Source: Candidatus Bathyarchaeota archaeon (GTDB lineage: Archaea > Thermoproteota > Bathyarchaeia > Bathyarchaeales > Bathycorpusculaceae). From it: DNA of 64,000 nucleotides. Positions 1-64,000 of the stretch are shown piece after piece (the first letter of the stretch is position 1; the number at the start of each line of letters is the position of its first letter). The DNA is taken from assembly GCA_963702095.1 (NCBI GenBank), contig OY969706.1, positions 1,152,001 to 1,216,000 on the forward strand. The letters are read 5' to 3'. Under the pieces are notes generated by a model. It worked only from the letters and a program-made list of their open reading frames with translations. It searched no databases and had not been told where the DNA came from. A program made the translations under genes and the position numbers.

Positions 1-2
1 TG

Positions 3-920
3 GTTTTCTCAGCTGTACTACTATGGGTTGGATACTTCTCCATTTTAACCGTCGGCATCTTAGTCGTCGTGCTTAACGTGGCTCAGTGGCTCCTCTCACC
101 CTACCTGGTAGGCGCCATGTACCGTGTAAAAGCATTAAAAGACGGCGAAAACCCCAAGCTGCAAGCGATGGTTGCCGACTTAAGCAAGAAAAGCGGCATC
201 AAAGCACCCCAAATCATGCTCTCGCAGATTCCACTGCCTAACGCCTTCGCGTATGGTTCACCCTTAACAGGCAGCAGAGTCGCCGTCACAGAAGGTTTAC
301 TCAAAAACTTAAACGACGGCGAAGTCGAAGCCGTCGTCGGACATGAACTCGGACACTTAAAACACCGCGACGTACAGGTCATGATGGTTGTCTCTTTCCT
401 GCCCGCACTGTTCTACTATATCGGTTGGACAATGATGTGGTCAGGCATGTTGGGCGGAGACCGCAGACAAGGCGGCGGTGGCAACAACGCCTTAATCGGC
501 ATCGCTTTCATGGCGTTCAGCTGGGTGCTGACGCTTTTCACCCTCTACCTCAGCCGCCTACGTGAGTACTATGCTGATCGCCACAGCGCATCCATCGTTG
601 AAAACGGCGCAGCCAAACTCTCCACGGGCTTAGTCACCATCGTGGAAGAAAGCAAACGCGGCAGCCACCCAAACAAACAACAACAATCTAAAAGCAACAA
701 CGCCTACAAAGCACTCTTCATATCTGACCCTGACCGCGCAGCCGTTGACTCCGCAGAACTCCACGCAAACAACGTAACCAAAGAAGACCTGCTAAGACAG
801 AAACTCTCGCAGAAGCCAACCTCCGCCGACGCATTCGTCGAAATCTTCTCCACACACCCGAACATAATCAAACGCCTAAAAGCACTGCAGGAACTGCAGC
901 AGAACCCATCCTACTACTAA
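3..920 (+). CDS. htpX: HtpX-like M48 zinc metalloprotease (5' truncated by window edge)
   Basis: PNAFAYG, HELGH zinc motif, SRLREYYAD, FSTHP; frame is open back to the window start. Confidence 0.9.
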   Translation, partial: VFSAVLLWVGYFSILTVGILVVVLNVAQWLLSPYLVGAMYRVKALKDGENPKLQAMVADLSKKSGIKAPQIMLSQIPLPNAFAYGSPLTGSRVAVTEGLLKNLNDGEVEAVVGHELGHLKHRDVQVMMVVSFLPALFYYIGWTMMWSGMLGGDRRQGGGGNNALIGIAFMAFSWVLTLFTLYLSRLREYYADRHSASIVENGAAKLSTGLVTIVEESKRGSHPNKQQQSKSNNAYKALFISDPDRAAVDSAELHANNVTKEDLLRQKLSQKPTSADAFVEIFSTHPNIIKRLKALQELQQNPSYY

Positions 921-1531
921 AAGTAGCTGTTCCCATCCACTAAGAAGGGGTTAACCTTTTTTTCTTCGCCCAGCACTGTAGCTTCTCCGTGACCGGGATA
1001 CACCACCAAGTTGTCAGGTAACTGCTTGATTTTCTGCAGTGAACGTTTCATGTCGCTGGGCGAGCCTTCAGCGAAGTCTGTTCTGCCGATGCTATAGGCG
1101 AAGAGGGTGTCGCCACTAAACATGACTTCTCCATCGAGGAGGCATATGCTGCCGGGGGTGTGGCCGGGAGTATGGAGCACGTTTAGGATTTCTGCACCGA
1201 ATTTGATTTGATTGCCATCCTGTAGCATGACGTTGCCTGATGCGTTGTCTTCTAGGAACACAGCGTCTAAGTTGTGTATGCAGAGGGGTACGCCGTATTT
1301 TTGTTGCAGGAGGCGGTTGCCTTTGGTGTGGTCGTCGTGTCCATGGGTGTTAACGACGTATTTCATTTTGAGTTTGGCTTGTTCGATGTAGTTGATGATG
1401 GGTTGGGCTTCGCCGCTGAAGTCGAATCCCGGGTCGATTATGATGGCTTCCCCGCTTTGTGGGTCGCTGGCGACATAGCAGTTGGTTTGCAACATGCCCA
1501 CCGTGAAAGTTTCTATTTGCATAGCAATCAC
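917..1531 (-). CDS. MBL-fold metallo-hydrolase (glyoxalase II-like)
   Basis: THGHDDH, HTPGHTPGS, FSGDTLF, YPGHG motifs. Confidence 0.9.
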   Translation of the reverse strand: MIAMQIETFTVGMLQTNCYVASDPQSGEAIIIDPGFDFSGEAQPIINYIEQAKLKMKYVVNTHGHDDHTKGNRLLQQKYGVPLCIHNLDAVFLEDNASGNVMLQDGNQIKFGAEILNVLHTPGHTPGSICLLDGEVMFSGDTLFAYSIGRTDFAEGSPSDMKRSLQKIKQLPDNLVVYPGHGEATVLGEEKKVNPFLVDGNSYF

Positions 1532-1650
1532 CAGTTAAGGCGCAGTTAGAACAAATAAAGCGTTTCCCTTAGCATAGAAAACAACAATTCCTACGTTTAA
1601 CAAGTTGGATTTTGTTCTTTAGATTTCCTTTCACAGCTCATCAATATCTG

Positions 1651-1780
1651 CTTGTGGATTGCTCCACAATCAACCTGCAATATGCCGCAACGCCTGAACC
1701 CAAAAAACAATTGTCCACCAAACCCGCAAGAAGAAGATAAGTAAGGACAACAATCTCTTCTTCTTAAACTAGAAAAATAG
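1651..1780 (+). repeat. Dispersed ~130-bp intergenic repeat, diverged copy
   Basis: Colinear with 31154-31283 (cttgtgga...ctgcaa...acaacaatctcttcttct...ctagaaaa). Confidence 0.65.
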
Positions 1781-1871
1781 TCACCTAATAATTGGTGCTC
1801 TTCAACAATCCGCTAAGGATTCAGCCATAATCAAAATTAAAGGCGTGGGTAAACTAAAAAATAGTAAACAG

Positions 1872-2117
1872 TTATGCGTCGAAGCCCTGTTGGAAACCGG
1901 TAAGCTTCAAAGTGCACCCGCATTTGCCACAGGTGATAACTAACTCGGCGAGTTCGTCGTTAACAACTTTTGTGTCTATGATTTGGTAGTTTTCTTCTGT
2001 TTCGTCGTCAGGTGAAATGGAGGTGCCGCATTGGGGACATGGGAAGGACCCGTCGCCCTCGATACTTGCCAAGTTTATGACATGCTCGCACTTCTTTTCT
2101 AGCTTTTTCATCATCAT
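1872..2117 (-). CDS. Small zinc-ribbon protein
   Basis: CPQCG...CGKCG pairs, 81 aa. Confidence 0.7.
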   Translation of the reverse strand: MMMKKLEKKCEHVINLASIEGDGSFPCPQCGTSISPDDETEENYQIIDTKVVNDELAELVITCGKCGCTLKLTGFQQGFDA

Positions 2118-2265
2118 ACTTCCTGCACTTCTTTTTAGGTGGTTGATTTCAATTTGGGTTTTTCATTAATTAACCATTATGAATTACTAGTCAGTAAACG
2201 GCGATTGCTTAAAAAGTTCACCCAAAAAAGGTGAGAAAACTGGATGGTTTTTTCCCAATTTTATC

Positions 2266-4161
2266 TTAAGCTCCTGTTTCAGCCTCGAAGCACTCAGGGG
2301 AAATGTAGTCGCCGAATTTCTCTTTCGCTTCGATTAGGCGTTGGCGTTGCAGGTAGAGTAAACCGAAGAGTTCCAGCGGGGTGTCAGTGACGTTTCCTTG
2401 ATAGAATTGTTGCACACGCTCGATTTTGGATAGGTTTTCTGGTACGCGGATGGTGAATTGTTTGATATAGTCTTCTTTGGCGTAGTCTTTGTTGAGGACT
2501 TGTTTGAACAATTTTTTGAGGTCATCGTATTTGGGTATGTAGCCTGTGGGTGTCTTTAAGGCACCTACCTCGTTGTGCACACGGAGTTCCATCCATTTTA
2601 CCCAGACGTGTTTGTCATGTGGGCTGTTGAGGTATTTGCCGTTGCCTATTTCTTTGAGGAAATAGTTTACGCCGAAGATTAACGGTTGCTTTTTGAGTTT
2701 AGCGCCAAAGTCTAGGTTGTTCTGTACGTTTCTGCCCAGTGGAATGCTTATGAAGTCTTGGATGCTCATCATGTTGATTTCTGGGACGCCTTCTTTGCCG
2801 ATGGTGGCAAACGTAGTTTCGGTTTCCAAGGAAGCACCGTAGGCGATGATGCCGTGTTCCCAGCTGAAGCTCTGCTGCACAGGCACATATGCTTTGGCGT
2901 CGCGTCCGCCATACATGATGCCGCCGAGTTCGACGCCATTGGGGTCGTTGAGTTCGGAATCAACGTTCTCCAGTGCCTTAAGTGCTACTGCATAGCGTGC
3001 GTTTTTGTTTGCTGCTGGGATGTCGTTGCCCGCTTCGTCTTTTTTGCCTTCATACCATGCGCCGGTGTAGTTGCAGCCGTCTTTGGGCAACTCTTCGCCC
3101 ATGCCAAGCCAGTAGGGTCTGCCGTCTTTGACTAGGATGTTGCTGAAGATGATTTCTCCGGGGGTAGTGAGGACTTTCCAGATTAAGGCGTCGTCTTTGG
3201 CTTTAACGTCTTGGATGATGCCGAAGATGCCTGATTCCACGTTGACTGCACGTGCGGCTGAGCCGATGTCTCGTATGTAGGCAATGTCGTCGCCAAGGAT
3301 GGTTTCGCCAGGTAACATTGCGGTTGAGGTTTTGCCGCATGCGCTCGGGAAGGCACCTGCAAAGTAGGTTTTACGGTCTTTAGGTCCAAACACGCCCATA
3401 AGCAGCATGTGCTCTGCTAGCCAGCCTTCGCTGCTTGCTTTGCGTATGGCTAAGCGGAAGGCAAGTTTCTTGAAGCCCACGCTGTTGCCAGCGTATTGGG
3501 TGTTGACGCTGTAGATAGTTTCATCCATGTGGTCGATGTAGATGCGTTTTTTGTTGTAGTCAACGCTGACCATGTCACTGTTGAGTTTTCCAGCTGAGTG
3601 GAGCACTTTTAGAAATTCTGTTTTGTTTCCTGCTTTCACAAACTGGTCAAAACCCGATCTGTAGAGCAGGGATTCTGAGTGAGCAACATACCATGAATCG
3701 GTACATTGAAGGCCAAGAATGGTGAAAACTGAGTCAGCTGGACCAAGCGATATGAAGCGGACAATCATGGTTTTGCCGATCATGCTGTTACGCAGCAACC
3801 CCATGACTTCAAGGAGTCCTTCTTGGCGATCCATCTGGTTTAACGCTTTGCTCAAGGTGGAGCCTTTAGCAACAAGGTATTTGGTTGCTTGTCGGTCCCG
3901 TCCTTGGTCTTGTTCGCCGTCAAAGTGAACGGTGTGCCCTTCTACGTCTAAAATGGCTGATTCTTCGCCGCTACTAACCGCCATTTTTCGAACGTGCTCG
4001 ATGTCTTCGGCGCTGTCGCTGCAGATGAAGATGTTTTCTGGGTGACAGAGGTCGCTTTCTTTGGCGATGAATTCGTGTACGTTGGGGTTGTCGATGGCGC
4101 TTAATTTTTTGAAGTCTTCAACGCTTAGTTTGGGGTGGAGTGCTTCTAGGTATGGATTCAT
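2266..4161 (-). CDS. pckG: Phosphoenolpyruvate carboxykinase (GTP), archaeal type
   Basis: WLAEHM, AFPSACGKTS, GDDIA motifs. Confidence 0.95.
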   Translation of the reverse strand: MNPYLEALHPKLSVEDFKKLSAIDNPNVHEFIAKESDLCHPENIFICSDSAEDIEHVRKMAVSSGEESAILDVEGHTVHFDGEQDQGRDRQATKYLVAKGSTLSKALNQMDRQEGLLEVMGLLRNSMIGKTMIVRFISLGPADSVFTILGLQCTDSWYVAHSESLLYRSGFDQFVKAGNKTEFLKVLHSAGKLNSDMVSVDYNKKRIYIDHMDETIYSVNTQYAGNSVGFKKLAFRLAIRKASSEGWLAEHMLLMGVFGPKDRKTYFAGAFPSACGKTSTAMLPGETILGDDIAYIRDIGSAARAVNVESGIFGIIQDVKAKDDALIWKVLTTPGEIIFSNILVKDGRPYWLGMGEELPKDGCNYTGAWYEGKKDEAGNDIPAANKNARYAVALKALENVDSELNDPNGVELGGIMYGGRDAKAYVPVQQSFSWEHGIIAYGASLETETTFATIGKEGVPEINMMSIQDFISIPLGRNVQNNLDFGAKLKKQPLIFGVNYFLKEIGNGKYLNSPHDKHVWVKWMELRVHNEVGALKTPTGYIPKYDDLKKLFKQVLNKDYAKEDYIKQFTIRVPENLSKIERVQQFYQGNVTDTPLELFGLLYLQRQRLIEAKEKFGDYISPECFEAETGA

Positions 4162-4179
4162 GGGTTAGGTTCAGTCCAT

Positions 4180-5157
4180 TTAGAGTTCATTAACGTTTCC
4201 AGGTACTCTTGGGAAAGGTTGACATTCCGCGATGTGCTTGACGCCTGCGAGCCATCCGACTAAGCGTTCAAGGCCTATGCCTGCGCCCGCGGTGGGTTTT
4301 AATCTGCCTTCCTTTGCCATTTTGAGGATGAGGGCGTAGTTCTCTTTCTTGACTTGGTCGCGCTCGATTTTCTCGAGGATCTTGGTGTATTCGTATTCGC
4401 GTTTGGCGCCTGAGAGAACTTCGCCGAACTGCGGCAAAAACAAGTCATAGTTGTCCCATTTGCCGGTTTTGAAGTCCTCAAAATCGTAGAATTCTCGAGG
4501 AATGTTTGTTACCCAGACAGGTTCGGTTGTTTCTTCGGCGATGCCTGCTTCCCAACCGTCTGCACCGTATTTGTCTTCTAAGTCGGCGCGGTCAACGATT
4601 TTGAAGGGTGCCTTCGGAGCTTGGAGAGTGTCACAACGGCAAAGCGAGGTGAGTTCACCGTTCATGTCTTTCTTTAAGTCTTTAACAAGCGTGCAGATGG
4701 CTTCTTCAACGAGTGCGAAGACGTCTTTGGAGCCTGAGTCACGCATTTCAAAGTCTAGTTGGGTGAATTCATAGATGTGTTTGCCTGTTTTGGCGCGTTC
4801 GCCTTTTTCGATGCGAATGTTTGGCGAGACTATGAATAGTTTTGGATATGCGGTGGATGCCGCGACGAGTTTATGGATAATCATGCTTGACATGGTGCGG
4901 ACGGGTTTGCCGTAGATGTCAACTTCGATGCGTTTCTCTATGGATGCGCCTGGGTCAGGCCACAAGGGATCGGTGCTTTGGCTTAATGCGACTGGAAGGA
5001 GCCATTGGAAGCCTTTATTGATGTAGGTGTTGGTGAGGCTTCGAAGTGTGTAAGTCATGACTTTGCCTATGCAGGCTTTGCGTTGGATTTCGGTTTCCGT
5101 CAGTTGGTCTAACGGCTTGGGGATTTCGATTAATTCTTGTTTCGGCATACTGATCAC
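4180..5157 (-). CDS. asnA: Archaeal asparagine synthetase A (AsnRS/AspRS catalytic-domain paralogue)
   Basis: Class II aaRS core without anticodon domain: STDPLWPDPG, EFTQLDFE, GEVLSGAKRE, GAGIGLERL. Confidence 0.85.
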   Translation of the reverse strand: MISMPKQELIEIPKPLDQLTETEIQRKACIGKVMTYTLRSLTNTYINKGFQWLLPVALSQSTDPLWPDPGASIEKRIEVDIYGKPVRTMSSMIIHKLVAASTAYPKLFIVSPNIRIEKGERAKTGKHIYEFTQLDFEMRDSGSKDVFALVEEAICTLVKDLKKDMNGELTSLCRCDTLQAPKAPFKIVDRADLEDKYGADGWEAGIAEETTEPVWVTNIPREFYDFEDFKTGKWDNYDLFLPQFGEVLSGAKREYEYTKILEKIERDQVKKENYALILKMAKEGRLKPTAGAGIGLERLVGWLAGVKHIAECQPFPRVPGNVNEL

Positions 5158-5270
5158 TACCGGGTTTGTGTTATCGGTAGGGGGCGGCAGGTAATAAATT
5201 TTTTATATGAAAACATGCAATATTTACAATAACTACAAGCTTTTATACCTCAAACGTGTAATATTTACAT

Positions 5271-5774
5271 ATGAGCTTTAAACTAGACGAGAAAGACCTC
5301 GCCATCTTAACCCTCATCCAAGAAAACAGCAAACTCACCGCCAACCAAATCGCCAAAAAAATCGGCGCCCCAATAACCACCGTCTTCGCCAAAACCAAAC
5401 GCATGGAAGAACTCGGCATCATAAAACAGTACCGCGCCATCCTCTCAGCAGAAAAACTCAACCTAGGCACCGCCGCCTTCATCTTAGCCGCCGTATCCTA
5501 CCGCAGCAAAGACGACGCCCCCATCACCCAGCGCAGCGTCGCAGAAGAAATCGCCCATTTCCCCGAGGTGCAGGAAGTCCACATAATCACAGGCGATTGG
5601 GACCTCTTGGTGAAGCTCCGCGCGGAAAACGTGGAAGCCATTGGAAAATTCGTCGTCGACAAACTCCGCAACATCAAAGGCTTAGAGAAAACCCTAACAT
5701 GCATGGTGTTTGAAACCGTGAAAGAAAGCACCAGCATACCCCAAACGCTAAAGCGACCCCAGCCTAAACCATAG
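5271..5774 (+). CDS. Lrp/AsnC family transcriptional regulator
   Basis: N-terminal HTH (LDEKDLAIL..), ITGDWDLLVK; divergent from asnA. Confidence 0.9.
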   Translation: MSFKLDEKDLAILTLIQENSKLTANQIAKKIGAPITTVFAKTKRMEELGIIKQYRAILSAEKLNLGTAAFILAAVSYRSKDDAPITQRSVAEEIAHFPEVQEVHIITGDWDLLVKLRAENVEAIGKFVVDKLRNIKGLEKTLTCMVFETVKESTSIPQTLKRPQPKP

Positions 5775-5809
5775 TTAACAGTTGATCAAAATTCGGGTTG
5801 GTTTGCCTT

Positions 5810-7196
5810 TTAACCTGGACGATGCTTTCTGAAGTAAAAAACTAAGGCTACAGCGACGACTATTGCAGCTGCGGTTGCTAACACCGCTACAATAATTACT
5901 GCCGCAAAGGGCTCAATGCACTCTTTGGAGGAAACTGCCACCGTGAAGTTGATTGTCTGTGAAGTAGCCATGTTGCCGAAGGTGTCGTTGGCGTAGATTG
6001 TTATACTGTGCTGACCGTTTGCGACGTTGTCGATTGTGCTGTTACCGTATATCGTTACTGTGGGGTGTCCATCCAAACTGTAGCCCATCCAGCTAGCCGT
6101 CCTATCGACAGAAAAAACAAAGGGCACAATAGATTCGTTGTAGGTTTGATTCATGGCCAATAAAAGTGAAACTTTCGGGGGAACGGTACCGTAGCCGAGG
6201 GGTATATACTGCTCGTTAATCGCAGACGGAGTAACCGTAGACGGGCCCGTCTCTGAAGGATACTGATAATCGACTCTTTGGCCGCCAATCACATATACTA
6301 TATCGTTTACTACACCCACACCAAACCTGTCTCGATTAGAAAGCATAGATGCACCGGCTACCCATGTATTGTCCTCTGGGTGGTAGATTTTGGTTGTTGA
6401 ACCGAAAATGTAAATTCGTTGTGGCGCAAAGATGCCTAAAGTTGCCGCCGCTGCAATGCCCCCCAGACTAGCCTGCGGTTGAGGAGTTAGTGCATTCCAC
6501 AGATTATTTTGGGGGTTATAAATTTCTACGTTTCTGCCCATTTCATATATACGGTCATCAAAAACTGTAGATATGTACATGTACTTTGGTGACTCTGGCA
6601 TGGACGATTCGGTAGACCACGAGTCTGTTGCTGGATCGTAAACTTGATTTATATTGCCTTGTGGGGTGCCGCCTACCAAGTAAATTTTGCCGTTAACAAC
6701 ATTAGCCTCAGCGCCCACTCTCGGCAGGGGCACTTGCGCTTTGGTTTCCCAGATATTTGCCTCTGGGTTGTAAACTTCATTTACAGGTGATAAGATTAAA
6801 CCATTGTCTCCGTTGGGAGGTTGGAAATTTGATGCTCCACCGATGCAGTAGATCTTGCCCTGATAGGCTGCTATAGCGAAACCATACCTAGGGGTTGGCA
6901 TTGGAGCTCTCAAACTCCAGTTATCAGTAACAGGGTCATACGCCTCGTTTGTGCCTTTAATCCAGCCGCTGGCTTTATAGTCAGCGCCAACAACATTAGG
7001 AGTATCTCCGCTTTCGTTTTTCCCTCATATAGCAAAAATTCTTCCATCCACCACAGCAACGCCTAAGTCGCTTCTAGCCTCATGCATCGGTGCCCTTGTA
7101 ACCCATGAGTCTTCAATAACTTTATCACAGGAAATAGGTTTAGCAATTGTAAGTAACGTTAAAAGGAGTAGAACAACAAGCAATAAACATGAGTAT
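5810..7196 (-). pseudogene. Secreted Kelch-repeat protein with C-terminal TM anchor, interrupted
   Basis: Kelch repeats (YCIGG, YLVGG, YVIGG). Frame extends upstream to a signal peptide but has an in-frame TGA at 7025-7027 (FAI*G where Kelch has IGG) and no ATG. Confidence 0.75.
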
Positions 7197-8294
7197 TTAT
7201 TCGTCGCTTTTCTTAATGGTTAACTTGCTCCTCAGTTCTTCTCGTAGAGGAAGCCCAATTTCTAGACCAAGAGCAACGATTAAAGTAATAATTAACTCAG
7301 TATAACTGCCTATGTTTGCAAGTTGAGCAAGAGCTAAACCAACTATTCCTATTGTAGTTAGAACCATCATAACTTTGAAATAAAGTGGTATATCATGGAC
7401 TTTTTCAGATATTGTTCCTAGCCGTGAAATAGTAATATCTCTTGCTTCCTCAAATGCAACAGTTGATGGGTCATCATGAAGTTCGTTTATTGGTATATCG
7501 GTAATTAGCACCGATTTATCTGCAACAAGTATTTTTCCCTTTATATTTTCCATTATTTCATCACGAATATCACTAGAAGAAGGAGATTTTTTAATTACAT
7601 AGAAGTCTTTGCGGTAAGCAATTGTTGCTATTACCGTTTGATTGGCTGAATTGGCTTCACCTATAGCGAGGATTAATGCGCTTTTAGTTTTTGTATCATA
7701 TCTTTTTGTTATCCAGACAGAGCCTTGTTTCCTTGGTTTTTCAAAGTGATGGGTAGCTAAAAACCCTTTACTAATAAGGGCGATTATTTCTGGTGGGGCT
7801 TTGTTTACTAGATACGATTTTTTATCGACCCCGTCAAAACTCAATCGCACGACCTCCCGTACAATCAACAATTGAACTAATCCAATCTCCAGTAATACAA
7901 AACCCCACGTAAAGATGGTCTGAGTTAAGTTCTGCCAAAGAGTTGAAAGTTCTATGCTGTTTGTTGGCAGAATATTTGTTGTTGACCACTTGTAAACAAG
8001 TAGCACAGTTAAAACAGCTATGGTTCCAGTTTGACCCCAGACTGGAGACACAATACGTTTGGGGTTCAATAGAAGCGATACGGTGATGTAGTAGAATATC
8101 GGAATCATCGCATAAGCTACAAGATATGGAATGTTTGAAATGAATACGGTTCCTTGCGAATCTGTAAAAAGATTGAATGGATAAATAAGTAGTGGGAACA
8201 ACGCTAAAACTTGAATTGAAATAATTATCAACGTTGCAACTAAGTAACCAGTGACTGAGTTCGATTTGTTGTATAGTTCCTCTGCTTGGGACAT
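7197..8294 (-). CDS. Hypothetical multi-pass membrane protein (AT-rich, probable transposon cargo)
   Basis: 365-aa ORF, several hydrophobic segments, next to an IS6-like end. Confidence 0.7.
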   Translation of the reverse strand: MSQAEELYNKSNSVTGYLVATLIIISIQVLALFPLLIYPFNLFTDSQGTVFISNIPYLVAYAMIPIFYYITVSLLLNPKRIVSPVWGQTGTIAVLTVLLVYKWSTTNILPTNSIELSTLWQNLTQTIFTWGFVLLEIGLVQLLIVREVVRLSFDGVDKKSYLVNKAPPEIIALISKGFLATHHFEKPRKQGSVWITKRYDTKTKSALILAIGEANSANQTVIATIAYRKDFYVIKKSPSSSDIRDEIMENIKGKILVADKSVLITDIPINELHDDPSTVAFEEARDITISRLGTISEKVHDIPLYFKVMMVLTTIGIVGLALAQLANIGSYTELIITLIVALGLEIGLPLREELRSKLTIKKSDE

Positions 8295-8379
8295 TAAATA
8301 AACTTCTATTGTTTTGGTATTTAGATTTTGCCAAACCCATATGCTTTAAAACCGATTCAAGTAACAGCCAGCTCCGCAA

Positions 8380-8504
8380 TCTCTTTTCAGAACTGTTCAA
8401 TCCAGCCCGACAGAACTCAAAAAGCCAACCCCAGAGACCCAAGAGAAAAGCCACTAGACGGATTTTCACATGAATGCCTGAACTGACGGAGACTTCAGAG
8501 AACC
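8380..8504. mobile_element. Orphan IS6-like element end abutting the next element
   Basis: ~125 bp imperfect inverted copy of 8513-8638; ends in ...cttcagagaacc, like 11930-11941. Confidence 0.7.
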
Positions 8505-8684
8505 CCTTTGAGGGTTTTTTGAACTCTTCGTCAGTTGGGGGGTTCATGTGAAAATCCGTCTAGTGGGTTTTCTGTTGAAGCTCTGGGGCTGGTTTTCTTA
8601 TTTATGCGGGGCAAAGCGGAACAATTCTGAACATAGAGCATTTTCGGCAAAGCTCAAATACTATGACCTAACAACCACAAGGAT

Positions 8685-9827
8685 ATGCCTAAAAAAACTG
8701 GAAACATTTTGCCCTTCCTATTGGGTGGAGGCTTTGTCTTGAGTTCTTTTCTCGGTGGATTCTTCAGTTCAATGGGTGAGAGTGTATGGACTGCCATATC
8801 TCAAGGTCATTACAATTTGGATATATCACAAATTGTTTCTTTAGCCTTTGGATTTCTAGGTGTCTTTCTTCTATGTTATGGTATATACCTAAAACTAAAA
8901 GATTTCACGACAACCGATGGTTCGACTTTTCCACAATCATTTTACAAATTGAGATTTCACTTCAAAAAAGAGGCTAGACTAAATATCGGTACTGTCGGCG
9001 CTATCTGCCTATTAATGGGTACTGTTATGATAGTTATGTTTCTGAGTTTTCCTCCACCCCCCGCAACAACTCCCATGTTGATGTACAATGTGATTCTGTC
9101 AACCGCTATCATTAGTGGTATAGCAATCATTGCTCTGGGCGGGGTTTTCTTTTCAAATGTATTACTGGATATAAAACAAGTGAGAGATAACGAAATAAGA
9201 AATCAAAAAGACACTTATACCAAGCTCGTAAAGGATTTTTGCAACGTCCGAGATAATATGCAAAGAGTTTCTAGCGACAGCTTAAGAGCGAAATTATCTT
9301 GTGAATTAGATGCTAAACTTCTCGCTTTGCTTAAAGGCTATAAATGGGTTAAGATAGAAAACGAAGTAATGTCGATACTTAACGATGTTATTCCAGACAG
9401 AATTACTATTGAAAATCATGTAATGAACATTAGCTACCTGTCAGCGATAGTTCAGTATCAAAGAGTTAACACTATTCAAAAAATTGGTAAAAATTGGGGC
9501 AAAGACTTGGAAAAACTATACGATGATCAAAAATGTAATACTGAAACCTTAAAGGAAGTTGTATATTTGCTCCAAGAAATAAATGGCTATAGCTCAGAGT
9601 ATATGATGCGTCTAATCGAAGATATGACTTCCCACGCTAGCAAATTGAAGTTTTCGCTTGTTTCAAGTAATATCAATTTTACGAAAGTTAAAGCCAGAAG
9701 TGAGGATGATTATTACAAATTGCTTAATTTCATCGTTCTTAAAATGGACTCAGCCCAAAGAAATAATGAAAACGAAGAAATACTTGAACGGTTAAGAATC
9801 TTGTATGCCACCGCTAAAAAAGCATAA
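8685..9827 (+). CDS. Hypothetical membrane protein (4 TM plus soluble C-terminal domain), transposon cargo
   Basis: 380-aa AT-rich ORF inside the element. Confidence 0.7.
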   Translation: MPKKTGNILPFLLGGGFVLSSFLGGFFSSMGESVWTAISQGHYNLDISQIVSLAFGFLGVFLLCYGIYLKLKDFTTTDGSTFPQSFYKLRFHFKKEARLNIGTVGAICLLMGTVMIVMFLSFPPPPATTPMLMYNVILSTAIISGIAIIALGGVFFSNVLLDIKQVRDNEIRNQKDTYTKLVKDFCNVRDNMQRVSSDSLRAKLSCELDAKLLALLKGYKWVKIENEVMSILNDVIPDRITIENHVMNISYLSAIVQYQRVNTIQKIGKNWGKDLEKLYDDQKCNTETLKEVVYLLQEINGYSSEYMMRLIEDMTSHASKLKFSLVSSNINFTKVKARSEDDYYKLLNFIVLKMDSAQRNNENEEILERLRILYATAKKA

Positions 9828-10949
9828 GTTAAGTTTTTTCTTGCTAGCATTTTGTATTAGTGTTATCCATTTGTTATCGCCCTCAACTTTGATACCACAC
9901 GCTTCGGCGGGGGTTTTACCATCCAGCGCCATGTGAGGACGTACAAAATTATAGTATGTCTGGAAGCCCTCAAGGATTGGGGTTCTACGCTTCTTTAATC
10001 CCCTCATTGTCTTTTCTCTATCTCGAATAGTTCCATTTAGGCGTTCCATCTTGTTATTGTTGTGTACTTTACCGTTTAAGGTTATTTTGCGGATGTGTTT
10101 TGTTTCGGGGAAGGCTTGTTCACATGCTACAGCGTAAGAGGGTAATCCGTCAGTGATGAGGACTTTTGGGTCTTTTCCCATGACTCTTTTAGCTCTAAAG
10201 AATAAGGCTCTTGCATCGTGTTTTTCTTTGGTTTCGGCTACTTCTTGAGCTATCCAGAAACGGGTTTCTGTGTCCATCATAGCGAAGAGGTACTTTAGGT
10301 TTCCAGCCATGCGGATGTAAACTTCATCAGCGCAAACCGTGTCAGAAACGTTTGGTCTGATTTTGTCAGTGTAGTTTTTCATTAGGCGAGTGTATTTCTT
10401 TATCCAGTTTAGGATTGTTCGGTAAGAGACTTTTACGCCCATTAATTCGAGGGCTCTCATTGTGTTGCGTAGGCTTTCCCCACCGAAATAAAGCTCTAAG
10501 CTGGTTACTACTGCTTGGGGATTATGCTTCATTTTCTCAAAGCCTATGTTGTATGTGAAGTATTTGTGGCAGTCTCGGCAGAGGTATTTTTGGATGTTGC
10601 CTGATTTGTTTTTGCGTAATCCAGCTTTCATTAGGTTCGGTGAACCACAGTAGATGCAAGCGGTTAGGGTTCCGAGTGGTTCTATTCTTTGGATTGCTAC
10701 TTCGGCGCGTACTCGCTGAGAGAAGATTACGGCGTGGATGTGTTTGCATGTGGTGTGTCGGTAAGTGTTATCTGGACAATCGCAAACCCATTCTTGATCT
10801 ATTTTATTGACTGCGTATTCGCCGTGTCCTGACTGTGATTTTACAAGGTAAAGCATTTCGTCTATTCTGTTGATTTGTCCGCTAGCCGTTGCGATTGCTT
10901 GACCGCGTACTTCTCTGGTTGTTAGCTGTGTGCTCGACATTTCAGTCAC
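9792..10949 (-). CDS. IS6-family DDE transposase with N-terminal SWIM and Zn-ribbon domains
   Basis: CDCPD..CKHIHA (SWIM), CIYC..CRDC, ADEVY, LITDG, NNKMERLNGTIR, YNFVRPH..L.GKTPAE. Confidence 0.92.
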   Translation of the reverse strand: MTEMSSTQLTTREVRGQAIATASGQINRIDEMLYLVKSQSGHGEYAVNKIDQEWVCDCPDNTYRHTTCKHIHAVIFSQRVRAEVAIQRIEPLGTLTACIYCGSPNLMKAGLRKNKSGNIQKYLCRDCHKYFTYNIGFEKMKHNPQAVVTSLELYFGGESLRNTMRALELMGVKVSYRTILNWIKKYTRLMKNYTDKIRPNVSDTVCADEVYIRMAGNLKYLFAMMDTETRFWIAQEVAETKEKHDARALFFRAKRVMGKDPKVLITDGLPSYAVACEQAFPETKHIRKITLNGKVHNNNKMERLNGTIRDREKTMRGLKKRRTPILEGFQTYYNFVRPHMALDGKTPAEACGIKVEGDNKWITLIQNASKKKLNLCFFSGGIQDS

Positions 10950-10968
10950 CTATTGATTTCAATAGGTG
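10947..10968. promoter_or_regulatory. Palindromic operator between transposase and RHH gene
   Basis: CACCTATTGA-TT-TCAATAGGTG, perfect 10-bp arms. Confidence 0.55.
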
Positions 10969-11030
10969 TAACGCAGCGCAAACTTATAAATATACCTATA
11001 AACATCAATAGATGTCATTAAGTGATTGAT

Positions 11031-11183
11031 ATGATGAAAAGATACACCTTAGCCATAACTGAAGAGATGGAAAAAAGATTAGACGAGGAACGAAAAAAGC
11101 GCCTCTTAGACTCAATCCCCGAAACCGTAAGAATGATACTAAGCGACTATTTAGCTAACCAAAAAACTAATCAAACCAATTAA
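11031..11183 (+). CDS. Ribbon-helix-helix (CopG-like) protein, 50 aa, not in ORF track
   Basis: Hand translation MMKRYTLAITEEMEKRLDEERKKRLLDSIPETVRMILSDYL.. Confidence 0.7.
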   Translation: MMKRYTLAITEEMEKRLDEERKKRLLDSIPETVRMILSDYLANQKTNQTN

Positions 11184-11205
11184 GAATAAAGCTTGAAAGG
11201 TAAAA

Positions 11206-11727
11206 ATGACTAAAAAGAGCCTTGCTAGTAAAATATTCAAAATCACTTGTGAAGTAGCAAAGGCTGTTGGAAAAGCTTTGTGGATATTTTCCAAATATCT
11301 CGTTAAATATTTTATTATTGCTTGTCGTTATCCACTTTTTACCGTTCCGTTGTTAGGTGCTTTATCAGGTTATTTCTTATATGTATTTCATGGAACAGAT
11401 TATGCGACCTTCTTTATGGTAACTATTATCGCATGGTTAGCCTCAGATATTTTAACCCCCTTCATACTTCGTGGTGGAAATGGAATTTTCCAATTTAGAC
11501 TTGCTGGTACGCATACAATGCCAGAAGGATATGGATTTCTAACTTTTTTTGGCGTCATTTTATTGATAACATTAGTAATAAACGTCTTATCAGACAAGAC
11601 TACTCAGATGCTATCTGATTATCTCGGTAATCCTCTAATTGCCTTTTCGATAGGTTGCCTTCTTTCGCTGTTTGTCTTCTTAGACTTAGTGGCGAAATTC
11701 TATAAACACGAAAAACAGCAAAAATAA
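11206..11727 (+). CDS. Hypothetical membrane protein, transposon cargo
   Basis: 173 aa, about 4 TM segments. Confidence 0.65.
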   Translation: MTKKSLASKIFKITCEVAKAVGKALWIFSKYLVKYFIIACRYPLFTVPLLGALSGYFLYVFHGTDYATFFMVTIIAWLASDILTPFILRGGNGIFQFRLAGTHTMPEGYGFLTFFGVILLITLVINVLSDKTTQMLSDYLGNPLIAFSIGCLLSLFVFLDLVAKFYKHEKQQK

Positions 11728-11872
11728 AAAATGCTGAAAGGAAAACGAATGTTAAAGGATTTAGTAAATCTAATTCGCTTAGAATAACCCATGAAAAAAA
11801 GAACGCTAATGTTAATACAATTGAGCGGTAAAAGCGCTTTCCAAATTCGTCAATTCCTTTTTCGGCAGTCAT
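11600..11872 (-). CDS. Possible small 2-TM protein
   Basis: MTAEKGIDEFGKRF.. hydrophobic; overlaps the 3' end of the convergent gene. Confidence 0.35.
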   Translation of the reverse strand: MTAEKGIDEFGKRFYRSIVLTLAFFFSWVILSELDLLNPLTFVFLSAFFIFAVFRVYRISPLSLRRQTAKEGNLSKRQLEDYRDNQIASE

Positions 11873-12096
11873 ATTATCAATAGAAAGTGAACTAGACGAT
11901 TTTTCACAGAGAAATCCCCTAGACGCAGACTTCACAGAACCCCTTTGAGGGTTATTTAAAGGGGTTAAAGGTAGGTGGCAGCCCTTTGCGTAATGTTTGG
12001 CTGTCGTTAAATGACTTGTTTGTTGTGTTTTTGTTTGTGGGGTTTCTTTTTTGGTGGGGGTGGCTGGTGGATTGTTGCTGCTGCTTTTTTGGTCTG

Positions 12097-12226
12097 TTTG
12101 TAGAATCTGCCACAACCCGTCAGCAACTTGGAGCAGATGCAGACGCCAAAACAGAGCCGCCTGCAGAACCCGTTGGTTGTTGTTGTGTATAGGGGGTTCT
12201 CAGCAACAACACCTATAGAAAAATAG
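12097..12226 (+). repeat. Dispersed intergenic repeat, GGTTGTTGTTGTGTATA subtype
   Basis: Colinear with 49619-49745; terminal hairpin gttgttg...cagcaac. Confidence 0.7.
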
Positions 12227-12302
12227 AAGAAAGCAAATTTTTGGTTTCGAGCCGCTTAAATATTCAACTCTGCATTCACATATTGCACTGGAGTACCATG
12301 CG

Positions 12303-12993
12303 TTGACTGAGAAGCAGCAGTGGCAACACCTCTACATGCTCCTAAAACTCGCTGAAATGGGCGCATACAAGCGCACGGCAAAGATTTCAACAGAGTATTT
12401 AGCGAAAAAACTGAGATATCAGCCAGCAGACTGCTTCGCGTTACCTCATCGAATTGGAGCATAGGGGCTGGATTCAACGCAACATCACCCCTGAAGGCAG
12501 CCTCATAAAAATCGAGGAACAAGGTGTAGCGCAGCTGCAAAAACTCTACAGCAGCCTCAAGTTGCTGATGGAGAAAACTTATCCGCCCTCAGTCACCTTA
12601 GAAGGCACCGTTTTCACAGGGTTAGGCGAAGGCGCATATTACATCAACAAACCCGACTACAAAAAACAAATCGTCGACAAACTCGGCTTCGAACCCTACC
12701 CCGGCACCCTAAACATAAAATTAACCACAGACTACGATATTAAAACCCGCCAAGAACTCGAAGCCTACCCCGCTGTCGAAGTCACAGGTTTTCAAGGTGA
12801 CGACCGCAGCTTCGGCTTGGTAAAATGTTACCCCGCGGTTATCGGCGGCAAAGTCAAAGGTGCCTTGGTGACGGCACTGCGCAGCCACTACGATGCTTCC
12901 GTGCTTGAAATAATCGCGCCTGTTTGCCTTCGAAAACACCTAAACCTCAAAGACGGCGGCAAAGTAAAAGTGGAAATTTCCGCTGTATCCTAA
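12303..12993 (+). CDS. ribK: CTP-dependent riboflavin kinase with N-terminal wHTH (frameshifted ~12414)
   Basis: GTVFTGLGEGAYY, PYPGTLN, EIIAPVCLR; HTH (..ISQQTASRYL) restored by removing one base. Confidence 0.88.
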
Positions 12994-13598
12994 AACGGAG
13001 TTGTTCTGTAGCGGAACTGTTTTTTTGTGTCTTCTTGGTTTGGCTTGCGTTTGGAAGCTAATACGTAGCCGACAACTAAGCCGAATGCTAAGCCGCCTAA
13101 GTGAGCAACGATGTTTACACCTTCCCCGGTGTTAATGAAGAACAGGAAAAACGCGAACACTAAAGCACCTAGTATGGATTGCCGCATTGCACGTCGGTCA
13201 TAGATTACGCATGCGCCGAAGAGGGCAAAGATGGCGCCTGAAGCCCCCACTGAAACGAAGATGGGACCAAAGCCCAGTGAGAGCAGGTTGCCGATTAAGC
13301 CGCCGACGAGGTAGATGGTGAGGTATTCGGGGAGCGAGAACATTTCTTCTGCGCGTAACCCGAAGATGAGCAGGAACAGCATGTTGCCGGCGAGGTGGAA
13401 TATTGAGGCGTGGATGAATATGGATGTGATGAGTTGCCAATATGCGCCTTGGAACACAAAGGCGTTAACTTGCCCCCAATTGTAAATCACGTAATCGCCG
13501 GTGTTTAACGCGCTGCCAGTGACTATGGCGCCTACAATGTAGATAGCCACGTTTATGGCGATTAAGATGTAGGTGGGCTTGTATTTCTCGCAGTTCAT
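12990..13598 (-). CDS. Rhomboid intramembrane serine protease
   Basis: HLAGNM, GASGAIF, AHLGG. Confidence 0.92.
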   Translation of the reverse strand: MNCEKYKPTYILIAINVAIYIVGAIVTGSALNTGDYVIYNWGQVNAFVFQGAYWQLITSIFIHASIFHLAGNMLFLLIFGLRAEEMFSLPEYLTIYLVGGLIGNLLSLGFGPIFVSVGASGAIFALFGACVIYDRRAMRQSILGALVFAFFLFFINTGEGVNIVAHLGGLAFGLVVGYVLASKRKPNQEDTKKQFRYRTTPF

Positions 13599-13613
13599 TA
13601 AGGTACACGACGG

Positions 13614-14076
13614 TTACTTGGAGAGTTTGTCGATTATTTTCTGTTTAATCTTTGTTGAGCTATCTAAAGTATTCTCCCCAAACTTGCCGATTCGCACGAT
13701 TGTGATAGGCAGTTTATGCGTTGCCAAATAATCTTTAACTTCGCACTCCATCCCAGCTTGGTCGTATCCCAACGCGATGATGTCCGGCTTAATTTTTTCT
13801 ATGACCTCGCCGATTTCTAAGCCTTCAAACCCCACAACCGCTTCATCCACCACTCTTAGCGATTGCACAAGCGCTTGGCGCTGGTCCTCGGACATGATGG
13901 GTTTTCTGCCCTTCATCTTCTCTACAGTGCTGTCTTTGGCTATGACGACGATTAGTTTGGCTTTGTTTCCGCCTGCTTTTTTTGCTTCCTCGAGGAACCT
14001 TACGTGGCCGTAGATGCAGCAGGTCAAAGACGCCTGAAGCTAAGACTACTTTTGGTTTTCCTGTTTGCTTGGCCAT
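13614..14076 (-). CDS. ribL: FAD synthase / cytidyltransferase-like (frameshifted ~14011)
   Basis: ASGVFDLLH[L]GHVRFLEEAK split across two frames; IALGYDQ. Confidence 0.82.
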
Positions 14077-14327
14077 ACAAAGTTCACTGCACCCATTAAC
14101 CTTAACCCGTCCAGTAGCCCTTCACAGTAAGCCACTGAGGTTAAGCTGGTTTCAAGCTTGCCCTGAGCCTTATAATACTTTGCATCTTCAAGGTAATCGC
14201 CAGCCCAACGCAGCACCTCAGCCACCTTTGCCTCATCCACGCTCAGCGGGGTGGGGTTGCGTTTGAGTTCAGAGAACACTTTTTCTGCTGAAGCAAGGTA
14301 TTTGGCGGCAAGGGCTTCTAAACTCAT
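14046..14327 (-). CDS. DUF357 family protein
   Basis: YLEDAKYY..SVAYCEGLLD; usual neighbour of dph5. Confidence 0.8.
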   Translation of the reverse strand: MSLEALAAKYLASAEKVFSELKRNPTPLSVDEAKVAEVLRWAGDYLEDAKYYKAQGKLETSLTSVAYCEGLLDGLRLMGAVNFVWPSKQENQK

Positions 14328-15127
14328 TTTATAAGTCTCCCAAATTCGGCTGGGGCACCAGCAAGGGCTATTAAAGCGTCTACTTCCATGAAATGCAAGT
14401 CTCCGGGGATTATGAGGCTAAACGGAGGCTCACCGAAATCGTAGCCTGCCAAATCTTTAAGGTAATCTGCTTTTATGGTGGGGGTGTCGCTGCCTGCTCT
14501 TGCGATGCCGACCCCGACAGTTTCAAGTGTAATTATGCCCTGCTGTTTTTTTTCCTCAACTATTAGCAGCAGCTTGATGGCTTCTTTTATGGAGAGATAC
14601 TTGTTTTCTGCTGCCCGCAAATCCAAAAGGCAAAGCGTATGCAGCCCTAACTTCTTGTTCTGTGCGATGACGTTGTAGGGTGTCTCAGAAAAGTTGTCGG
14701 CGAAGGGTACTGTGACGGTTTTTCCGAACTTGTAGTTGTGCAAACCTGAGAGGCTAACGATGGCTGACATAATTGAAATGCCATGCACTACACGGGTTTT
14801 TATGCCCTTCTTCTCTGCGTCGATGCGCAGGGTGATGTGGGTTGTGGCGATGAAGGGGTCGCCTGGAACCAGAAACACGGCTTTTCCCACTTTGGCGGCT
14901 GCAAGTAGGATTTTGCCACTGTCCTCTTCGAGGTCGCTGCGTTGGATAAGTTGGATTTTTCTGCCGCACATCTCCTCGAAATGTGGCATGTTGAAGTCGG
15001 GCATGCGGCTGGTGTAGGTTTCCATGAAAACGGCGTCGGCGCTGCGGGTTTCTTCTAAGCCTTTGACTGTTATGCCTTTTTCGTCGTTTAGTCCTAAGCC
15101 TACAAACACCAGTTCCAATTTGACCAC
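14324..15127 (-). CDS. dph5: Diphthine synthase
   Basis: GDPFIATTH, YKFGKTVT, LHTLCLLD, LHFME. Confidence 0.95.
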   Translation of the reverse strand: MVKLELVFVGLGLNDEKGITVKGLEETRSADAVFMETYTSRMPDFNMPHFEEMCGRKIQLIQRSDLEEDSGKILLAAAKVGKAVFLVPGDPFIATTHITLRIDAEKKGIKTRVVHGISIMSAIVSLSGLHNYKFGKTVTVPFADNFSETPYNVIAQNKKLGLHTLCLLDLRAAENKYLSIKEAIKLLLIVEEKKQQGIITLETVGVGIARAGSDTPTIKADYLKDLAGYDFGEPPFSLIIPGDLHFMEVDALIALAGAPAEFGRLIK

Positions 15128-15136
15128 TGCACCCTG

Positions 15137-15325
15137 TTATTCTTGTTTTATTTTTCCCTGTGCTACCAGTTCATTGTAGAGGCTGCGGCAATCCTCCATA
15201 GTTAGGCTGTAGCGTTGACAGAAGATGGTGAGGACTTCTTCGGCTGGTTCCCCTTTTTTTCTGTCCCGAATCATCTCGTGGAGGGCTTCAAGTGAATGTT
15301 GTTTATCGACCAGCTTTTTACTCAT
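15137..15325 (-). CDS. Small hypothetical protein
   Basis: 62 aa, co-oriented upstream of dph5. Confidence 0.55.
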   Translation of the reverse strand: MSKKLVDKQHSLEALHEMIRDRKKGEPAEEVLTIFCQRYSLTMEDCRSLYNELVAQGKIKQE

Positions 15326-15397
15326 GTTTCTTCCAACCCTTACTTATGTAGTATCATGTTTGTGCTTGTTCAAAAAGGCTTTTGCATAAGATACTGT

Positions 15398-15414
15398 TCG
15401 GATGGAACATCCGA
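15398..15414. promoter_or_regulatory. Palindromic site just upstream of the cobD TATA box
   Basis: TCGGATG-GAA-CATCCGA followed by CTTTATAT at 15421. Confidence 0.4.
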
Positions 15415-15480
15415 CCAAACCTTTATATGAATTACATTGAAAGGAAACCTTGGAATTCAGCGGCACAGGAATCGTATACC

Positions 15481-16614
15481 ATGAAGCCCATCGAAAATCT
15501 AGTCAAGGACAACGTTAAAAATCTTAAGCCATGCGTACATGGCGCAGAGGTTTATGGTGCCTCCCAAGAAAGCGGGTTCCAGATAAGAGACATCCTCGAT
15601 TTCAGTTCAAGCGTAAACCCGCTTGGTCCCTCCAAAAAAGCCCTTGCCGCGACAGAAGCCGCATTCCGTTACATCCCAGCTTACCCCGACTCCAACTCCA
15701 CTCAGCTCAGAGAGGTTATTGCAAACCACTACAGCGGCGTAACCAAAGACAACATCGTCGTCGGCAACGGCTCAACTGAACTCATGTACCTCTTTGCCGA
15801 GGCATTTCTCAAACGCGGCGAAAAAGCGTTGATGCCCGCGCCCACCTTCGGCGAATATGAAAGCGCTGTTCGCAAAACTGGGGAATCCGTCAAATTCGTC
15901 CGCTTAGGCAGCAGTTTCCAAGTTGAAGCTGAAGCTTTCAAGTCGGCGATGGCTGGGTGCAAACTGCTTTTCCTCTGCAACCCCAACAGTCCCACAAGCA
16001 AACTCATCCCCCAAACCACCTTAACCGAACTCCTTGAAACCGCTTTGGCACAGGACATCTTGGTTTTCCTCGACGAAGACTTCCTCGAATTCGTAGACGA
16101 CGAAAAAACCCTCTCCATGATACCTAAAATCGGCAAGTACCCCAACCTGTTTGTGCTGCGTTCCTTCACCAAAATCTTCGGCTTAACCGGGCTGCGCGTT
16201 GGCTACGGCATAACCAGCAAAGACATCGCAGACGTGCTCTTGTGTGCCAAGATTCCTTGGAACGTGAATTGTTTGGCGCAGGCAGCTGCTGTTGCAGCCG
16301 TTGAAGACCAAGAGCACCTGCAGGTAACGTGGGAACTGATCAAAAAAGAGAAAGCGTGGCTCCAGCAAGAGTTGGGCGCCATCAAAAGCTTCAGTTTTAG
16401 CCCGCCAGACGCCAACTTTTTTTTCATAGACATACGTGAAACAGGCTTAACCGCCAACGCGCTCAAACATCGGATGCTCAAACAGGGCATTTTGATCCGT
16501 GACTGCAGTTCGTTTGTGGGACTAAACGAATTTTACATCCGCGTGGCAGTGAAAACCCACGAGGAAAACCAGTGTTTAATCGAGGCGTTTAAGCAGTCGC
16601 TAAAGACGGTTTGA
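15481..16614 (+). CDS. cobD: Threonine-phosphate decarboxylase / HisC-like PLP enzyme
   Basis: HGA..DFSSSVNPLG, CNPNSPT, RSFTKIFGLTGLRVGY; adjacent to cbiB. Confidence 0.8.
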   Translation: MKPIENLVKDNVKNLKPCVHGAEVYGASQESGFQIRDILDFSSSVNPLGPSKKALAATEAAFRYIPAYPDSNSTQLREVIANHYSGVTKDNIVVGNGSTELMYLFAEAFLKRGEKALMPAPTFGEYESAVRKTGESVKFVRLGSSFQVEAEAFKSAMAGCKLLFLCNPNSPTSKLIPQTTLTELLETALAQDILVFLDEDFLEFVDDEKTLSMIPKIGKYPNLFVLRSFTKIFGLTGLRVGYGITSKDIADVLLCAKIPWNVNCLAQAAAVAAVEDQEHLQVTWELIKKEKAWLQQELGAIKSFSFSPPDANFFFIDIRETGLTANALKHRMLKQGILIRDCSSFVGLNEFYIRVAVKTHEENQCLIEAFKQSLKTV

Positions 16615-16615
16615 T

Positions 16616-17602
16616 GTGGGCATGTTTGCGTTTGCTGTCTCCTGGTTTGTTGATTCCGCGCTTATCTTTACATTAGCTTTCCTCATCGACCTCGCGTTCG
16701 GCGAATACCCTGACCGCGTCCACCCAACCATCGGCATCGGCAAACTCATCCTTATCCTAAAAAAGAAAGCCAAACACCCAAACCCCACAGTCGAGAAAGC
16801 CAACGGCGTCTTGATGGCGCTATCTATCATGCTGATTGCGGCACTTCCCGTCTTCGCCTTGCTCTACTGGCTAAGAACCCTGCCGTTCCCATACGGCGAA
16901 GTACTCTACATCGTTGTCGGCGCAATCCTGTTTAAAGCCACCTTCGCCATCTCTGGCATGGGGCAATACACCAAACCCATCGCGGCAGCCCTGAAAAACC
17001 GTGATTTGGATGGCGCACGCAAATGGCTGCCCTACATCGTCCGCCGAGACCCAAAAAGCCTCGACGAACGCCAAATTATATCTGCCGCAGTCGAATCCAT
17101 CGCGGAGTCCACCACCGACGGCATCACTGCACCTTTCTTTTTTTTCGCCATCTTTGGCGTGCCCGGTGCTTTCGCTTACCGAGTCATCAACACGCTCGAT
17201 TCCATGGTGGGCTACAAGAACGCTGAGTTCCGAAACATCGGCTGGTTTAGCGCTAAAATGGACACCATAACCAACTACCTCCCCGCAAGAATCACGGCTT
17301 ACTTGATGGTGGCGGCGGCGATGCTTTTGGGAGAGGATTGGCGGGAGTCATGGCGCATATTGCAGCGTGATAAGCACAAAACCGCCAGCCCCAACGCAGG
17401 CTTCACCATCTCCGCCATGGCTGGAGCACTAAACATTCAGCTTGAAAAGCAGGATTACTACAAACTCGGCGACGACAAAGGACATATTTCGCATGAGGAC
17501 ATTGGCAAGGCGTTGCGGGTGATGACGTTGACCTCAGCGTTGTTTGGGATAGTGGTGGTTCTGCCTATCTTGGCGTTGCGCGTTTACGTCGTAGGTTTCT
17601 AG
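16616..17602 (+). CDS. cbiB: Adenosylcobinamide-phosphate synthase CbiB
   Basis: ESIAESTTDG, YRVINTLDSMVGY, SPNAG. Confidence 0.93.
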   Translation: MGMFAFAVSWFVDSALIFTLAFLIDLAFGEYPDRVHPTIGIGKLILILKKKAKHPNPTVEKANGVLMALSIMLIAALPVFALLYWLRTLPFPYGEVLYIVVGAILFKATFAISGMGQYTKPIAAALKNRDLDGARKWLPYIVRRDPKSLDERQIISAAVESIAESTTDGITAPFFFFAIFGVPGAFAYRVINTLDSMVGYKNAEFRNIGWFSAKMDTITNYLPARITAYLMVAAAMLLGEDWRESWRILQRDKHKTASPNAGFTISAMAGALNIQLEKQDYYKLGDDKGHISHEDIGKALRVMTLTSALFGIVVVLPILALRVYVVGF

Positions 17603-17668
17603 TTGCTCTTCCCGTCTCTGTTTCGTCCTTAGCAGTAGATCAACGTTGGGCGTGGCCGGGGTTTCTGT

Positions 17669-17798
17669 TTTTCTAGTGTTAGAAGAAGAGAGTGTTGTTC
17701 TTGCTCATCATTTTTCAGTGAGTTGTTTGGGCGATTGCTTTTTTGTGTCTGCGTCGGTGTCGGGTTGCAGGCTGGTTGAGACTGATCCCACAAGCTGA
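17669..17798 (-). repeat. Dispersed 130-bp repeat
   Basis: Reverse complement of 31154-31283 with two substitutions by eye. Confidence 0.9.
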
Positions 17799-17917
17799 TG
17801 GCGATATAGGGCTTATTTTTCGGCGATTACTCGACGTATATACAAAAATTTATACATATACAAATTTGTATATTTGTTACCGAAATACTGTATTTCAGGT
17901 CCTTTTTCAGAAAGTGG

Positions 17918-18142
17918 TCAGAATTTTTCCTTTTTTGCCGCCGCCAATTCTTCAAGGATAACTAATGCTTCTCCAAGCGGCATACCCAGCCGCTCCGACA
18001 ACTCCGTGGCGGAGACATCGGCGTTTGACGGTAAAATCGTGTCGCGGATGTAGGCTTTGTGGGTGGGGTACATGACTGAGGCGTGGACGGTTTCAACAAG
18101 CAACTGCCAAAGCTTCTCTTTGCTGTATTCTTCCAGATTCAT
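17918..18142 (-). CDS. Small hypothetical protein
   Basis: MNLEEYSKEKLWQ.., HTH-like C-terminus. Confidence 0.6.
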   Translation of the reverse strand: MNLEEYSKEKLWQLLVETVHASVMYPTHKAYIRDTILPSNADVSATELSERLGMPLGEALVILEELAAAKKEKF

Positions 18143-18227
18143 TTCTGATTCACCGATTACCTGTGTAGTTAACGGTCCTTGGATAAAAACAGTAAAGATA
18201 AATCTGCCTATCACTGCTAAGATATAA

Positions 18228-19208
18228 GTGATAATTTTGAAAGCCGCAGTTTACCGTGGACCACACAACATAAAAATCGAAGAAGTCCCAGAACCAGAAG
18301 TTAAAGGCAGCCGCATACCTGTCCATTTCAAGGCAGGCAGCATCTGCGGAACCGACATGCACTTCTACCGCGGAGACTGGAAATGGATGAAACGGGGCAG
18401 AATCATGGGGCATGACGCCTGCGGAGTCCGCGACGACACCGGTGAACGGGTGGTCATGGTTCCCATCGCTAACTGTGGACACTGCTACTTCTGCCTCCGC
18501 GGGTTACCCACCTACTGCTTACACGGCAAATTCTACGGTCTAACAAGAGACGGCTTCTTTGCGGAGTCCAAAGCCATGCTGCCCCGCAGCCTCATCCCCG
18601 TCCCCGACAACGTCAGCGACGAGGAAGCGGCGGTTGTGGAGCCTGTGGCGTTGGCGCTTCGCGTGCTTAATAATTTGCAGCCTAACTTGGGCGACTGGGT
18701 CACAGTGGTGGGGCAGGGCGCGATTGGCTTGTTGATGACGCAGGTTGCGTTGATGAAGGGTTGCCGAGTCATCGCTGTAGACGTTGAGGATTACCGTTTG
18801 GAGCTCTCGGAGAAGTATGGGGCGGACGCGGTGATTAACGCTAAAACGATGGATGTGCCCAAAACCGTGCGTAAACTTACCCAGATGGGCTCGGATTTTG
18901 TGGTTGAAGCCGCGGGAACCCAGCAGACGGTGGAGCAGACGCCGTTTTTGGTGCGTAAAGCAGGCAAAGTAGCGTTGATCGGCGAGTCGAAGGGTTACTT
19001 GAATTTGGAGGATGCAGATGAAGCAGAATTTTCTACGATGTATATTTCGCCTGTTGAGTATCCGGCGGCGGTGGAGTTGATTGCCCGTGGGCTTGTGGAT
19101 GTGAAAGGGCTGGTTACGCACAGGTTTAGGCTCGACGAATTCGAGAAGGCGCTGGAAACCGTTGATACCCCCGGGGAAAAAGCTCTTAAAGTGGTTATCA
19201 CCGCATAG
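18228..19208 (+). CDS. Zinc-dependent alcohol dehydrogenase (MDR family)
   Basis: ICGTDMH, GHD (variant of GHE), CGHCYFC..C, GQGAIG. Confidence 0.9.
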   Translation: MIILKAAVYRGPHNIKIEEVPEPEVKGSRIPVHFKAGSICGTDMHFYRGDWKWMKRGRIMGHDACGVRDDTGERVVMVPIANCGHCYFCLRGLPTYCLHGKFYGLTRDGFFAESKAMLPRSLIPVPDNVSDEEAAVVEPVALALRVLNNLQPNLGDWVTVVGQGAIGLLMTQVALMKGCRVIAVDVEDYRLELSEKYGADAVINAKTMDVPKTVRKLTQMGSDFVVEAAGTQQTVEQTPFLVRKAGKVALIGESKGYLNLEDADEAEFSTMYISPVEYPAAVELIARGLVDVKGLVTHRFRLDEFEKALETVDTPGEKALKVVITA

Positions 19209-19290
19209 CTAAGTGCTTGACCACAAAGTATATTTCTTTTAGCGCTGTGTAAACCCCGAATCCTCGGAGCGATACAGGGAGCTAAGCACA

Positions 19291-19971
19291 ATGCCCGTTG
19301 AAGCAGTTATATTCGATTTAGATGGAACACTTTCCAGCTTTAACCTAGACTACAAAGCCCTCCGCGGAGACGTCAGAGAATACCTCATGAAGGTAGGGGT
19401 TCCCGCATCGGTTCTCAAAGTCAACGAAAGCATCTTTGACATGCTATCGAAAGTAGAGATTTACTTCAAAAACAACAGCAAAAACAACCAAGCCTTCGAG
19501 AAAGCCCGCGCTCAATGTTTAGCTTTAGCCGAAAAGTACGAGTTAGAAGCAGCTGCCACAGCAAACTTGTTATCGGGCGCTTTGGAAACGCTTAAAGAGT
19601 TAAAGAAGATGAACCTCAAATTGGCGTTGTGTACTACCAGCAGTGAGGCAGCCGCCAACTATATTCTTGATCGCTTTAGAATCGTCGATTATTTCCAAGT
19701 GGTTGTTGCCCGCAACAAGGTGAAACGTGTTAAACCGGACCCTGAACAGTTCATGCTGGCACTAAAAACTTTGGGTGTACACGCGAAATCAGCGGTTATA
19801 GTTGGAGACAGCACCGTTGACATGGAGAGCGCCAAAGAACTCAAAGCCATCGCCGTCGGGTTACCCAGAGAGTATTCGACATCGGAGCAGTTGATGAGTC
19901 ACGGAGCAAACTACCTCATAACATCCTTAACTGACTTGCCCATACTTGTAAAAGAATTAAATAAAGAGTAG
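19291..19971 (+). CDS. HAD-family hydrolase (phosphoglycolate phosphatase-like)
   Basis: FDLDGTL, KPDP, VGDSTVD. Confidence 0.9.
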   Translation: MPVEAVIFDLDGTLSSFNLDYKALRGDVREYLMKVGVPASVLKVNESIFDMLSKVEIYFKNNSKNNQAFEKARAQCLALAEKYELEAAATANLLSGALETLKELKKMNLKLALCTTSSEAAANYILDRFRIVDYFQVVVARNKVKRVKPDPEQFMLALKTLGVHAKSAVIVGDSTVDMESAKELKAIAVGLPREYSTSEQLMSHGANYLITSLTDLPILVKELNKE

Positions 19972-19972
19972 A

Positions 19973-22900
19973 TTAAGCGGCGGTTACTACGCCGTCGTCT
20001 TTACAGACCAACTTCCGCTCCCTGACCATCCGCTTGAGCACTTCTTGGAAACTTTGTTTTGCATCTTCACCTGAGTGGTTTATGCCAAATACTCTGGCGG
20101 TTTCAGAAATCAACGAGTCATCGCTTATGCCCAACGCGTACTGAGCCACCTGCGTCATCGCCGCTTCAACTTCTTCAGGGGCGATGTATTGGGGTTTGCG
20201 TTTGGATTCGGGGATGCCCTGCATTGGAACGCGGATGGGGGTTTCTTTGATTCCCACTGGCCAGAGGAAGCTGCCTTTGAGAGTGACTTTTTGTTCGCGG
20301 AGCAGGTTGTTTAGGGCTTCGCGGACGGCGTGGCCGATTTTGGGCGTTACCTGTTTTATGCCCCATGTTGTCGCTAACCGTTCCACGGCGTAGTCAAAGT
20401 GGACTGGGCCTTCGTTGACTATGAGTTCATAGAGGAGTTTGGTTTGGTTTTCGCGGTTTTTGGGGAAGTGGAACTCGTTTTTTTGCTTCGAATTCACGGT
20501 GGTTCTGCCGGTGGTAACTCTGATGTAGGGGTCATATGTTGCCTTCAGGGGGTAGACTTTGTAGGGGACACCGAGTTTTTCTATGCCAGCATACTGGTTT
20601 TTCTGTACGTCTGTGGCTGGTGGAGCGATGGGTTTTTGGCTGTCTTTTTCGATTTGCTGCACCTGCGCCTGTTCGATGGCGTCTTTTAAGCGGCGGATTT
20701 CACTGTCGCGTCTAGCAACCCAAGCGGGTGCCCAGATGCGGTGAATGCGCCAGCCCAGTTGCCGCAGAACCTGTTCACGGAGGCGGTCTCGGTCGCGGGC
20801 GCTGCTGCTGGATTGGTAGGTTGCGCCGTCACATTCAACGCCCAACAAGTAGCAGCCTTTATTGACTGGGTCTACGACGCCTATGTCAATTTTGTAGCCG
20901 CTACAACCCACTTCAGGAACCACTTCGTAGCCGAGTTTTTTGATTTCGTTGGCGACGTCTTCGTCGAGTGCTGAGTCGAAGGCGCCTTGTCTGCATTTGG
21001 ATTTGATGCTGTCAGCTCCGTGCTCGGCGTAGTCGAGGTAGGTACGCAGAGTCTGCACGCCTAGGGCTTGTGCGTCTGGGTCCATGTCGGAGCCTTTGAT
21101 GGATGTGATTAGCAAAACTTTTTCTCTTGCGCGAGTGACTGCAACGTTTAGGCGGCGTTCTCCTCCGGGCTTGTTTAGAGGTCCGAAGTTCATGGTGATT
21201 TGGTGGTTCGAGTCATAGCCGTAGCCGACGCTAAAGAAGATGACGTCGCGTTCGTCTCCCTGCACGTTTTCAAGGTTCTTGACAAAGAAGCCGTTGATGC
21301 GGTCCTCTTTGAAGAACTGTTCGAATTCGGGGTGGTCTTTGAGGCGGCGGTCTATGGCTTCCTGCACCGCATCCATCTGCGCAATGCTGAAGGTGACGAC
21401 TCCGAGGGTTTTTTTGGGGTAGTTTTTGAAGTGTTCAAAGACGAGGTCAGCGACTTTTTCGGCTTCCACGGGGTTGTCGCGTTTGCCGCCTCGGTCATAT
21501 ACGCCGTCGGGGACGTAGATGAGTTTGACGCCTAAACTGTCCGTTTCGGCTTTTGCGGCGGGGAAAGTGATCATGGTGTCGTCGTAGAATCGGTGGTTCG
21601 AAAACGCTATGAGCCCTTCGTGTTTGCTTCGGTAATGCCACTTAAGCGTCTTCACGGGTAACCCGATGCCTAAGCATTCGTCTAGGATACTGTCGAAGAC
21701 TTCTACGTCTTCGTCGCTTAGTTCATCCCAGTCTTTGTCGTCTAGGAGGTTCTTTTGGAAGAACGAGGTGGGCGGAAGCTGTTTGTTATCGCCTGCAACC
21801 ACGATGGTTTTGCCCCGGTAGATGGCGCTAATCGCGTCTTCGGGAACAAGCTGGGAAGCTTCGTCGAAGAGGACCAAGTCAAATTTGGTGTCAGCCGGTA
21901 GGAACTGGCTTACAGAGAGGGGACTCATAAGCAGGCAGGGTTTGAGTTTGACGAGTAAGTTGGGGATTTTCTGGAATAGCATGCGCAGGGGCATGAGGCG
22001 ACGTTTTTTGGCGGCTTCTTTGCTTAAGATGCCTGCTTCTGCGTCGGCGGCTTGGATGAGGATGTCTTGGGGTTTGCGTCCGTTGGCAGCGTCGATAACC
22101 ATGCCTGATGTGAGGTGAATCATTTCTTGGTCAAGCGCTTTGAAGTCGGCTATGCGTTGCTCATGGTTCTCGCGTCTGAAGCTGCCCATTTTTTGGTCTT
22201 CGTTGTAGAGGTTGTTTATCCATTCCTGATAGACGCTCTTGCGGAAAACCTGCAGTAAATCAGCTGCGGGCAGCTTCTGCTCGGCGAGGCGGTTAAAGAA
22301 GGGGTCTAAGCCGCGTAGGGTGAAGCGGTTTTTGACGTCTTTGTAGTCAATCCACACCTGCAAGTCATCTACTCGGTCACGCAGCGCTTGGATACGTTCC
22401 TCTATGGTGCTAATTTCCAGCGTTTTAAGCGGTTGGTTTTGGTAGCGCATCTCGCGGTCAAAACGTTTTTCAAAGTCCGATAGCACCTTAAGGGAAGCAT
22501 CGCGCCTCTTTACAAGTTCAGTGTTTGCTGGAGCTGCATCGGGTCCTTTGGCGGCGATTTCCGCGTATGCCTGTGGCACGGGGAGGTCTTCGAATGCCAA
22601 CTGAACCTTCACTGTCCACTCCAAAACCGAGACAATGTCTTGCCAATTAGTCTCTAACTCTAAAAAGCGGCTGCCGTATTTTTCTTGCAACTGGGCTTTT
22701 TCGCCAACGATTTGGGCTTCTTTCTTGCGGATTTCCTCGCTGTTATGGAGGTCTTCTATGAACTGCTTGTAGTTGGCGGGTTCTTTCTTCGCCACTGTGA
22801 GGGTGTCACGGGTTAATTTACAGAGGTCCAACAGAGTCTTTTCCGATTCTGCCGCCCACTCCTCGACCAGTAGCAGCGGCGTCTCAGCGAGGGCAGCCTG

Positions 22901-25705
22901 CGATTTAGGCACCGTCTGCGGCAGAAGCTCCTCAACCTCTTTGGCTTGGTGCTCCCATTTCGCCACTGACTCACGGAGTTCATCGCCCAAATTCTTAATC
23001 ATTGGCGAGGGGCTTGAGGAAGCGGTGAGGAGTTTGAGGAGGGGTTCGGGGATGGTGGTTACCCAGTTGAGTTTACGGATTTCCTCGGTTAGGGCTAATG
23101 CTTTTTCTGCGCCTTTGAAGTCGGTTCGGCTCTTGTGATAGTAATGTCCCATCAGGGCTTGGACGGTTTCGGCGGACGTCGCGATTTTTGCGGCGAGTTT
23201 GTTGACTTTGCGGGCGTCGATGAGGTCTTTTAGGACTTCTTTGGGGACTTTGCCGTCGTTGGTGACTTTGGCGATGCGTTTTTGGTCGTTGCGGTATTCG
23301 CTGTTAAAGAGTTTGATTCCGCCCTGATAGGGGCCGCTGTAGTTGGCGATGAGTGTGTCGAGGTCAAGTTCAAAGATGCCGTCAGTGTAGGTTTCGTCAA
23401 GGCGGCTTTTGAGAAGGCTGTGTTCTTGGTAGAGTTGCTTGGCTTTGTCAACGGTTTCCTTTACTTGCTCAAGATACTTGGCGTCAAACCACTGTGGTTC
23501 AGGCTTATCCTCGGCAAAACACAGCAGTGCCATGCGTGAGAGCTGTTTTAGCTGGTTTATGGTTAAGTCGGCGCTGTCCAGTCCCAGCGTTTGGGCGAGG
23601 GCTTGGGAGCTTTCACCCCACTTATGCGTTGTCAACTGGGTGTTTTTGATGAATTGGAACAGCTTTTCACGCTTGCCCAAGAGCTCGCTTTCCGCGAGGT
23701 TCTGTGTGCCCAATGCTTTGCCAACGTCGTTTACAGCCACCTGCATCTCCTGCGACCTTGTCAACACCAAGTCGAAGAGGCTGGGTTGATAGTGTTCCAT
23801 GAGGCTGGCGCGGGTGGCTTTAATCCAGTTAGTGACTTTAAGGTACGCTTTTGCCTCAGCTAACAGCTTGTCTAAGGCGGGGTTGGTTAGCCAGTGCACT
23901 TCGGGTTTTGGGCTCTTAAAAAGCAAGTTGCTAACGTCTAGCAACCACTGTATCCGCGCAAAGTTTTCGGGTGGGAACACGCCGAGTTTGGCGGAGAACT
24001 CTTCAGTTTCCAATTCGAGGTCGTGGAAGGTGGCGTTGATGGCTTCGAGTGCTGTTAAGACTTCACTGCGGATTTCAAGGTTGTACTTGTGAGCTTGGTA
24101 ACCTAGCCAAGGAAAATCGGGTTCTTCAACGACCTGCCAGACCTTGCTGAGTTGGGAAACAAGTTCTTCGAGTTCCCGCATCTTCTGCGGTGTAAGCGTA
24201 CCCAACTCCGTCAAACCCACAGGCACAAACGGCACCCGCTCCAAACTGCAAATTATACTCAACACCTCGTAGACGCTACGCTGCAGGTAGGGACGCCTCT
24301 CATGCAACGCGGCGACGTAGCCGTTGAGTGCGTCGCGGTACTCGGTTAAACGGTCAAATTCGTGGGCGGAGGGCAGTTTGCGTGGGACAAGGTTTTCGTC
24401 GAGGCTGCGTTTGAGTTCTGCCACGACCTGTTGTTTGTTGGCTTTGCTGCTGTGCATTTCTAAGCAGAAATGTGCTAAGCTGACTTCGCTTAGGCGTTTG
24501 TAGACGACTTCAAGCGCCGCCATCTTGTCGCTGACGAAGAGCACGCTTTTGCCGTTGGCGATGCACTCCGCTATGATGTTGGCGATGGTTTGGCTTTTGC
24601 CCGTGCCCGGCGGACCTTTCATCACGAAGCTTTGCCCACGGAGGGCGTATTCGATGCTTAGGCGTTGGCTGCTGTCTGCGTCGAGCACCTGGTAGGTTTT
24701 GGCTGGCAACTCGACTTTGTCCACGTCTTTCTCTTCGGGGAGCCCTGTTAAGAGGAGGTTTTCTTCTTTGATGCCTGCGATGGCACGGATGATTGGGTGC
24801 TGAGTTACCAGGGCAGCGTTGGATTCGAGGTCTTTGTAGATGACCAGTTTTTGGAAGGAGAACAATCCGAGGGCGGTTAAGCATTCGGTTTTCCAGCCCA
24901 TCTCCGAGAGTGCTGCTTCAACTTGGCTGTAGTAATCGCTTAGTTTTTGTTCCTCCCATTCTTCAGGCAGCGGGGGCAAGTCAAGTTTGAAGTCATTCTT
25001 CAACTTCGCCACCAACGCTGGGTTAAGCACCGCCTCGTCTTCAACAGGCGGCACAGTGATGCTGTAGGGGGCGCGGATGGTTTCTTTGCCAAGCTCCAAT
25101 GGCACCAAAATCAGGGGCGACTGAACCTTTTCTTTGGTCTCTGCGTCCACCCAGTTCAAGACGCCGAAAGCAGCGTAGAGGATGCGGACGCCTCTTTCAC
25201 GGTAATCGAGCAGTGAACGGCGTTCGAGGGCTTTTAGGGCGCGGTCGAGTTCCAGGTGGGTAAGGTTGCCGCAGACCAGTTGGTTTGCGCCGGGTTTTTT
25301 AGGTGCCTCTTCTACGGTGGCGGCTCGGACTGGGGCTTGGGCGGTTTTAGCTTCAGGTTTAGCCGAGGCTTTTTGTTTGCCTTTAACGTTTTTGCCTTTC
25401 GCCTTCGGCTTCTCCTCAGCTTTCTCTGCCTTGGGAGCTTTAGCTTCAGGCGGAAGGTAAAATTCAAGGCGGCTCTTCTTTACCACTAGGCCGTCAAAAA
25501 TCTTTTGAGAATCTGGTTGAGTGATTGGGAGGTTGCCGTGTTTTTCTTTGCGGAAGTAAAGCAGGTTGTTTTTGCGGGATAAATCGATGAGTCTGGATTT
25601 CCAGTCTTCGACGCGTTTCATGGGTGAAGAGACAGGTGTAGGTTCGGTAAGTTCAGTCATGAAAGCCACATCCGAAAGGTACAGGTAAGCTATTGTATAC
25701 ATCAT
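19973..25705 (-). CDS. DUF4011-SF1 helicase-Vsr-like nuclease-DUF3320-type protein (Hhe-like)
   Basis: WKSRLIDLSRKNNLL, GPPGTGKSQT, FDEASQ, GDNKQLPP, VQGDERD, RRLNVAVTRA, IDIG..GVECDG..RDRDR. Confidence 0.88.
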   Translation of the reverse strand: MMYTIAYLYLSDVAFMTELTEPTPVSSPMKRVEDWKSRLIDLSRKNNLLYFRKEKHGNLPITQPDSQKIFDGLVVKKSRLEFYLPPEAKAPKAEKAEEKPKAKGKNVKGKQKASAKPEAKTAQAPVRAATVEEAPKKPGANQLVCGNLTHLELDRALKALERRSLLDYRERGVRILYAAFGVLNWVDAETKEKVQSPLILVPLELGKETIRAPYSITVPPVEDEAVLNPALVAKLKNDFKLDLPPLPEEWEEQKLSDYYSQVEAALSEMGWKTECLTALGLFSFQKLVIYKDLESNAALVTQHPIIRAIAGIKEENLLLTGLPEEKDVDKVELPAKTYQVLDADSSQRLSIEYALRGQSFVMKGPPGTGKSQTIANIIAECIANGKSVLFVSDKMAALEVVYKRLSEVSLAHFCLEMHSSKANKQQVVAELKRSLDENLVPRKLPSAHEFDRLTEYRDALNGYVAALHERRPYLQRSVYEVLSIICSLERVPFVPVGLTELGTLTPQKMRELEELVSQLSKVWQVVEEPDFPWLGYQAHKYNLEIRSEVLTALEAINATFHDLELETEEFSAKLGVFPPENFARIQWLLDVSNLLFKSPKPEVHWLTNPALDKLLAEAKAYLKVTNWIKATRASLMEHYQPSLFDLVLTRSQEMQVAVNDVGKALGTQNLAESELLGKREKLFQFIKNTQLTTHKWGESSQALAQTLGLDSADLTINQLKQLSRMALLCFAEDKPEPQWFDAKYLEQVKETVDKAKQLYQEHSLLKSRLDETYTDGIFELDLDTLIANYSGPYQGGIKLFNSEYRNDQKRIAKVTNDGKVPKEVLKDLIDARKVNKLAAKIATSAETVQALMGHYYHKSRTDFKGAEKALALTEEIRKLNWVTTIPEPLLKLLTASSSPSPMIKNLGDELRESVAKWEHQAKEVEELLPQTVPKSQAALAETPLLLVEEWAAESEKTLLDLCKLTRDTLTVAKKEPANYKQFIEDLHNSEEIRKKEAQIVGEKAQLQEKYGSRFLELETNWQDIVSVLEWTVKVQLAFEDLPVPQAYAEIAAKGPDAAPANTELVKRRDASLKVLSDFEKRFDREMRYQNQPLKTLEISTIEERIQALRDRVDDLQVWIDYKDVKNRFTLRGLDPFFNRLAEQKLPAADLLQVFRKSVYQEWINNLYNEDQKMGSFRRENHEQRIADFKALDQEMIHLTSGMVIDAANGRKPQDILIQAADAEAGILSKEAAKKRRLMPLRMLFQKIPNLLVKLKPCLLMSPLSVSQFLPADTKFDLVLFDEASQLVPEDAISAIYRGKTIVVAGDNKQLPPTSFFQKNLLDDKDWDELSDEDVEVFDSILDECLGIGLPVKTLKWHYRSKHEGLIAFSNHRFYDDTMITFPAAKAETDSLGVKLIYVPDGVYDRGGKRDNPVEAEKVADLVFEHFKNYPKKTLGVVTFSIAQMDAVQEAIDRRLKDHPEFEQFFKEDRINGFFVKNLENVQGDERDVIFFSVGYGYDSNHQITMNFGPLNKPGGERRLNVAVTRAREKVLLITSIKGSDMDPDAQALGVQTLRTYLDYAEHGADSIKSKCRQGAFDSALDEDVANEIKKLGYEVVPEVGCSGYKIDIGVVDPVNKGCYLLGVECDGATYQSSSSARDRDRLREQVLRQLGWRIHRIWAPAWVARRDSEIRRLKDAIEQAQVQQIEKDSQKPIAPPATDVQKNQYAGIEKLGVPYKVYPLKATYDPYIRVTTGRTTVNSKQKNEFHFPKNRENQTKLLYELIVNEGPVHFDYAVERLATTWGIKQVTPKIGHAVREALNNLLREQKVTLKGSFLWPVGIKETPIRVPMQGIPESKRKPQYIAPEEVEAAMTQVAQYALGISDDSLISETARVFGINHSGEDAKQSFQEVLKRMVRERKLVCKDDGVVTAA

Positions 25706-25786
25706 TCTTTAACATTTGCGGTTTTTCCGCTGAGCCCAAACAATCAGTTACCCAAGTTTAGATGTAGAAAAGAAGCAGTTGATGCG

Positions 25787-26401
25787 TTAAGCATGGGAGA
25801 TTGCATCTAAAACCGCCGATAAAACGCCATCGCAGCCGATTCTGCGGGTTTCGAGCACTTCGAGGTTCATGCCCGACTTCTCGATGTCTTCCTTTAGCTT
25901 GTCCGCGTTGCCCACGGTGTCAAGCAACACGACGCCTTTGATGCCGCTAAACATCTCATCGTCCACGCCTTGACGCCTAAGGTTCTCCCGCATATCCTCA
26001 AAGAAGTCCACCATGCCAGGCCCCATAAACATCAAGTTATGGTTCGGATCAACATCCAGCGATTTTCCGGCTCCGCCCATCTGGCAGTCGATACAGTTGA
26101 GCGCGTCCACCTTGGCGACGCCGTATTCCTGCACCAGCTTCTTCATTTCACCGTCTTGCCCCAGGCAGAGGTCACCGTAGACCAAGACGATTTTGCCCTT
26201 AAACCTGCCTTTGGTGTGCCCGAGCATTTTTCGCAGGTTGCTTTCTAGCAAGGCATAGTCAACGTGGAAGTTTTTGCTTACAAACACCAACTCAGCGTCC
26301 AGTTTGCCCTCTTTTTTTAGTTGCTCAAGCTCTTTGCGCAGTACGCTGCAGCTAACTATGCAAACGGATGGTTTCTGTGTTGAAGCCATAAAGTTCAGCA
26401 A
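25787..26401 (-). CDS. DUF1638-like protein
   Basis: SCSVLRKE, LVYGDLC, NCIDC. Confidence 0.7.
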   Translation of the reverse strand: MLNFMASTQKPSVCIVSCSVLRKELEQLKKEGKLDAELVFVSKNFHVDYALLESNLRKMLGHTKGRFKGKIVLVYGDLCLGQDGEMKKLVQEYGVAKVDALNCIDCQMGGAGKSLDVDPNHNLMFMGPGMVDFFEDMRENLRRQGVDDEMFSGIKGVVLLDTVGNADKLKEDIEKSGMNLEVLETRRIGCDGVLSAVLDAISHA

Positions 26402-26481
26402 GGAATAGTCTGGGTTTGATTGCAGATAGCTTTTTCTTTGAAGCCCAAAAACTTAATCAAGCATACAAGCATTATCTTGGT

Positions 26482-26571
26482 TGGTGAGGACTCTGCGGAT
26501 GGTTGGGGTTTTTCCTCTCTTCCTGAAAATTGAGGTTTACTTTCAGCCGCCTAAGCAGAGAAACCTCGCCA
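26482..26571 (+). ncRNA. Candidate structured non-coding RNA
   Basis: Nested helices GGTGAGG/CCTCGCC, CTCTGC/GCAGAG, TGGTTG/CAGCCG, CCTC/GAGG; AT-rich box ~25 bp upstream. Confidence 0.4.
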
Positions 26572-26837
26572 TTTAGTTATCAGAGGAGTTGAATAGGATA
26601 GTCTTTTGGCTGCAGTTTTTTGTATTGTGTTTGTTTGCCTGCGGTTATGCAGATGGCTTTCCTGAGTCCGGCTATTGCAACGGGGAGAACGTCGTAGAAG
26701 ACGATTTTTCCTTCACAAGCTACTTTTGAGCGGGTTGGCGCGGCATAAACAAGTGGCACCCAATGGAGAGAAAATAGGGAATGCCCGAGCGTTTGAAACT
26801 AAAGTAGCACCCCTGTGAAGGGTTTTCTTAACGCGGT

Positions 26838-28319
26838 TTAATAGGGGCTCTTTCGTTTAAGCAGCAACAAGACCAAAGCAGCCACTGCCAAAACAAAAAT
26901 AGCAATCACCAAGGCAGCGAGCGTTCCAGAATTTTGAGTTATTCTGCCTAAGAAAGCCGTGGACTGGGTTGGCTGCATAGTCGGCGCGGGTGCTTTTTGG
27001 AGAACATAATTCGCTTGGATTACGCCATCTTCTGCTATCAAGATGCCCTTTTGCGTCTCTGATAATCCAGAGGTTTGTGTCCACACGTAACTGTCCCCTG
27101 TACCTATGGGCAGTTGGGTGCTGTACGCGTAGTTGTGGGGGCTGCCAATATCCCAAGTGAATGTCACAGGTAATTGGGAGACTGTGTAGTTTACGGAGTC
27201 CACACATAAAACCGTCCAGTCCACATCCGTCAAGCCTTCTTGACTAAAACTGACCGCGCAAGTTTGGACTTTGTAGGCGTATTTCAAGTCGCCGTTGGTC
27301 TGGTCGTAGTAGCATATGTTAGGATTACCGCTGGAGTCAACAACCAAAGAGTTGTAGAAGCCTACTTTGCCGTTTGTATCCACTTTTTCTATGTTCCAAG
27401 TCTGGTTGCTCCATGAAGCATAGTACAATGCCAAGTCGCCATCGTGGAAGTAGCTTATTTGGGGGTTTCCGTTAGGGTCCAAGCCTATTGATGCATAGCT
27501 GCCAGACCAGTCGACGACCTGCGTGCTCCACATAGCCCCTGTCCAAGCAGCGGTTTCAAGCTGCCAACTTGGATAGTACTGGTAGGTTATATGCGGCTTT
27601 CCCGAGGAATCTAAAGCAAGGGATATCCCTTGGGAGGGGCCGTCACTTTCTGCCACATCTTGAATGTTCCAGTTTGAACCAGTCCACAAAGCGTACTTTA
27701 CGACTTCTTGGTCGTAGTAGACTACGTGAGGATTTCCGGTTGCATCTAAGGCAATGGCGCTATAGCCACCAATTGCCCCTGCCTTAGCCACGGTTTGGAT
27801 GTTCCATGTTGAACCAGTCAAGGTTGCATAGTTAAGGCGTCCAGCTGCATCTATATAGGATACATGGGGGCTGCCAGAGGAATCCAACGCTAAAGAGACA
27901 CTGTTGCCCCACTCAGTGCCTATAGATTGTGTGCTCCAACTTTGGCCCGTCCAATAAGCATACTTTAAGGCTTGAGTGAAAACTTCACGGTAAACAATAT
28001 GCGGGTTATCTGAAGCATCAAGGGCAATGGAGGTGGCGCCGCCGACGTCGCCGTTGGAATCCACGGTTTGAGTGATCCACTCCGAGCCAGTCCAATAAGC
28101 ATACTTCAAATCGTAGTTACTGGTGTCTTGGTAGCTTATGTGTGGGTTGCCCTGAGAGTCTAAAGATAGGGAACACCATTCGCCGACGTTTCCTGCGGAA
28201 TCCACCGTTTGGATAACCCACCGTGAACCCGCCTGCACCTGCGGCAGAAACATCAGAGTAGAAGTGGATAGGAGAAGAAAAATTGCTAAGAGGGCAATTG
28301 ACCGGGAGGACTTACTCAT
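26838..28319 (-). CDS. Secreted beta-propeller-like repeat protein with C-terminal TM anchor
   Basis: About 7 repeats of SLALDS.G.PHISY..LKYA.W.G..W; signal peptide. Confidence 0.8.
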   Translation of the reverse strand: MSKSSRSIALLAIFLLLSTSTLMFLPQVQAGSRWVIQTVDSAGNVGEWCSLSLDSQGNPHISYQDTSNYDLKYAYWTGSEWITQTVDSNGDVGGATSIALDASDNPHIVYREVFTQALKYAYWTGQSWSTQSIGTEWGNSVSLALDSSGSPHVSYIDAAGRLNYATLTGSTWNIQTVAKAGAIGGYSAIALDATGNPHVVYYDQEVVKYALWTGSNWNIQDVAESDGPSQGISLALDSSGKPHITYQYYPSWQLETAAWTGAMWSTQVVDWSGSYASIGLDPNGNPQISYFHDGDLALYYASWSNQTWNIEKVDTNGKVGFYNSLVVDSSGNPNICYYDQTNGDLKYAYKVQTCAVSFSQEGLTDVDWTVLCVDSVNYTVSQLPVTFTWDIGSPHNYAYSTQLPIGTGDSYVWTQTSGLSETQKGILIAEDGVIQANYVLQKAPAPTMQPTQSTAFLGRITQNSGTLAALVIAIFVLAVAALVLLLLKRKSPY

Positions 28320-28375
28320 GGGGTTCGCCTGCCTGAATGGGGGAAACGTTGCGTATATAATTTACTCAACGCAGG

Positions 28376-28777
28376 CTAGTAGGGTTTGAAGCAGTACCGC
28401 TGCCACTGAGGCCACTGCTGCGGCTGGCTGCATGAGCCAAAATCAACCTTTAACTCCATGCCGATTTTAAGCTGCTCCTGCGTTACCCCCTGAATCATGC
28501 ACGGAATCCTTAGACCGCCTGCCAATTCAACGATGCCGACTGCGTAGGGCGTCAAGTTTTGGAATTGCTGTGGAGCCACGTTGATGACTGTGTAGGTGAG
28601 CAGTTTTCCTTTGCCTGAAACGTTGACCCAGCTGAATTTTTCGGAGCCGCAGTTATCGCAGAATGGGCGGGGCGGCATGTGGGTTTTTCCGCATTTCTGG
28701 CATAAGCCAGCCATCAATTTGCCTTGCCCAAGGAACTTGTAAAACTGCTCGATAGTAAAAGGCGCAATGGTGCTCAT
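28376..28777 (-). CDS. DUF35 Zn-ribbon/OB-fold protein (thiolase partner)
   Basis: CQKCG..PPRPFCDNC, G.GKLLTYT. Confidence 0.9.
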   Translation of the reverse strand: MSTIAPFTIEQFYKFLGQGKLMAGLCQKCGKTHMPPRPFCDNCGSEKFSWVNVSGKGKLLTYTVINVAPQQFQNLTPYAVGIVELAGGLRIPCMIQGVTQEQLKIGMELKVDFGSCSQPQQWPQWQRYCFKPY

Positions 28778-29953
28778 TATTGCTCTCTCCTGTAAATGTG
28801 GACTGCTGCCGTGGCACCGCTGCCGCCGATGTTGTGGGTTAAGCCGACCTGCGCGTCTTTTACTTGGCGTTTTTCAGCTTGGTCGGTGAGTTGGAGGTAC
28901 ATTTCGTAGGCTTGTGCAGTGCCGGTTGCGCCGACTGGGTGTCCTTTGGATTTCAAGCCGCCGCTGGTGTTCACTGGAATGCGCCCGCCCAGTTGTGTTG
29001 CGCCGCTGTCGATTAGTTTGCCACTTTCGCCAGCTTTGCAGAAGCCAAGGTCCTCATATGCAATCATTTCGGCGATTGTGAAGCAATCATGCACTTCTGC
29101 CAAGTTAACTTGGTCGGGTTTAACCTGTGCCATCTCGTAGGCTTCTTTAGAGGCTAGCTTGGTTGATTGGAGCGAAGTGAAGCTGCACCGTTCATAGAGT
29201 CCGATGGCGTCGGTGGCTTGTCCGCTGCCTATGATGTGGACGGGTTGGTCACTGTATTTTTTGGCGAGTTCAGGCTTGGTTAATATGATGCAGCTTGCGC
29301 CGTCTGTTATGAGGGAGCAATCGTAGAGTTTAAGCGGCGCACGCAACATACTTCGAGGACATGACGGTCTCAAGCGTTACTTCTTTTTGCATGTGTGCCT
29401 TGGGGTTTAACAGTCCGTGGCGGTGGTTTTTAACTGCGACTTTACCGATTTGCTCCTCAGTGGTGCCGTAGGCATGCATGTGCGCGGTTGCCATCATGGC
29501 GAATAAGCCGGGGAACGTGATGCCGTTGAACTGTTCAAAGGGGTAATCGGCTGCCATCGCAAGGTACTCGGTGACTTCCGCGGTGGTTCGATGCGTCATT
29601 TTCTCCACGCCGCCGACGACGGCGACGTCGCTGAGGCCCGAGAGGACAGCGTAGATGCCGGTGCGTAATGCGGCGCCTGATGATCCGCAGGCTGCTTCAA
29701 CCCGGGTGGCTGCTACGCCTCGGAGCCCGATCCAGTCGGCGATGGTTGCGCCCGTGTGGCCCTGGTGCTCGTAGGCTTCGCCCATGTGCCCGATGAACAT
29801 GGCTTTAACGTCTTTTTTTGGTTCCAGTTTGGGGCAGCGGCTAAACGCTTCCGATGCTGCTTGCCCAAAAATTTCTCTACCAAGTAAGCCTTCGTGTTTA
29901 CCGAATTTCGACATGCCAGCGCCGATTATGCTGACCAGTGGTTTCCCATTCAA
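28777..29953 (-). CDS. Thiolase (acetyl-CoA acetyltransferase), frameshifted ~29339
   Basis: EAACGSS, GVEKMT, EVHDCF, SGGLKSKGHPVGATG in two overlapping frames. Confidence 0.88.
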
Positions 29954-30054
29954 ACCCGATGTACTCCTCTCTGTGGCATTACAGTGATGGCGAGCAAGAA
30001 TAAAAACTATACAACAACAATCAGAACGAAGGCTTTTAAACCTACTCAAGGGGC

Positions 30055-30321
30055 TTAAAGTTTGTTTATCAGCATGTACTTCCAAGTAAACCTATTAATC
30101 AAGTATCCACCCGCTAAACATGCAAAAAGCAGGACCGTTAGAAGGAGAATTTGACCGCTTCCACCAAAAGTATCGCTTATTTGTGCACTGTACCCGCTTA
30201 GATGCAAAATAAAGATTGAAGCAAACCAAAGAAGCAAACCGAATACAACGAATCTTGCGTAATAATTAGTTGTCTTGTATTTGGGGGTAACTTGCTTCTT
30301 TTTGGAATTCACTTGGTACAC
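30055..30321 (-). CDS. Small 2-TM hypothetical protein
   Basis: 88 aa, two hydrophobic helices. Confidence 0.5.
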   Translation of the reverse strand: MYQVNSKKKQVTPKYKTTNYYARFVVFGLLLWFASIFILHLSGYSAQISDTFGGSGQILLLTVLLFACLAGGYLINRFTWKYMLINKL

Positions 30322-30364
30322 CGACCTTGTTGACAGAACGTTAACGTATTAAGTTGAATAATGC

Positions 30365-30568
30365 TTATCTGCTTTTGTTATTTGCTCTTTTTTTAGAAAC
30401 CGAACAGCGAGGTTTTGGTCTTTTGCAGTATGGCAGTTTGCCTTTGGCGGCGTGGTAGGTGGTGCATTCGGTGCATCTGCCTTGGCGGATGTATTTCTTT
30501 TTTGGGCAGGGCAGTCTTCTTTGTGCTAAATGCGGGAATAGCCAATTTGTATGTTGCTCCACATCCAC
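30365..30568 (-). CDS. Possible small Cys/His-rich protein
   Basis: CP....GRCTEC..YH....LPYC pattern; start uncertain. Confidence 0.4.
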   Translation of the reverse strand: MDVEQHTNWLFPHLAQRRLPCPKKKYIRQGRCTECTTYHAAKGKLPYCKRPKPRCSVSKKRANNKSR

Positions 30569-30944
30569 ATGGAGCCCGACCCAACATGGAGCCCTGTATA
30601 GCGTGTGGAAGAAAACGCCGCTGCCACACCGAAACAGACGCCGAAAACCGTTGCAACCCTAAAAAGTAGCCTCCTTCTTAAACCGTCTTGTGGTGCCCCG
30701 TAAACTGCCATACCCCCATAAAGAGAACCGAAGATAACCAAGTACGTTAGGGATGGCTGGCTTTTAAATTTAAGCAAAGAAGGAAGGTTCTCTGGTGATT
30801 GTACTAATAAAACAGTTAATTGCTGTCGGTCTATCGAAATTTTTTTAAGAGAAAGACCTTAATAAACTTAAAATAGTTTCTCAATAATGAAGCGCTATAC
30901 AACTATTTAAATAACAAAGTGAGCATTGAAACTTTGGGTTCGCT

Positions 30945-31244
30945 TTGGTATGCAAATACCTCACCGATAAAGGTGCATGCAACGCATTTCGTGAAAAGTG
31001 GGAGTGCATTTTCCCAGAACACCGCCTAAAAAGCCACGAAGCATGCCCAAGATACCAATTCAATAAAGAAAAAGTTGTAAAAGAAGGCGAGGAGTATTTG
31101 CAGGCTCAACCCTTGACTGATTTATACAACAGCAGGTCAAAAGTTTCGGCTTTTCAGCTTGTGGAATCAGTCTCAACCAGCCTGCAACCCGACACCGACG
31201 CAGACACAAAAAAGCAATCGCCCAAACAACTCATTGAAAAATGA
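30945..31244 (+). CDS. Small Cys-containing hypothetical protein whose C-terminus is encoded by the dispersed repeat
   Basis: CKY....GAC..C..CPRY; last ~30 codons lie within 31154-31283. Confidence 0.5.
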   Translation: MVCKYLTDKGACNAFREKWECIFPEHRLKSHEACPRYQFNKEKVVKEGEEYLQAQPLTDLYNSRSKVSAFQLVESVSTSLQPDTDADTKKQSPKQLIEK

Positions 31245-31283
31245 TGAGCAAGAACAACACTCTCTTCTTCTAACACTAGAAAA
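31154..31283 (+). repeat. Dispersed 130-bp repeat
   Basis: Near-identical to the reverse complement of 17669-17798. Confidence 0.9.
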
Positions 31284-31308
31284 CAAAAACTAAGAAAAGG
31301 AAGATTGT

Positions 31309-31848
31309 TTATTCTACTACGTAACGGTATGTTATATGTTCGCCTGCAGTAGTGCTTTTACGAGTGATTTTTAATACGTCGCCGGGTTCTGCGCCGATGG
31401 CTTTGACTGCGGGGTCGCCGGAGCGGATTTGAGGCATCTGGTACGGCTTCACTCTGTACTGGGCAAGCAACTCTTTCTTTTCTTTCTCGCTAAGTATCTC
31501 GTGGTAAGGCACCAAGGCATGCTCGAAAATGTCGAACACTGGGAAGGATTTGGGCAGCAACTCAACATTCTTCTTTTTAGCGCCTAACTTGACGGCGTGG
31601 GTGTAGCGTCCTTCGGTGACGACGATGGCGCGTTCAAGTTCTTTCTCCTTCAACACTTTGTAGAGAGTGTTCATGGCTGCGATGCCAACTGTGGCTTCGC
31701 CTAGGATGCACCAGACAATCGCTCTTTCCTTGTTCTGGGGTATATCGATTATGTAGGCGTATGCGCCTTCATACTTCTGTTTCTCGACAAGCTTGTATTT
31801 TCTGAGTTTTATGAGGACTTCCGCTTTGCGTTCTTCGATCGTTTCCAT
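31309..31848 (-). CDS. rpo5: RNA polymerase subunit Rpo5/H with N-terminal extra domain
   Basis: [42 protein letters not shown]. Confidence 0.92.
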
Positions 31849-32020
31849 TTTGGTGCTCAAACCACAAACCTCAAACGTAGAATACCTCGCAACTAAAATA
31901 AACATCTACCCTTAAACTTTTCTCTCACCGAAAGCTAATCCCCGTCCCAACTGCGCATTTTTAGCCATAAAAACGCAAAAATTATTAGCACAATCAGCCA
32001 AAAGGGAATTGGGGATTGAA

Positions 32021-33085
32021 ATGATCCCAAAACATTGGGACATAACCCTTCCCGTTGACCTTATCCGGGCTGTCGCCATAGTTCTGGTTATTTTACTGCA
32101 TGCATCCATCGAAGACTACCCCAACGTCGATTTGATGTCGCCTCAGGGCACACAGATCTGGGTAGCATCCAACATCTATGACTCCATAGCCCGCGTATGC
32201 ATCCCCCTGTTTGTCATGCTGGCGGGTGCTCTTCTGCTGCAACCCAGCAAAGCCGACGAACCATTAGGCGTGTTTTTTAAAAAGCGGTTTGCGAGGATTG
32301 GGGTTCCTTTTCTTTTTTGGGGCGCAATCTATTTCGTCTGGGGCTACTTCGTTGAAGGCTGGTCATTATCCGCCCAAACCATCGCCCAAGGTATACTAAA
32401 TGGACCCTACTATCAATTCTGGTTCCTCTACCTGCTGCTTGGACTCTACATACTAACCCCCATCCTGCGTGTACTCATAAAACATGCGAAACCAAAAATC
32501 ATCCGCTACCTCGTGGCGATATGGTTTTTGGGCACCGCCATACTTCCCCTCATCGGTTTGCTGGGACCCTACCAGCTAAACGCCAACGTCTTCATCTTCA
32601 CGGGTTGGATAGGCTACTTCGTCTTGGGCGTATACCTGCTAAACGTGCATGTGCGTCGGTGGCTGCTCTACGTTGGCTTAGCAGGCGGCTTATTGTGGAC
32701 GATGATAGGAACCTACCTCATCGTTGGTCACATGGGCGAAAAATACAGCCAATACTTCTACGACGCCTACACATTCAACATCATAGTAGCTTCAGAAGCC
32801 CTGTTTTTGCTATTGCTCTCGGTTCCGACGCAGGCGCTTCAAAACCAAAGGCCCCGATTAAACCGCGCTGTAAAAGTTGTCAGCGCCAACACGTTGCCCA
32901 TTTTTCTCTTCCACCCCATCGTGCTTGAAACCTTGCAGAACGGCTATTTGGGCGTAACAATCAGCATCACAACGCTAAATCCCTTCATAGAAATACCCTT
33001 GATCACCGCTTTGACCCTGCTCATCTGCCTTGCCGTGATTGTGCCACTTAAGAAAATTCCGGGCGTAAAACGAGTCATCGGTTAA
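32021..33085 (+). CDS. Acyltransferase-3 family membrane protein
   Basis: DLIRAVAIVLVILLH, VCIPLFVMLAGALLL, WFLY. Confidence 0.88.
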   Translation: MIPKHWDITLPVDLIRAVAIVLVILLHASIEDYPNVDLMSPQGTQIWVASNIYDSIARVCIPLFVMLAGALLLQPSKADEPLGVFFKKRFARIGVPFLFWGAIYFVWGYFVEGWSLSAQTIAQGILNGPYYQFWFLYLLLGLYILTPILRVLIKHAKPKIIRYLVAIWFLGTAILPLIGLLGPYQLNANVFIFTGWIGYFVLGVYLLNVHVRRWLLYVGLAGGLLWTMIGTYLIVGHMGEKYSQYFYDAYTFNIIVASEALFLLLLSVPTQALQNQRPRLNRAVKVVSANTLPIFLFHPIVLETLQNGYLGVTISITTLNPFIEIPLITALTLLICLAVIVPLKKIPGVKRVIG

Positions 33086-33102
33086 ATTTTGCATATAACT
33101 TT

Positions 33103-33594
33103 TTGACCAAAAAATATAATTTAGTCAGCCACCATAGGCTAGTTTGGGTTTTTGTTTTGTCTCATTCTGATTCTGCCATTCTTAAAAATCTCATGTTAAC
33201 TCTAAAAACTAAGTCGTTGACTTCCGAGAACCTCTTCAGAAGGGAAACCAAGGAGGTTGACGACATGTTCATGGATTTAATGAGTGTTTTCCAGCGGTAC
33301 TACGACCACGCCCCAGACAGAGACAAGCAGACGCTGCATAGCATCATGGACCTCGTCATCTTACTCTCGGAACAAGTACATTCGTCCCATCGCCAAGCAG
33401 AAAACGCCATAGCCGACTTCAAAACCTACATAACTGCGTTGGAAGGCAGCTACAAAAACGTGGACGGCGACTTCGAAAAAACAATCGCGGAACCCGCAGA
33501 GAAAGAAGCGGAAGTCAAAGATAAAGAGGAGGAGGAACGCGCTAAAGCTATCGAGGAATACACTAAACGGGCGCGTCCCAAATTCTACGAGTAA
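33103..33594 (+). CDS. Hypothetical helical protein
   Basis: 163-aa ORF with host-like codon usage; start uncertain. Confidence 0.55.
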   Translation: MTKKYNLVSHHRLVWVFVLSHSDSAILKNLMLTLKTKSLTSENLFRRETKEVDDMFMDLMSVFQRYYDHAPDRDKQTLHSIMDLVILLSEQVHSSHRQAENAIADFKTYITALEGSYKNVDGDFEKTIAEPAEKEAEVKDKEEEERAKAIEEYTKRARPKFYE

Positions 33595-33595
33595 G

Positions 33596-34456
33596 CTATT
33601 TGCGCTCGATTAATTCAATGAGGGTTCCATCAGGGTCTTCGAGGAAAGCGATGGTTGTGTTCCTGTCGAATTTGGTTGGTTCGTCGCTGATTGTTACGCC
33701 TGCCTGTTTCATGGTGGCTACGGTTTTTTCTATGTCGCCTACTTCGAAGCCTAAGTGGTCAAAGAGGCGTTTCTCGTATTCGGGCTGCTGGAACTCTTTT
33801 TGGTCACGGTAAAATGTTAACTCAAGAATGCAGCCTCTGCCCTCTGGGTCTTGGAGAAAAACGATTTCTGCGTTGGTTGCTTTGATTTCATGTCGGCTCT
33901 TAACAACTAGACCGAAGAATTTACTGTAAAACTCGATGCTTCGTTGCATGTTGCTTGTGCGGATGCTGGCATGAACAAACACGCCGCCTCCACCAGCCTT
34001 TTCATTGGCGATTCTGCCATGAATACCAGTTTGCGGAGGCTTTGCTGCTTCTGCATCCAATGTTTTGTTCACCAATGCATCAGCCCTGCTAATCTGTGGG
34101 TGACTCCTAGGAACATTCACAAAACTTGCCTTCGTAAAGCAGCCCAACATGGCTTTGACTTGGTGGTTGAGCCCCTGCAGCACCTTGTCTTTTACGGCAT
34201 ATTGGCCGTTGAGTTGTTTAGCAACTAATTCACTGTCAAGGTGGCAGACGACTTCGGTGGCCTCCTGATCAACAGCAAATCTGAGCGCCAACAATAGCGC
34301 TTCGTATTCGGCTTGGTTGTTAGTGCGGTAACCTATGAAGTGGGCGTCTGTTTTTACGGTTACACCCCGCTCGTTTCTGGCAACGTAGGCGGCTGCGGCT
34401 GGTCCAGGGTTGCCTCTTGCGCCGCCGTCGGAGTAAATCAGCAGTTTTTGACCCAT
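33596..34456 (-). CDS. RNase HI-like domain fused to VOC/glyoxalase domain
   Basis: YSDGGARGNPG, TNNQAEY, DSELV followed by HASIRT..FY, DHLGFEV, EDPDGTLIEL. Confidence 0.85.
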   Translation of the reverse strand: MGQKLLIYSDGGARGNPGPAAAAYVARNERGVTVKTDAHFIGYRTNNQAEYEALLLALRFAVDQEATEVVCHLDSELVAKQLNGQYAVKDKVLQGLNHQVKAMLGCFTKASFVNVPRSHPQISRADALVNKTLDAEAAKPPQTGIHGRIANEKAGGGGVFVHASIRTSNMQRSIEFYSKFFGLVVKSRHEIKATNAEIVFLQDPEGRGCILELTFYRDQKEFQQPEYEKRLFDHLGFEVGDIEKTVATMKQAGVTISDEPTKFDRNTTIAFLEDPDGTLIELIERK

Positions 34457-34579
34457 TTGCTCTTCACTGTCTTGTTTAACTATTAATTGATTATTTAAAG
34501 CGTTAACCACCCAGCGTTGTTTGGGTTGTATGTTACTGTTAATGTACAGTCACATTCGTTTAAGAGCTAAAATGCCCTA

Positions 34580-34948
34580 GTGGAAATTAAAATGGGGAAT
34601 GTTTGGTTGACGAGCTCCGCCGCAGGAACCGCCAAGCTCAATAGGCGTGAATTGCAGTTTGCGTTGCTTAAACATGACCGCGAACGCAATAACCTCAAAG
34701 GGTCCAGACGCGGCAAACTCGACATCATCGCAGAGATCCTTTTGTTCTGTGAGCAACAGAAAACTAAAACCAGCATAATGTACAACGCCAACCTTAACTA
34801 TTCGCAGCTTAAAACTCACATGGACTCGCTGAACTCTCAGGGTTTACTTGCCAAACGAGTCAACAAGTACTCCACGACCGAGAAGGGGCACCTTTTTCTA
34901 GAGTTGTTTGCTCAACTCAACGATTTACTTGCCGAGTCTAAGCCTTAA
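34580..34948 (+). CDS. Winged-helix transcription regulator
   Basis: RRGKLDIIAEIL, KTSIMYNANLNY, TTEKG. Confidence 0.8.
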   Translation: MEIKMGNVWLTSSAAGTAKLNRRELQFALLKHDRERNNLKGSRRGKLDIIAEILLFCEQQKTKTSIMYNANLNYSQLKTHMDSLNSQGLLAKRVNKYSTTEKGHLFLELFAQLNDLLAESKP

Positions 34949-34986
34949 TCGCCGTGTTCCGGCGATGCTGCATTTAAGAACACATT

Positions 34987-35163
34987 TTATTGCCTTCTAA
35001 CTTTATTGTTTAGTTCAAAATCTTTATCTTTTTTCAAATAAGCGATACAGTATTCAATTGCATGGCTAATTGAAGCGAACGTTCTCTCCTCAGAGTCAAC
35101 TTCGTTCTTGAGCCAATCATAGAGTTCTTGGTCTATGCTGATTGCTATTTTCTTCTTTGTCAT
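34987..35163 (-). CDS. Ribbon-helix-helix protein, 58 aa, not in ORF track
   Basis: Hand translation MTKKKIAISIDQELYDWLKNEV..FASISHAIEYCIAYLKK. Confidence 0.7.
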   Translation of the reverse strand: MTKKKIAISIDQELYDWLKNEVDSEERTFASISHAIEYCIAYLKKDKDFELNNKVRRQ

Positions 35164-35358
35164 CCCACGATCGCTACAATATCTTGAGTGACTGCACTTA
35201 AATGTTTACGTCGCAGGCGGCATTCGTAGGTATGACTTGGTATCGCTTGGCATTGATAAGAGTTAAATAATCATACTCAGTAAAAACTATCATAACTTAG
35301 TAGTACTACATCTGATTGAGCAGTAGTATGAAAAAGGAAAAGACTGGGGAGCATAAAA

Positions 35359-36968
35359 ATGAGTGAACGTACACAAAAAAATGGTTCATATCTAAATGGG
35401 AAATCAACCGTAGGAACAAACACACGAGTTAAAGACACAAGCACTATCAGTGGTATGTGTCCCATCTGCATCCGCGACTGTCCCGTGGTTTGCGAAATCA
35501 GCCTATCTGCTTTTAGAGGAAGAGAAGCACTCTATCCTGAACCGGCACAATTTGGAACAAGCACCGCAGGAGCCCTCAAGAATTTCGGGTTAGACTGGTC
35601 ACATTTCAACATACAAGCCGGACTTTTGGAAGCCCAAGGCATACCCGAAACCTCAGAAGACGCCATATTCCCAAATGCAAACACAGAAACAGTGGTAGGC
35701 GGGGTTCCACTTAAACTGCCAATCCTAACCGGCGCTTTCGGCTCAACAGAAGTAGCGCGTGTAAACTGGGATGGATTAGCGATTGGAGCAGCACTCGCAG
35801 GGGTCTCAGTGATAATAGGTGAAAACATTGCAGGTATGGACGTCGCAGCTACATGTACAAACGGAAAAGTAACCCATTCACCGGAGCTTAAACGAAGGGT
35901 TGATTCTTTTAGAAAATTCTGGGATAAAAAATATGGCGAGGTCATCGTGCAGACAAACGTCGAAGACCAAAGACTGGGCATAGACACATATGCGCTGTCA
36001 AAACTGGAAGTAAACGTGATTGAGCGTAAATGGGGTCAAGGCGCCAAAGCCATAGGTGGAGAAGTACGCCTAAAAGACATACAGAAAGCCATCCTACTCA
36101 AAAAACGCGGTTACATAGTGATCCCTGACCCAGAGGACCCTGTAGTTCAGCAGGCGTTTCGCGACGGCGTCTTTAACACCTTTGAGCGTCACAGCAGAGT
36201 CGGTATACCCAAAGAGAAGCCCTTCATAGAAGACATCGAGTGGCTACGTAAACAGGGCGCTAAAAAAGTGTTCCTAAAAACAGGCGCCTACAGGCCCTCA
36301 GCAGTTGCGTATACCATGAAATTTGCTTCTGAAGCAAAGATAGATGCGTTAAGCTTCGATGGTGCAGGCGGAGGAACAGGCATGAGCCCAGTACCCATGA
36401 TGGATGAAATGAGCATCCCAACATTGTATTTACAAGCACTGGTACTGCAATGCGCACAGATACTCAAAAGCAAAGGAAAATACGTTCCGGACTTAATTAT
36501 GGCCGGCGGCTTCATAGAAGAAACCAGCATATTCAAAACCATCGCAATGAGCAACTTTGGAAACGGCCCCTTGTCAAAGCAGTCTTGATGGGACGCTCAC
36601 CGCTTACAGCCGCTATGAAATCAAGCTATTTCAAACAACTCGCAGCCGAAGGCAAGTTACCGAGTAGTTTTGCCGCTAAATATGGTGCAACACCTGAGAA
36701 ATTCTTCATTGCCACACCAGAACTTAAAGCAAAGTACGGTCAACGTTTCAGTGAAATCCCCTTGGAAAGCATTGGCGTTTATACGTACTTGACGGACAGA
36801 ATTGGTGTGGGCTTGAAACAGTTAATGGCTGGCAATCGGAAATGGAACCTTAACTTGTTAAACCGGGGCGACCTCATGAGTTTAAGCAGCATTGCCCAAC
36901 AGGTAACAGGTATTCCACTAGCGCATGAAGTCGAAAACGACGCAGTCAAGGCAATTCTTGACTACTAA
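35359..36968 (+). CDS. FMN-binding glutamate synthase family protein (frameshifted ~36571)
   Basis: SGMCPIC..DC, KWGQGAKAIGGE, DGAGGGTGMSP; continues in another frame (VKAVLMGRSP). Confidence 0.85.
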
Positions 36969-37022
36969 ATTCACCTTCCTCTTTCATTTTTTTAAAAGGG
37001 GTAAGCGGGAGGAGTTTGTGTT

Positions 37023-37250
37023 ATGCCCAAAGCGTTTGTGTTAGTGAATACAGAGACCGGGTTTGAATCCGACGTTCTACGAGAATTAAAAACGATCGAG
37101 AGCATAGAAGAAGCCATAATAGTTTATGGAACATACGATATAGTGTTGCGCATAGCGTGTGCTTCGATGGATGAGCTTAAGCAAACAATCGCTTGGCAAA
37201 TAAGAAAAAGGGCTAAAATTACAGCAACTCAAACCATGATATTGCCATAG
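37023..37250 (+). CDS. Lrp/AsnC ligand-binding-domain protein
   Basis: AFVLVNTE.G, VYGTYDI. Confidence 0.8.
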   Translation: MPKAFVLVNTETGFESDVLRELKTIESIEEAIIVYGTYDIVLRIACASMDELKQTIAWQIRKRAKITATQTMILP

Positions 37251-37299
37251 GCTTATTGGAAAAGCGAGTGATAAAAAAATAGAAAAGGGTTCGGCGAAG

Positions 37300-38580
37300 C
37301 TATTTTTTAAGCAGCTCCATCAGCCTCGGCATCAACTCGTACCCATGCGCCAGAGTTCCCAAACTGCCGTTGGCACAGTTTTTCTCCGAGAACTTGCCGT
37401 CTTTACCGTCGCCTGCTACTTTGCCGCCTGAAATCAAAAGCGCCACCGGCGTGTCACTGTGCACTTTAAGCTCGCAGGGCGTCGCGTGGTCAGAGGTGAC
37501 GCAGATTAAGGTGTCTTTGAGCGAAATCTGCTTTAGCAAGGGTCCGAAGAAGTATTTGTCGATGGCTGCGATTATTTCGGTTTTTAGTTTGTAGTTGCCG
37601 TCGTGGCCGGGTTCGTCGGGGCCTTTGAGGTGTATGTAGAAGCAGTCGTGCTGTGGCAACGCTTCTTGGAGTGCTTTGACACGGTATTCCATGTCAGCCT
37701 GCAGGTTGCCTGAAGGGGGCGGAAGAAGCGAGGAATCCATGCCTGCCAACTGTGCTATGCCGCGTTCTGTGTGCATGTCGGCTAGGCAGGCGAAGTCGAC
37801 GTGGTAGTGTTGGTTGATGTTGAAGAATTTCGGCAGCAAATGACCGGCGTCACGGGTTAAGACGACGTTGGCTTTGAGTTTGCCTTCTTCGGCACGTTTT
37901 ATATTGATTGGGTGGTTTTCCAATAGCGCATGCGACTTCTCGATGAACTCGTTAACTAACCCCGCTGAGACTTTAGCGGCTTCAGTGTCGTCCATGGGCT
38001 CGCAGGTTTTCAGAACCATTTCGGGGTTGGCTTGTGCAACGCCTAATCCGTTGATTATGGCGTATGCGGGGTCACTGTTGGTTATGCTGCTTGAGAGGGG
38101 TTTATCTTTGCTTCTGATAAGCAGCACGGCTCGGTGTCCCAAGGTGTTTTTGAATTCAAACGTTGCCGGATAAGAGGTTAACTTGACTTCTTGGTTGACG
38201 GCTTCTGCGAGTTCCGTGGCTTCCTTTGTTGTCAGGTTGCGTCCAACTCGGCGGTCGATGATCTGTTTGCCTTCGCCTAAAGTTGCAAAGTTGCATCTTA
38301 GCGCCAAATCGCCGTCTTTCATCTTTAAGCCTATGCCGGCAGCTTCAGTGACGCCTCTGCCTGTACTGTACTTGAAGGGGTCATAGCCTAACAGTGAAAT
38401 CACCGCTACGTCGCTTTCAGGCGCGACACCCTTCCCCACAGTGTACATTAAACCGGTTTGTCCAGCTTCAACTAAACAATCCATGTTAGGGGTTTTTGCT
38501 GCTTCAAGGGGTGTTTTGTTGCCTAACGCTTTAATCGGCAAATCGCCCATGCCGTCGATGGCAATAAAGAGTAGTTTCAA
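37300..38580 (-). CDS. apgM: 2,3-BPG-independent phosphoglycerate mutase
   Basis: DGMGD, TPLEAAKTPNMD, PESD, KGPDEPGHDG, SDHATP. Confidence 0.93.
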   Translation of the reverse strand: MKLLFIAIDGMGDLPIKALGNKTPLEAAKTPNMDCLVEAGQTGLMYTVGKGVAPESDVAVISLLGYDPFKYSTGRGVTEAAGIGLKMKDGDLALRCNFATLGEGKQIIDRRVGRNLTTKEATELAEAVNQEVKLTSYPATFEFKNTLGHRAVLLIRSKDKPLSSSITNSDPAYAIINGLGVAQANPEMVLKTCEPMDDTEAAKVSAGLVNEFIEKSHALLENHPINIKRAEEGKLKANVVLTRDAGHLLPKFFNINQHYHVDFACLADMHTERGIAQLAGMDSSLLPPPSGNLQADMEYRVKALQEALPQHDCFYIHLKGPDEPGHDGNYKLKTEIIAAIDKYFFGPLLKQISLKDTLICVTSDHATPCELKVHSDTPVALLISGGKVAGDGKDGKFSEKNCANGSLGTLAHGYELMPRLMELLKK

Positions 38581-38626
38581 CCTTTTTTCCTCTTCAGCTA
38601 TGGCTATCTTGCTTAATCTTATAAAA

Positions 38627-39571
38627 CTATGTTTTTAGGGACAGAAGCGTTCGAATCGCCTTCTGCGTCTCCTGCGGCGCCCCAATTGTGTTTACCAAGT
38701 ATGTATCGCTTTTTTTGAAGAGCTTCTGGAAAAAGTTGGTGCGTAAAGCCAGTTTTCGGTCGTTCCGTACGAGTTGATGGGGGTTGCAGAAGTTATGTTC
38801 CAGCATATATTGCAAAGCGTCGTCCACAGTCAACGAAGTTACTGCCCGCGCATCTGCGGGGTCACGTTTCAGCAGTATTATTTTGTGTATGGTTGCCATG
38901 GGAATTACGCCGCCGCTGCCAACAATCCACCGCACATTCACAACTGCCCTGCCCCGCGCATCAAACTGCGCCTTATCCACCAACTGCTCATACTCGTTCC
39001 AGATTTTGCCTATGTCAGCTTGGATGTAAGTGTTTTTCTCAGAGCTAAACGCCAAAGGTTCACGGGTGCTTAAGCGTACAAAGTACCAGTCGTCGCTGAC
39101 TAGCCGAGCCGTTGGAATCCGCAGCAAACCCCAGGAATGGGTTGTTTTTCCTGTGCCTGAAGGGGCAATGATGGATATGCCGAGGCAGTTGATGTCTATG
39201 CATGCGCCGTGGACATGGTAAATGTGGTGTGCATCTTCTAAGATGTCTCCTGCAATGGCTAAGGCTATGCTTTTTATCCAGCCATAATAGTCGACGTTGA
39301 ATAGGAAGGCGGTTTTTGTGTAGGGGTCGTATTTTATGGTCATGGGTTGGTTGGGTTGGGTGAGGACGATGAGGCGTCCGTGGCTGCGGTTGTTTTCGTT
39401 TGCAGTGTAAAAGTTGTCTTCCCATAGGTCCTTGATTCTGGGGGAGTCTGTTAGGATTTTTATGCAGCAACCGTAGATTTCGGCTTTGTTGGTATAGAGC
39501 AAATCAGCTTTATATTTCTCGAATAAAGCATCTTTTTGGACCGGGTCGATTAGCTCTACTGTGTAGCTCAA
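38627..39571 (-). CDS. HPr-kinase/PEPCK-like P-loop protein
   Basis: HGAC, APSGTGKTT, LVSDDW. Confidence 0.7.
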   Translation of the reverse strand: MSYTVELIDPVQKDALFEKYKADLLYTNKAEIYGCCIKILTDSPRIKDLWEDNFYTANENNRSHGRLIVLTQPNQPMTIKYDPYTKTAFLFNVDYYGWIKSIALAIAGDILEDAHHIYHVHGACIDINCLGISIIAPSGTGKTTHSWGLLRIPTARLVSDDWYFVRLSTREPLAFSSEKNTYIQADIGKIWNEYEQLVDKAQFDARGRAVVNVRWIVGSGGVIPMATIHKIILLKRDPADARAVTSLTVDDALQYMLEHNFCNPHQLVRNDRKLALRTNFFQKLFKKSDTYLVNTIGAPQETQKAIRTLLSLKT

Positions 39572-39642
39572 GTTTTCCTCTCCAAAATTACTTGTTTAAT
39601 TATACTAAGGACGCGGATAAGCCTTTCTAACTTGGGCACTCG

Positions 39643-41100
39643 CTAACCTTTGAGTGTAGCAATAAAGCCGTTGATGACATCTCTTATGGATTCGATAAGT
39701 GGATGCTGAATCTGGTCGGGGCTGACTTTTTCTAGGCGGTCCACCCGGAAGTAAATCGGCGGGTGCGGGTCCAGTCCCAGCCACTCTTGAACCCGGTAGG
39801 AGGGGGTGCGTTCGTAGAGTAAGCGTTGGAAACCGATTTTTTCCAGTGACCCCGCCAAAACCAGCGGGTTACCCACCACCTTGGCGGAGACTAAGTCGGC
39901 TCTTGCTTCGAAGAATTTGGCTATGAAAAATATCAACACCATCACAGCCCAGAAGTATGCAAAGAATAGAAAGGAGGAGAAGATCAGGGGGAACAGTTGG
40001 AAGAGGACGTAGAAGCGGAAGAGGAATTCAGCTGAAACTAACCCGTAGAGGATCAAGGGGTCTCGGCCTCGCAAGTGACCGAACTCGTGTCCCAGAACCC
40101 CCATTAATTCGTCTTCGTTTAGTTGTGCCATTATGCCTGTGGTTATGAGGACTAATCCCCGTTTGGGGCTGGGTCCAGAGGCTGCCGCGTTGGGAACCAT
40201 GGTGTTGGAAACCACTATTTCAGGCATGGGAAAACGGAAGCGGTCAGCGATGTTTTTGACTAACTCGTAAATGTTGACTTTTCTGGCTTTGAGGTTTTGA
40301 AGTTCACAGGGGACGCCGTATTTTGAGAAAACCTGTTGGGCTGAGTTAACGTCAACCTCGCCTTTTTTGGCGATGATTTCCTCGTAGATTTCTTTTTTTA
40401 TGGCGATGAGGGTTTCTCGGGGGTAAGTTTTGTTGAAATCGTTTTTTTCGTTTACCGGTAAGTAGAATTCGAGGAAGTGTATGATGGGGTTTTCTTTGGT
40501 TATGTGCCAGTCGGCGCTGCGTGCAATGAACCGGTTAGAGTAAAAGACAAAGATGAATTGTATGCCTATTAGAATTAGGGGGGCAATCCAGAACCCTGGT
40601 GGGTAAGCAGAGGATATGGTTATAAAAATGAGCATGCCGAAGACGATGAAGACTACGAAGAATAGAATCTGGGTCTCCAAAAAGAGGCGGTTAAATGACT
40701 TCGCTGGTTTAGTATAAGCTTCAGGGACGATTTCTTCGCCTTCCCGCCAAGCAAAGAATACAGTGGCGTTTTTGCTGTTTGCTGAGAAGATTTGTGTGGC
40801 TATTAGGATATCTTGTTTTGCTTCATCCACCGAAGTGCGTGATGCGGCGGAACTGACTGGAACGATTTTTAATTCGAATGGGCTGCCGCTTTTTACTTCT
40901 ACGTTTAGAAGGTGGTTGCCCGCTGAATTTACAATGGTGTAGGTTAGTTTTTCGCCAAGAACCGTTGATTCCCTGACGATGTCGATGAACCGCTGTTTCT
41001 GTGGGAGAATGTATTGGGTGTATATGAAATCGAATAGTTTCTGGTGGTAACTGGGTGGAACTTCAGGGGTAATTCTGAAAGTAAAAGAATTCGCCAACAT
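39643..41100 (-). CDS. M48 family metalloprotease with N-terminal extension
   Basis: PNAAASG, HEFGH, FEARAD, HPP. Confidence 0.85.
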   Translation of the reverse strand: MLANSFTFRITPEVPPSYHQKLFDFIYTQYILPQKQRFIDIVRESTVLGEKLTYTIVNSAGNHLLNVEVKSGSPFELKIVPVSSAASRTSVDEAKQDILIATQIFSANSKNATVFFAWREGEEIVPEAYTKPAKSFNRLFLETQILFFVVFIVFGMLIFITISSAYPPGFWIAPLILIGIQFIFVFYSNRFIARSADWHITKENPIIHFLEFYLPVNEKNDFNKTYPRETLIAIKKEIYEEIIAKKGEVDVNSAQQVFSKYGVPCELQNLKARKVNIYELVKNIADRFRFPMPEIVVSNTMVPNAAASGPSPKRGLVLITTGIMAQLNEDELMGVLGHEFGHLRGRDPLILYGLVSAEFLFRFYVLFQLFPLIFSSFLFFAYFWAVMVLIFFIAKFFEARADLVSAKVVGNPLVLAGSLEKIGFQRLLYERTPSYRVQEWLGLDPHPPIYFRVDRLEKVSPDQIQHPLIESIRDVINGFIATLKG

Positions 41101-41343
41101 TATAAAAAGTCAAAACCTACATTAAACCATCTTTTTCTGAGTTTATATCTCTATTGAAGTCATATCGCCTAGTGGTTTGGAGTTTTGGCGGCACATCGTA
41201 GGAGTTATGTGGATGCCGGCTTAGGGGAGATACTGTTAAGTTAAGTTACCTGAGGGGAAACTTATTGTTGATTTTAAATCTATCTTGTGTTTTCATAAAG
41301 GCAATATCTCGAATAGACTGTTTTTCTTTCAAGGGATAAAAAA

Positions 41344-42726
41344 ATGGCTGTCCCATATTTCAACACTAACACAATCTACTGTGGCGATAACGAAATAGTT
41401 CTCTCAAAATTTCCAGATGCAAGTGTTGATCTGATTTATGCTGACCCGCCATTCTTTTCTAACCAACAATATGAGATTATTTGGGGAGACGGTTACGAGA
41501 TTAGAGCTTTTGAAGACCGATGGAAAGGTGGAATAAACAATTATGTTGAATGGATGGTTCCAAAACTAGAGCAATGTCATAGAGTTCTGAAGACCTCAGG
41601 CTCTTTGTATTTACATTGTGACTGGCACGCAGGACATTACCTGAAGATACTTTTAGACCGCATTTTTGGGGAAAAACGATTAGTAAATGATATAATATGG
41701 AAACGTACAGCCGCGCATAGCGGCGAAGGAATAATCAAGAAGTATGGAACAATTCACGATAATATTTTGTTCTACACTAAAAGCGAAAAATACACATTTA
41801 ATCCTCAATATATGCCTTACGAACAAAAATACTTAGATAAATTTTACAACCATAAGGATGCAGATGGAAGAGTATGGCTTTCTCGTGATTTAACTGCTGC
41901 TGGGACTAGAAATGGTGAGTCAGGTAAACCTTGGAAGGGCATCGATGTAACAATGAAAGGTGTCCACTGGAAATATAGAGTATCAAAACTTGATGAATTA
42001 GAAAAGGAAGGCCGAATTTTTTTCCCAAAAAAAGCTGGAGGCATGCCAAGATATAAACAATATTTAGACGAAGCAAAAGGCATTTTACTTCAAGATATAT
42101 GGACTGATGTACCCGTTTTATCCTCTCATGCAAAAGAACGTCTAGGATACCCCACGCAAAAACCTGAGAGTCTCCTTGAAAGGATTATTAACACATCCTC
42201 AAATCCGATGGACATAGTTCTCGACCCTTTTTGCGGATGTGGAACAGCTATATCGATGGCACATAAAAAAGGGCGACGATGGGTGGGTATAGATATTTCA
42301 CCTACAGCTTGTGATTTGATGGAAAGACGAATGCGGAAACTTCACATATCACCAAACATGATGGGTATGCCACTAACAGAGGATGACCTGCGCAAGATAG
42401 CGGCTTTTGAGTTTCAGAATTGGGTCGTTAAAAGGCTCTATGGAAGAGTTACCGCAAGAAAAAGCGGTGACATGGGCATCGATGGGACAACATTTGAAGG
42501 AATCCCTATCCAAGTTAAGCAATCAGAGGACATTGGGAGAAACGTAATCGATAATTTTGAGACCGCACTGAGACGAAAAAAGAAAACAAAAGGTATAGTT
42601 GTTGCATTTAGTTTTGGGCGTGGTGCCTATGAAGAAATAGCTAGAGCTAAACTCAACGATAACTTAGATATTAAAGCTCTTTCTATCAAGGACTTGATAA
42701 AAAAGCAAGAGCAACAGCTTATTTGA
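41344..42726 (+). CDS. Beta-class amino DNA methyltransferase fused to an Mrr-like endonuclease domain
   Basis: YADPPF, YPTQKP, DPFCGCGT; C-terminal FEFQNW..GDMGIDG..IQVKQ. Confidence 0.88.
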   Translation: MAVPYFNTNTIYCGDNEIVLSKFPDASVDLIYADPPFFSNQQYEIIWGDGYEIRAFEDRWKGGINNYVEWMVPKLEQCHRVLKTSGSLYLHCDWHAGHYLKILLDRIFGEKRLVNDIIWKRTAAHSGEGIIKKYGTIHDNILFYTKSEKYTFNPQYMPYEQKYLDKFYNHKDADGRVWLSRDLTAAGTRNGESGKPWKGIDVTMKGVHWKYRVSKLDELEKEGRIFFPKKAGGMPRYKQYLDEAKGILLQDIWTDVPVLSSHAKERLGYPTQKPESLLERIINTSSNPMDIVLDPFCGCGTAISMAHKKGRRWVGIDISPTACDLMERRMRKLHISPNMMGMPLTEDDLRKIAAFEFQNWVVKRLYGRVTARKSGDMGIDGTTFEGIPIQVKQSEDIGRNVIDNFETALRRKKKTKGIVVAFSFGRGAYEEIARAKLNDNLDIKALSIKDLIKKQEQQLI

Positions 42727-42871
42727 GCTTAACTCTTCCTTTTACTCTCTTTTCATATTCTTCTTCAGTTATGATGCCTTTTTCAATGAGTAAGTCTACT
42801 AGGGCTGATTGCATGTCGTCTAAGAGATCTATTTCTTCTAATGGTTCTCTTTCAATTTTTGTTTTCTTCAT
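42719..42871 (-). CDS. Small SHOCT-like protein
   Basis: LVDLLIEKGIITEEEYEKR. Confidence 0.6.
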   Translation of the reverse strand: MKKTKIEREPLEEIDLLDDMQSALVDLLIEKGIITEEEYEKRVKGRVKLK

Positions 42872-43025
42872 GTTTCCCACCTTTCGCCAAGTATCCTTGT
42901 TCACTTAACCAATTCATAATAATGGTTCTTAAAGTATCACTGTAGCCCTCGCCCACTTTGCCAACAACTTCCTTATCCAAGATTTCAACCACTCCATCAG
43001 GCAGACTAACGATTATTTTCTTCAT
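42852..43025 (-). CDS. CopG/RHH protein, 57 aa, translationally coupled to the transposase; not in ORF track
   Basis: MKKIIVSLPDGVVEILDKEV..YSDTLRTIIMNWLSEQGY; ATGA overlap with the transposase stop. Confidence 0.7.
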   Translation of the reverse strand: MKKIIVSLPDGVVEILDKEVVGKVGEGYSDTLRTIIMNWLSEQGYLAKGGKHEENKN

Positions 43026-43942
43026 TTACTAACCACCTTCAATCCTTCCTCTTTCTCAACTTTGTTACTCAAAGCATTAACTAAAAGCATGGCTTCTCTT
43101 TTTGTTGCTTCACTAATCAACCCTTTCCAAGTATTAGGCACGTTCATCCGTGCAGCTTGAGCGGGAGTTTTACCGCCTAGACTTTGATGCGGTCTAATAC
43201 AGTTATAATAGACGCTCCAACCTTCAAGCAACAGTTTTGTTGAATCATAGCTTTTTAGCCCTCTCATGCAACGTGTTCTATCTTTGAGTGTTCCATGCAA
43301 CCGCTCAACAATGTTGTTGGTTTCTCTTGCTCTAATCCCAACCCTCTGGACTAACTCAACCCTTGTATCCTTTCGCATGGTATAGAATACTTTGTTAAAA
43401 GCACTCTTGTAAACATGGCTTCCATCAACGAATACTGCTCTTGGGCGAACTTTGCTTTGGTCAACGCCTTTCTTGAAGATACTTACCGTATCTTCAAAAG
43501 TACGGGTATTTGAAAGGTGAGAAGCAACCATGAAACGTGTATCTTCGTCTATCATTTCCCAGAACCAAATACTGCGCCCTTCACAACTTAGCATAGTTTC
43601 GTCTTCATGCCATAGACCTGAAAGTTGAGGAATTTGAGACAGCATATATTCTTTGGCAAGCTCAGAATACTTCTTTATCCAATTCAGAACCGTAACTTGA
43701 GAAACCTTTTCCCCAAAAATCTGCTCAATATTCTTGCGAGTCTTTCTAAGAGACATACCATCGTAGTAGAAGTTTAGGGCAGCAACAATCATGTTTTGTT
43801 CGTTTCTCATTCGTGAGAATTTTCCGTTTGGTACAAAGATGTGACCGCAATCTTTACACTTGTAAGTTTGTTTGTTGTGGCGTATGCCTTTTTTGGTGAC
43901 GTTTTCTGAGTTGCAGTATTTACAGTTCATCGGTTCACACAC
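43022..43942 (-). CDS. IS6-family DDE transposase
   Basis: CKYC..CKDC, WHEDET, FVDG, NNIVERLHGTLK, YNCIRPHQSLGGKTPA. Confidence 0.92.
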   Translation of the reverse strand: MCEPMNCKYCNSENVTKKGIRHNKQTYKCKDCGHIFVPNGKFSRMRNEQNMIVAALNFYYDGMSLRKTRKNIEQIFGEKVSQVTVLNWIKKYSELAKEYMLSQIPQLSGLWHEDETMLSCEGRSIWFWEMIDEDTRFMVASHLSNTRTFEDTVSIFKKGVDQSKVRPRAVFVDGSHVYKSAFNKVFYTMRKDTRVELVQRVGIRARETNNIVERLHGTLKDRTRCMRGLKSYDSTKLLLEGWSVYYNCIRPHQSLGGKTPAQAARMNVPNTWKGLISEATKREAMLLVNALSNKVEKEEGLKVVSK

Positions 43943-44054
43943 TCTTACAGCAATACTATAGTAAGCCTACAGTATTTATAACTTGTGGTACTCTCAAGGG
44001 ACTCTTACAACACTACCACAAAAGTTAAATCATATTTTACCCATAACATAAGCA

Positions 44055-44132
44055 TGGCGACTGGAAGGGGATTTGAACCCCCGATCAACCGCTTAGTGGG
44101 CGATGGCTATGTCCATGCTAAGCAATCCAGTC
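44055..44132 (-). tRNA. Non-canonical tRNA / tRNA-like gene, anticodon ACT
   Basis: Cloverleaf GACTGGA/TCCAGTC-G-CCA, anticodon arm ATCGC-CCACTAA-GCGGT, T arm GGGGG-TTCAAAT-CCCCT. Confidence 0.8.
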
Positions 44133-44207
44133 ACTTATCGTTAGGGAAACACTGCGGGCGCAGGTCGGACGCAATGTTCCCTAACGGTCACTCCAGTCAA
44201 AGAATGA

Positions 44208-44942
44208 CTATGATACTTTTTCTGTTTGGAGTTTAGTCTTTTGTAGCTTTAACCATGCCTTAATCGCTTCAAGCTGTGACTCGACAAACTCTATGGCAAT
44301 TATGTCTTTTTTAACCCATATGTTATATTCATCGGACGAACCATAGGATACAACACCTGACGGTTGGCTTGGTTGCCTGACTTGAAATGATGAGGAAAGG
44401 TTAGCTGGTCTTTCTTCCATATCTTGTTCTGTCCTCCTATCGTCCTCGTAATTACTCTCTGAGGATGTTGACGGAAAACAGAATGCGACTGATTCAGTAT
44501 ATAGCTTGGCTACCTTTTCATACTTTGATTGTGCTATTTGTCTATCTACATGTAGCTTATCTACCAAATAACTGCAGAACTCGCCAGAAAGTGCTTTTGT
44601 TCCATAGTCCTTTCGTATCCTGACCCAAAGTTCAATTTTATTAAAAATAGTTTCTTTCGTAGCTTGAAGTTCTTGGGGTGTTAACGGATTAACAAGTTTT
44701 TCTGCAAGGTCTGTCGTATGTAGCAATCCTCTTCCTTCAGCAAGACCATATCTTTTAAGCGAGAACAAAATCATACCCGTCCACCCTCCACGAGCAGATA
44801 TGTTGAGCTTTTCGGCAAGTAGTTGAACGCTCATAGACTGACCTGAAAAATCATAGATTATTTTAGCCGTCTTGTATGCCTCGGGGACAGATATGTCGGG
44901 GTACTTATAACTGCCTATACTTCCCATTACTAATACCTGCAA
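44208..44942 (-). CDS. Hypothetical protein with winged-helix-like N-terminus, transposon cargo
   Basis: LAEKLNIS..G....SLKRYGL....TTDLA pattern. Confidence 0.65.
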   Translation of the reverse strand: MQVLVMGSIGSYKYPDISVPEAYKTAKIIYDFSGQSMSVQLLAEKLNISARGGWTGMILFSLKRYGLAEGRGLLHTTDLAEKLVNPLTPQELQATKETIFNKIELWVRIRKDYGTKALSGEFCSYLVDKLHVDRQIAQSKYEKVAKLYTESVAFCFPSTSSESNYEDDRRTEQDMEERPANLSSSFQVRQPSQPSGVVSYGSSDEYNIWVKKDIIAIEFVESQLEAIKAWLKLQKTKLQTEKVS

Positions 44943-45271
44943 TAGTATCTATAATAAGTTACTAATAAAGTTACTGTAAGGCGCAATTCACAGTATATTT
45001 TAGCGTATAAAACTACTTGAAAAACTTTCTGTAAATGTAAACCCCACTATAAAGTAGAAAAAATTTCAGAGTTTTTGTCGGGTAACTTAACTTAACAGTA
45101 TCCTTAGGGGATAGCGTTTATTAGTATCGAAATTCATTGTTAAAAATGCCGAACCGCGAGTTAAGGAGACTTTGTGGCGTCAAACGCTTGTTTGATACTG
45201 CAAAGATAATAACGGCTGACCCGTGACCCTCGTGTTCGAGATAGCCGATTATACAAGTTTAGAAAGGATGT

Positions 45272-45676
45272 TTGAAGTTGGCAGCATCTAAAAAAACTAT
45301 ACTCGTTGTGGATGATGACAAATCGATACTGCGAACCTTCACAAGGATTCTGCAGAAAAGCGGTTATGAAATAGTGACGGCAGAGACTGGGAAAGAAGCT
45401 ATAGAGAAAGCTGAGGTACAGCACTACGATTTAGCCCTCGTAGACATCAGGCTACCCGATATGGACGGCACTGATTTGCTTGCTAAACTCAAAAAGCAGC
45501 TTCAAAACACCGTGAAAATCATGATTACAGGTTTTCCGTCGCTTGAAACAGGCGTGAAAGCTCTTGATGAGGGTGCAGACGCCTATTTGGTTAAGCCAGT
45601 GAAGCCGCAGGAACTGCTTGTTCTCCTAGAAGAGAAGCTTAAGAACCGTGAAGAATCCGCGGAAGTCAGCCATTAA
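45272..45676 (+). CDS. Stand-alone response-regulator receiver
   Basis: ILVVDDD, DIRLPDMDG, ITG, YLVKP. Confidence 0.92.
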   Translation: MKLAASKKTILVVDDDKSILRTFTRILQKSGYEIVTAETGKEAIEKAEVQHYDLALVDIRLPDMDGTDLLAKLKKQLQNTVKIMITGFPSLETGVKALDEGADAYLVKPVKPQELLVLLEEKLKNREESAEVSH

Positions 45677-45744
45677 CCTCTCTTTCATTTTATTGTTCAA
45701 CATCTGACTAATTGTAACAATTAACTCTACTTGTTTGGATAAGA

Positions 45745-47034
45745 TTGAGTTTTAAGAGACAATTTCTGTTAGCCTATGTCCTCTTAGGATTGTTTGTTAT
45801 CTCTGCCGCTATGCCCTTCTATCAAGAAGCTGCTGAGCAGACTTCCGCTCTTTACTTAGCCCAAAAAGCATTTCCCAATTTAACGTTTAACCATCCAGTC
45901 GGCTTATTCTCAGACCCAACCGGGGCAAACAGGCTTTTTGTTATAGAGCAGTCTGGCGTAATCAAGGTCTTTAGCAACACCCAAAACGTATCTGGTTCGG
46001 CAGTGTTTCTCGACATAACAGACCGCGTTTTATACGGTGGCGAACAGGGCCTTTTAGGCGTAGCCTTCGACCCAAACTACACTCAAAGCCACAACTTTTA
46101 TGTCGACTACGTTGCAGATAACCCCCGCCGCTCGGTAATAGCCCGCTACACCGCAGACCAAAACAACCCTGACCTCGCATACCCCAACAGCCAGCAAGTC
46201 ATACTGGAGATAAGCCAGCCCTACAGCAACCACAAAGGCGGAGAACTCGCATTTGGACCCGACGGCTACCTCTATATCGGCGTCGGCGACGGCGGCTCAG
46301 AAGGCGACCCCAACGGCAACGGCCAGAACCGTTCAATCTTGCTTGGAAAAATCCTCCGAATAGACGTGAACTCGCAGTCGAACGGACGAAACTACGGCAT
46401 CCCCGCAGACAACCCATTTGTCGGCAACACTGATGGTTTCCTCGAAGAAATCTACGCTTACGGCTTACGCAACCCTTGGCGGTTCAGCTTTGACCCCGCA
46501 ACAGGTCAGCTTTGGGTTGGCGATGTGGGACAGGACAGGCTCGAAGAAATCGATTTGGTTGAGAAAGGCAAAAACTACGGGTGGAACACTATGGAGGGCA
46601 CACTCTGTTATAATCCGCCGAGCGGCTGCAACGGGACAGGGCTTACCCTGCCCATCTGGAATTATACGCATGATTTGGGCAACGCGATTATCGGCGGCTA
46701 CGTTTACCATGGCAAAGCCCTTCCCGCACTGGATGGGGCATACGTCTATGGCGACTATGGCTCAGGCAGAATATGGGCACTCCGCTATAGCGGCACCGCT
46801 GCAAACACGCTGATGGTTGATTCTGGGCAGAGCATTACCTCTTTTGGATTAGACCAAAACCAGGAACTCTACTTCACATCCTCCAACGGCAACATTTACA
46901 CCCTGTCTGCGCCTGCCGTGCCCGAGTTTCCCCTGCCGATTCAAACTGGACTCGCACTTATGCTTGTCCTTTTTGCCGTATTAATGGTTCTTGCTCGGCT
47001 GACCAAGGAACCCTTTAGAAAAATCAACCGGTGA
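45745..47034 (+). CDS. PQQ-dependent sugar dehydrogenase (GSDH) with PEF-CTERM-like anchor
   Basis: NHKGG.LAFGPDGYLY, GKILRID, YGLRNPWRFSFD; C-terminal VPEFP plus TM. Confidence 0.88.
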   Translation: MSFKRQFLLAYVLLGLFVISAAMPFYQEAAEQTSALYLAQKAFPNLTFNHPVGLFSDPTGANRLFVIEQSGVIKVFSNTQNVSGSAVFLDITDRVLYGGEQGLLGVAFDPNYTQSHNFYVDYVADNPRRSVIARYTADQNNPDLAYPNSQQVILEISQPYSNHKGGELAFGPDGYLYIGVGDGGSEGDPNGNGQNRSILLGKILRIDVNSQSNGRNYGIPADNPFVGNTDGFLEEIYAYGLRNPWRFSFDPATGQLWVGDVGQDRLEEIDLVEKGKNYGWNTMEGTLCYNPPSGCNGTGLTLPIWNYTHDLGNAIIGGYVYHGKALPALDGAYVYGDYGSGRIWALRYSGTAANTLMVDSGQSITSFGLDQNQELYFTSSNGNIYTLSAPAVPEFPLPIQTGLALMLVLFAVLMVLARLTKEPFRKINR

Positions 47035-47140
47035 ACCACTCGATTTTTGCAGGTAATGCAAGGTTAACTTGCAGGCTTATTTAATGCAGAAGATTTAGGC
47101 GATAAGCTTTGCTGATCTGCGGAAGGCTTAAGAGGGGTGG

Positions 47141-48052
47141 TTGTGTTGCGGGGGTATGCTGCAGGATTTGAGGGGTTTTGCCCAGTTTATCTCCGTCGAA
47201 CGAGGCTTAATGCTATTCATGATTTCGGTCGGCGCCACCTTTTTAGCAGCTAAAGCCTTCGCTTGGCCCACAGCGCTCTTTTTAGGCGTTATCATCTTCT
47301 GCATTTGGAGTGCCGTTGACGCCGTAAACAACCTCTGCGACGTAGACTTAGATGTTCTGTCCGATCCTAACCGGGCGCATTTCACTCGAAAACTTGGCAA
47401 ATACGGCTTGGCTGTTGCCGCCGGGTTTACTGCTTTGTCGTTGGCTTTGGGGGCTGTTACGTTGATGCCGTTTGTGGTGCTGTTTATCGGTTTAGGCATC
47501 CTGTTTGGCGTTTTGTATTCTGCTCCGCCTTTTAGACTTCGCAAAACCGCTTACAAACCACTCGTTAACTTCACGGTAGGCGCCGTGCCCATGATGATAA
47601 TCGCGGCTTTCTTCAACGCCTTCACCCCAAGCATCATAGTTTTGATCCTGCTGATCGGCGTAACCACAGCAATCAACAGCCTCTGGGAGGACTTGGCAGA
47701 TTACGCCTCGGATTTCCACAGCGGCTCACGCACCATACCGATTATCCTTGGGTTCAGACGCGGCCTGCTATTCACAATCGTCATGGGTTACTTGATGATT
47801 CCACTGATGGTTCTGGTGGGAGTGCTGTTTCAGTTGCCGATTATTTACTATACAGCATTGGCGGCGCTGTCGATTTTCATCACCCTGCGCTTAATCCAGA
47901 AAAGACAAACTATCTTCAAAGAAGACAGCGCAGACAACAAGAAACTCTTCAAAGTCGGCGAAGTATTAGCCAAAGACTTCGTTATAATCGCCATAGTATT
48001 TACGCTGAGCTTGATGCTGAGTAGCCTGCTGAGAATCAATCCGTTATTCTAA
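47141..48052 (+). CDS. UbiA-family prenyltransferase
   Basis: NNLCDVDLD, YSAPPFRL, EDLADYASD. Confidence 0.88.
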   Translation: MCCGGMLQDLRGFAQFISVERGLMLFMISVGATFLAAKAFAWPTALFLGVIIFCIWSAVDAVNNLCDVDLDVLSDPNRAHFTRKLGKYGLAVAAGFTALSLALGAVTLMPFVVLFIGLGILFGVLYSAPPFRLRKTAYKPLVNFTVGAVPMMIIAAFFNAFTPSIIVLILLIGVTTAINSLWEDLADYASDFHSGSRTIPIILGFRRGLLFTIVMGYLMIPLMVLVGVLFQLPIIYYTALAALSIFITLRLIQKRQTIFKEDSADNKKLFKVGEVLAKDFVIIAIVFTLSLMLSSLLRINPLF

Positions 48053-48118
48053 CTCCGATGACCTGACAGAGTCAAGAACCCTTAAATTTCTGTCCCTCAC
48101 TAATTCTATGGTGTCAAC

Positions 48119-49579
48119 TTGAAAAGGGCATTCAGCGTTCTTCTTATTACTCTAATACTCTGCGGGACAGCCGCTGGTTCCGTCTTTTTCGGCACGACAC
48201 AGGCTTCAACTTTCTTCGGCGGTATAATAAGCACCGATACCAAATGGACCCAAGCGAATAGCCCATACACCCTTACAGGCTCAGTTGGCATACCAAGCGG
48301 CAGAACCCTAACGATAGAACCGGGCGTCACAATAAACTTGGGCAGTTACTACATACAGGTAAACGGTACCCTGCAGGCACAAGGTAGTCCAGCAAACCCC
48401 ATCCACTTCAACGACGGCTCAAGCTCAACAACGTCGAGTGCCGGGCTCCTTTTTATGGCATCGGCTTCCGGAGGCATAATAGAGAGCACTGTCCTTAACC
48501 ATACAAACATAGAGGTTGACGGTGCCTCGCCTAAAATCATCAACTGCACCTTCAACAGTCGAATAACAATTTTCACGGGCTCCCCCCAGATTAATGGCAA
48601 CCGTTTTGTCACAGGCGACGGCTTAGTGCTCTACGACTCAAGCGCCGTCATCTCCAACAACGTATTCACCGATAACTATCAGGCGATTTATGTGGGCTCA
48701 AACCAATTCTGCTCCTCGCCCCTCATCGAGCGCAACCTAATTGCTAATAACACCTATGGCATTATGATGCCCGTTTCAGCCACATTCAATCCCATCCTCA
48801 GAAACAACACCCTCGCCAACAATACCGATGGCATCGACATTTGGAACGGCGGTGTTCCCCTGCCAACAATTCAATACAACAACATCTATGGGAACAGCGG
48901 CTATAACATCCATTTGACAAACATAAAAGTAAACATTGACGCCTCAGAGAACTGGTGGGGAACCACCGATGAACAAACAATCAGCCAGTCAATTCTAGAC
49001 TTCAACGACGACTTCACATTGGGCAACGTAACCTTCAAGCCTTATCTAACCGAACCCAACCCAGAAGCAATGCCGGACGCAGCCATAACGGCTCAGCTTC
49101 CAGTGCAGAACCCCACTGAAACACCGCCGTCCACCGCTGAACCAACAATTCAGCCCAATGCCACACTGGATGCCGGCAAATTTAACATAGAATCAAACAG
49201 TACAGTCACCGAATTCTCATTCAACAGTTCAATCCCAGAATTGACCTTCACCGTTAGTGGTCCCGACGGTTCCACAGGCTACGTTAAAGCCACAATCTCC
49301 AAAGACTTCATACCCTCAGCCGACAACATCAAAGTCTACCTGGACTGCAACCTAACCGACCGCACGATAGATTCAAGCGGAAACTCCTGGATTGTCATGT
49401 TCACCTATCATCATAGTATCCACCGTGTCGCCATAAACGGGGTCGGCGGAGACTCTGAAGCTGGGGCGTTTCCAAGTTGGGTATGGTACACAGCGGCAGG
49501 GGCAGTAGCAGCCGGCTTGGTAGTCGCCGTTGGGTTGCTTGTGTTGTTGACGAGGGCTAAAGCCAAACAAACGCTTTAG
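48119..49579 (+). CDS. Secreted right-handed beta-helix (NosD-like) protein
   Basis: WT.ANSPY, LTIEPG, Asn-rich repeats, NWWG, C-terminal TM. Confidence 0.8.
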   Translation: MKRAFSVLLITLILCGTAAGSVFFGTTQASTFFGGIISTDTKWTQANSPYTLTGSVGIPSGRTLTIEPGVTINLGSYYIQVNGTLQAQGSPANPIHFNDGSSSTTSSAGLLFMASASGGIIESTVLNHTNIEVDGASPKIINCTFNSRITIFTGSPQINGNRFVTGDGLVLYDSSAVISNNVFTDNYQAIYVGSNQFCSSPLIERNLIANNTYGIMMPVSATFNPILRNNTLANNTDGIDIWNGGVPLPTIQYNNIYGNSGYNIHLTNIKVNIDASENWWGTTDEQTISQSILDFNDDFTLGNVTFKPYLTEPNPEAMPDAAITAQLPVQNPTETPPSTAEPTIQPNATLDAGKFNIESNSTVTEFSFNSSIPELTFTVSGPDGSTGYVKATISKDFIPSADNIKVYLDCNLTDRTIDSSGNSWIVMFTYHHSIHRVAINGVGGDSEAGAFPSWVWYTAAGAVAAGLVVAVGLLVLLTRAKAKQTL

Positions 49580-49618
49580 TATAATTGTTTACCGAAAAGG
49601 GTTGTTTTGTCTGTTCTG

Positions 49619-49745
49619 CTTGTTGCAAGCTGCACAACCAGCCAGCAACCTAAACCAGACGCAGAACACAAAACACAAACCCTCACACAAGCCACTGGTT
49701 GTTGTTGTGTATAAGACGTCTCCAGCAACAACTACAAAATAAAAA
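49619..49745 (+). repeat. Dispersed intergenic repeat, GGTTGTTGTTGTGTATA subtype
   Basis: Colinear with 12097-12226 and 31154-31283. Confidence 0.7.
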
Positions 49746-49802
49746 ATTTTATCCACCGATAAATAGGGGAGGGGAGGTCAGCCGAGAGCAACAGCGTTCG
49801 TT

Positions 49803-52685
49803 TTACTCGACGTAGATTGCTGGTTGATACGGCATAGCCATTGCTGAGCGGTGTTTGGGGTCAAAGCGTTTCTCGTCGCATTCACTGTACACTGAGATTT
49901 GGGCGTTGAAGCGGTCTTTGAGGAACACTGCTGTAGAGTCGAGGATGGCTTTTTCGTTGACTTCGCCGATTTTGGTCATGTTGGCTTTGCGTTCGCCCGA
50001 AACTTTGGTGAGGGCTTTTATGATGCGGGGCACCATCGATGCGATGTCTTTCATATGCGGTTTCAACGCTGGATCGGAGGCGAATTCTTTCATAAGCTCG
50101 TTGATTTTGGCTTCTCCAGCAACGGTTTTAGCGACTACTTTTAGGTACACTTGCCATTTCCAATTTGCCGCCGTGTAGTAGACAATGCGGGTTGGGGCAA
50201 TCTTCATGGCTTTGAGGATGTTGTTGGTGTCTGTCATTGTGTCAGTGACGAGGTTTTCCTGTTCCTCAGCCCCAGCATCCACTTTAGCGGGATCAAAGAC
50301 GGGCCACTTCGCCACGCTGATAAAGCCTTCTTCGCCAGTTTGACTCCATAATTCCTCACACATGAACGGTGCAAACGGAGCAAGCATTTTAAGCCAGAGT
50401 TTAACGGCTTCACCCAATGTTTTAGCTTCTGTGTTGCCTTTGCGTTGGATATACCAGCGGAGATCATTCCAAGTTTCAAACAGCGCCGTCTGCAACGACG
50501 TACGCGTCTTAAGCTCGTCGAGGGCGGCGGTGACTTCTTTTACACACTGCTGCATCCTGCCCAAAAGCCAGCGTTCAAGCGCGGTGTCCTCTTCTTTTTT
50601 GGCGGATGCAATGATTGCACCTGCGAAACCCATCAGCGACTCAAATTTGGTTTTGAGGTCGCTAACGTTTTCCGCTCGCCAGTCAGGGTCATCCATGCCC
50701 TCTGCACCCAACAGCAATGCACAGCGGGTGGCGTCTGCACCGTATTTTTCGACGGCACCTTTCATGGTGATAAAGTTGCCTTTGCTTTTATGCATGCCTT
50801 GTCCTTCAACCATGAGCATGCCGTTTACGCCTATGGCTTTTGGCCAATGCTGCGGCGGAAACAGCGCAGCGTGGTGGAAGACGCAGAAACTAAGGTGGTT
50901 AGGCACCAACTCCTTTGCAGAGTTGCGTAGGTCAAAGGGGTACCAATAGAGGAATTCACTGCGCATGGCATCGAGCAACTCGCGGCTTAATCCGGTGGTT
51001 GTGCCCACTTCGTCTGGTTCGCCTTTGCCGTAGAATATGTAGTCGAATACTTCAGGGGTTAGTGATTCAGGTTTTATGTTGTGTTGCTTGATGTGTTTAT
51101 TTATGGTGTAGAACGCCATGTAGACGGTGCTGTCGCTTAGTGTCTCGATTATCCAGCCTTTGCCCCATGGCAGCGGCGTGCCGAAACCGGTGGTGCGGGC
51201 ACACGCCCATTCCCTTAGCCAGTCGATAACGGTGTTAAACCATGGCTTAGCCGAATCCGGGTAAACGGCTATGCACGCTATGGCTTGGTGGGCGAGTTCT
51301 TTCCATTTTGGGTCCGAGTAATCCAAGAACCACTGGTCTGAGAGGATTTTAACTATGCACTGGGTCATGCATCGGCAAACCACGGGTTCAGAGAGGTCAT
51401 ACATGCTGGTGGCGACGCCCATCTTTTTGAAGTCGGCGATGAGGATGTCTTTGGCTTCTCGTATGGATTTGCCTGCGTATGGACCACAGTTGGCTTTGAG
51501 GGTGCCGCCGTGGAACTCTTTTTTGTAGAGTTCTTTAGTGGCTACGTCGGCTTTAGAGTCGTTTTGGTCTTTTATGCCCATTTTCTCGACGATTTCAACC
51601 GCGGGGTACTCGCCGAAACCCTCGACTTTAATGATTGAGACGGGCTTAATCGCCTTAACCAACTCTGGGTCGACGCCGAACTGCGCCAATACCTCGGGTT
51701 TCTGCTGCAAATCACGCAGCGCCAAATAATCATAGGGTGCATGAGCGGGGACGCTGTAGACTACTCCGGTGGCGGTTTTGGAGTCCACAAACCAGCCTGG
51801 AAGGATTGGGAATTTGAGGTTGGTGACTGGGTTTGTGAAGGTTTTGCCGATGAGTTCTTTGCCTTTGAAGCTGCGTTTAACTTCGACTTTGCGTTCCTGT
51901 TCTTTGAGTTTCTCCGCGGCTTCTTGACTGATTATCCAGGATTCGCCGTTAACGTCTGCTTTGACGTAGACGGCATCGGGGTTAATCCACATGTTAGTGA
52001 TGCCGTAGACGGTTTCGGGGCGGAAAGTCGCCGCTGGCAAAAAAGTCTTCTCATCTAACTTGTACTTGATTAGGGTGTACTCTTCGGGGGTGACGCCTTC
52101 GCCGATTTGCCGGTCATGATCGCCCGTGGGAGACTGGTCTTTTGGGCACCAAACCACCGGGTGCGTGCCGCGGGTCACATAGCCTTTTTCTTTGAGGTTC
52201 TTGTACTGCCACTCCACAAACTTCTGGAAAGTCGGCATTACCGTTGTGAATTCCCTTCGCCAATCAACCGAAAAACCCACGCTCTTAACCGCTAAGCGGC
52301 CCTCGTTAGTGTAGTATTGAGCCATGTAGTAGGGGTCGACAAACTTTTTTAGTTCAGCATCTGGAACGCCGTCGACTTCGCGGAGCACTCTTATGTATGC
52401 TTCATCGCCGCGTGCCACACGTTGCGATGCACCAAGCAATGGTTGCCCAGTCCAGTGCCAACTCCAAGGCCAAAGCACATTGTAGCCCTGCATGCGTTTG
52501 AAGCGGGCATAGGCGTCGACGCGGCTGGCGGTGAAGGTGTGCCCAACATGTAGAGGACCATTCATGTATGGGAATGGAAAGGTAACCATTTTTTTCTCGC
52601 GTTTGAAGTCGGGGTCGGCTTCAAAGAGATGCGCTTCTTCCCATCGCTTTTGCCATTTCTGTTCAAGTTGCTTGGTTTGGCTCAT
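49803..52685 (-). CDS. leuS: Leucine-tRNA ligase (archaeal type)
   Basis: PYMNGPLHVGH (HIGH), GMHKSKGN (KMSKS variant), CP1 editing domain. Confidence 0.96.
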   Translation of the reverse strand: MSQTKQLEQKWQKRWEEAHLFEADPDFKREKKMVTFPFPYMNGPLHVGHTFTASRVDAYARFKRMQGYNVLWPWSWHWTGQPLLGASQRVARGDEAYIRVLREVDGVPDAELKKFVDPYYMAQYYTNEGRLAVKSVGFSVDWRREFTTVMPTFQKFVEWQYKNLKEKGYVTRGTHPVVWCPKDQSPTGDHDRQIGEGVTPEEYTLIKYKLDEKTFLPAATFRPETVYGITNMWINPDAVYVKADVNGESWIISQEAAEKLKEQERKVEVKRSFKGKELIGKTFTNPVTNLKFPILPGWFVDSKTATGVVYSVPAHAPYDYLALRDLQQKPEVLAQFGVDPELVKAIKPVSIIKVEGFGEYPAVEIVEKMGIKDQNDSKADVATKELYKKEFHGGTLKANCGPYAGKSIREAKDILIADFKKMGVATSMYDLSEPVVCRCMTQCIVKILSDQWFLDYSDPKWKELAHQAIACIAVYPDSAKPWFNTVIDWLREWACARTTGFGTPLPWGKGWIIETLSDSTVYMAFYTINKHIKQHNIKPESLTPEVFDYIFYGKGEPDEVGTTTGLSRELLDAMRSEFLYWYPFDLRNSAKELVPNHLSFCVFHHAALFPPQHWPKAIGVNGMLMVEGQGMHKSKGNFITMKGAVEKYGADATRCALLLGAEGMDDPDWRAENVSDLKTKFESLMGFAGAIIASAKKEEDTALERWLLGRMQQCVKEVTAALDELKTRTSLQTALFETWNDLRWYIQRKGNTEAKTLGEAVKLWLKMLAPFAPFMCEELWSQTGEEGFISVAKWPVFDPAKVDAGAEEQENLVTDTMTDTNNILKAMKIAPTRIVYYTAANWKWQVYLKVVAKTVAGEAKINELMKEFASDPALKPHMKDIASMVPRIIKALTKVSGERKANMTKIGEVNEKAILDSTAVFLKDRFNAQISVYSECDEKRFDPKHRSAMAMPYQPAIYVE

Positions 52686-52800
52686 GAATCCCTCTGATTA
52701 AGGCTTGGATTATTAAGAGTTTTGCTTCCTAGAAAAAACGGTTTAATGGATAGAGTATCTTACGCAAGAAAGAAATATAGCTTATTGGTAAGCTCAATGC

Positions 52801-53835
52801 ATGAGCGCCAATTCGGTTAACCTCGATGTTTTTCAAGATATTATCGAGCAGCATGGTAGAGCTATTATGCAGAGGGCGGTTGAGCAAATCCTGGATTCTA
52901 ATTACGATGCAGGGGCCGTTTCTTCAGCTGTTAAGTACCACGTAAAGTTTCTACCCCATGTTTTACCGCTTGTCCCAGCTTTGATGGCTCTCTCATGCGA
53001 AGCTGTAGGCGGAAAAAAAGAGGCGCCTGTAGGCATCGGAGCCGCTTTGACGCTTCTTGTTGAAGCCGCAAACATCCACGATGACATAATCGACCAAACA
53101 GTGATTAAACATAAGAGACGGACAGTTTTTGGCAAATTCGGAACCGGCGTCACCCTTTTGGCAGGAGACTTCTTGCTTTTTCAGGCTTCCCAGTCCCTAT
53201 ACCAAGAATGCAACACCTTGCCAAACGAGCAGAAAAATTTGATTCTTGATTTGACCTTCAAATCGCTGGCTAAGATCAGTAAATCTGCTGCAAAAGAAAT
53301 CAAGATGCAAAAACGGTTTGATGTGTCACCGAAGGATTATTTAGAAATTGTTCGACTCAGAGCCTCTGTTCCCGAAGCACACTGTATGATTGGCGGAATT
53401 TTAGGGGATGGCACCGAAAGTATGGTTGCCAGTCTGGGAGTATATGGAAGAAATTACGGTGTCGTGGGAACGGTGATTGACGAATTTATGGATCTCTACG
53501 ATTATACAAAATTCAGTAATAGGCTCAGAGATGAGGTGGTTCCTCTGCCGGTTTTATGTGCCCTTGAAGACTCAAAGATTAAAGGTGAAATTTTGCCGTT
53601 GCTTGAGGCGTTTGGAGTAAATCCCTCAAGTCACAACAGTATCGTCCGTGCGGTATTGGCTTCGGATAAAGTTAAGCAGCTTCAAAAAGATCTCTCTGCG
53701 CTGCCTATAAAAAGTAACCTAGCACTTCGGGAATTTATTAGAGAAAATAATGCTCGAGGGAATCTCCTTACCATCCAAATGGTGGTACAAGACTTCCTCT
53801 GCAATATAGGTGAATTTACCAGCCTAACGATCTAA
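52801..53835 (+). CDS. Degenerate polyprenyl-synthase-fold protein (ComQ-like candidate peptide prenyltransferase)
   Basis: First Asp-rich motif HDDIID intact, GDFLL; second motif IDEFMD; lacks GGKRxRP, GQxxD and KT motifs. Confidence 0.8.
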   Translation: MSANSVNLDVFQDIIEQHGRAIMQRAVEQILDSNYDAGAVSSAVKYHVKFLPHVLPLVPALMALSCEAVGGKKEAPVGIGAALTLLVEAANIHDDIIDQTVIKHKRRTVFGKFGTGVTLLAGDFLLFQASQSLYQECNTLPNEQKNLILDLTFKSLAKISKSAAKEIKMQKRFDVSPKDYLEIVRLRASVPEAHCMIGGILGDGTESMVASLGVYGRNYGVVGTVIDEFMDLYDYTKFSNRLRDEVVPLPVLCALEDSKIKGEILPLLEAFGVNPSSHNSIVRAVLASDKVKQLQKDLSALPIKSNLALREFIRENNARGNLLTIQMVVQDFLCNIGEFTSLTI

Positions 53836-53854
53836 TAATTTTTTGTGCTTTCAT
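53816..53854 (-). CDS. 12-aa peptide MKAQKIIRSLGW, candidate prenylated-peptide precursor
   Basis: ATG AAA GCA CAA AAA ATT ATT AGA TCG TTA GGC TGG TAA; RBS GAAGGAG 9 nt upstream; C-terminal Trp. Confidence 0.65.
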   Translation of the reverse strand: MKAQKIIRSLGW

Positions 53855-53874
53855 TTTTTATTACTCCTTCATTT

Positions 53875-53935
53875 GTATTTTTGTACAACAGTATTTGTGT
53901 ACAACAGATAAAAAGCAAGTTAGCCTTAAAAGCTT
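53875..53935 (-). promoter_or_regulatory. Promoter of the peptide gene with tandem 16-bp repeats
   Basis: gtatttttgtacaaca / gtatttgtgtacaaca at 53875-53906; minus-strand AAAGCTTTTAAG BRE/TATA-like box at ~53925-53936. Confidence 0.5.
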
Positions 53936-54011
53936 TGTTGTCCTTACCAAGAATTCAGTTTCTGAATGCTTAATATACTTAAGCCAGTTCCCCTGAAGTA
54001 GCCTTTAGATA

Positions 54012-55349
54012 ATGATGCATATAGATGCAGTAAACCATTTACTCGGTAAAGACAAGAAAGCGATCGTCATAAACATAGTTCTGATAGCGAACGCTTTTAT
54101 CTGGTATTCATATGCATTCAAATATCTCACAGGCAGCATCAATGCCATAAACTTGAACGATCCTTTTCTAACAATAATCAGCATCCACTTCATAGCGCTA
54201 TTTATTGCTCTAATACTAGGCGAACTTATCAGCCGCAAAATCGAGGACCACCTCAAACTTCTAATCATATGGATGGGGATTGGTGCTTTGCTGTCGCTAG
54301 TACCTCTAATCACTGGCCAAACCGGCACAGGGCTAATACTATTTGGACTCATAGCCGGCTTCAACTTTGGCTTCGGACTGCCCATATGCTTAGGCTATTT
54401 TGCTTCCACAACCGAATCCAGCAACCGCGGTAAGCTCGGCGGAATCATATACCTCCTAATCGGTATCGGGGCATTCATAATCAGTATAGGTGGCACCGAG
54501 AGCGTGTTTGTTGTATCGTTTATTCTCGCAGGTTGGAAAGCTATTGGTTTGTTCTTTGCGGCACTTTTAAGACCTGCAGAGAATAAAGCCCGCCCCGAAA
54601 AAAATCTGTCATATCAAAAAATAATTTCAAACAAAGTTTTTCTTTTATACTTCTTTCCGTGGGTACTATTCGTTTTGGTTAATAGTTTATCCATTCCTAT
54701 TATCGAACATTTTGGAAGTACCTTCCCAGCGGAACTTGTCCAAACTTCAACCAGTGTTGAATATGTGCTCTCAGGAGTTTTTGCTGTGCTCTTTGGCTTC
54801 TTTGCTGACTCCAAAGGTCGGAAACGTTTAACTGTTGCAGGATTTGCCTTGTTGGGGTTAGGCTACGCTGTTTTAGGTTTCTCCTCAGGAGACATATTAG
54901 CCTGGTGGTTTTACACAGTCGTCGATGGCGTCGCGTGGGGCTGCTTTGTAATGGTATTTATTTTCGCTTTATGGGGTGACATAGGGGAAGGTCAAAAGAG
55001 CGAAAAAATCTATGCTATCGGACTTGTACCTTATCTATTAACCTCCTTCATCAGATTTTCAATCGGCGACACTTTGGCAAGTTATGTTAATGCTCAAGGT
55101 TTAGCAACGATCTTTTCGTTTTTCAGCTTCTTTTTGTTCATAGCTGTATTGCCCCTTGTATTTGCTCCTGAGACAATGCCTGAGCAAACTATCAGAAATA
55201 ATGACCTAAAAAGCTACATTGAAAAAGCAAATAAACAAAAGGTGAAAGTTCAGAAGAAACAGGAAGGGCAAACCGAGGAAACTCAGGAAGTTGCAGAAGA
55301 GGCGGAAGAGTACAAGAAAGCAAAAGAATTGGCGGAAAAATACTATTAA
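54012..55349 (+). CDS. MFS-fold membrane protein
   Basis: About 12 TM segments, G.FADSKGRK motif, charged C-terminal tail. Confidence 0.8.
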   Translation: MMHIDAVNHLLGKDKKAIVINIVLIANAFIWYSYAFKYLTGSINAINLNDPFLTIISIHFIALFIALILGELISRKIEDHLKLLIIWMGIGALLSLVPLITGQTGTGLILFGLIAGFNFGFGLPICLGYFASTTESSNRGKLGGIIYLLIGIGAFIISIGGTESVFVVSFILAGWKAIGLFFAALLRPAENKARPEKNLSYQKIISNKVFLLYFFPWVLFVLVNSLSIPIIEHFGSTFPAELVQTSTSVEYVLSGVFAVLFGFFADSKGRKRLTVAGFALLGLGYAVLGFSSGDILAWWFYTVVDGVAWGCFVMVFIFALWGDIGEGQKSEKIYAIGLVPYLLTSFIRFSIGDTLASYVNAQGLATIFSFFSFFLFIAVLPLVFAPETMPEQTIRNNDLKSYIEKANKQKVKVQKKQEGQTEETQEVAEEAEEYKKAKELAEKYY

Positions 55350-55379
55350 GCCGTGGACTTGGTTTGCTTAATACCACTT

Positions 55380-55720
55380 TCCGTTCAGCCTCAAACCTGT
55401 TCACCGCTAACTCAAATAAAAAGGCTTTTGATTTCAGGTTCTGTTAACTCTTCCCCAAGGTCAGCGCGGATCGCTCGTAGCAGAACTGATTTTCCGCTGC
55501 CGCTATCCCCTGTAATATAGACGACGTCTTTGGGACCGATTTTGAGCTCTGCATCTAGCACCTTGAATTTCTGAGTCTCATCAATACCCAAGCCGAACGC
55601 TTAAGCTACAACAAGACTTCTTGGCGTGGGCTTTGTGTGCGTTTCATAACTGATGTAAAATGTAAATTTTTCTTCAGTTCGATCGTAAATTCGGGATAGT
55701 TTCTTTATGTGAAAGATTTC
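55380..55720 (-). pseudogene. Truncated ABC-type P-loop ATPase remnant
   Basis: Hand translation ..VVA*AFGLGIDE..YITGDSGSGKSVLLR; stop at 55601-55603; frame ends shortly after Walker A. Confidence 0.7.
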
Positions 55721-55911
55721 TTTTCGATCGCTGCAAGATCTTCGATGCAAGGGTTATCTAGTGAGATGACAGTGCTAAGCCCTAAAAATGGTCCTGCGGA
55801 TAAACAACAGCTAAATGAACGATATGCAGCTTGGCTCCCTTTATGCCATATTCATCAGTTAGAGCTTAAATACAGGTTGCATGCAAATAGCAAGCAAGGG
55901 AGTGACAGAAT

Positions 55912-57471
55912 TTGAAAAAGCGTATGCTAATAGCTCTTACTGCTGTTGTTATAATTGTTTTTTCACTCATTACTCCAATTCAAGCTTCAATCGGGTGGCG
56001 TAGAACTTATCAGGGTGGCTCAATGGATGTGTTGACGCCTCTTTCTGTTGTTCAAACAACTGATGGTGGATATGCTACTGCAGTTTTTGGTTATATTCGC
56101 CAAGAGAATGAACAAGGTCTACAAAGCTCATATGAACTACAAATTTTAAAAACAGATTCAAACGGTGCAGTGCAGTGGAAGAAAAGTTATCCAACAGTTG
56201 AAGACCCAAACCATTTGAGCCAAATAATAAACACTTATTCAGATCAGTACGTGATTGTTCAAACCGCAGATCAAGGCTATGTAATAGCTGGGAGTGGAGG
56301 ACAATTCTGGTTATTTAAAGTAAACGCCCAAGGAACAGTTGTCTGGAGCAACGTCTACCAGTTGGCTGACGAATCATACATCAACAGCTATCTCTATTCA
56401 ATGATCCAAACTAGTGATGGTGGCTTCGCCTTAGCAGGATCTACTTATACAGACATGGGCGGCAAAGACTTCTGGCTAGTTAAAACCAACTCACTTGGTT
56501 TAGCCCAATGGAATCATACTTACAACAGCGGTTCATACACTGATGTATCTGGAGCAACCTATCCTTGTGAAGACGAGGCATTATGCGTAATTCAAACAAG
56601 TGACGGAGGATACGCACTAGTTGGTAGCAATTCACTCTACCGAGCAAGCACTTCATCGGTAGTCTATGCCTCATGGATGATTAAAACTGATGCCCAAGGA
56701 AATCAAGTGTGGAACCACGGCTACGACTTGTTAAACGAATATGGCTACAAACGCATTATTATCCAGACAAGCGATAATGGATATGCTGTTGCCGGTACAC
56801 AAAATGGCGATTTCTGCTTATTTAAAATCTCTGGAACCGGTCAAACTCAATGGAGCGAAATCTATGGAGATCAACAAACAGATACGCCTTGCGCGCTTGT
56901 CCAGCTTGAAGATAACGGGTACGCTATTGCCGGAACGTGGACACCGCCTAATATGACCGCAACCAGACCAACTATGGGGCTTCTGCGAACTGATTCAGCG
57001 GGTCAAGAACTTTGGCTAAAGACATTTAGTGCAAAAGAAACCGAAAGTGCCTTCAGCTATGATCAAGCAAACGATATGATACGAACAAGCGATGGAAGCT
57101 ACGCAATAGTGGGATCAACAACCTTTGGAACGGAAACTCACCAAGACGTCTTTTTTATTAAAACTGAAACGTTAGAACAAATCCCACAAATCACACCTTT
57201 GCCTACCCCATTGACAGATGATGGTAACTCTACACAATCGCCAGATCAAACATCCCAACCCTCATCTAACCCAACCCAGCCGAGCCCAACTCAAAATTCA
57301 CACTCTACGATTAACCCAGACGATGGCTCCTCACACAATATACTGCAAATCGATAATCCACAAAACATTCTAATCGTCGTCGGAGTCGCCTTAGTTATCG
57401 CTTTAGTGAGTATATCGGTTGTAGTACTGATAAGGAGAAGGAAATCACCAAAAATTCCACCACCTCCTTGA
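55912..57471 (+). CDS. Secreted beta-propeller repeat protein with PT linker and TM anchor
   Basis: Repeated IQTSDGGYALAG / WLVKTD..G..QW. Confidence 0.8.
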   Translation: MKKRMLIALTAVVIIVFSLITPIQASIGWRRTYQGGSMDVLTPLSVVQTTDGGYATAVFGYIRQENEQGLQSSYELQILKTDSNGAVQWKKSYPTVEDPNHLSQIINTYSDQYVIVQTADQGYVIAGSGGQFWLFKVNAQGTVVWSNVYQLADESYINSYLYSMIQTSDGGFALAGSTYTDMGGKDFWLVKTNSLGLAQWNHTYNSGSYTDVSGATYPCEDEALCVIQTSDGGYALVGSNSLYRASTSSVVYASWMIKTDAQGNQVWNHGYDLLNEYGYKRIIIQTSDNGYAVAGTQNGDFCLFKISGTGQTQWSEIYGDQQTDTPCALVQLEDNGYAIAGTWTPPNMTATRPTMGLLRTDSAGQELWLKTFSAKETESAFSYDQANDMIRTSDGSYAIVGSTTFGTETHQDVFFIKTETLEQIPQITPLPTPLTDDGNSTQSPDQTSQPSSNPTQPSPTQNSHSTINPDDGSSHNILQIDNPQNILIVVGVALVIALVSISVVVLIRRRKSPKIPPPP

Positions 57472-57551
57472 GAACAGGGGAAAATCTGGGTTAAAGAGGC
57501 GCCGTAGCTTCTTACCTTGTTTGGGAAGCGTAATTTCAGTCAAGCTTTTAA

Positions 57552-58424
57552 ATGAATTCATACACACAGAAGATAGAGGTAACTCGGTTGAAAAATCGCT
57601 ACGCTCTATTCTTGCTGTTTCTGGTCTGTGGTGTTAGCTTACCTTCTCTTTCAGGTTTGCTAATCTATCCCTTTGCGCTGATTCCTTCCGAATTAGTCCT
57701 TGCTTATTTCATCTCACTTGCGCTGCTATTCTTAGCTCTTGCAATGCTTTTTCGTACTCGTCAATCCCTCAATAGCTATTGGCAAATTCTATTTGCCTTC
57801 TTCGTTGCTTCCTTGGCATTGTTTTTCGACTTACTATTCAACCTTACTTCCCAGACGCTAAACGGCTTCCTGCTAGACATGTTACTGAGCGCCTCAATAA
57901 TAGTAAGCGTCATTGTCCTATTGACAAAGTTAAGTGGGAACTCTCTTGGCGACATTTTTCTAAAAAAAGGAAAACTCAAATTAGGTCTAACCGTTGGATT
58001 CATAGGCTTTTTCATCTTCGCAATAACAGCTATTCCAGTAGCCCAGTATATGTTTCAAGGACAAAACTTAACCTTGGATAGAGTAATTGCCTGGTTACCT
58101 TGGATAATCCCTATAGTACTGTTAAATGGAGTCCGAGAAGAACTACTCTACAGAGGACTCTTCTTAAAAAAATACGAAGTAAAGCTTGGACCAAAAGCCT
58201 CCAACCTGCTGCAAGCAATAATTTTCTCATTAAGTCACTCCATGGCCGGAGTAGGGCTAAGTACATATACCCCTTTCATTTGGGCGCTTGTTCTCTTTAC
58301 TTTCGCTCTGGGACTGGCTTGGGGATATCTCATGCAACGCACCGATAGTATAGTGGGATCGGTTTTGTTCCATGCCGGAACTGATATTCCGGTTTTCATA
58401 GGAATATTCTCCAACCTCTTTTAG
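57552..58424 (+). CDS. CPBP (Abi/CAAX protease type II) intramembrane protease
   Basis: EELLYRG, FSLSH, SVLFH. Confidence 0.88.
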   Translation: MNSYTQKIEVTRLKNRYALFLLFLVCGVSLPSLSGLLIYPFALIPSELVLAYFISLALLFLALAMLFRTRQSLNSYWQILFAFFVASLALFFDLLFNLTSQTLNGFLLDMLLSASIIVSVIVLLTKLSGNSLGDIFLKKGKLKLGLTVGFIGFFIFAITAIPVAQYMFQGQNLTLDRVIAWLPWIIPIVLLNGVREELLYRGLFLKKYEVKLGPKASNLLQAIIFSLSHSMAGVGLSTYTPFIWALVLFTFALGLAWGYLMQRTDSIVGSVLFHAGTDIPVFIGIFSNLF

Positions 58425-58464
58425 ATAAAGAGGAACCCCCAGTCATTTCTTTAAAATCGTTGAG

Positions 58465-59913
58465 CTATCTTGGCATTACAGCCAAAAATGGTTCAGGCTC
58501 CATCTGCACTGTCGCAAACACGGCTAGCGCGATACTCCAAAAGACGTCGTCGTGGGTGCCGTTTGGGTGAGAGTAGCCTATGGCGCCATCTTTGCGATGG
58601 TCATAGCGTTCAACGTTTAGCTCTGTGCAAAGGTCGCCTCTGTATGGGCGTTCCCAATTCAGCAGCGGATAGTAGAATTTGCCGCTAGACATGCGTTGTT
58701 TGAGTAGGCTTGCCATTTCGCTTTTTCTGGGGACGCTAAAGTTGACGCCTTCAGCGTTTTCTATGCCGGATGTTTGCATGTCGGCTATGATGCTTGGGCC
58801 TTCTCGGGTGAAGTCTACTCGGATTTTTTGGAATCCACCCCCGCGATCCTGCAGCGCCTTGAGGTAGCCAAGGACTTGGGCATAGAGTGTGGGCTGCTGA
58901 AAAATCTTCAAATGCCTCAAAAGCAGCTTATCATTTAGACGCTCGATGATTGCAAGTACGCAATAGTCTCGGGTTTGGGCTAAATCTAGTCCAGCAAAGA
59001 ACTCTCCTTCACAGGTTACTTCTGGGTTAAACTCTTGCAGGTCCTCCCCACAATTCTTCGCAGTACCAATGCAACTAACGATTAGGCTTTGTGCTAGCCA
59101 GGTATCTTCGTCTTCAGCCCAATCAGCCTCCATCTCTCGACGCCACCGCTGAGCGTCATCCCCGAACTGGCGTTTAATCTTCTCAACAATACCCGGCTTT
59201 AGTGGGCCGTTGGGTTCAAGGGCGTCGTTCCAGCGTACGTGTGAGCCGGCGAAGTCTTCGTAGTCTTTGTGGTTGCACATCTTCCAAAACAGCGAATCAT
59301 TATTCCAAGGAGTAGACGTCGCTATGAGCTTGCCGTTGGTTGTTCCCAAGGTGAATAGAATAGCGTCATAGAGCTCCTCGTCGTTGGGCAAGAAATTGCA
59401 CTCTTCGATCCAGATGACTTTGAATGTTGGACCTCTGATGGTATCGGGGTTGTTGGGGAAGGCTTCTATCATGCTTCCGTTGGGCAGGCTGACTCGGGTT
59501 TTCTGTACATGCAAGCCCTGCTGAGCGGGGAGTTTTCTGCAGAAGCCGCCTATGCGCCTGATGTTTAGCTTAGTTTGGCGCCAGCTGGGACCTACGATGG
59601 CTATGTAGCTGTCTGGGTGCTCCAGTGCATATTTGAGGATCAACGCTGAAACGCTAAAGCTTTTGCCGGTTTGGCGTGCCCAGCGTACCGCGGTGAATTG
59701 GTTTTTCTCAAACATCTCTGCTAACTCAAGCTGGTATTTGTAGGGTGTAAAGCCAAAAATCTGCTCAAAAAAGCCCTTAACATCACCCCTCAAGGCGTCA
59801 ACTTGGCTCTCAGTGGATTTTTCTATAGCTGCCACGTCTTCCCAGAGCTTGGTGTACTCTGAAAACAACTTATTTGGATGAAGTGCCCTTGCCTTTTTTT
59901 CTGAGCGCCTCAT
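58465..59913 (-). CDS. Terminase large subunit
   Basis: Walker A ARQTGKS, Walker B IWIEE, TSTP, nuclease GLDLA..D and HDD. Confidence 0.88.
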   Translation of the reverse strand: MRRSEKKARALHPNKLFSEYTKLWEDVAAIEKSTESQVDALRGDVKGFFEQIFGFTPYKYQLELAEMFEKNQFTAVRWARQTGKSFSVSALILKYALEHPDSYIAIVGPSWRQTKLNIRRIGGFCRKLPAQQGLHVQKTRVSLPNGSMIEAFPNNPDTIRGPTFKVIWIEECNFLPNDEELYDAILFTLGTTNGKLIATSTPWNNDSLFWKMCNHKDYEDFAGSHVRWNDALEPNGPLKPGIVEKIKRQFGDDAQRWRREMEADWAEDEDTWLAQSLIVSCIGTAKNCGEDLQEFNPEVTCEGEFFAGLDLAQTRDYCVLAIIERLNDKLLLRHLKIFQQPTLYAQVLGYLKALQDRGGGFQKIRVDFTREGPSIIADMQTSGIENAEGVNFSVPRKSEMASLLKQRMSSGKFYYPLLNWERPYRGDLCTELNVERYDHRKDGAIGYSHPNGTHDDVFWSIALAVFATVQMEPEPFLAVMPR

Positions 59914-60310
59914 ATTTTTGTCTCAACTCCACTAATTCAGCTTCGATTTTACGGTAACGCACATACTCGGCAAACCTCTTCTGATACACCTTAGCTCCAG
60001 CGATGATTCCCCGCAACCGCAAAACCTCCGCCTTATCTATACCCGGCTCTTGCAGTGCCGCTATTGCGGCGGCCAGGTACTTTAGCATCGTCTCAACGCT
60101 TGGCAGGTCTTTGAAAGAAGAAGAGCAAATTTTTCCACCTTCTTCTTCTCTTAACATCAATCCTAAATCCAGCAGCTTTTGGTAGATGGCGTTTTGGCGA
60201 TACTTGAATTCTAAACTAAACGCTAAAACAGCATAGTCGGTGATGCCTGAAGTGTACCAGTTTTTGAGCCTCTTCTCATCCTCTATTGGCCAAGGTTTGC
60301 CTTTAGTCAT
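59870..60310 (-). CDS. Hypothetical protein, positional candidate for terminase small subunit
   Basis: Overlaps the terL start; N-terminal W..E.E..L HTH-like, C-terminal coiled coil. Confidence 0.55.
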   Translation of the reverse strand: MTKGKPWPIEDEKRLKNWYTSGITDYAVLAFSLEFKYRQNAIYQKLLDLGLMLREEEGGKICSSSFKDLPSVETMLKYLAAAIAALQEPGIDKAEVLRLRGIIAGAKVYQKRFAEYVRYRKIEAELVELRQKYEALRKKGKGTSSK

Positions 60311-60627
60311 GCTTTTTGCCCCACAAACAACCCTACCACAGTCCCACTTAAGCCAGCTATGGCAGCGAAAACCTCAGGGTTCCAAGTATGCAACACCATT
60401 AAGTGGGCAATCTCTAAAGCAGACATAAAAGCGGTCATGCCAATGGCAAACTTTACTCCTAAAACCAGATTATCATTTGGCTCTTCAACTAGTACAGGAT
60501 GCCCCGGACACCGCCGCCTGCGTGTTAGGGCGCGTCTAATGGGCCTGCCATCGACACTTAGCCTCTGCTGAAACATTGCACTTCTAAAGGTTCTGGGACG
60601 ATTCATTGTCCGGTGCCCGCCCATCAT
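60307..60627 (-). CDS. Small 2-TM protein (holin-like size); true start uncertain
   Basis: Basic N-terminus plus two TM helices. Confidence 0.5.
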   Translation of the reverse strand: MMGGHRTMNRPRTFRSAMFQQRLSVDGRPIRRALTRRRRCPGHPVLVEEPNDNLVLGVKFAIGMTAFMSALEIAHLMVLHTWNPEVFAAIAGLSGTVVGLFVGQKA

Positions 60628-60974
60628 GAAACTGTTAACAAGTTTGCCAGCCGAATCCGTTGGAATGTGTTCTTTAACGAGAACTTCTACGCCTAAGCCC
60701 AGCCGATCGGAATGGCAGTGTAGTCTAAGTCAAATAGGCCATCAGAGTAGCGAAAGCTGTTTTGTGCAATTACGATATGCTTGACTCGGTCGCCAATTAA
60801 CCCAACAAATATGCCCCAACTCTTAACTGGAACATCAATCGCCATGCCTGAACCGGAGCTTTTGCCAACGGAGGCATCGCACCATTCAACAGCGATTAAG
60901 TCTCCGGGTGAAACGTTTTCTAAAGCTGTAAGTACTTGTTTTGTTTGTTTTGACAAAGATGCCCTCTCTTGCAT
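60540..60974 (-). CDS. Hypothetical proviral protein, probably frameshifted ~60694
   Basis: GDLIAVEWCDAS..; reading continues in another frame (VEVLVKEHIP..). Confidence 0.5.
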
Positions 60975-61680
60975 ATAGCAAAGACAAGGAGCAGAGCTTG
61001 CCCATAAAAAAGATTCTGCCCATAAATAACAGCTAAAAAACAGCAGAACAGATGATTACAAAATACAAGAAACTGATAGTGCGAGCTTGGGTTTGCTGGG
61101 GCTCTGGAACTGCTGTATATGTCCTAAACGCATGGAAAAAGCCGCAACAACAATACCCCGCAATAACACCGCAACAAGCCCTTACCTCTTTTCTGATGGA
61201 AAACAGCGCGGTTAATGCGGCTTTTTTGCATACAGTCGGTTTTCGCTTATGGTGAAAAAAAGGAAAAAGGTTGATTCGTACGAATATTTTACTTAAAAAT
61301 ATTTATGTTATTGTTAACAATAAAATTAAATCTTTTTCTACCATGCAATCATCCTTAAATTCGGAAAGCCCTACAACACTGGCTGAAAATATCCGGAAAA
61401 ATCTAACAGCCGCTTTTTTAACCTCGATATATGTTTACATTAACATATTGTTTCACATATTTTAGAGCAATATTTGCAAAGTGTTATCCTTTGAAACGAT
61501 AGTTAATTTTCCCAATAGGGAGTTTTGAAAAAGGGGGCGCTAAGGTTTATGGCTGATTTTTTGTTTACAACTGACTAGGAGGTATATGCTTTTAGCGGCA
61601 AAATATTTGGCATATAAAAAATCTATCCATGTGTAACTAGTCATTTGAATCTAACCTTGTTGTATACGTTTTAATATCTC

Positions 61681-61929
61681 ATGAGACCCCTTCAACTCTA
61701 TCAGGAGATGGCTAAAATGGGTGAACAACAACCGATGAATCAACCAATAAATAGAAAGAAAAACCAAGCAGTAATTTTAGGTTTAATCGGAATAATCTTA
61801 GCATTAGCAGGTGTGGGAATAATCGCTGTCCCTAATGTGCTGCGAGGATCAGGTTTAGGGACAATATCGCTTGTCCTGGGAATCCTAATCCTTGTGTTAG
61901 CGCTGTTCCGGTTTAGTGTACGGCGCTAA
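61681..61929 (+). CDS. Small 2-TM protein
   Basis: Two hydrophobic helices. Confidence 0.55.
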   Translation: MRPLQLYQEMAKMGEQQPMNQPINRKKNQAVILGLIGIILALAGVGIIAVPNVLRGSGLGTISLVLGILILVLALFRFSVRR

Positions 61930-61958
61930 TAAATGTAAGTTAATGCTTATATGCAAGC

Positions 61959-62621
61959 TTGGGGGCTTTCATGATGACAAACTTAGTTAGTAACAAGAAT
62001 GCCATCTCAACAGCTGTAATAGCACTTGTAGTAATAGTTGTGGTCGCTGCTGTTGCTGGTGGAATTTATTTTGCCACAATACAAAATGCATCACTATCAC
62101 CATCTCCATCTAAATCGCCTACTCCATCAGCGCCAGTATCTACTCCGTCAGCATCAACTACACCAGCAGTAACCCCATCCTTAACTCCAACGACATCATC
62201 TTCACCCGCAACTAGCGTCACAGGAGCGTCGAGTCTACAGTACAGCGTAGATATCAGCCAAGACACAGCAGGCGCGCTACGAGGAACCTACACGTATTAC
62301 GGAAAGAATCTTGGAACATCCTCCACCATGATGCGAATTGAATTTAATGACCCATTAAATCCCGGGTTGGCAACTATCATAATTGTAAACGGAGCACTTC
62401 AACAGGCTTGGTATTATTCAGATCGAAAATGGACAGACACTTCTGCATCGTACACCACTTACTACAACACTCAAAACCAAGTTTGGCAAGGATACATGGC
62501 CTATCTAGCTGGGTGGAATGGCGTAGGAGACTACAGCTACACCATCGGCGCCGCTACCGTCAGAATCTACGACATCAGCGTTAATCCAGCGCTACCCGAT
62601 TCTCTATTCCAACATAGTTAA
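61959..62621 (+). CDS. Surface protein with class III (pilin-like) signal peptide and S/T/P linker
   Basis: NKNA/ISTAVIALVVIVVVAAVAGG followed by SPSPS..TP repeats. Confidence 0.7.
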   Translation: MGAFMMTNLVSNKNAISTAVIALVVIVVVAAVAGGIYFATIQNASLSPSPSKSPTPSAPVSTPSASTTPAVTPSLTPTTSSSPATSVTGASSLQYSVDISQDTAGALRGTYTYYGKNLGTSSTMMRIEFNDPLNPGLATIIIVNGALQQAWYYSDRKWTDTSASYTTYYNTQNQVWQGYMAYLAGWNGVGDYSYTIGAATVRIYDISVNPALPDSLFQHS

Positions 62622-62653
62622 GGGCCAAAAGGCAAAATAACAGCCCTTTTTTC

Positions 62654-63010
62654 TTATTTTATGGAAGACAAGACAACAATGCCGCTTAGAGAGTTTTGGA
62701 TTATGTTTTGACTGACAACTATACCTGATGAGTTCTCGATCGTTATGCCTGAAACGCAAGAGTCGAAGGTCACGTTAGTCACTGTTACGTTATGCATGCC
62801 CTCGACATAGATGCCGGGAAGCCACCCGATAGGCGACATCAAAGTCTGAGTGTCAACGGAGGGTTTGGTGATGGTGAAGCCGTTGCCATCCAAAAGAATT
62901 TCGGAGCGTTGGATTTCGACAGTGTTGTTTATGTTGTCCGTCAGCATGTAGGTGCTTTCAACCTGCTTTATGGGCGCTGTCTGCCTCTTGCTGCAGCCCA
63001 TGCATAACAT
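62654..63010 (-). pseudogene. NosD-like beta-helix gene fragment
   Basis: YMLTDNI...I.IQRS.I.LDGNGFT typical of the N-terminal part; no signal peptide, ends abruptly. Confidence 0.55.
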
Positions 63011-64000
63011 TAGGTACGAATATGTGATAAAAAGTTTAAACTAAACTGTTTAGAGATTCTCCGATGCCTCCAGTAGAGCACTAAAGAAATTGCGAGGATT
63101 ACAATCACAATGGCTGCCACAAGTGCCGTGGGCATAGTTACATCTGCTACCCCTTTCTTATCCGTCGGGTCTACTGAGAAAGTTACTTGCTGAGACAGGG
63201 CATTTCCATAATTATCGTTACTAAAGATAGTCAACGTGTGGTTTCCTGCTGCTAAATTGCTAAGGGTAGTATTTCCCGTATAAGCTACCTTGTCTTTGTC
63301 ATCTAAACGGTAGGTAATAGAGTAGGGCTCAATAACTGTTAAGTTCAATAGTAAACTGGTACCCGCTACAGTAGCGTTTTGTGGTGAATTCATGTTTAGA
63401 ATCGGTGAACCCCAGGGATACATTAACGGATAGGCATCAAAATGTGTGTTATTGTCAAACGGGAGGTGGGTTCCCATATAGGTTTTCCCAATCTTGTATT
63501 CCTGAATAAGGTAGGGTGAGTCGCCTATGCCATCTTGGTTTAGGTCTGAGCCATTGTAGTCATTCCAATAGTTTTTGTTACAGCTTCCAAAGGTTCCTTC
63601 CAGTGTTGCCTGCCCAAAAATGATGTCTTGAACCATAGGGTCAGGATCTTTAGGTTCATTGCTGTGGGCTCTAAAGTTAGATATGAAATTGTTTTGGGTT
63701 ATGCTCATTTCTAAACTGCGGCCCAAAGTCCCCCAAGCCTTAACACCTGCTAAGCCATTGTTCACCAAGTTATTTTCTGAAATTAACTCATAATTACAGT
63801 AGAAAGCTACGATTCCATTTTCTTGATTGCCTACAATATTGTTATAGCTAATTTTGTTGTGTTGAGATCCATAAAGCCATATGCCATCATGCGTGTTATG
63901 CATTATGCTGTTATAGCTTATCTGATTGTAGTCACAAGGTCTAACATATGCACTAAAAGGGTTGCCTCTTAGAACTATGCCATATGAGTTGTTTATCAAT
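63010..64000 (-). CDS. NosD-like beta-helix surface protein (5' truncated by window edge)
   Basis: Asn-rich repeats, NYWNDYNGSD.N.DGIGDSPY, Ig-like domain, TM anchor. Confidence 0.8.
   Translation of the reverse strand, partial: LINNSYGIVLRGNPFSAYVRPCDYNQISYNSIMHNTHDGIWLYGSQHNKISYNNIVGNQENGIVAFYCNYELISENNLVNNGLAGVKAWGTLGRSLEMSITQNNFISNFRAHSNEPKDPDPMVQDIIFGQATLEGTFGSCNKNYWNDYNGSDLNQDGIGDSPYLIQEYKIGKTYMGTHLPFDNNTHFDAYPLMYPWGSPILNMNSPQNATVAGTSLLLNLTVIEPYSITYRLDDKDKVAYTGNTTLSNLAAGNHTLTIFSNDNYGNALSQQVTFSVDPTDKKGVADVTMPTALVAAIVIVILAISLVLYWRHRRISKQFSLNFLSHIRT

What the first reader, a model, noticed from the sequence alone, without database searches (positions are those of the whole stretch)
44055..44132. 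Transposon-borne non-canonical tRNA (anticodon ACU, C33, short variable loop, encoded CCA)
Seen: a complete cloverleaf inside the element, co-oriented and ~110 bp upstream of the transposase, so it is not an integration site. Known: archaea generally lack A34 tRNAs, U33 is nearly invariant, and tRNA-Ser has a long variable arm, which is absent here although G73 is present. Inference: a tRNA mimic, for example a decoy against anticodon nucleases, an RNase P/Z processing signal controlling transposase mRNA, or a mis-decoding tRNA.
Basis: partly seen in the sequence, partly recalled or inferred. Interest (0 to 1): 0.7.

Follow-up and report, generated by a model that had tools for sequence, protein, structure and literature searches.

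The report
Transposon-borne arginine-type tRNA, serine anticodon
A jumping gene in this Bathyarchaeia archaeon carries a well-formed extra tRNA built like an arginine tRNA but with an anticodon for serine codons; the same odd tRNA travels with related jumping genes in many sediment archaea, so it looks kept on purpose, though what it does is untested.

Summary
Window 44055-44132 (minus strand) is a complete tRNA (ARAGORN Ser-ACU; Rfam tRNA 45.5 bits, cut-off 29) with loop CCACUAA (C33, A34), a 5-nt variable loop, G73 and an encoded CCA. It lies inside an intact 3,874-bp IS6-family transposon (41229-45102) with 24-nt inverted ends and a 9-bp target duplication, 112 nt upstream of the transposase.

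It belongs to a large family. A pattern that left positions 33-36 free found 89 such tRNAs, including the window: 75 ACU and 14 GCU, with U33 in 68 and C33 in 21. Acceptor and T stems covary strongly. Of the other 88 loci, 47 show the same transposase or its two minigenes in the DNA fetched. The body is closest to host tRNA-Arg(UCU/CCU). Encoded CCA is normal in this genome.

Best reading, about 0.4: a trans-acting accessory tRNA, probably charged by ArgRS, that reads AGU/AGC. The element's own genes use AGY as serine, so this is not private recoding. A decoy or other non-decoding role is not excluded. A processing signal for the transposase mRNA is disfavoured.

Sister elements place a TGT-fold enzyme directly upstream of the tRNA. 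This scan noted similar Arg-body/Ser-anticodon transposon tRNAs before on other DNA. No expression data were available.

The parts
41220..41228 (.). left copy of the 9-bp target-site duplication CTTAGGGGA
   Evidence: the identical 9-mer follows the right end
41229..41252 (+). left terminal inverted repeat (GATACTGTTAAGTTAAGTTACC...)
   Evidence: 0 expected by chance; one of only two copies in the genome; the same ends bound more than 20 related elements
41344..42726 (+). cargo: DNA methyltransferase fused to an Mrr-type endonuclease domain (460 aa)
   Evidence: Pfam N6_N4_Mtase 164.6 bits and Mrr_cat 26 bits; PADLOC type II MTase models
42719..42904 (-). sORF2, 61-aa minigene (weak SHOCT-like hits), overlaps sORF1
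   Evidence: ORF list; Pfam SHOCT below its cut-off; travels with the transposase in related loci
42852..43025 (-). sORF1, 57-aa minigene; its start overlaps the transposase stop
   Evidence: no family hit; conserved after the transposase. An RHH-like character is my reading, not a tool result.
43022..43942 (-). IS6-family DDE transposase (306 aa) with an N-terminal zinc-binding domain
   Evidence: Pfam DDE_Tnp_IS240 72.5 bits; NCBIfam NF033587 IS6 transposase 129.9 bits against cut-off 125, and NF050000 zinc domain
43943..44054 (-). spacer between tRNA and transposase: T-run, TGGTA...TACCACAA palindrome, TATA-like box, second palindrome, then the ATG
   Evidence: sequence; the same layout in most of the 14 related class I/III spacers printed, with one class I copy departing. 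'Promoter' and 'terminator' are inferences.
44055..44132 (-). the tRNA: anticodon ACU, C33, 5-nt variable loop, G73, encoded CCA
   Evidence: family and covariation
44139..44186 (-). conserved 5' leader hairpin (about 17-bp stem, loop with CCUGCGCC), ending 6 nt before the tRNA
   Evidence: fold of 44050-44215: -69.3 kcal/mol, z -5.5; 12 class I copies give 17 pairs, 7 with compensatory changes, and G-U pairs on this strand
44208..44942 (-). ORF-C, 244 aa, no known family; ends 21 nt before the hairpin
   Evidence: no family; homologues upstream of the tRNA in class I elements; AlphaFold model poor (pLDDT 55). A winged-helix-like N-terminal part is my reading of the secondary structure only.
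45079..45102 (-). right terminal inverted repeat
45103..45111 (.). right copy of the 9-bp target-site duplication CTTAGGGGA

Best explanation
This is a genuine extra tRNA gene carried as conserved cargo of an active IS6-family transposon of Bathyarchaeia.

Shown:
- The RNA has a full, selected cloverleaf.
- The anticodon is a purine followed by C and U: ACU here, GCU in some relatives.
- It moves with the transposase and its two minigenes.

Inferred:
- It is transcribed with ORF-C and the leader hairpin, then cut out by RNase P and RNase Z.
- Its Arg-type body carries A20, C35, U36 and G73, which are the ArgRS identity marks known from bacteria and yeast (recalled). It lacks the long arm that SerRS needs. 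It is therefore most likely charged with arginine.
- On the ribosome it then pairs with the serine codon AGU (and AGC for the GCU forms), competes with the host's tRNA-Ser(GCU), and gives some Ser-to-Arg substitution.
- It acts in trans as a product of the element, not as a cis signal and not as an integration site.

I put about 0.9 on 'a real, selected, tRNA-shaped cargo gene' and about 0.4 on the whole chain, including arginine charging and AGY decoding.
For: Real tRNA: ARAGORN and Rfam.

In the transposon: inverted ends plus a 9-bp duplication.

Family: a pattern with positions 33-36 left free gave 91 matches, counting the window. Of these, 89 are this tRNA, one is a true tRNA-Arg(UCU) of a Woesearchaeota genome, and one is not a tRNA. 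Positions 33-36 read UACU 62, CACU 13, CGCU 8 and UGCU 6. So positions 35-36 are CU in 89 of 89, position 34 is A in 75 and G in 14, and it is never U or C.

A copy with quite different stems keeps the loop CUACUAA (G055).

Selection on the fold, from 69 distinct sequences: 94.3% of cells paired; 10 of 20 pairs changed on both sides (98 cells); 0 of 500 shuffles reached this; slid controls gave 37-54% paired.

Arg-type body: the family consensus core matches host Arg(UCU) and Arg(CCU) at 48 of 60 positions each, and 5 of the top 6 host tRNAs are Arg isoacceptors. The window's own copy matches Arg(UCU) best, at 58 of 78. The only outside tRNA caught by the pattern in 185,579 species genomes was a tRNA-Arg(UCU). 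'GGA' (A20) is invariant.

Not Ser-type: the host's four Ser tRNAs all have long arms.

Linkage:
- 47 of the 88 other family loci show the transposase or its minigenes within the fetched DNA, and 64 of 88 show at least one of six element genes.
- All 5 transposase-bearing elements with both ends found in a scan of 120 genomes of the genus carry the tRNA.
- The 5 short transposase-less derivatives do not.

Separate transcription unit from the transposase.

G-U pairs in the leader hairpin on the tRNA strand suggest the leader is transcribed in that direction.
Against: There are no expression, processing or charging data.

The ArgRS identity rules are recalled from bacteria and yeast. They were not tested for Bathyarchaeia. 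The margin over non-Arg host tRNAs is modest: 48 against 45 of 60 for the consensus, and 45 against 43 for the window's copy.

The element would hit its own genes. AGY codons sit in conserved serine columns of the transposase and sORF1: in AGY columns there are 242 UCN against 116 Arg codons in the transposase, and 59 against 0 in sORF1. AGU is commoner in element genes than in the host, 15.9 per 1000 in the transposase against 7.2.

C33 is present in the window's copy and in 21 of 89 members. It replaces a nearly universal U33 and would be expected to weaken decoding (recalled).

Pair 27-43 is not a standard pair in 50 of 69 sequences.

24 of 88 family loci show none of the six element genes, and some of these have long flanks. 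Four transposase copies in the genus have no tRNA within about 5 kb.
Confidence: 0.4

Rival explanations
1. Non-decoding tRNA mimic. The RNA is a decoy or competitive inhibitor for a factor that recognises tRNA-Arg(UCU/CCU)-type anticodon loops, for example an anticodon nuclease of a host defence or toxin system. The changes at positions 33 and 34 make it uncleavable or otherwise inert.
For: The body and loop copy tRNA-Arg(NCU) except at position 34. The only loop positions that vary are 33 (U 68, C 21) and 34 (A 75, G 14). These flank the bonds that known anticodon nucleases cut (recalled). C33 and the AGU-rich genes of the element itself sit more easily with an RNA that is not meant to decode. 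The element carries defence-type cargo, an MTase-Mrr fusion.
Against: No anticodon nuclease or partner was identified in the element or searched for in the genome. A decoy does not explain why U34 and C34 never occur while purines toggle. All features needed for ribosome use are kept: T-loop, G18G19, A37A38 and CCA.
Confidence: 0.2
2. Serine-accepting helper tRNA. It supplies Watson-Crick reading of AGU, a codon enriched in the AT-rich genes of the element, in the way phage tRNAs match phage codon usage.
For: AGU occurs at 10.7-22.0 per 1000 codons in the transposase, sORF1, ORF-A, ORF-B and ORF-C (8.3 in sORF2), against 7.2 in host ORFs. AGY is read as serine in these genes. G73 is present in the window's copy.
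Against: There is no long variable arm in any of the 89 members, while all four host Ser tRNAs have one. Both A73 and G73 occur in the family. The core is closest to Arg tRNAs.
Confidence: 0.1
3. Substrate or cofactor of an element-encoded protein. In this reading the tRNA is the dedicated substrate of the TGT-fold enzyme found directly upstream in sister elements, or a structural cofactor or regulator of transposition, and translation is beside the point.
For: In 35 of 88 family loci a TGT-fold ORF is present. In the class II copies listed it ends roughly 12-60 nt before the tRNA. The ORF-B model has pLDDT 89, and the first 50 Foldseek hits listed are all tRNA-guanine transglycosylases, best 1iq8 at E 1.4e-08. 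A profile search against PDB sequences gives 1iq8 at E 9.7e-05. The residues C382, C384, C387 and H408 are invariant. A wHTH-like gene also sits next to the tRNA: ORF-A gives weak HTH hits in 8 of 27 members.
Against: The window's element and genome have no ORF-B homologue, yet keep the tRNA. Loci with ORF-B have A34, not G, in 33 of 35 cases, so the classical G34 substrate is missing. TGT relatives on mobile elements are known to modify DNA (DpdA; only listings and abstract openings seen). Target duplications are unrelated 9-mers, so no RNA-guided targeting is visible.
Confidence: 0.1
4. Cis-acting RNA processing or stability signal. RNase P and Z cleavage at the tRNA shapes the ORF-C or transposase transcripts.
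For: The tRNA follows an ORF closely in class I and class II, at roughly 12-190 nt. No room for a promoter is seen between the hairpin and the tRNA in class I (inference).
Against: The position relative to the transposase is not conserved: co-oriented and upstream in class I and III, about 2 kb away and divergent in class II. A T-run and a separate TATA-like box lie between the tRNA and the transposase. A cleavage signal would not need an invariant anticodon or a purine at position 34.
Confidence: 0.07
5. Decaying pseudogene. A former tRNA-Arg(UCU) picked up by the transposon and drifting.
For: There is a C-A mismatch at 27-43 in 50 of 69 sequences. C33 occurs in 21 of 89. Clearly degraded copies exist, for example G040, where ARAGORN makes no call.
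Against: Compensatory changes occur in 10 of 20 pairs and 94.3% of cells are paired across 69 distinct sequences. The anticodon is kept even where the stems have been replaced. No U34 or C34 'revertant' is seen among 89.
Confidence: 0.03

Closest known systems
Dual-identity (mistranslating) tRNAs of Streptomyces/Kitasatospora: tRNA-ProX with ProRSx (PMC10404621; abstract and outline read)
   Same: A natural, well-formed tRNA whose anticodon belongs to one amino acid and whose body belongs to another. In that case anticodons of this kind include A34 forms (AUU, AGU). It is kept in several genomes, not a one-off mutant.
   Different: Those tRNAs are bacterial and chromosomal, sit next to a dedicated ProRS isoform, and were shown by experiment to mistranslate. 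Here the tRNA is archaeal, rides in a DDE transposon, has no synthetase gene beside it, and nothing has been measured.
Canonical archaeal tRNA-Arg(UCU/CCU)
   Same: D-arm, anticodon stem, C32, C35, U36, A37, A38, short variable loop, T-arm and G73. Core identity to the host genes is 48 of 60. A true tRNA-Arg(UCU) was the only outside tRNA that fitted the family pattern.
   Different: Position 34 is a purine in 89 of 89, so the anticodon reads AGY rather than AGR. The acceptor stems are unrelated to the host's Arg tRNAs. C33 occurs in 21 of 89.
IS6-family insertion sequences (IS26/IS257 type)
   Same: The transposase passes NCBIfam's IS6 model and Pfam DDE_Tnp_IS240. It has short terminal inverted repeats, some copies beginning GGTTCTGTT as in classical IS6 ends (the classical sequence is recalled).
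   Different: The elements are 3.6-8 kb with several cargo genes, not about 0.8 kb. The target duplication is 9 bp, not the 8 bp usually quoted (recalled). A tRNA gene is a regular passenger.
Phage-encoded tRNAs, including anticodon-loop variants that escape host anticodon nucleases (recalled; no paper read here)
   Same: A mobile element supplies its own tRNA with an altered anticodon loop.
   Different: Phage tRNAs keep a cognate body and anticodon and serve phage translation. Here the carrier is a transposon and the body and anticodon disagree.
tRNA-guanine transglycosylase superfamily (ArcTGT, bacterial TGT, DNA-modifying DpdA): applies to ORF-B of sister elements only
   Same: TGT fold and the CxCxxC...H zinc motif.
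   Different: No Pfam TGT hit and no PADLOC Dpd hit. It is encoded directly upstream of the odd tRNA in a transposon. Its substrate is unknown.

Membership tests
tRNA (Rfam RF00005) | Score at or above the curated gathering threshold over the full model | tested here: met
   45.5 bits against 29, model positions 1-71; relatives score 41-55 bits
tRNA (Rfam RF00005) | Cloverleaf maintained by compensatory substitutions among relatives | tested here: met
   94.3% of cells paired, 10 of 20 pairs with double changes, 0 of 500 shuffles as high. The D and anticodon stems were partly fixed by my search pattern, so their evidence is weak.
tRNA (Rfam RF00005) | U33 in the anticodon loop | tested here: not met
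   C33 in the window's copy; the family has U33 in 68 and C33 in 21 of 89
tRNA (Rfam RF00005) | Expressed, processed and aminoacylated | not testable with these tools
tRNA-Ser | Long variable arm (class II tRNA) | tested here: not met
   5-nt variable loop; 4-6 nt in all 89 members; the host's Ser tRNAs are 87 nt or more, with long arms
tRNA-Ser | G73 discriminator | tested here: met
   G73 in the window, but A73 in many relatives
tRNA-Ser | Anticodon for a serine codon | tested here: met
   ACU here; ACU in 75 and GCU in 14 of 89
tRNA-Arg | C35 with U36 or G36 (ArgRS identity; recalled from E. coli and yeast work) | tested here: met
   CU at positions 35-36 in 89 of 89
tRNA-Arg | A20 in the D-loop (recalled) | tested here: met
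   GGA is invariant in the D-loop
tRNA-Arg | Anticodon that reads an arginine codon | tested here: not met
   R34-C35-U36 pairs with AGY (serine); no U34 or C34 among 89
tRNA-Arg | Body closest to Arg isoacceptors of the host | tested here: met
   Consensus core matches Arg(UCU) and Arg(CCU) at 48 of 60; 5 of the top 6 are Arg. The margin is modest: Ala(CGC) scores 45.
IS6 family transposon | DDE transposase of the IS6/IS240 type | tested here: met
   NF033587 129.9 bits against cut-off 125; PF13610 72.5 bits against 27
IS6 family transposon | Terminal inverted repeats and target-site duplication | tested here: met
   24-nt ends and 9-bp repeats in the window and in more than 20 other copies. 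The duplication is 9 bp, not the 8 bp usually quoted for IS6 (recalled).
Dual-identity mistranslating tRNAs (tRNA-ProX type) | Anticodon of one amino acid on the identity set of another | tested here: inconclusive
   The sequence features fit, but the identity rules are recalled, not tested for this lineage
Dual-identity mistranslating tRNAs (tRNA-ProX type) | Dedicated synthetase isoform encoded beside the tRNA | tested here: not met
   The neighbours are ORF-C, the transposase, the minigenes and the MTase-Mrr fusion; there is no aaRS domain
Dual-identity mistranslating tRNAs (tRNA-ProX type) | Demonstrated misincorporation | not testable with these tools
   Needs reporter or proteomic assays

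The most novel reading that the evidence does not exclude
Bathyarchaeia host a family of DDE transposons whose regular passenger is a deliberate 'code-bending' tRNA. It would be an arginine-charged tRNA that reads the serine codons AGU/AGC and spreads horizontally with the element, under the control of the adjacent winged-helix-like protein and leader hairpin. In the commonest sister elements it is co-transcribed with a TGT-fold base-exchange enzyme that may act on this very tRNA. That would be the first mobile mistranslation device in archaea. Together with similar notes from this scan on other phyla, it would point to a general class of transposon cargo.
Probability: 0.3. Interest if true: 0.9.

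Novelty: new variant of a known kind. Interest (0 to 1): 0.72.

Why it matters
Natural tRNAs whose anticodon and identity disagree are known from a few bacterial chromosomes, where they cause regulated mistranslation. In this case such a tRNA is a regular, selected passenger of an active transposon family spread through an abundant, uncultured archaeal class.

If it is charged and used, sense-codon meaning can be altered by a horizontally moving element. That would also give transposons a new kind of cargo with proteome-wide effects: stress tolerance, addiction, or interference with viruses.

If it is not used for decoding, it is a conserved tRNA mimic with an unknown partner, and that would be new as well.

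The family gives 69 distinct natural variants, two or three gene contexts and a linked TGT-fold enzyme. The question is therefore directly testable with in vitro charging and reporter assays.

My six literature searches found no paper describing a transposon-borne tRNA of this kind. Subscription journals and supplements were not searchable.

Tried and rejected
Private recoding (AGY read as Arg in the element's own genes). Rejected. In codon-level alignments AGY shares conserved columns with UCN. In the transposase, seven columns are AGY+UCN at 80% or more and none is AGY+Arg at that level. In sORF1, AGY columns hold 59 UCN and 0 Arg codons. One ORF-B column mixes 8 AGY with 12 Arg codons. Element genes do not avoid AGY either: AGY makes up 38-58% of Ser codons, against 40.5% in host ORFs.

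RNA-guided targeting by the tRNA. No support. The 9-bp duplications of more than 20 copies share no motif and do not resemble the tRNA.

Scanning 7 complete elements for 14-mers complementary to their own tRNA (at most 1 mismatch) found only the window's 42943-42957 stretch inside sORF1 (first seen). Of the 16 other sORF1 copies printed, none has this stretch, so it is chance.

A second, inverted tRNA copy at 42943-42957. Rfam finds no tRNA there.

Integration-site reading. Rejected on the target duplications.

ORF-A and ORF-C as one family. hhalign probability 0.2%.

ORF-C function. No hit in Pfam, PHROGs, NCBIfam or PADLOC. The PDB profile search gave nothing meaningful. The model is poor, pLDDT 55, so I did not fold-search it. 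The Atlas gave only unnamed clusters.

Expression. The look-up of sequencing runs listed no RNA holder, only three DNA runs holding 5-9% of the words. I did not lay reads. This says nothing about expression.

Literature. Searches gave no description of this family. For PMC6563490 I saw passages only: they concern tRNA genes as integration targets, not as IS cargo. For PMC10404621 I read the abstract and outline. For the DpdA papers I saw listings only. Supplements were not consulted.

Rows dropped. From the 91 pattern matches I set aside L071 (true tRNA-Arg) and L133 (not a tRNA). For the covariation alignment I used 69 of the 70 distinct 76-nt bodies. I left out L146 (5' acceptor strand replaced). 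L093 (cut by its contig end) had already been excluded by a length filter. Because the pattern fixes parts of the D-arm and anticodon stem, members with other stems, such as G055, are under-sampled, and conservation at positions 32, 37 and 38 is imposed rather than observed.
Full report
**Observation**

The window holds one tRNA by ARAGORN, at 44055-44132 on the minus strand, called tRNA-Ser with anticodon ACT. Rfam's tRNA model gives 45.5 bits against a gathering score of 29, and this is the only Rfam match in the 64 kb. The alignment covers the whole model, with one non-standard pair in the D stem.

Read on the minus strand, the gene is:

GACUGGA UU GCUU-AGCAUGGACA-UAGC C AUCGC-CCACUAA-GCGGU UGAUC GGGGG-UUCAAAU-CCCCU UCCAGUC G CCA

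The transposase ORF (43022-43942, minus strand) starts 112 nt downstream on the same strand.

**The host and its tRNA set**

The window is part of a single 2.94-Mb contig with 46.8% G+C. Record titles of related loci name Bathyarchaeia or Bathyarchaeota.

Infernal finds 45 tRNA matches in the genome. ARAGORN lists Ser tRNAs with anticodons UGA, GCU and CGA. The intron-bearing gene at 382549-382665 is miscalled Asn, but its printed sequence shows a GGA anticodon, a long arm and G73. The cell therefore has a full set of long-armed Ser tRNAs, and the ACU gene is an extra.

It is single-copy. It is the only Infernal-supported A34 tRNA; two other ARAGORN 'A34' calls are intron artefacts that are absent. 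Encoded CCA is normal here, in 36 of 50 ARAGORN calls.

**It is inside a transposon**

A 24-nt end motif, first recognised in metagenome relatives, occurs in the window at 41229-41252 (+) and 45079-45102 (-). None is expected in shuffles, and these are the only two copies in the genome. Both ends abut the same 9-mer, CTTAGGGGA (41220-41228 and 45103-45111).

The 3,874-bp element holds, in order:
- an MTase-Mrr fusion;
- two overlapping minigenes, sORF2 and sORF1;
- a transposase that passes NCBIfam's IS6 model (129.9 bits against cut-off 125) and Pfam DDE_Tnp_IS240;
- the tRNA;
- a leader hairpin;
- ORF-C, which has no known family.

I reached them independently.

**A large family**

A search of relatives gave homologues in the same genus with ACU or GCU anticodons. 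From seven of them I wrote a pattern that fixes parts of the D-arm and anticodon stem but leaves positions 33-36 free. It found:
- 10 loci among the genomes of 185,579 species: nine labelled Bathyarchaeia or Bathyarchaeota, and one Woesearchaeota;
- one IMG/VR contig;
- 79 metagenome contigs.

With the window that makes 91 matches. One is a true tRNA-Arg(UCU) (the Woesearchaeota locus), and one is not a tRNA. The other 89 read, at positions 33-36:

| positions 33-36 | count |
|---|---|
| UACU | 62 |
| CACU | 13 |
| CGCU | 8 |
| UGCU | 6 |

Thus positions 35-36 never vary and position 34 is always a purine. Position 33 is U in 68 and C in 21.

C33 and U33, and A34 and G34, both occur within several acceptor-stem lineages (listing), so these positions have toggled repeatedly, by transitions only.

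A copy found through its transposase rather than through the pattern (G055) has different D, anticodon and acceptor stems and no CCA, yet keeps the loop CUACUAA and the leader hairpin.

**Selection on the fold**

I aligned 69 distinct sequences and counted the cloverleaf:
- 94.3% of cells form standard pairs (shuffled mean 84.0%).
- 10 of 20 pairs have changes on both sides, in 98 cells (shuffled mean 18).
- 0 of 500 shuffles reach any of the five measures.
- Slid registers give 37-54% pairing.
- The acceptor stem has 6 of 7 covarying pairs and the T stem 4 of 5.
- Against a perfect tRNA, pair 27-43 is not a standard pair in 50 of 69 sequences.

**Whose body is it?**

The window's copy aligns best to host tRNA-Arg(UCU), at 58 of 78.

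With the acceptor stem removed, the family consensus matches host tRNAs as follows:

| host tRNA | matches of 60 |
|---|---|
| Arg(UCU) | 48 |
| Arg(CCU) | 48 |
| Arg(UCG) | 46 |
| Ala(CGC) | 45 |
| Arg(GCG) | 45 |
| Arg(CCG) | 43 |

The margin is modest but consistent. The only foreign tRNA that fitted the pattern was a tRNA-Arg(UCU).

A20 ('GGA'), C35, U36 and R73 are present throughout. These are the ArgRS identity elements as I recall them from E. coli, yeast and Thermus work; I did not test them. SerRS needs the long arm (recalled), which is absent.

**Gene contexts**

Three arrangements recur:

| class | arrangement |
|---|---|
| I (the window) | ORF-C > hairpin > tRNA > transposase > sORF1 > sORF2 |
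| II (commonest) | sORF2 < sORF1 < transposase, then ORF-A > ORF-B > tRNA |
| III | a reversed ORF-A-like gene, then tRNA > transposase > minigenes; the tRNAs are mostly GCU and lack an encoded CCA |

Of the 88 family loci other than the window:
- 40 show the transposase at 50% identity or more;
- 47 show the transposase or a minigene;
- 64 show at least one of the six element genes within the DNA fetched;
- 24 show none. Many of these contigs are short, but some have long flanks, for example the GGAUGGA/G34 lineage next to an HNH gene.

Ends with 9-bp duplications bound more than 20 copies, and the duplications are unrelated. The family is therefore actively mobile and has no visible target preference.

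I also made a scan that does not depend on the tRNA. The end motif occurs in 30 of 120 genomes of the genus. Five transposase-bearing elements have both ends on one contig, and all five carry the ACU tRNA (G000, G021, G128, G092, G055). Five short, transposase-less derivatives of 0.3-2.1 kb carry none. Four transposase copies (two in G110, one each in G098 and G102) have no recognisable ends and no tRNA within about 5 kb. A fifth (G063) has a different odd tRNA.

**Cis or trans?**

In most class I and III copies the spacer between tRNA and transposase shows the same layout: a T-run 30-45 nt after the tRNA, a TGGTA...TACCACAA palindrome, a TATA-like box and a second palindrome before the ATG. 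I read these as a terminator and the transposase's own regulated promoter; this is inference.

In class II the tRNA is the last gene, about 2 kb from the transposase and pointing away from it.

The class I leader hairpin is conserved in structure: 17 pairs, 7 of them with compensatory changes. It also uses G-U pairs on the tRNA strand, which argues that it is transcribed in that direction.

Together these findings favour a trans-acting RNA made from the ORF-C (or ORF-A/B) transcript. They count against a device that processes transposase mRNA.

**Does the element use its own code?**

No. In codon alignments AGY sits in conserved serine columns together with UCN, in the transposase and in sORF1. 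Arg codons rarely share AGY columns.

AGY is not avoided in element genes, and AGU is actually enriched: 15.9 per 1000 in the transposase and 22.0 in sORF1, against 7.2 in host ORFs. This is probably because the element is AT-rich.

This result counts against a strongly mis-decoding tRNA, because it would damage its own carrier. It is the main reason I keep the non-decoding and Ser-helper rivals alive.

**Sister elements: a TGT-fold enzyme**

ORF-B has about 450 aa and no Pfam hit. Its invariant residues include C382, C384, C387 and H408. A profile search against PDB sequences gives archaeosine tRNA-guanine transglycosylase 1iq8 at E 9.7e-05.

Its AlphaFold model is confident (pLDDT 89, pTM 0.90). 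The first 50 Foldseek hits listed are all TGT enzymes, the best being 1iq8 at E 1.4e-08 and TM 0.57.

ORF-B is present in 35 of 88 family loci, and in the listed class II copies it ends roughly 12-60 nt before the tRNA. In 33 of those 35 loci position 34 is A, so the classical G34 substrate is missing. The window's genome has no ORF-B. Whether ORF-B acts on the tRNA or on DNA is open.

**Verdict**

It is an accessory tRNA with an Arg-type body and a Ser (AGY) anticodon, kept as a regular passenger of an IS6-type transposon family in Bathyarchaeia.

I commit to a trans-acting, probably arginine-charged, AGU-reading tRNA as the most likely mechanism, at about 0.4. A non-decoding mimic comes next, at about 0.2.

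This scan has noted Arg-body/Ser-anticodon tRNAs in transposons of other archaea, bacteria and phages (e1-5059377, e1-3631572, e1-6022958, e1-6022947). I did not check those notes and do not count them as evidence. They do suggest a wider class.

My literature searches found no description of such a transposon cargo. The closest published kind is the tRNA-ProX family (PMC10404621; abstract read).

Noticed in passing
L164:7259-7334 (G063:C16), about 155 nt upstream of a homologous transposase, on the opposite strand: A different odd tRNA (Rfam 49.6 bits). ARAGORN calls it Ala-UGC, but Infernal places a 2-nt insertion in the anticodon loop, giving 9 nt, and there is no G3:U70. Related elements may therefore carry other non-canonical tRNAs.
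   Followed up: partly
L060:7474-8826 (G092) and 23 homologues in class II elements: A 450-aa ORF directly upstream of the tRNA has a confident TGT (tRNA-guanine transglycosylase) fold and an invariant CxCxxC...H motif, but no Pfam or PADLOC hit. Its substrate is unknown.
   Followed up: partly
window 44139-44186 (minus strand): A conserved leader hairpin between ORF-C and the tRNA, with compensatory changes in 7 of 17 pairs across 12 copies and a conserved loop motif CCUGCGCC. Its function is unknown.
   Followed up: partly
window 43943-44054: The transposase has its own TATA-like box flanked by two palindromes (TGGTA..TACCACAA and TACTGTAGG..TACTATAGTA). These are conserved in class I and III elements and look like operators, perhaps for the minigene products.
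   Followed up: no
L155, L156 (G020), L153 (G112), L154 (G047), L157/L059 (G063:C13): Short derivatives of 0.3-2.1 kb with the same inverted ends but no transposase and no tRNA. They are MITE-like non-autonomous copies.
   Followed up: partly
G000:C1:382549-382665 (outside the window): ARAGORN calls this intron-bearing gene tRNA-Asn(GTT). Its sequence reads as tRNA-Ser(GGA), with a long arm and G73.
   Followed up: partly
window 42943-42957: A 15-nt stretch inside sORF1 is complementary (14 of 15) to the tRNA's D-stem/anticodon region. It is not conserved in other elements, so it is probably chance.
   Followed up: yes
L073 (IMG/VR contig) against L070: A contig filed as viral holds a tRNA identical to that of a Bathyarchaeia MAG locus. 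I did not check whether the element sits in a provirus or the contig is misfiled.
   Followed up: no
L030 (G040, Bathyarchaeum tardum record): 7531-7642, 8124-8181, 8197-9006, 9227-9302: A decayed copy of the tRNA (mismatched stems) with a right transposon end about 115 nt downstream but no transposase. Next to it lie a DUF3800 gene with its DUF3800-VI RNA motif and a TPP riboswitch.
   Followed up: no
window 9825-10661 (G000:C1:1161825-1162661): A second, distant IS6-like transposase (38% identity) in the same window. A third lies at G000:C1:1962832-1963671. Earlier notes of this scan describe the first as another cargo-carrying IS6 element.
   Followed up: no

What the first reader, a model, noticed from the sequence alone, without database searches (positions are those of the whole stretch)
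52801..55349. Candidate archaeal ComQX-like prenylated-peptide signalling / RiPP cassette
Seen: three adjacent genes: a polyprenyl-synthase-fold enzyme, a convergent unannotated 12-aa ORF MKAQKIIRSLGW ending in Trp with a strong RBS and its own promoter, and a divergent MFS-fold protein sharing the promoter region. Known: Bacillus ComQ is an isoprenyl-diphosphate-synthase homologue with an intact first and degenerate second Asp-rich motif, and it prenylates a Trp near the C-terminus of the ComX pheromone. Inference: the enzyme prenylates the terminal Trp, and the MFS protein exports or senses the product. That would be a peptide quorum-sensing-like system that I do not know to be described in archaea.
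Basis: partly seen in the sequence, partly recalled or inferred. Interest (0 to 1): 0.92.

Follow-up and report, generated by a model that had tools for sequence, protein, structure and literature searches.

The report
Archaeal Trp-tailed micro-peptide beside prenyltransferase
A 12-codon gene for a basic peptide ending in tryptophan is real and conserved across many Bathyarchaeia, always next to a remodelled isoprenoid-synthase-like enzyme and usually a membrane transporter, so it probably encodes a lipid-tagged peptide of a kind shown so far only in bacteria.

Summary
The micro-ORF MKAQKIIRSLGW lies at window 53854..53816 (-), tail-to-tail with a 344-aa polyprenyl-synthase homologue (52801-53835, +) and divergent from an MFS gene (54012-55349, +). 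In 99 distinct homologous loci, 74 carry an antisense K/R-rich micro-ORF with Trp in the last four residues just past the enzyme's stop. The + strand control gave 6 and shuffles gave 5.0. Synonymous codon turnover shows selection on the protein. The enzyme keeps the first Asp-rich motif, has DExxD as the second, and lacks the IPP-binding motifs of the genome's canonical paralogue. Four related genomes keep the MFS but lack the enzyme, and they lack the micro-ORF too. Best reading (about 0.55): a leaderless precursor whose C-terminal Trp is prenylated by a trans-IDS-like transferase, as in bacterial ComQ/ComX, PalQ/PalX and StheQ/StheX, and then exported. It is not a ComQ-family member, because the Gln before the second motif is not conserved. 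No leader, kinase or regulator is linked, so quorum sensing is unsupported. A radical SAM/SPASM gene often follows the MFS but looks like a widespread single-copy neighbour. There is no biochemical or RNA evidence.

The parts
52801..53835 (+). Trans-isoprenyl-diphosphate-synthase-like enzyme (344 aa). It is the putative peptide prenyltransferase: FARM HDDIID at residues 93-98, second acidic motif DEFMD at 227-231.
   Evidence: PF00348 60.4 bits. All NCBIfam IDS models fall far below their cut-offs, the best being 92.8 against 500. The genome has a separate canonical paralogue at 218 bits. The AlphaFold model has pLDDT 93.7 with an all-alpha IDS fold.
53816..53854 (-). Micro-gene of 12 codons plus stop, MKAQKIIRSLGW. 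It is the putative leaderless precursor with a C-terminal Gly-Trp.
   Evidence: Sequence. Conserved in 74 of 99 loci against controls of 6 and 5.0. Kept in 10 of 10 close relatives. Synonymous codon turnover. Lost together with the enzyme.
53864..53870 (-). Shine-Dalgarno-like GAAGGAG, 9 nt upstream of the ATG.
   Evidence: An SD-like 4-mer lies upstream of 72 of 83 catalogued micro-ORFs.
53882..53906 (-). Two direct copies of TGTTGTACA (core palindrome TTGTACAA) between the TATA-like box and the SD. Putative operator.
   Evidence: 2 matches, 0.54 expected. The tandem form occurs only here in the 2.94-Mb genome. A related TGT..ACA element lies upstream of 61 of 83 micro-ORFs.
53919..53937 (-). 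Conserved CAAAGCTTTTAAGGCTAAC, a BRE/TATA-like element, likely the promoter of the micro-gene (inferred).
   Evidence: Alignment of 10 close relatives. The same CTTTTAAG box shows in the upstream strings of distant loci. No transcript data.
54012..55349 (+). MFS transporter (445 aa), divergent from the micro-gene. Putative exporter.
   Evidence: PF07690 48.3 bits. Downstream on the same strand in 93 of 97 loci with room. Single copy in this genome. Genome-level co-occurrence with the enzyme.

Best explanation
This is a small RiPP-like cassette. The 12-residue cationic peptide MKAQKIIRSLGW is translated from its own short transcript. The adjacent trans-IDS-like enzyme binds an allylic prenyl diphosphate through its intact first Asp-rich motif and Mg2+. 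It no longer binds IPP, and instead transfers the prenyl group to the indole of the peptide's C-terminal Trp. By analogy this would be C3-prenylation, as in ComX and PalX. The MFS protein exports the resulting cationic lipopeptide. Shown here: the micro-gene is a real, protein-coding, conserved gene; it is physically and evolutionarily tied to the enzyme and largely to the MFS; the enzyme has lost the sequence hallmarks of chain elongation. Inferred: that the peptide is the enzyme's substrate, that Trp is the acceptor, the chain length of the prenyl donor, export by the MFS, and the biological role (signal, antimicrobial or membrane anchor).
For: (1) The micro-ORF is conserved: 74 of 99 distinct loci against 6 on the + strand and 5.0 in shuffles. 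The curated catalogue has 79 W-tail, 4 Y/F-tail, 5 other and 11 none. 66 of 83 micro-ORFs do not overlap the enzyme gene, so this is not an antisense artefact. (2) It is coding. In the 54 peptides examined, the conserved Arg uses 6 codons (AGA 27, AGG 11, CGA 11, CGG 3, CGC 1, CGT 1). Pro uses all 4 codons, as does the Gly before W. Stops are TAA 34, TAG 19, TGA 1. Among 8 twelve-codon orthologues, variable sites by codon position are 6/2/8. L121 and L122 differ at 4 sites, all synonymous. There is no Rfam match and no unusual RNA fold, z -0.04. (3) Linkage. An MFS lies downstream in 93 of 97 loci. Among 91 loci with room the split is 80 peptide+MFS, 5 no peptide+MFS, 2 peptide+no MFS and 4 neither. 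In 60 relatives my hand count gives 31 with enzyme and MFS, 2 with enzyme only, 6 with MFS only and 21 with neither. In four MFS-only genomes (G005, G018, G033, G036) no enzyme match and no family-like micro-ORF was found. LeuRS lies directly upstream of the MFS in two of them. (4) The enzyme. FARM is invariant in 33 of 33 sequences and the second motif is DExxD. Against the genome's canonical paralogue, GGKRxR, GQxxD, KT and FQ are replaced. (5) Analogy with known systems. All characterised trans-IDS-like peptide prenyltransferases target Trp. PalQ needs a C-terminal Trp and prefers Gly before it (PMC13290415 section 2.4 and passages; PMC10853753 section 2, first of two parts, read). StheQ modifies Trp second from the C-terminus (bioRxiv 10.64898/2026.08.29.745113, abstract and passages). 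Here the last Trp has 0 residues after it in 20 of 67 W-tail peptides and 1 in 40 of 67. Gly precedes the first tail Trp in 23 of 67. Ord1, an indole prenyltransferase, is the second-best PDB sequence match.
Against: There is no direct evidence of prenylation, of the peptide's existence, or of transcription. The Gln just before the second motif, implicated in Trp recognition in ComQ-type enzymes and Ord1, aligns to Thr in the window protein. At that position the family shows T, S, L, I, A, N, V, G, M and H. Nine loci have related K/R-rich P[IVM]R peptides without Trp in the last five residues, for example tails RLYHI, RTYV and RTLPP. Eleven loci show no peptide. Five loci have an MFS but no detectable peptide. 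The enzyme still retains a DExxD acidic motif, so residual elongation chemistry cannot be excluded from sequence. The gene pair is convergent, whereas comQ/comX-type pairs are co-directional. The MFS also persists with the radical SAM gene in genomes lacking enzyme and peptide, so its tie to the peptide is looser than the enzyme's.
Confidence: 0.55

Rival explanations
1. The micro-ORF is a cis-acting regulatory peptide rather than a substrate. It would be a Trp-sensing or ribosome-arrest peptide, TnaC-like. Stalling at its C-terminal Trp and stop codon would modulate antisense transcription into the convergent enzyme gene. The enzyme would then prenylate free tryptophan, indole or another small molecule, as Ord1 does, and the MFS would export that product.
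For: The convergent tail-to-tail arrangement holds in every locus examined. Conservation is concentrated in the C-terminal P[IV]R..(G)W-stop, and many peptides have WW or WWW runs. Ord1, which acts on a free indole substrate, is the second-best PDB sequence match. The Trp-recognising Gln of peptide prenyltransferases is not conserved.
Against: No gene lies downstream on the micro-ORF's strand except the antisense of the enzyme. In 66 of 83 loci the micro-ORF ends before reaching the enzyme ORF. The K/R-rich N-terminal half and the Gly before Trp are conserved at the protein level, which a pure codon sensor would not need. I know of no archaeal arrest-peptide precedent (recalled, not searched). 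A strong own promoter plus SD fits a highly expressed product gene.
Confidence: 0.13
2. The peptide is the substrate of the radical SAM/SPASM enzyme (TIGR04084) that follows the MFS in most relatives, for example forming a Trp-Arg or Trp-Lys cross-link as StrB, WgkB or WprB do. The IDS-like enzyme would be an accessory or unrelated neighbour.
For: A radical SAM/SPASM gene lies directly after the MFS in 42 of 60 distinct loci with room, only 24 nt after the MFS in L121. This genome keeps an intact 78%-identical orthologue 400 kb away. W-tail peptides co-occur with an adjacent rSAM in 38 of 46 loci, against 3 of 11 for peptides without Trp. rSAM enzymes that cross-link Trp to Arg or Lys in short motifs are known (PMC11851443, search listing and start of abstract only).
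Against: TIGR04084 is single-copy and much more widespread than the cassette: 217 of 401 class genomes against 112 of 401, and it also rings in the Sulfolobus control. Thirty rSAM loci from other families have no enzyme or MFS next to them and no family-like micro-ORF. Four genomes keep MFS-rSAM but show no enzyme match and no micro-ORF. G042 (99% complete) has enzyme and peptide but no TIGR04084 match at E 1e-40. 16 of the 18 loci without an adjacent rSAM still carry a peptide.
Confidence: 0.08
3. The enzyme is an ordinary or specialised chain-elongating prenyl diphosphate synthase, or a subunit of one. The micro-ORF would be a small protein of unrelated function that merely shares the neighbourhood.
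For: Pfam assigns it to polyprenyl_synt. Public sources name homologues GGPP or octaprenyl synthase. The fold is indistinguishable from IDS by Foldseek, with 1wy0 top at TM 0.80. FARM and an acidic second motif are present.
Against: No NCBIfam IDS equivalog cut-off is approached, the best being 92.8 bits against 500. The genome has a canonical synthase elsewhere. The IPP-binding motifs are replaced. Enzyme and micro-ORF are lost together while the neighbours stay. Up to 4 enzyme matches occur per genome, which is atypical of a housekeeping synthase.
Confidence: 0.08
4. The micro-ORF is a chance open frame and the conserved sequence is a non-coding element such as a terminator, promoter or small RNA.
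For: In the window alone, 25 of 790 short ATG ORFs end in Trp. In this genome the ORF overlaps the enzyme's 3' end by 20 nt.
Against: 74 of 99 loci against controls of 6 and 5.0. Synonymous codon diversity and third-position variation. 66 of 83 micro-ORFs do not overlap the enzyme gene. No Rfam hit and no stable fold.
Confidence: 0.01

Closest known systems
PalQ/PalX of Paenibacillus alvei (trans-IDS-like C-terminal tryptophan prenyltransferase and its RiPP precursor; PMC10853753, section 2 first part read; review PMC13290415)
   Same: An isoprenoid-synthase-superfamily enzyme sits next to a peptide gene whose conserved feature is a C-terminal Trp. Gly before the Trp is favoured, and the window peptide ends in GW. 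The core is basic: PalX core DNVRRFFW against K/R-rich ...IRSLGW here. PalQ modifies the bare core peptide without its leader.
   Different: PalX is an NHLP-type precursor with a long leader that is cleaved, whereas here the whole ORF is 12-24 aa. The PalQ cluster has a histidine kinase (PalP), and none is linked here. An MFS is linked here. PalQ is remote from canonical IDS in the authors' sequence network, while this enzyme still scores on PF00348 and is closest to archaeal GGPP synthases. The host is archaeal. In 47 of 67 W-tail peptides 1-4 residues follow the Trp, which abolishes PalQ activity according to the review.
ComQ/ComX of the Bacillus ComQXPA quorum-sensing system (InterPro IPR033965, as named in PMC13290415)
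   Same: A trans-IDS-derived enzyme with an intact first Asp-rich motif and an altered second one, next to a small peptide gene with Trp near the C-terminus. The peptides are highly variable between relatives.
   Different: ComX carries a leader and is processed, with Trp 3-4 residues from the end (recalled). comQ and comX are co-directional and are followed by comP and comA (recalled), whereas here the pair is convergent and has no kinase or regulator. The Gln/Asn-Asp network of the pseudo-SARM is not conserved here. The lineage is independent and archaeal: the best NCBIfam and PDB matches are archaeal GGPP/IdsA-type synthases.
StheQ/StheX of Sphaerobacter thermophilus (bioRxiv 10.64898/2026.08.29.745113; abstract and passages read)
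   Same: A ComQ-like enzyme with the IDS fold, a single Mg site at FARM and a pseudo-SARM. Its cognate adjacent peptide is prenylated on the Trp second from the C-terminus. Here 40 of 67 W-tail peptides have exactly one residue after the last Trp.
   Different: StheX is 69 aa with a folded N-terminal part and lies downstream on the same strand. N215 and Q212 of StheQ have no conserved counterpart here. No MFS is reported there.
Ord1 indole/tryptophan farnesyltransferase (PDB 9V4G-J)
   Same: Second-best PDB sequence match of the family profile (E 1e-27) and Foldseek rank 12. It is an IDS-fold enzyme that prenylates an indole instead of condensing IPP.
   Different: It acts on a free small molecule. 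Its catalytic Q216 aligns to Thr in the window protein. No peptide gene is involved.
Biarylitide-type minimal RiPP precursors
   Same: A very short, essentially leaderless ribosomal precursor next to a single tailoring enzyme.
   Different: Their tailoring enzyme is a P450 that makes biaryl cross-links (PMC12150307, search listing only). The 5-codon precursor length is recalled, not checked here.

Membership tests
ComQ-family / trans-IDS-like peptide Trp prenyltransferases (ComQ, StheQ, PalQ) | All-alpha trans-IDS fold with intact first Asp-rich motif (DDxxD) | tested here: met
   HDDIID is invariant in 33 of 33 aligned homologues. The model has pLDDT 93.7 and an IDS fold, TM 0.80 to 1wy0.
ComQ-family / trans-IDS-like peptide Trp prenyltransferases (ComQ, StheQ, PalQ) | Conserved Gln immediately upstream of the (pseudo-)SARM that, with its first Asp/Asn, recognises the indole N-H (review PMC13290415 section 2.4; StheQ Q212/N215; Ord1 Q216) | tested here: not met
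   Ord1 Q216 aligns to Thr in the window protein. Across 99 loci that position is T, S, L, I, A, N, V, G, M or H. ComQ and PalQ sequences themselves were not available for alignment.
ComQ-family / trans-IDS-like peptide Trp prenyltransferases (ComQ, StheQ, PalQ) | Adjacent gene for a peptide with a conserved Trp at or near the C-terminus | tested here: met
   74 of 99 loci against controls of 6 and 5.0. The last Trp is the final or penultimate residue in 60 of 67 W-tail peptides.
ComQ-family / trans-IDS-like peptide Trp prenyltransferases (ComQ, StheQ, PalQ) | Demonstrated prenyl transfer to the peptide's Trp | not testable with these tools
   Needs an enzyme assay or MS.
ComQXPA quorum-sensing locus | Precursor with N-terminal leader that is removed | tested here: not met
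   Catalogued micro-ORFs are 12-24 aa. In the window only one sense codon precedes the ATG in frame.
ComQXPA quorum-sensing locus | Linked sensor histidine kinase and response regulator (ComP/ComA) | tested here: not met
   Clustering of all ORFs of at least 70 aa in about 80 loci gave only these recurrent neighbour families: the enzyme, MFS, rSAM/SPASM, LeuRS, an amidohydrolase and a family with no Pfam match. No kinase or regulator family recurs.
Canonical chain-elongating trans-prenyl diphosphate synthase (GGPP/FPP synthase) | Second Asp-rich motif DDxxD preceded by FQ, plus the IPP-binding GGKRxR and KT motifs (motif names recalled from the IDS literature) | tested here: not met
   Aligned to the genome's own canonical paralogue: GGKRWRP against VLPLVP, GQAMD against SAAKE, YKT against LRA, AFQMQDDILD against VGTVIDEFMD.
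Canonical chain-elongating trans-prenyl diphosphate synthase (GGPP/FPP synthase) | Reaches a curated equivalog cut-off | tested here: not met
   Best NCBIfam match is GGPP_syn at 92.8 bits against a cut-off of 500. All 14 listed models fall below their cut-offs. Pfam PF00348 is passed (60.4 against 27).
Major facilitator superfamily | Pfam MFS_1 above gathering threshold | tested here: met
   48.3 bits against 33.4.
rSAM/SPASM RiPP cluster (TIGR04084 as dedicated maturase) | The maturase co-occurs specifically with the precursor | tested here: not met
   TIGR04084 is in 217 of 401 genomes against 112 of 401 for the enzyme. Thirty loci elsewhere in the class show no neighbouring enzyme, MFS or peptide. 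It is kept where enzyme and peptide are missing.

The most novel reading that the evidence does not exclude
Bathyarchaeia make and export a geranylgeranyl- or farnesyl-tryptophan lipopeptide from a leaderless 12-20-codon gene, and use it as a diffusible, lineage-specific pheromone. The palindromic operator in front of the micro-gene would provide autoregulation. This would be the first peptide-based quorum-sensing system in Archaea. It would have arisen independently of ComQX, from an archaeal GGPP synthase.
Probability: 0.15. Interest if true: 0.95.

Novelty: new variant of a known kind. Interest (0 to 1): 0.82.

Why it matters
Peptide prenylation on tryptophan by isoprenoid-synthase-derived enzymes has been shown only in bacteria (ComQ, PalQ, ChrPC, StheQ). 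My four literature searches found no archaeal case. If the reading holds, it gives Archaea a ribosomal lipopeptide pathway with one of the shortest precursor genes known. The pathway would be found in about a quarter of the sampled Bathyarchaeia genomes (112 of 401), a globally abundant and largely uncultured sediment and wetland lineage. That would open a testable route to archaeal cell-cell signalling or antagonism. It would also supply a new Trp-selective lipidation enzyme that needs no leader peptide. Finally, it is a concrete example of functional 12-codon genes that standard annotation misses.

Tried and rejected
Chance ORF: rejected.

Antisense-overlap artefact of the enzyme's conserved C-terminus: rejected, since 66 of 83 micro-ORFs lie wholly beyond the enzyme's stop.

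Known RNA family or structured RNA: none found (Rfam, E up to 1; fold z -0.04).

rSAM/SPASM as the dedicated maturase: first taken as strong RiPP evidence, then downgraded. TIGR04084 proved single-copy, widespread and independent of the cassette.

Second upstream IDS paralogue: the single-linkage cluster suggested 58 upstream members, but only 4 were real homologues.

Rce1-like CPBP protease downstream (57552-58424): not conserved beside any homologous cassette.

Enzyme-peptide complex prediction: verdict 'no answer', score 0.02 against a mark of 0.32. It is not evidence either way. The partner sent was the 34-residue TTG-extended frame of locus L005, not the 12-residue peptide, with the L005 enzyme as the first row of alignment A2.

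Expression: no RNA holder was listed by the look-up of sequencing runs. Only three DNA rows of one wetland study came back, with shares 0.23, 0.16 and 0.00.

Foldseek cannot separate peptide prenyltransferases from synthases.

No covariation was seen between peptide tail type (W or Y) and the second-motif residues.

Supplements of the papers are closed. The sequence-network memberships in PMC13290415 and PMC10853753 could contain archaeal members that I could not see.

The earlier scan note on a methanogen cassette (e1-5606552) could not be tested, because no handle reaches that phylum.

Full report
What is there. Window 52801-53835 (+) encodes a 344-aa protein. Its only Pfam match is polyprenyl_synt (PF00348, 60.4 bits). 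All 14 NCBIfam isoprenyl-diphosphate-synthase models fall far below their cut-offs, the best being 92.8 bits against 500. The same 2.94-Mb genome has a canonical synthase elsewhere at 218 bits. Window 54012-55349 (+) encodes a 445-aa MFS_1 protein, which is single copy in the genome. Between them, on the minus strand, lies ATG-AAA-GCA-CAA-AAA-ATT-ATT-AGA-TCG-TTA-GGC-TGG-TAA, which reads MKAQKIIRSLGW. It spans 53854..53816 and overlaps the enzyme's 3' end by 20 nt. A GAAGGAG lies 9 nt upstream. The organism is a member of the Bathyarchaeia, judging from the record titles of homologous loci.

Is it more than chance? Within the window alone it is not. There are 790 ATG ORFs of 8-30 aa, 25 of them end in Trp, and 7 of those have an SD-like 4-mer. 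I collected 109 homologous loci from the genome search (61 genomes) and genome contigs (207 relatives, best 80 kept). Of these, 99 are distinct and have at least 120 nt after the enzyme's stop. In 74 of the 99, the antisense strand within -60..+200 nt of the stop carries an ORF of 8-45 aa with at least 3 K/R and a Trp in the last four residues. The same search gave 6 of 99 on the sense strand and a mean of 5.0 of 99 in 20 mononucleotide shuffles. All ten closer relatives (50-73% enzyme identity, including metagenome loci) have a 12-13-aa MK..K.IR..GW ORF. After hand curation the catalogue holds 79 W-tail peptides, 4 Y/F-tail, 5 other and 11 none. I dropped 8 detector outputs that did not resemble the family and added 15 found by the other detectors. 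The consensus is M-K-(K/R-rich)-(P)-[IVLM]-R-x(1-6)-(G)-W-x(0-4). The last Trp has 0 residues after it in 20 of 67 peptides and 1 in 40 of 67. Gly is the commonest residue before the first tail Trp, in 23 of 67.

It is a coding gene. In the 54 peptides examined, the conserved Arg is encoded by six different codons from both codon families. Pro and the Gly before Trp each use all four codons, and all three stop codons occur. Among eight 12-codon orthologues the variable sites fall 6/2/8 on codon positions 1/2/3. Two loci with identical peptides differ at four sites, all synonymous. Of 83 catalogued ORFs with a standard start, 68 begin with ATG and 72 have an SD-like element. 66 lie entirely beyond the enzyme's stop codon, so the frame is not a by-product of the enzyme's own coding constraints. 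Rfam finds nothing, and the RNA folds no better than shuffles. Upstream, close relatives share a BRE/TATA-like AAAGCTTTTAAGGCTAAC and two copies of TGTTGTACA. The tandem form is unique in the genome, and a related element precedes 61 of 83 micro-ORFs. This looks like a dedicated, regulated promoter, but no transcript data exist.

Linkage. An MFS homologue follows the enzyme on the same strand within 1.2 kb in 93 of 97 loci with room (before de-duplication). Among 91 distinct loci with at least 1.3 kb downstream, the split is 80 peptide+MFS, 5 MFS only, 2 peptide only and 4 neither. At genome level I counted 60 relatives by hand. With enzyme at E 1e-30 or better and MFS at E 1e-20 or better, the numbers are 31 both, 2 enzyme only, 6 MFS only and 21 neither. 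Two of the six MFS-only cases are contig-end truncations. One of these shows the micro-ORF at the contig edge (L166). The other four (G005, G018, G033, G036, completeness 80-96%) keep MFS followed by the radical SAM gene. LeuRS lies directly upstream in two of them. They show no enzyme match and no family-like micro-ORF. So enzyme and micro-gene are present or missing together, which is the strongest evidence that they form one functional pair. Related genomes are not independent, so I give these counts without a test statistic.

The enzyme. In 33 homologues the FARM (HDDIID) is invariant, and the second motif is D/E/N-E/D-x-x-D. Aligned to the genome's own canonical paralogue, the motifs I recall as IPP- and diphosphate-binding in trans-IDS are replaced: GGKRxR, GQxxD, KT, and the FQ before the SARM. 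The AlphaFold model is confident (pLDDT 93.7) and has the IDS fold. The top structural match is P. horikoshii GGPP synthase 1wy0, and the indole prenyltransferase Ord1 is at rank 12. By sequence profile, 1wy0 (E 1.6e-37) is followed directly by Ord1 (about 1e-27). The enzyme therefore looks like an archaeal short-chain synthase that has kept donor binding and lost IPP binding.

Comparison with what is known. The review PMC13290415 (section 2.4 read) lists trans-IDS-like peptide prenyltransferases: ComQ, the P domain of ChrPC, and PalQ. It states that all characterised members target Trp. According to the review, PalQ needs a terminal Trp and Gly before the Trp improves recognition. It also says the SARM is repurposed for Trp recognition together with a conserved Gln upstream. 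PalQ/PalX are described in PMC10853753 (section 2, first of two parts read; core peptide DNVRRFFW). StheQ/StheX are described in bioRxiv 10.64898/2026.08.29.745113 (abstract and passages read; Trp second from the C-terminus). The present peptides match the substrate pattern closely, with GW or GGW ends or one residue after Trp. The enzyme does not meet the Gln criterion: Thr aligns with Ord1 Q216, and the position varies across the family. There is no leader, and no kinase or regulator recurs in the neighbourhood. It therefore works like these systems, as far as inference goes, but is not a member of the ComQ family. It most likely arose independently. Four literature searches found no archaeal Trp-prenylated peptide. 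Two earlier notes of this scan describe the same kind of cassette in other archaeal genomes. They agree with this reading but are not independent evidence.

The radical SAM gene. In 42 of 60 distinct loci with room, a radical SAM/SPASM gene follows the MFS. In the 73%-identical relative L121 the order is LeuRS-enzyme-MFS-rSAM, with a 24-nt MFS-rSAM gap. DNA homology between L121 and the window ends exactly at the MFS stop, at 55352. This genome keeps an intact 78%-identical orthologue 400 kb away on the other strand, with no micro-ORF beside it. The protein belongs to TIGR04084 (302 bits, cut-off 225). That family is single-copy and occurs in 217 of 401 sampled class genomes, against 112 of 401 for the enzyme. 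It also rings in the Sulfolobus control. It stands without enzyme, MFS or peptide in 30 loci of other families, and it persists where enzyme and peptide are missing. I therefore treat it as a frequent neighbour and not as part of the core unit. A role on the peptide is not excluded: W-tail peptides co-occur with an adjacent rSAM in 38 of 46 loci, against 3 of 11 for peptides without Trp.

Distribution. At E 1e-30 or better the enzyme is found in 112 of 401 sampled Bathyarchaeia genomes. It is concentrated in three families of the window's order (81 of 103, 16 of 18, 7 of 11) and is rare elsewhere in the class. Some genomes carry up to 4 enzyme matches. A few records labelled Baldrarchaeota, Nanoarchaeia, Thermoproteota, Sulfotelmatobacter or Actinomycetota also hold it. 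The bacterial labels probably reflect binning errors.

Verdict. A prenylated-peptide (RiPP-like) cassette is the best explanation, at about 0.55. Its signalling role is unsupported, and I put quorum sensing at about 0.15. Rivals are a Trp-sensing regulatory peptide with a small-molecule prenyltransferase (0.13), an rSAM substrate (0.08), an ordinary synthase with an unrelated small protein (0.08), and chance (0.01). The complex prediction gave no answer, and no RNA data were available. Both are reported only under Tried and rejected.

Noticed in passing
window 55350-55352 (end of MFS) and G000:C1:1605602-1606729 (-) = L127:1498-2628: Synteny with the 73%-identical relative L121 (LeuRS-enzyme-MFS-rSAM) stops exactly at the MFS stop. 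The TIGR04084 radical SAM/SPASM orthologue (78% identity, intact) sits 400 kb away on the other strand, with homology limited to the gene itself. This points to a rearrangement that split the neighbourhood.
   Followed up: partly
window 57552-58424 (+) and 58465-59913 (-): A Rce1-like CAAX/CPBP intramembrane protease (PF02517, 61.8 bits) lies next to a terminase large-subunit homologue (PF03237, 50.5 bits). This may be a virus-like or mobile element downstream of the cassette. The protease is not conserved beside homologous cassettes.
   Followed up: partly
window 55412-55591 (-) and 55601-55750 (-): Short ORFs lie in the 560-nt gap after the MFS. One (59 aa) contains a Walker-A-like GDSGSGKS and looks like a fragment of an ATPase gene, possibly debris from the rearrangement.
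   Followed up: no
window 55912-57471 (+): A 519-aa protein with an N-terminal hydrophobic segment, internally repeated modules (self-hits), a Pro/Ser/Thr-rich linker and a C-terminal transmembrane segment. Only a sub-threshold DUF5597 hit was found. A homologue occurs in L108.
   Followed up: no
L098, L099, L103, L104, L107, L029, L030, L110: A sub-group of cassettes carries K-rich P[IVM]R peptides whose tails lack Trp (for example ...PMRLYHI...PIRTYV...PVRTLPP), mostly with Tyr instead. Of the 11 Trp-less peptides at loci with room, 8 lack an adjacent rSAM gene.
   Followed up: partly
L072, L093, L095: A family-like frame ...TNKPIRPIRSWWM-stop has no ATG, GTG or TTG start within reach. This may be a non-canonical start codon or a decaying copy.
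   Followed up: no
window 53882-53906 (-): The tandem TGTTGTACA-N7-TGTTGTACA is the only such site in the 2.94-Mb genome, so the putative regulator would have a one-locus regulon. No candidate regulator gene is conserved nearby.
   Followed up: partly
L060 and L074 (genome contigs records): Cassette homologues occur on contigs of MAGs labelled Sulfotelmatobacter (Acidobacteriota) and Actinomycetota. This is probably mis-binning of Bathyarchaeia contigs. L074 has a different, CefB-like rSAM directly after the enzyme, with no MFS and no peptide.
   Followed up: no
G036 (L162) and G033 (L164): In these genomes LeuRS is followed directly by MFS-rSAM, with about 500 nt where the enzyme and micro-gene sit in the window. 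This is a clean presence/absence polymorphism of the two-gene pair within one genus.
   Followed up: yes
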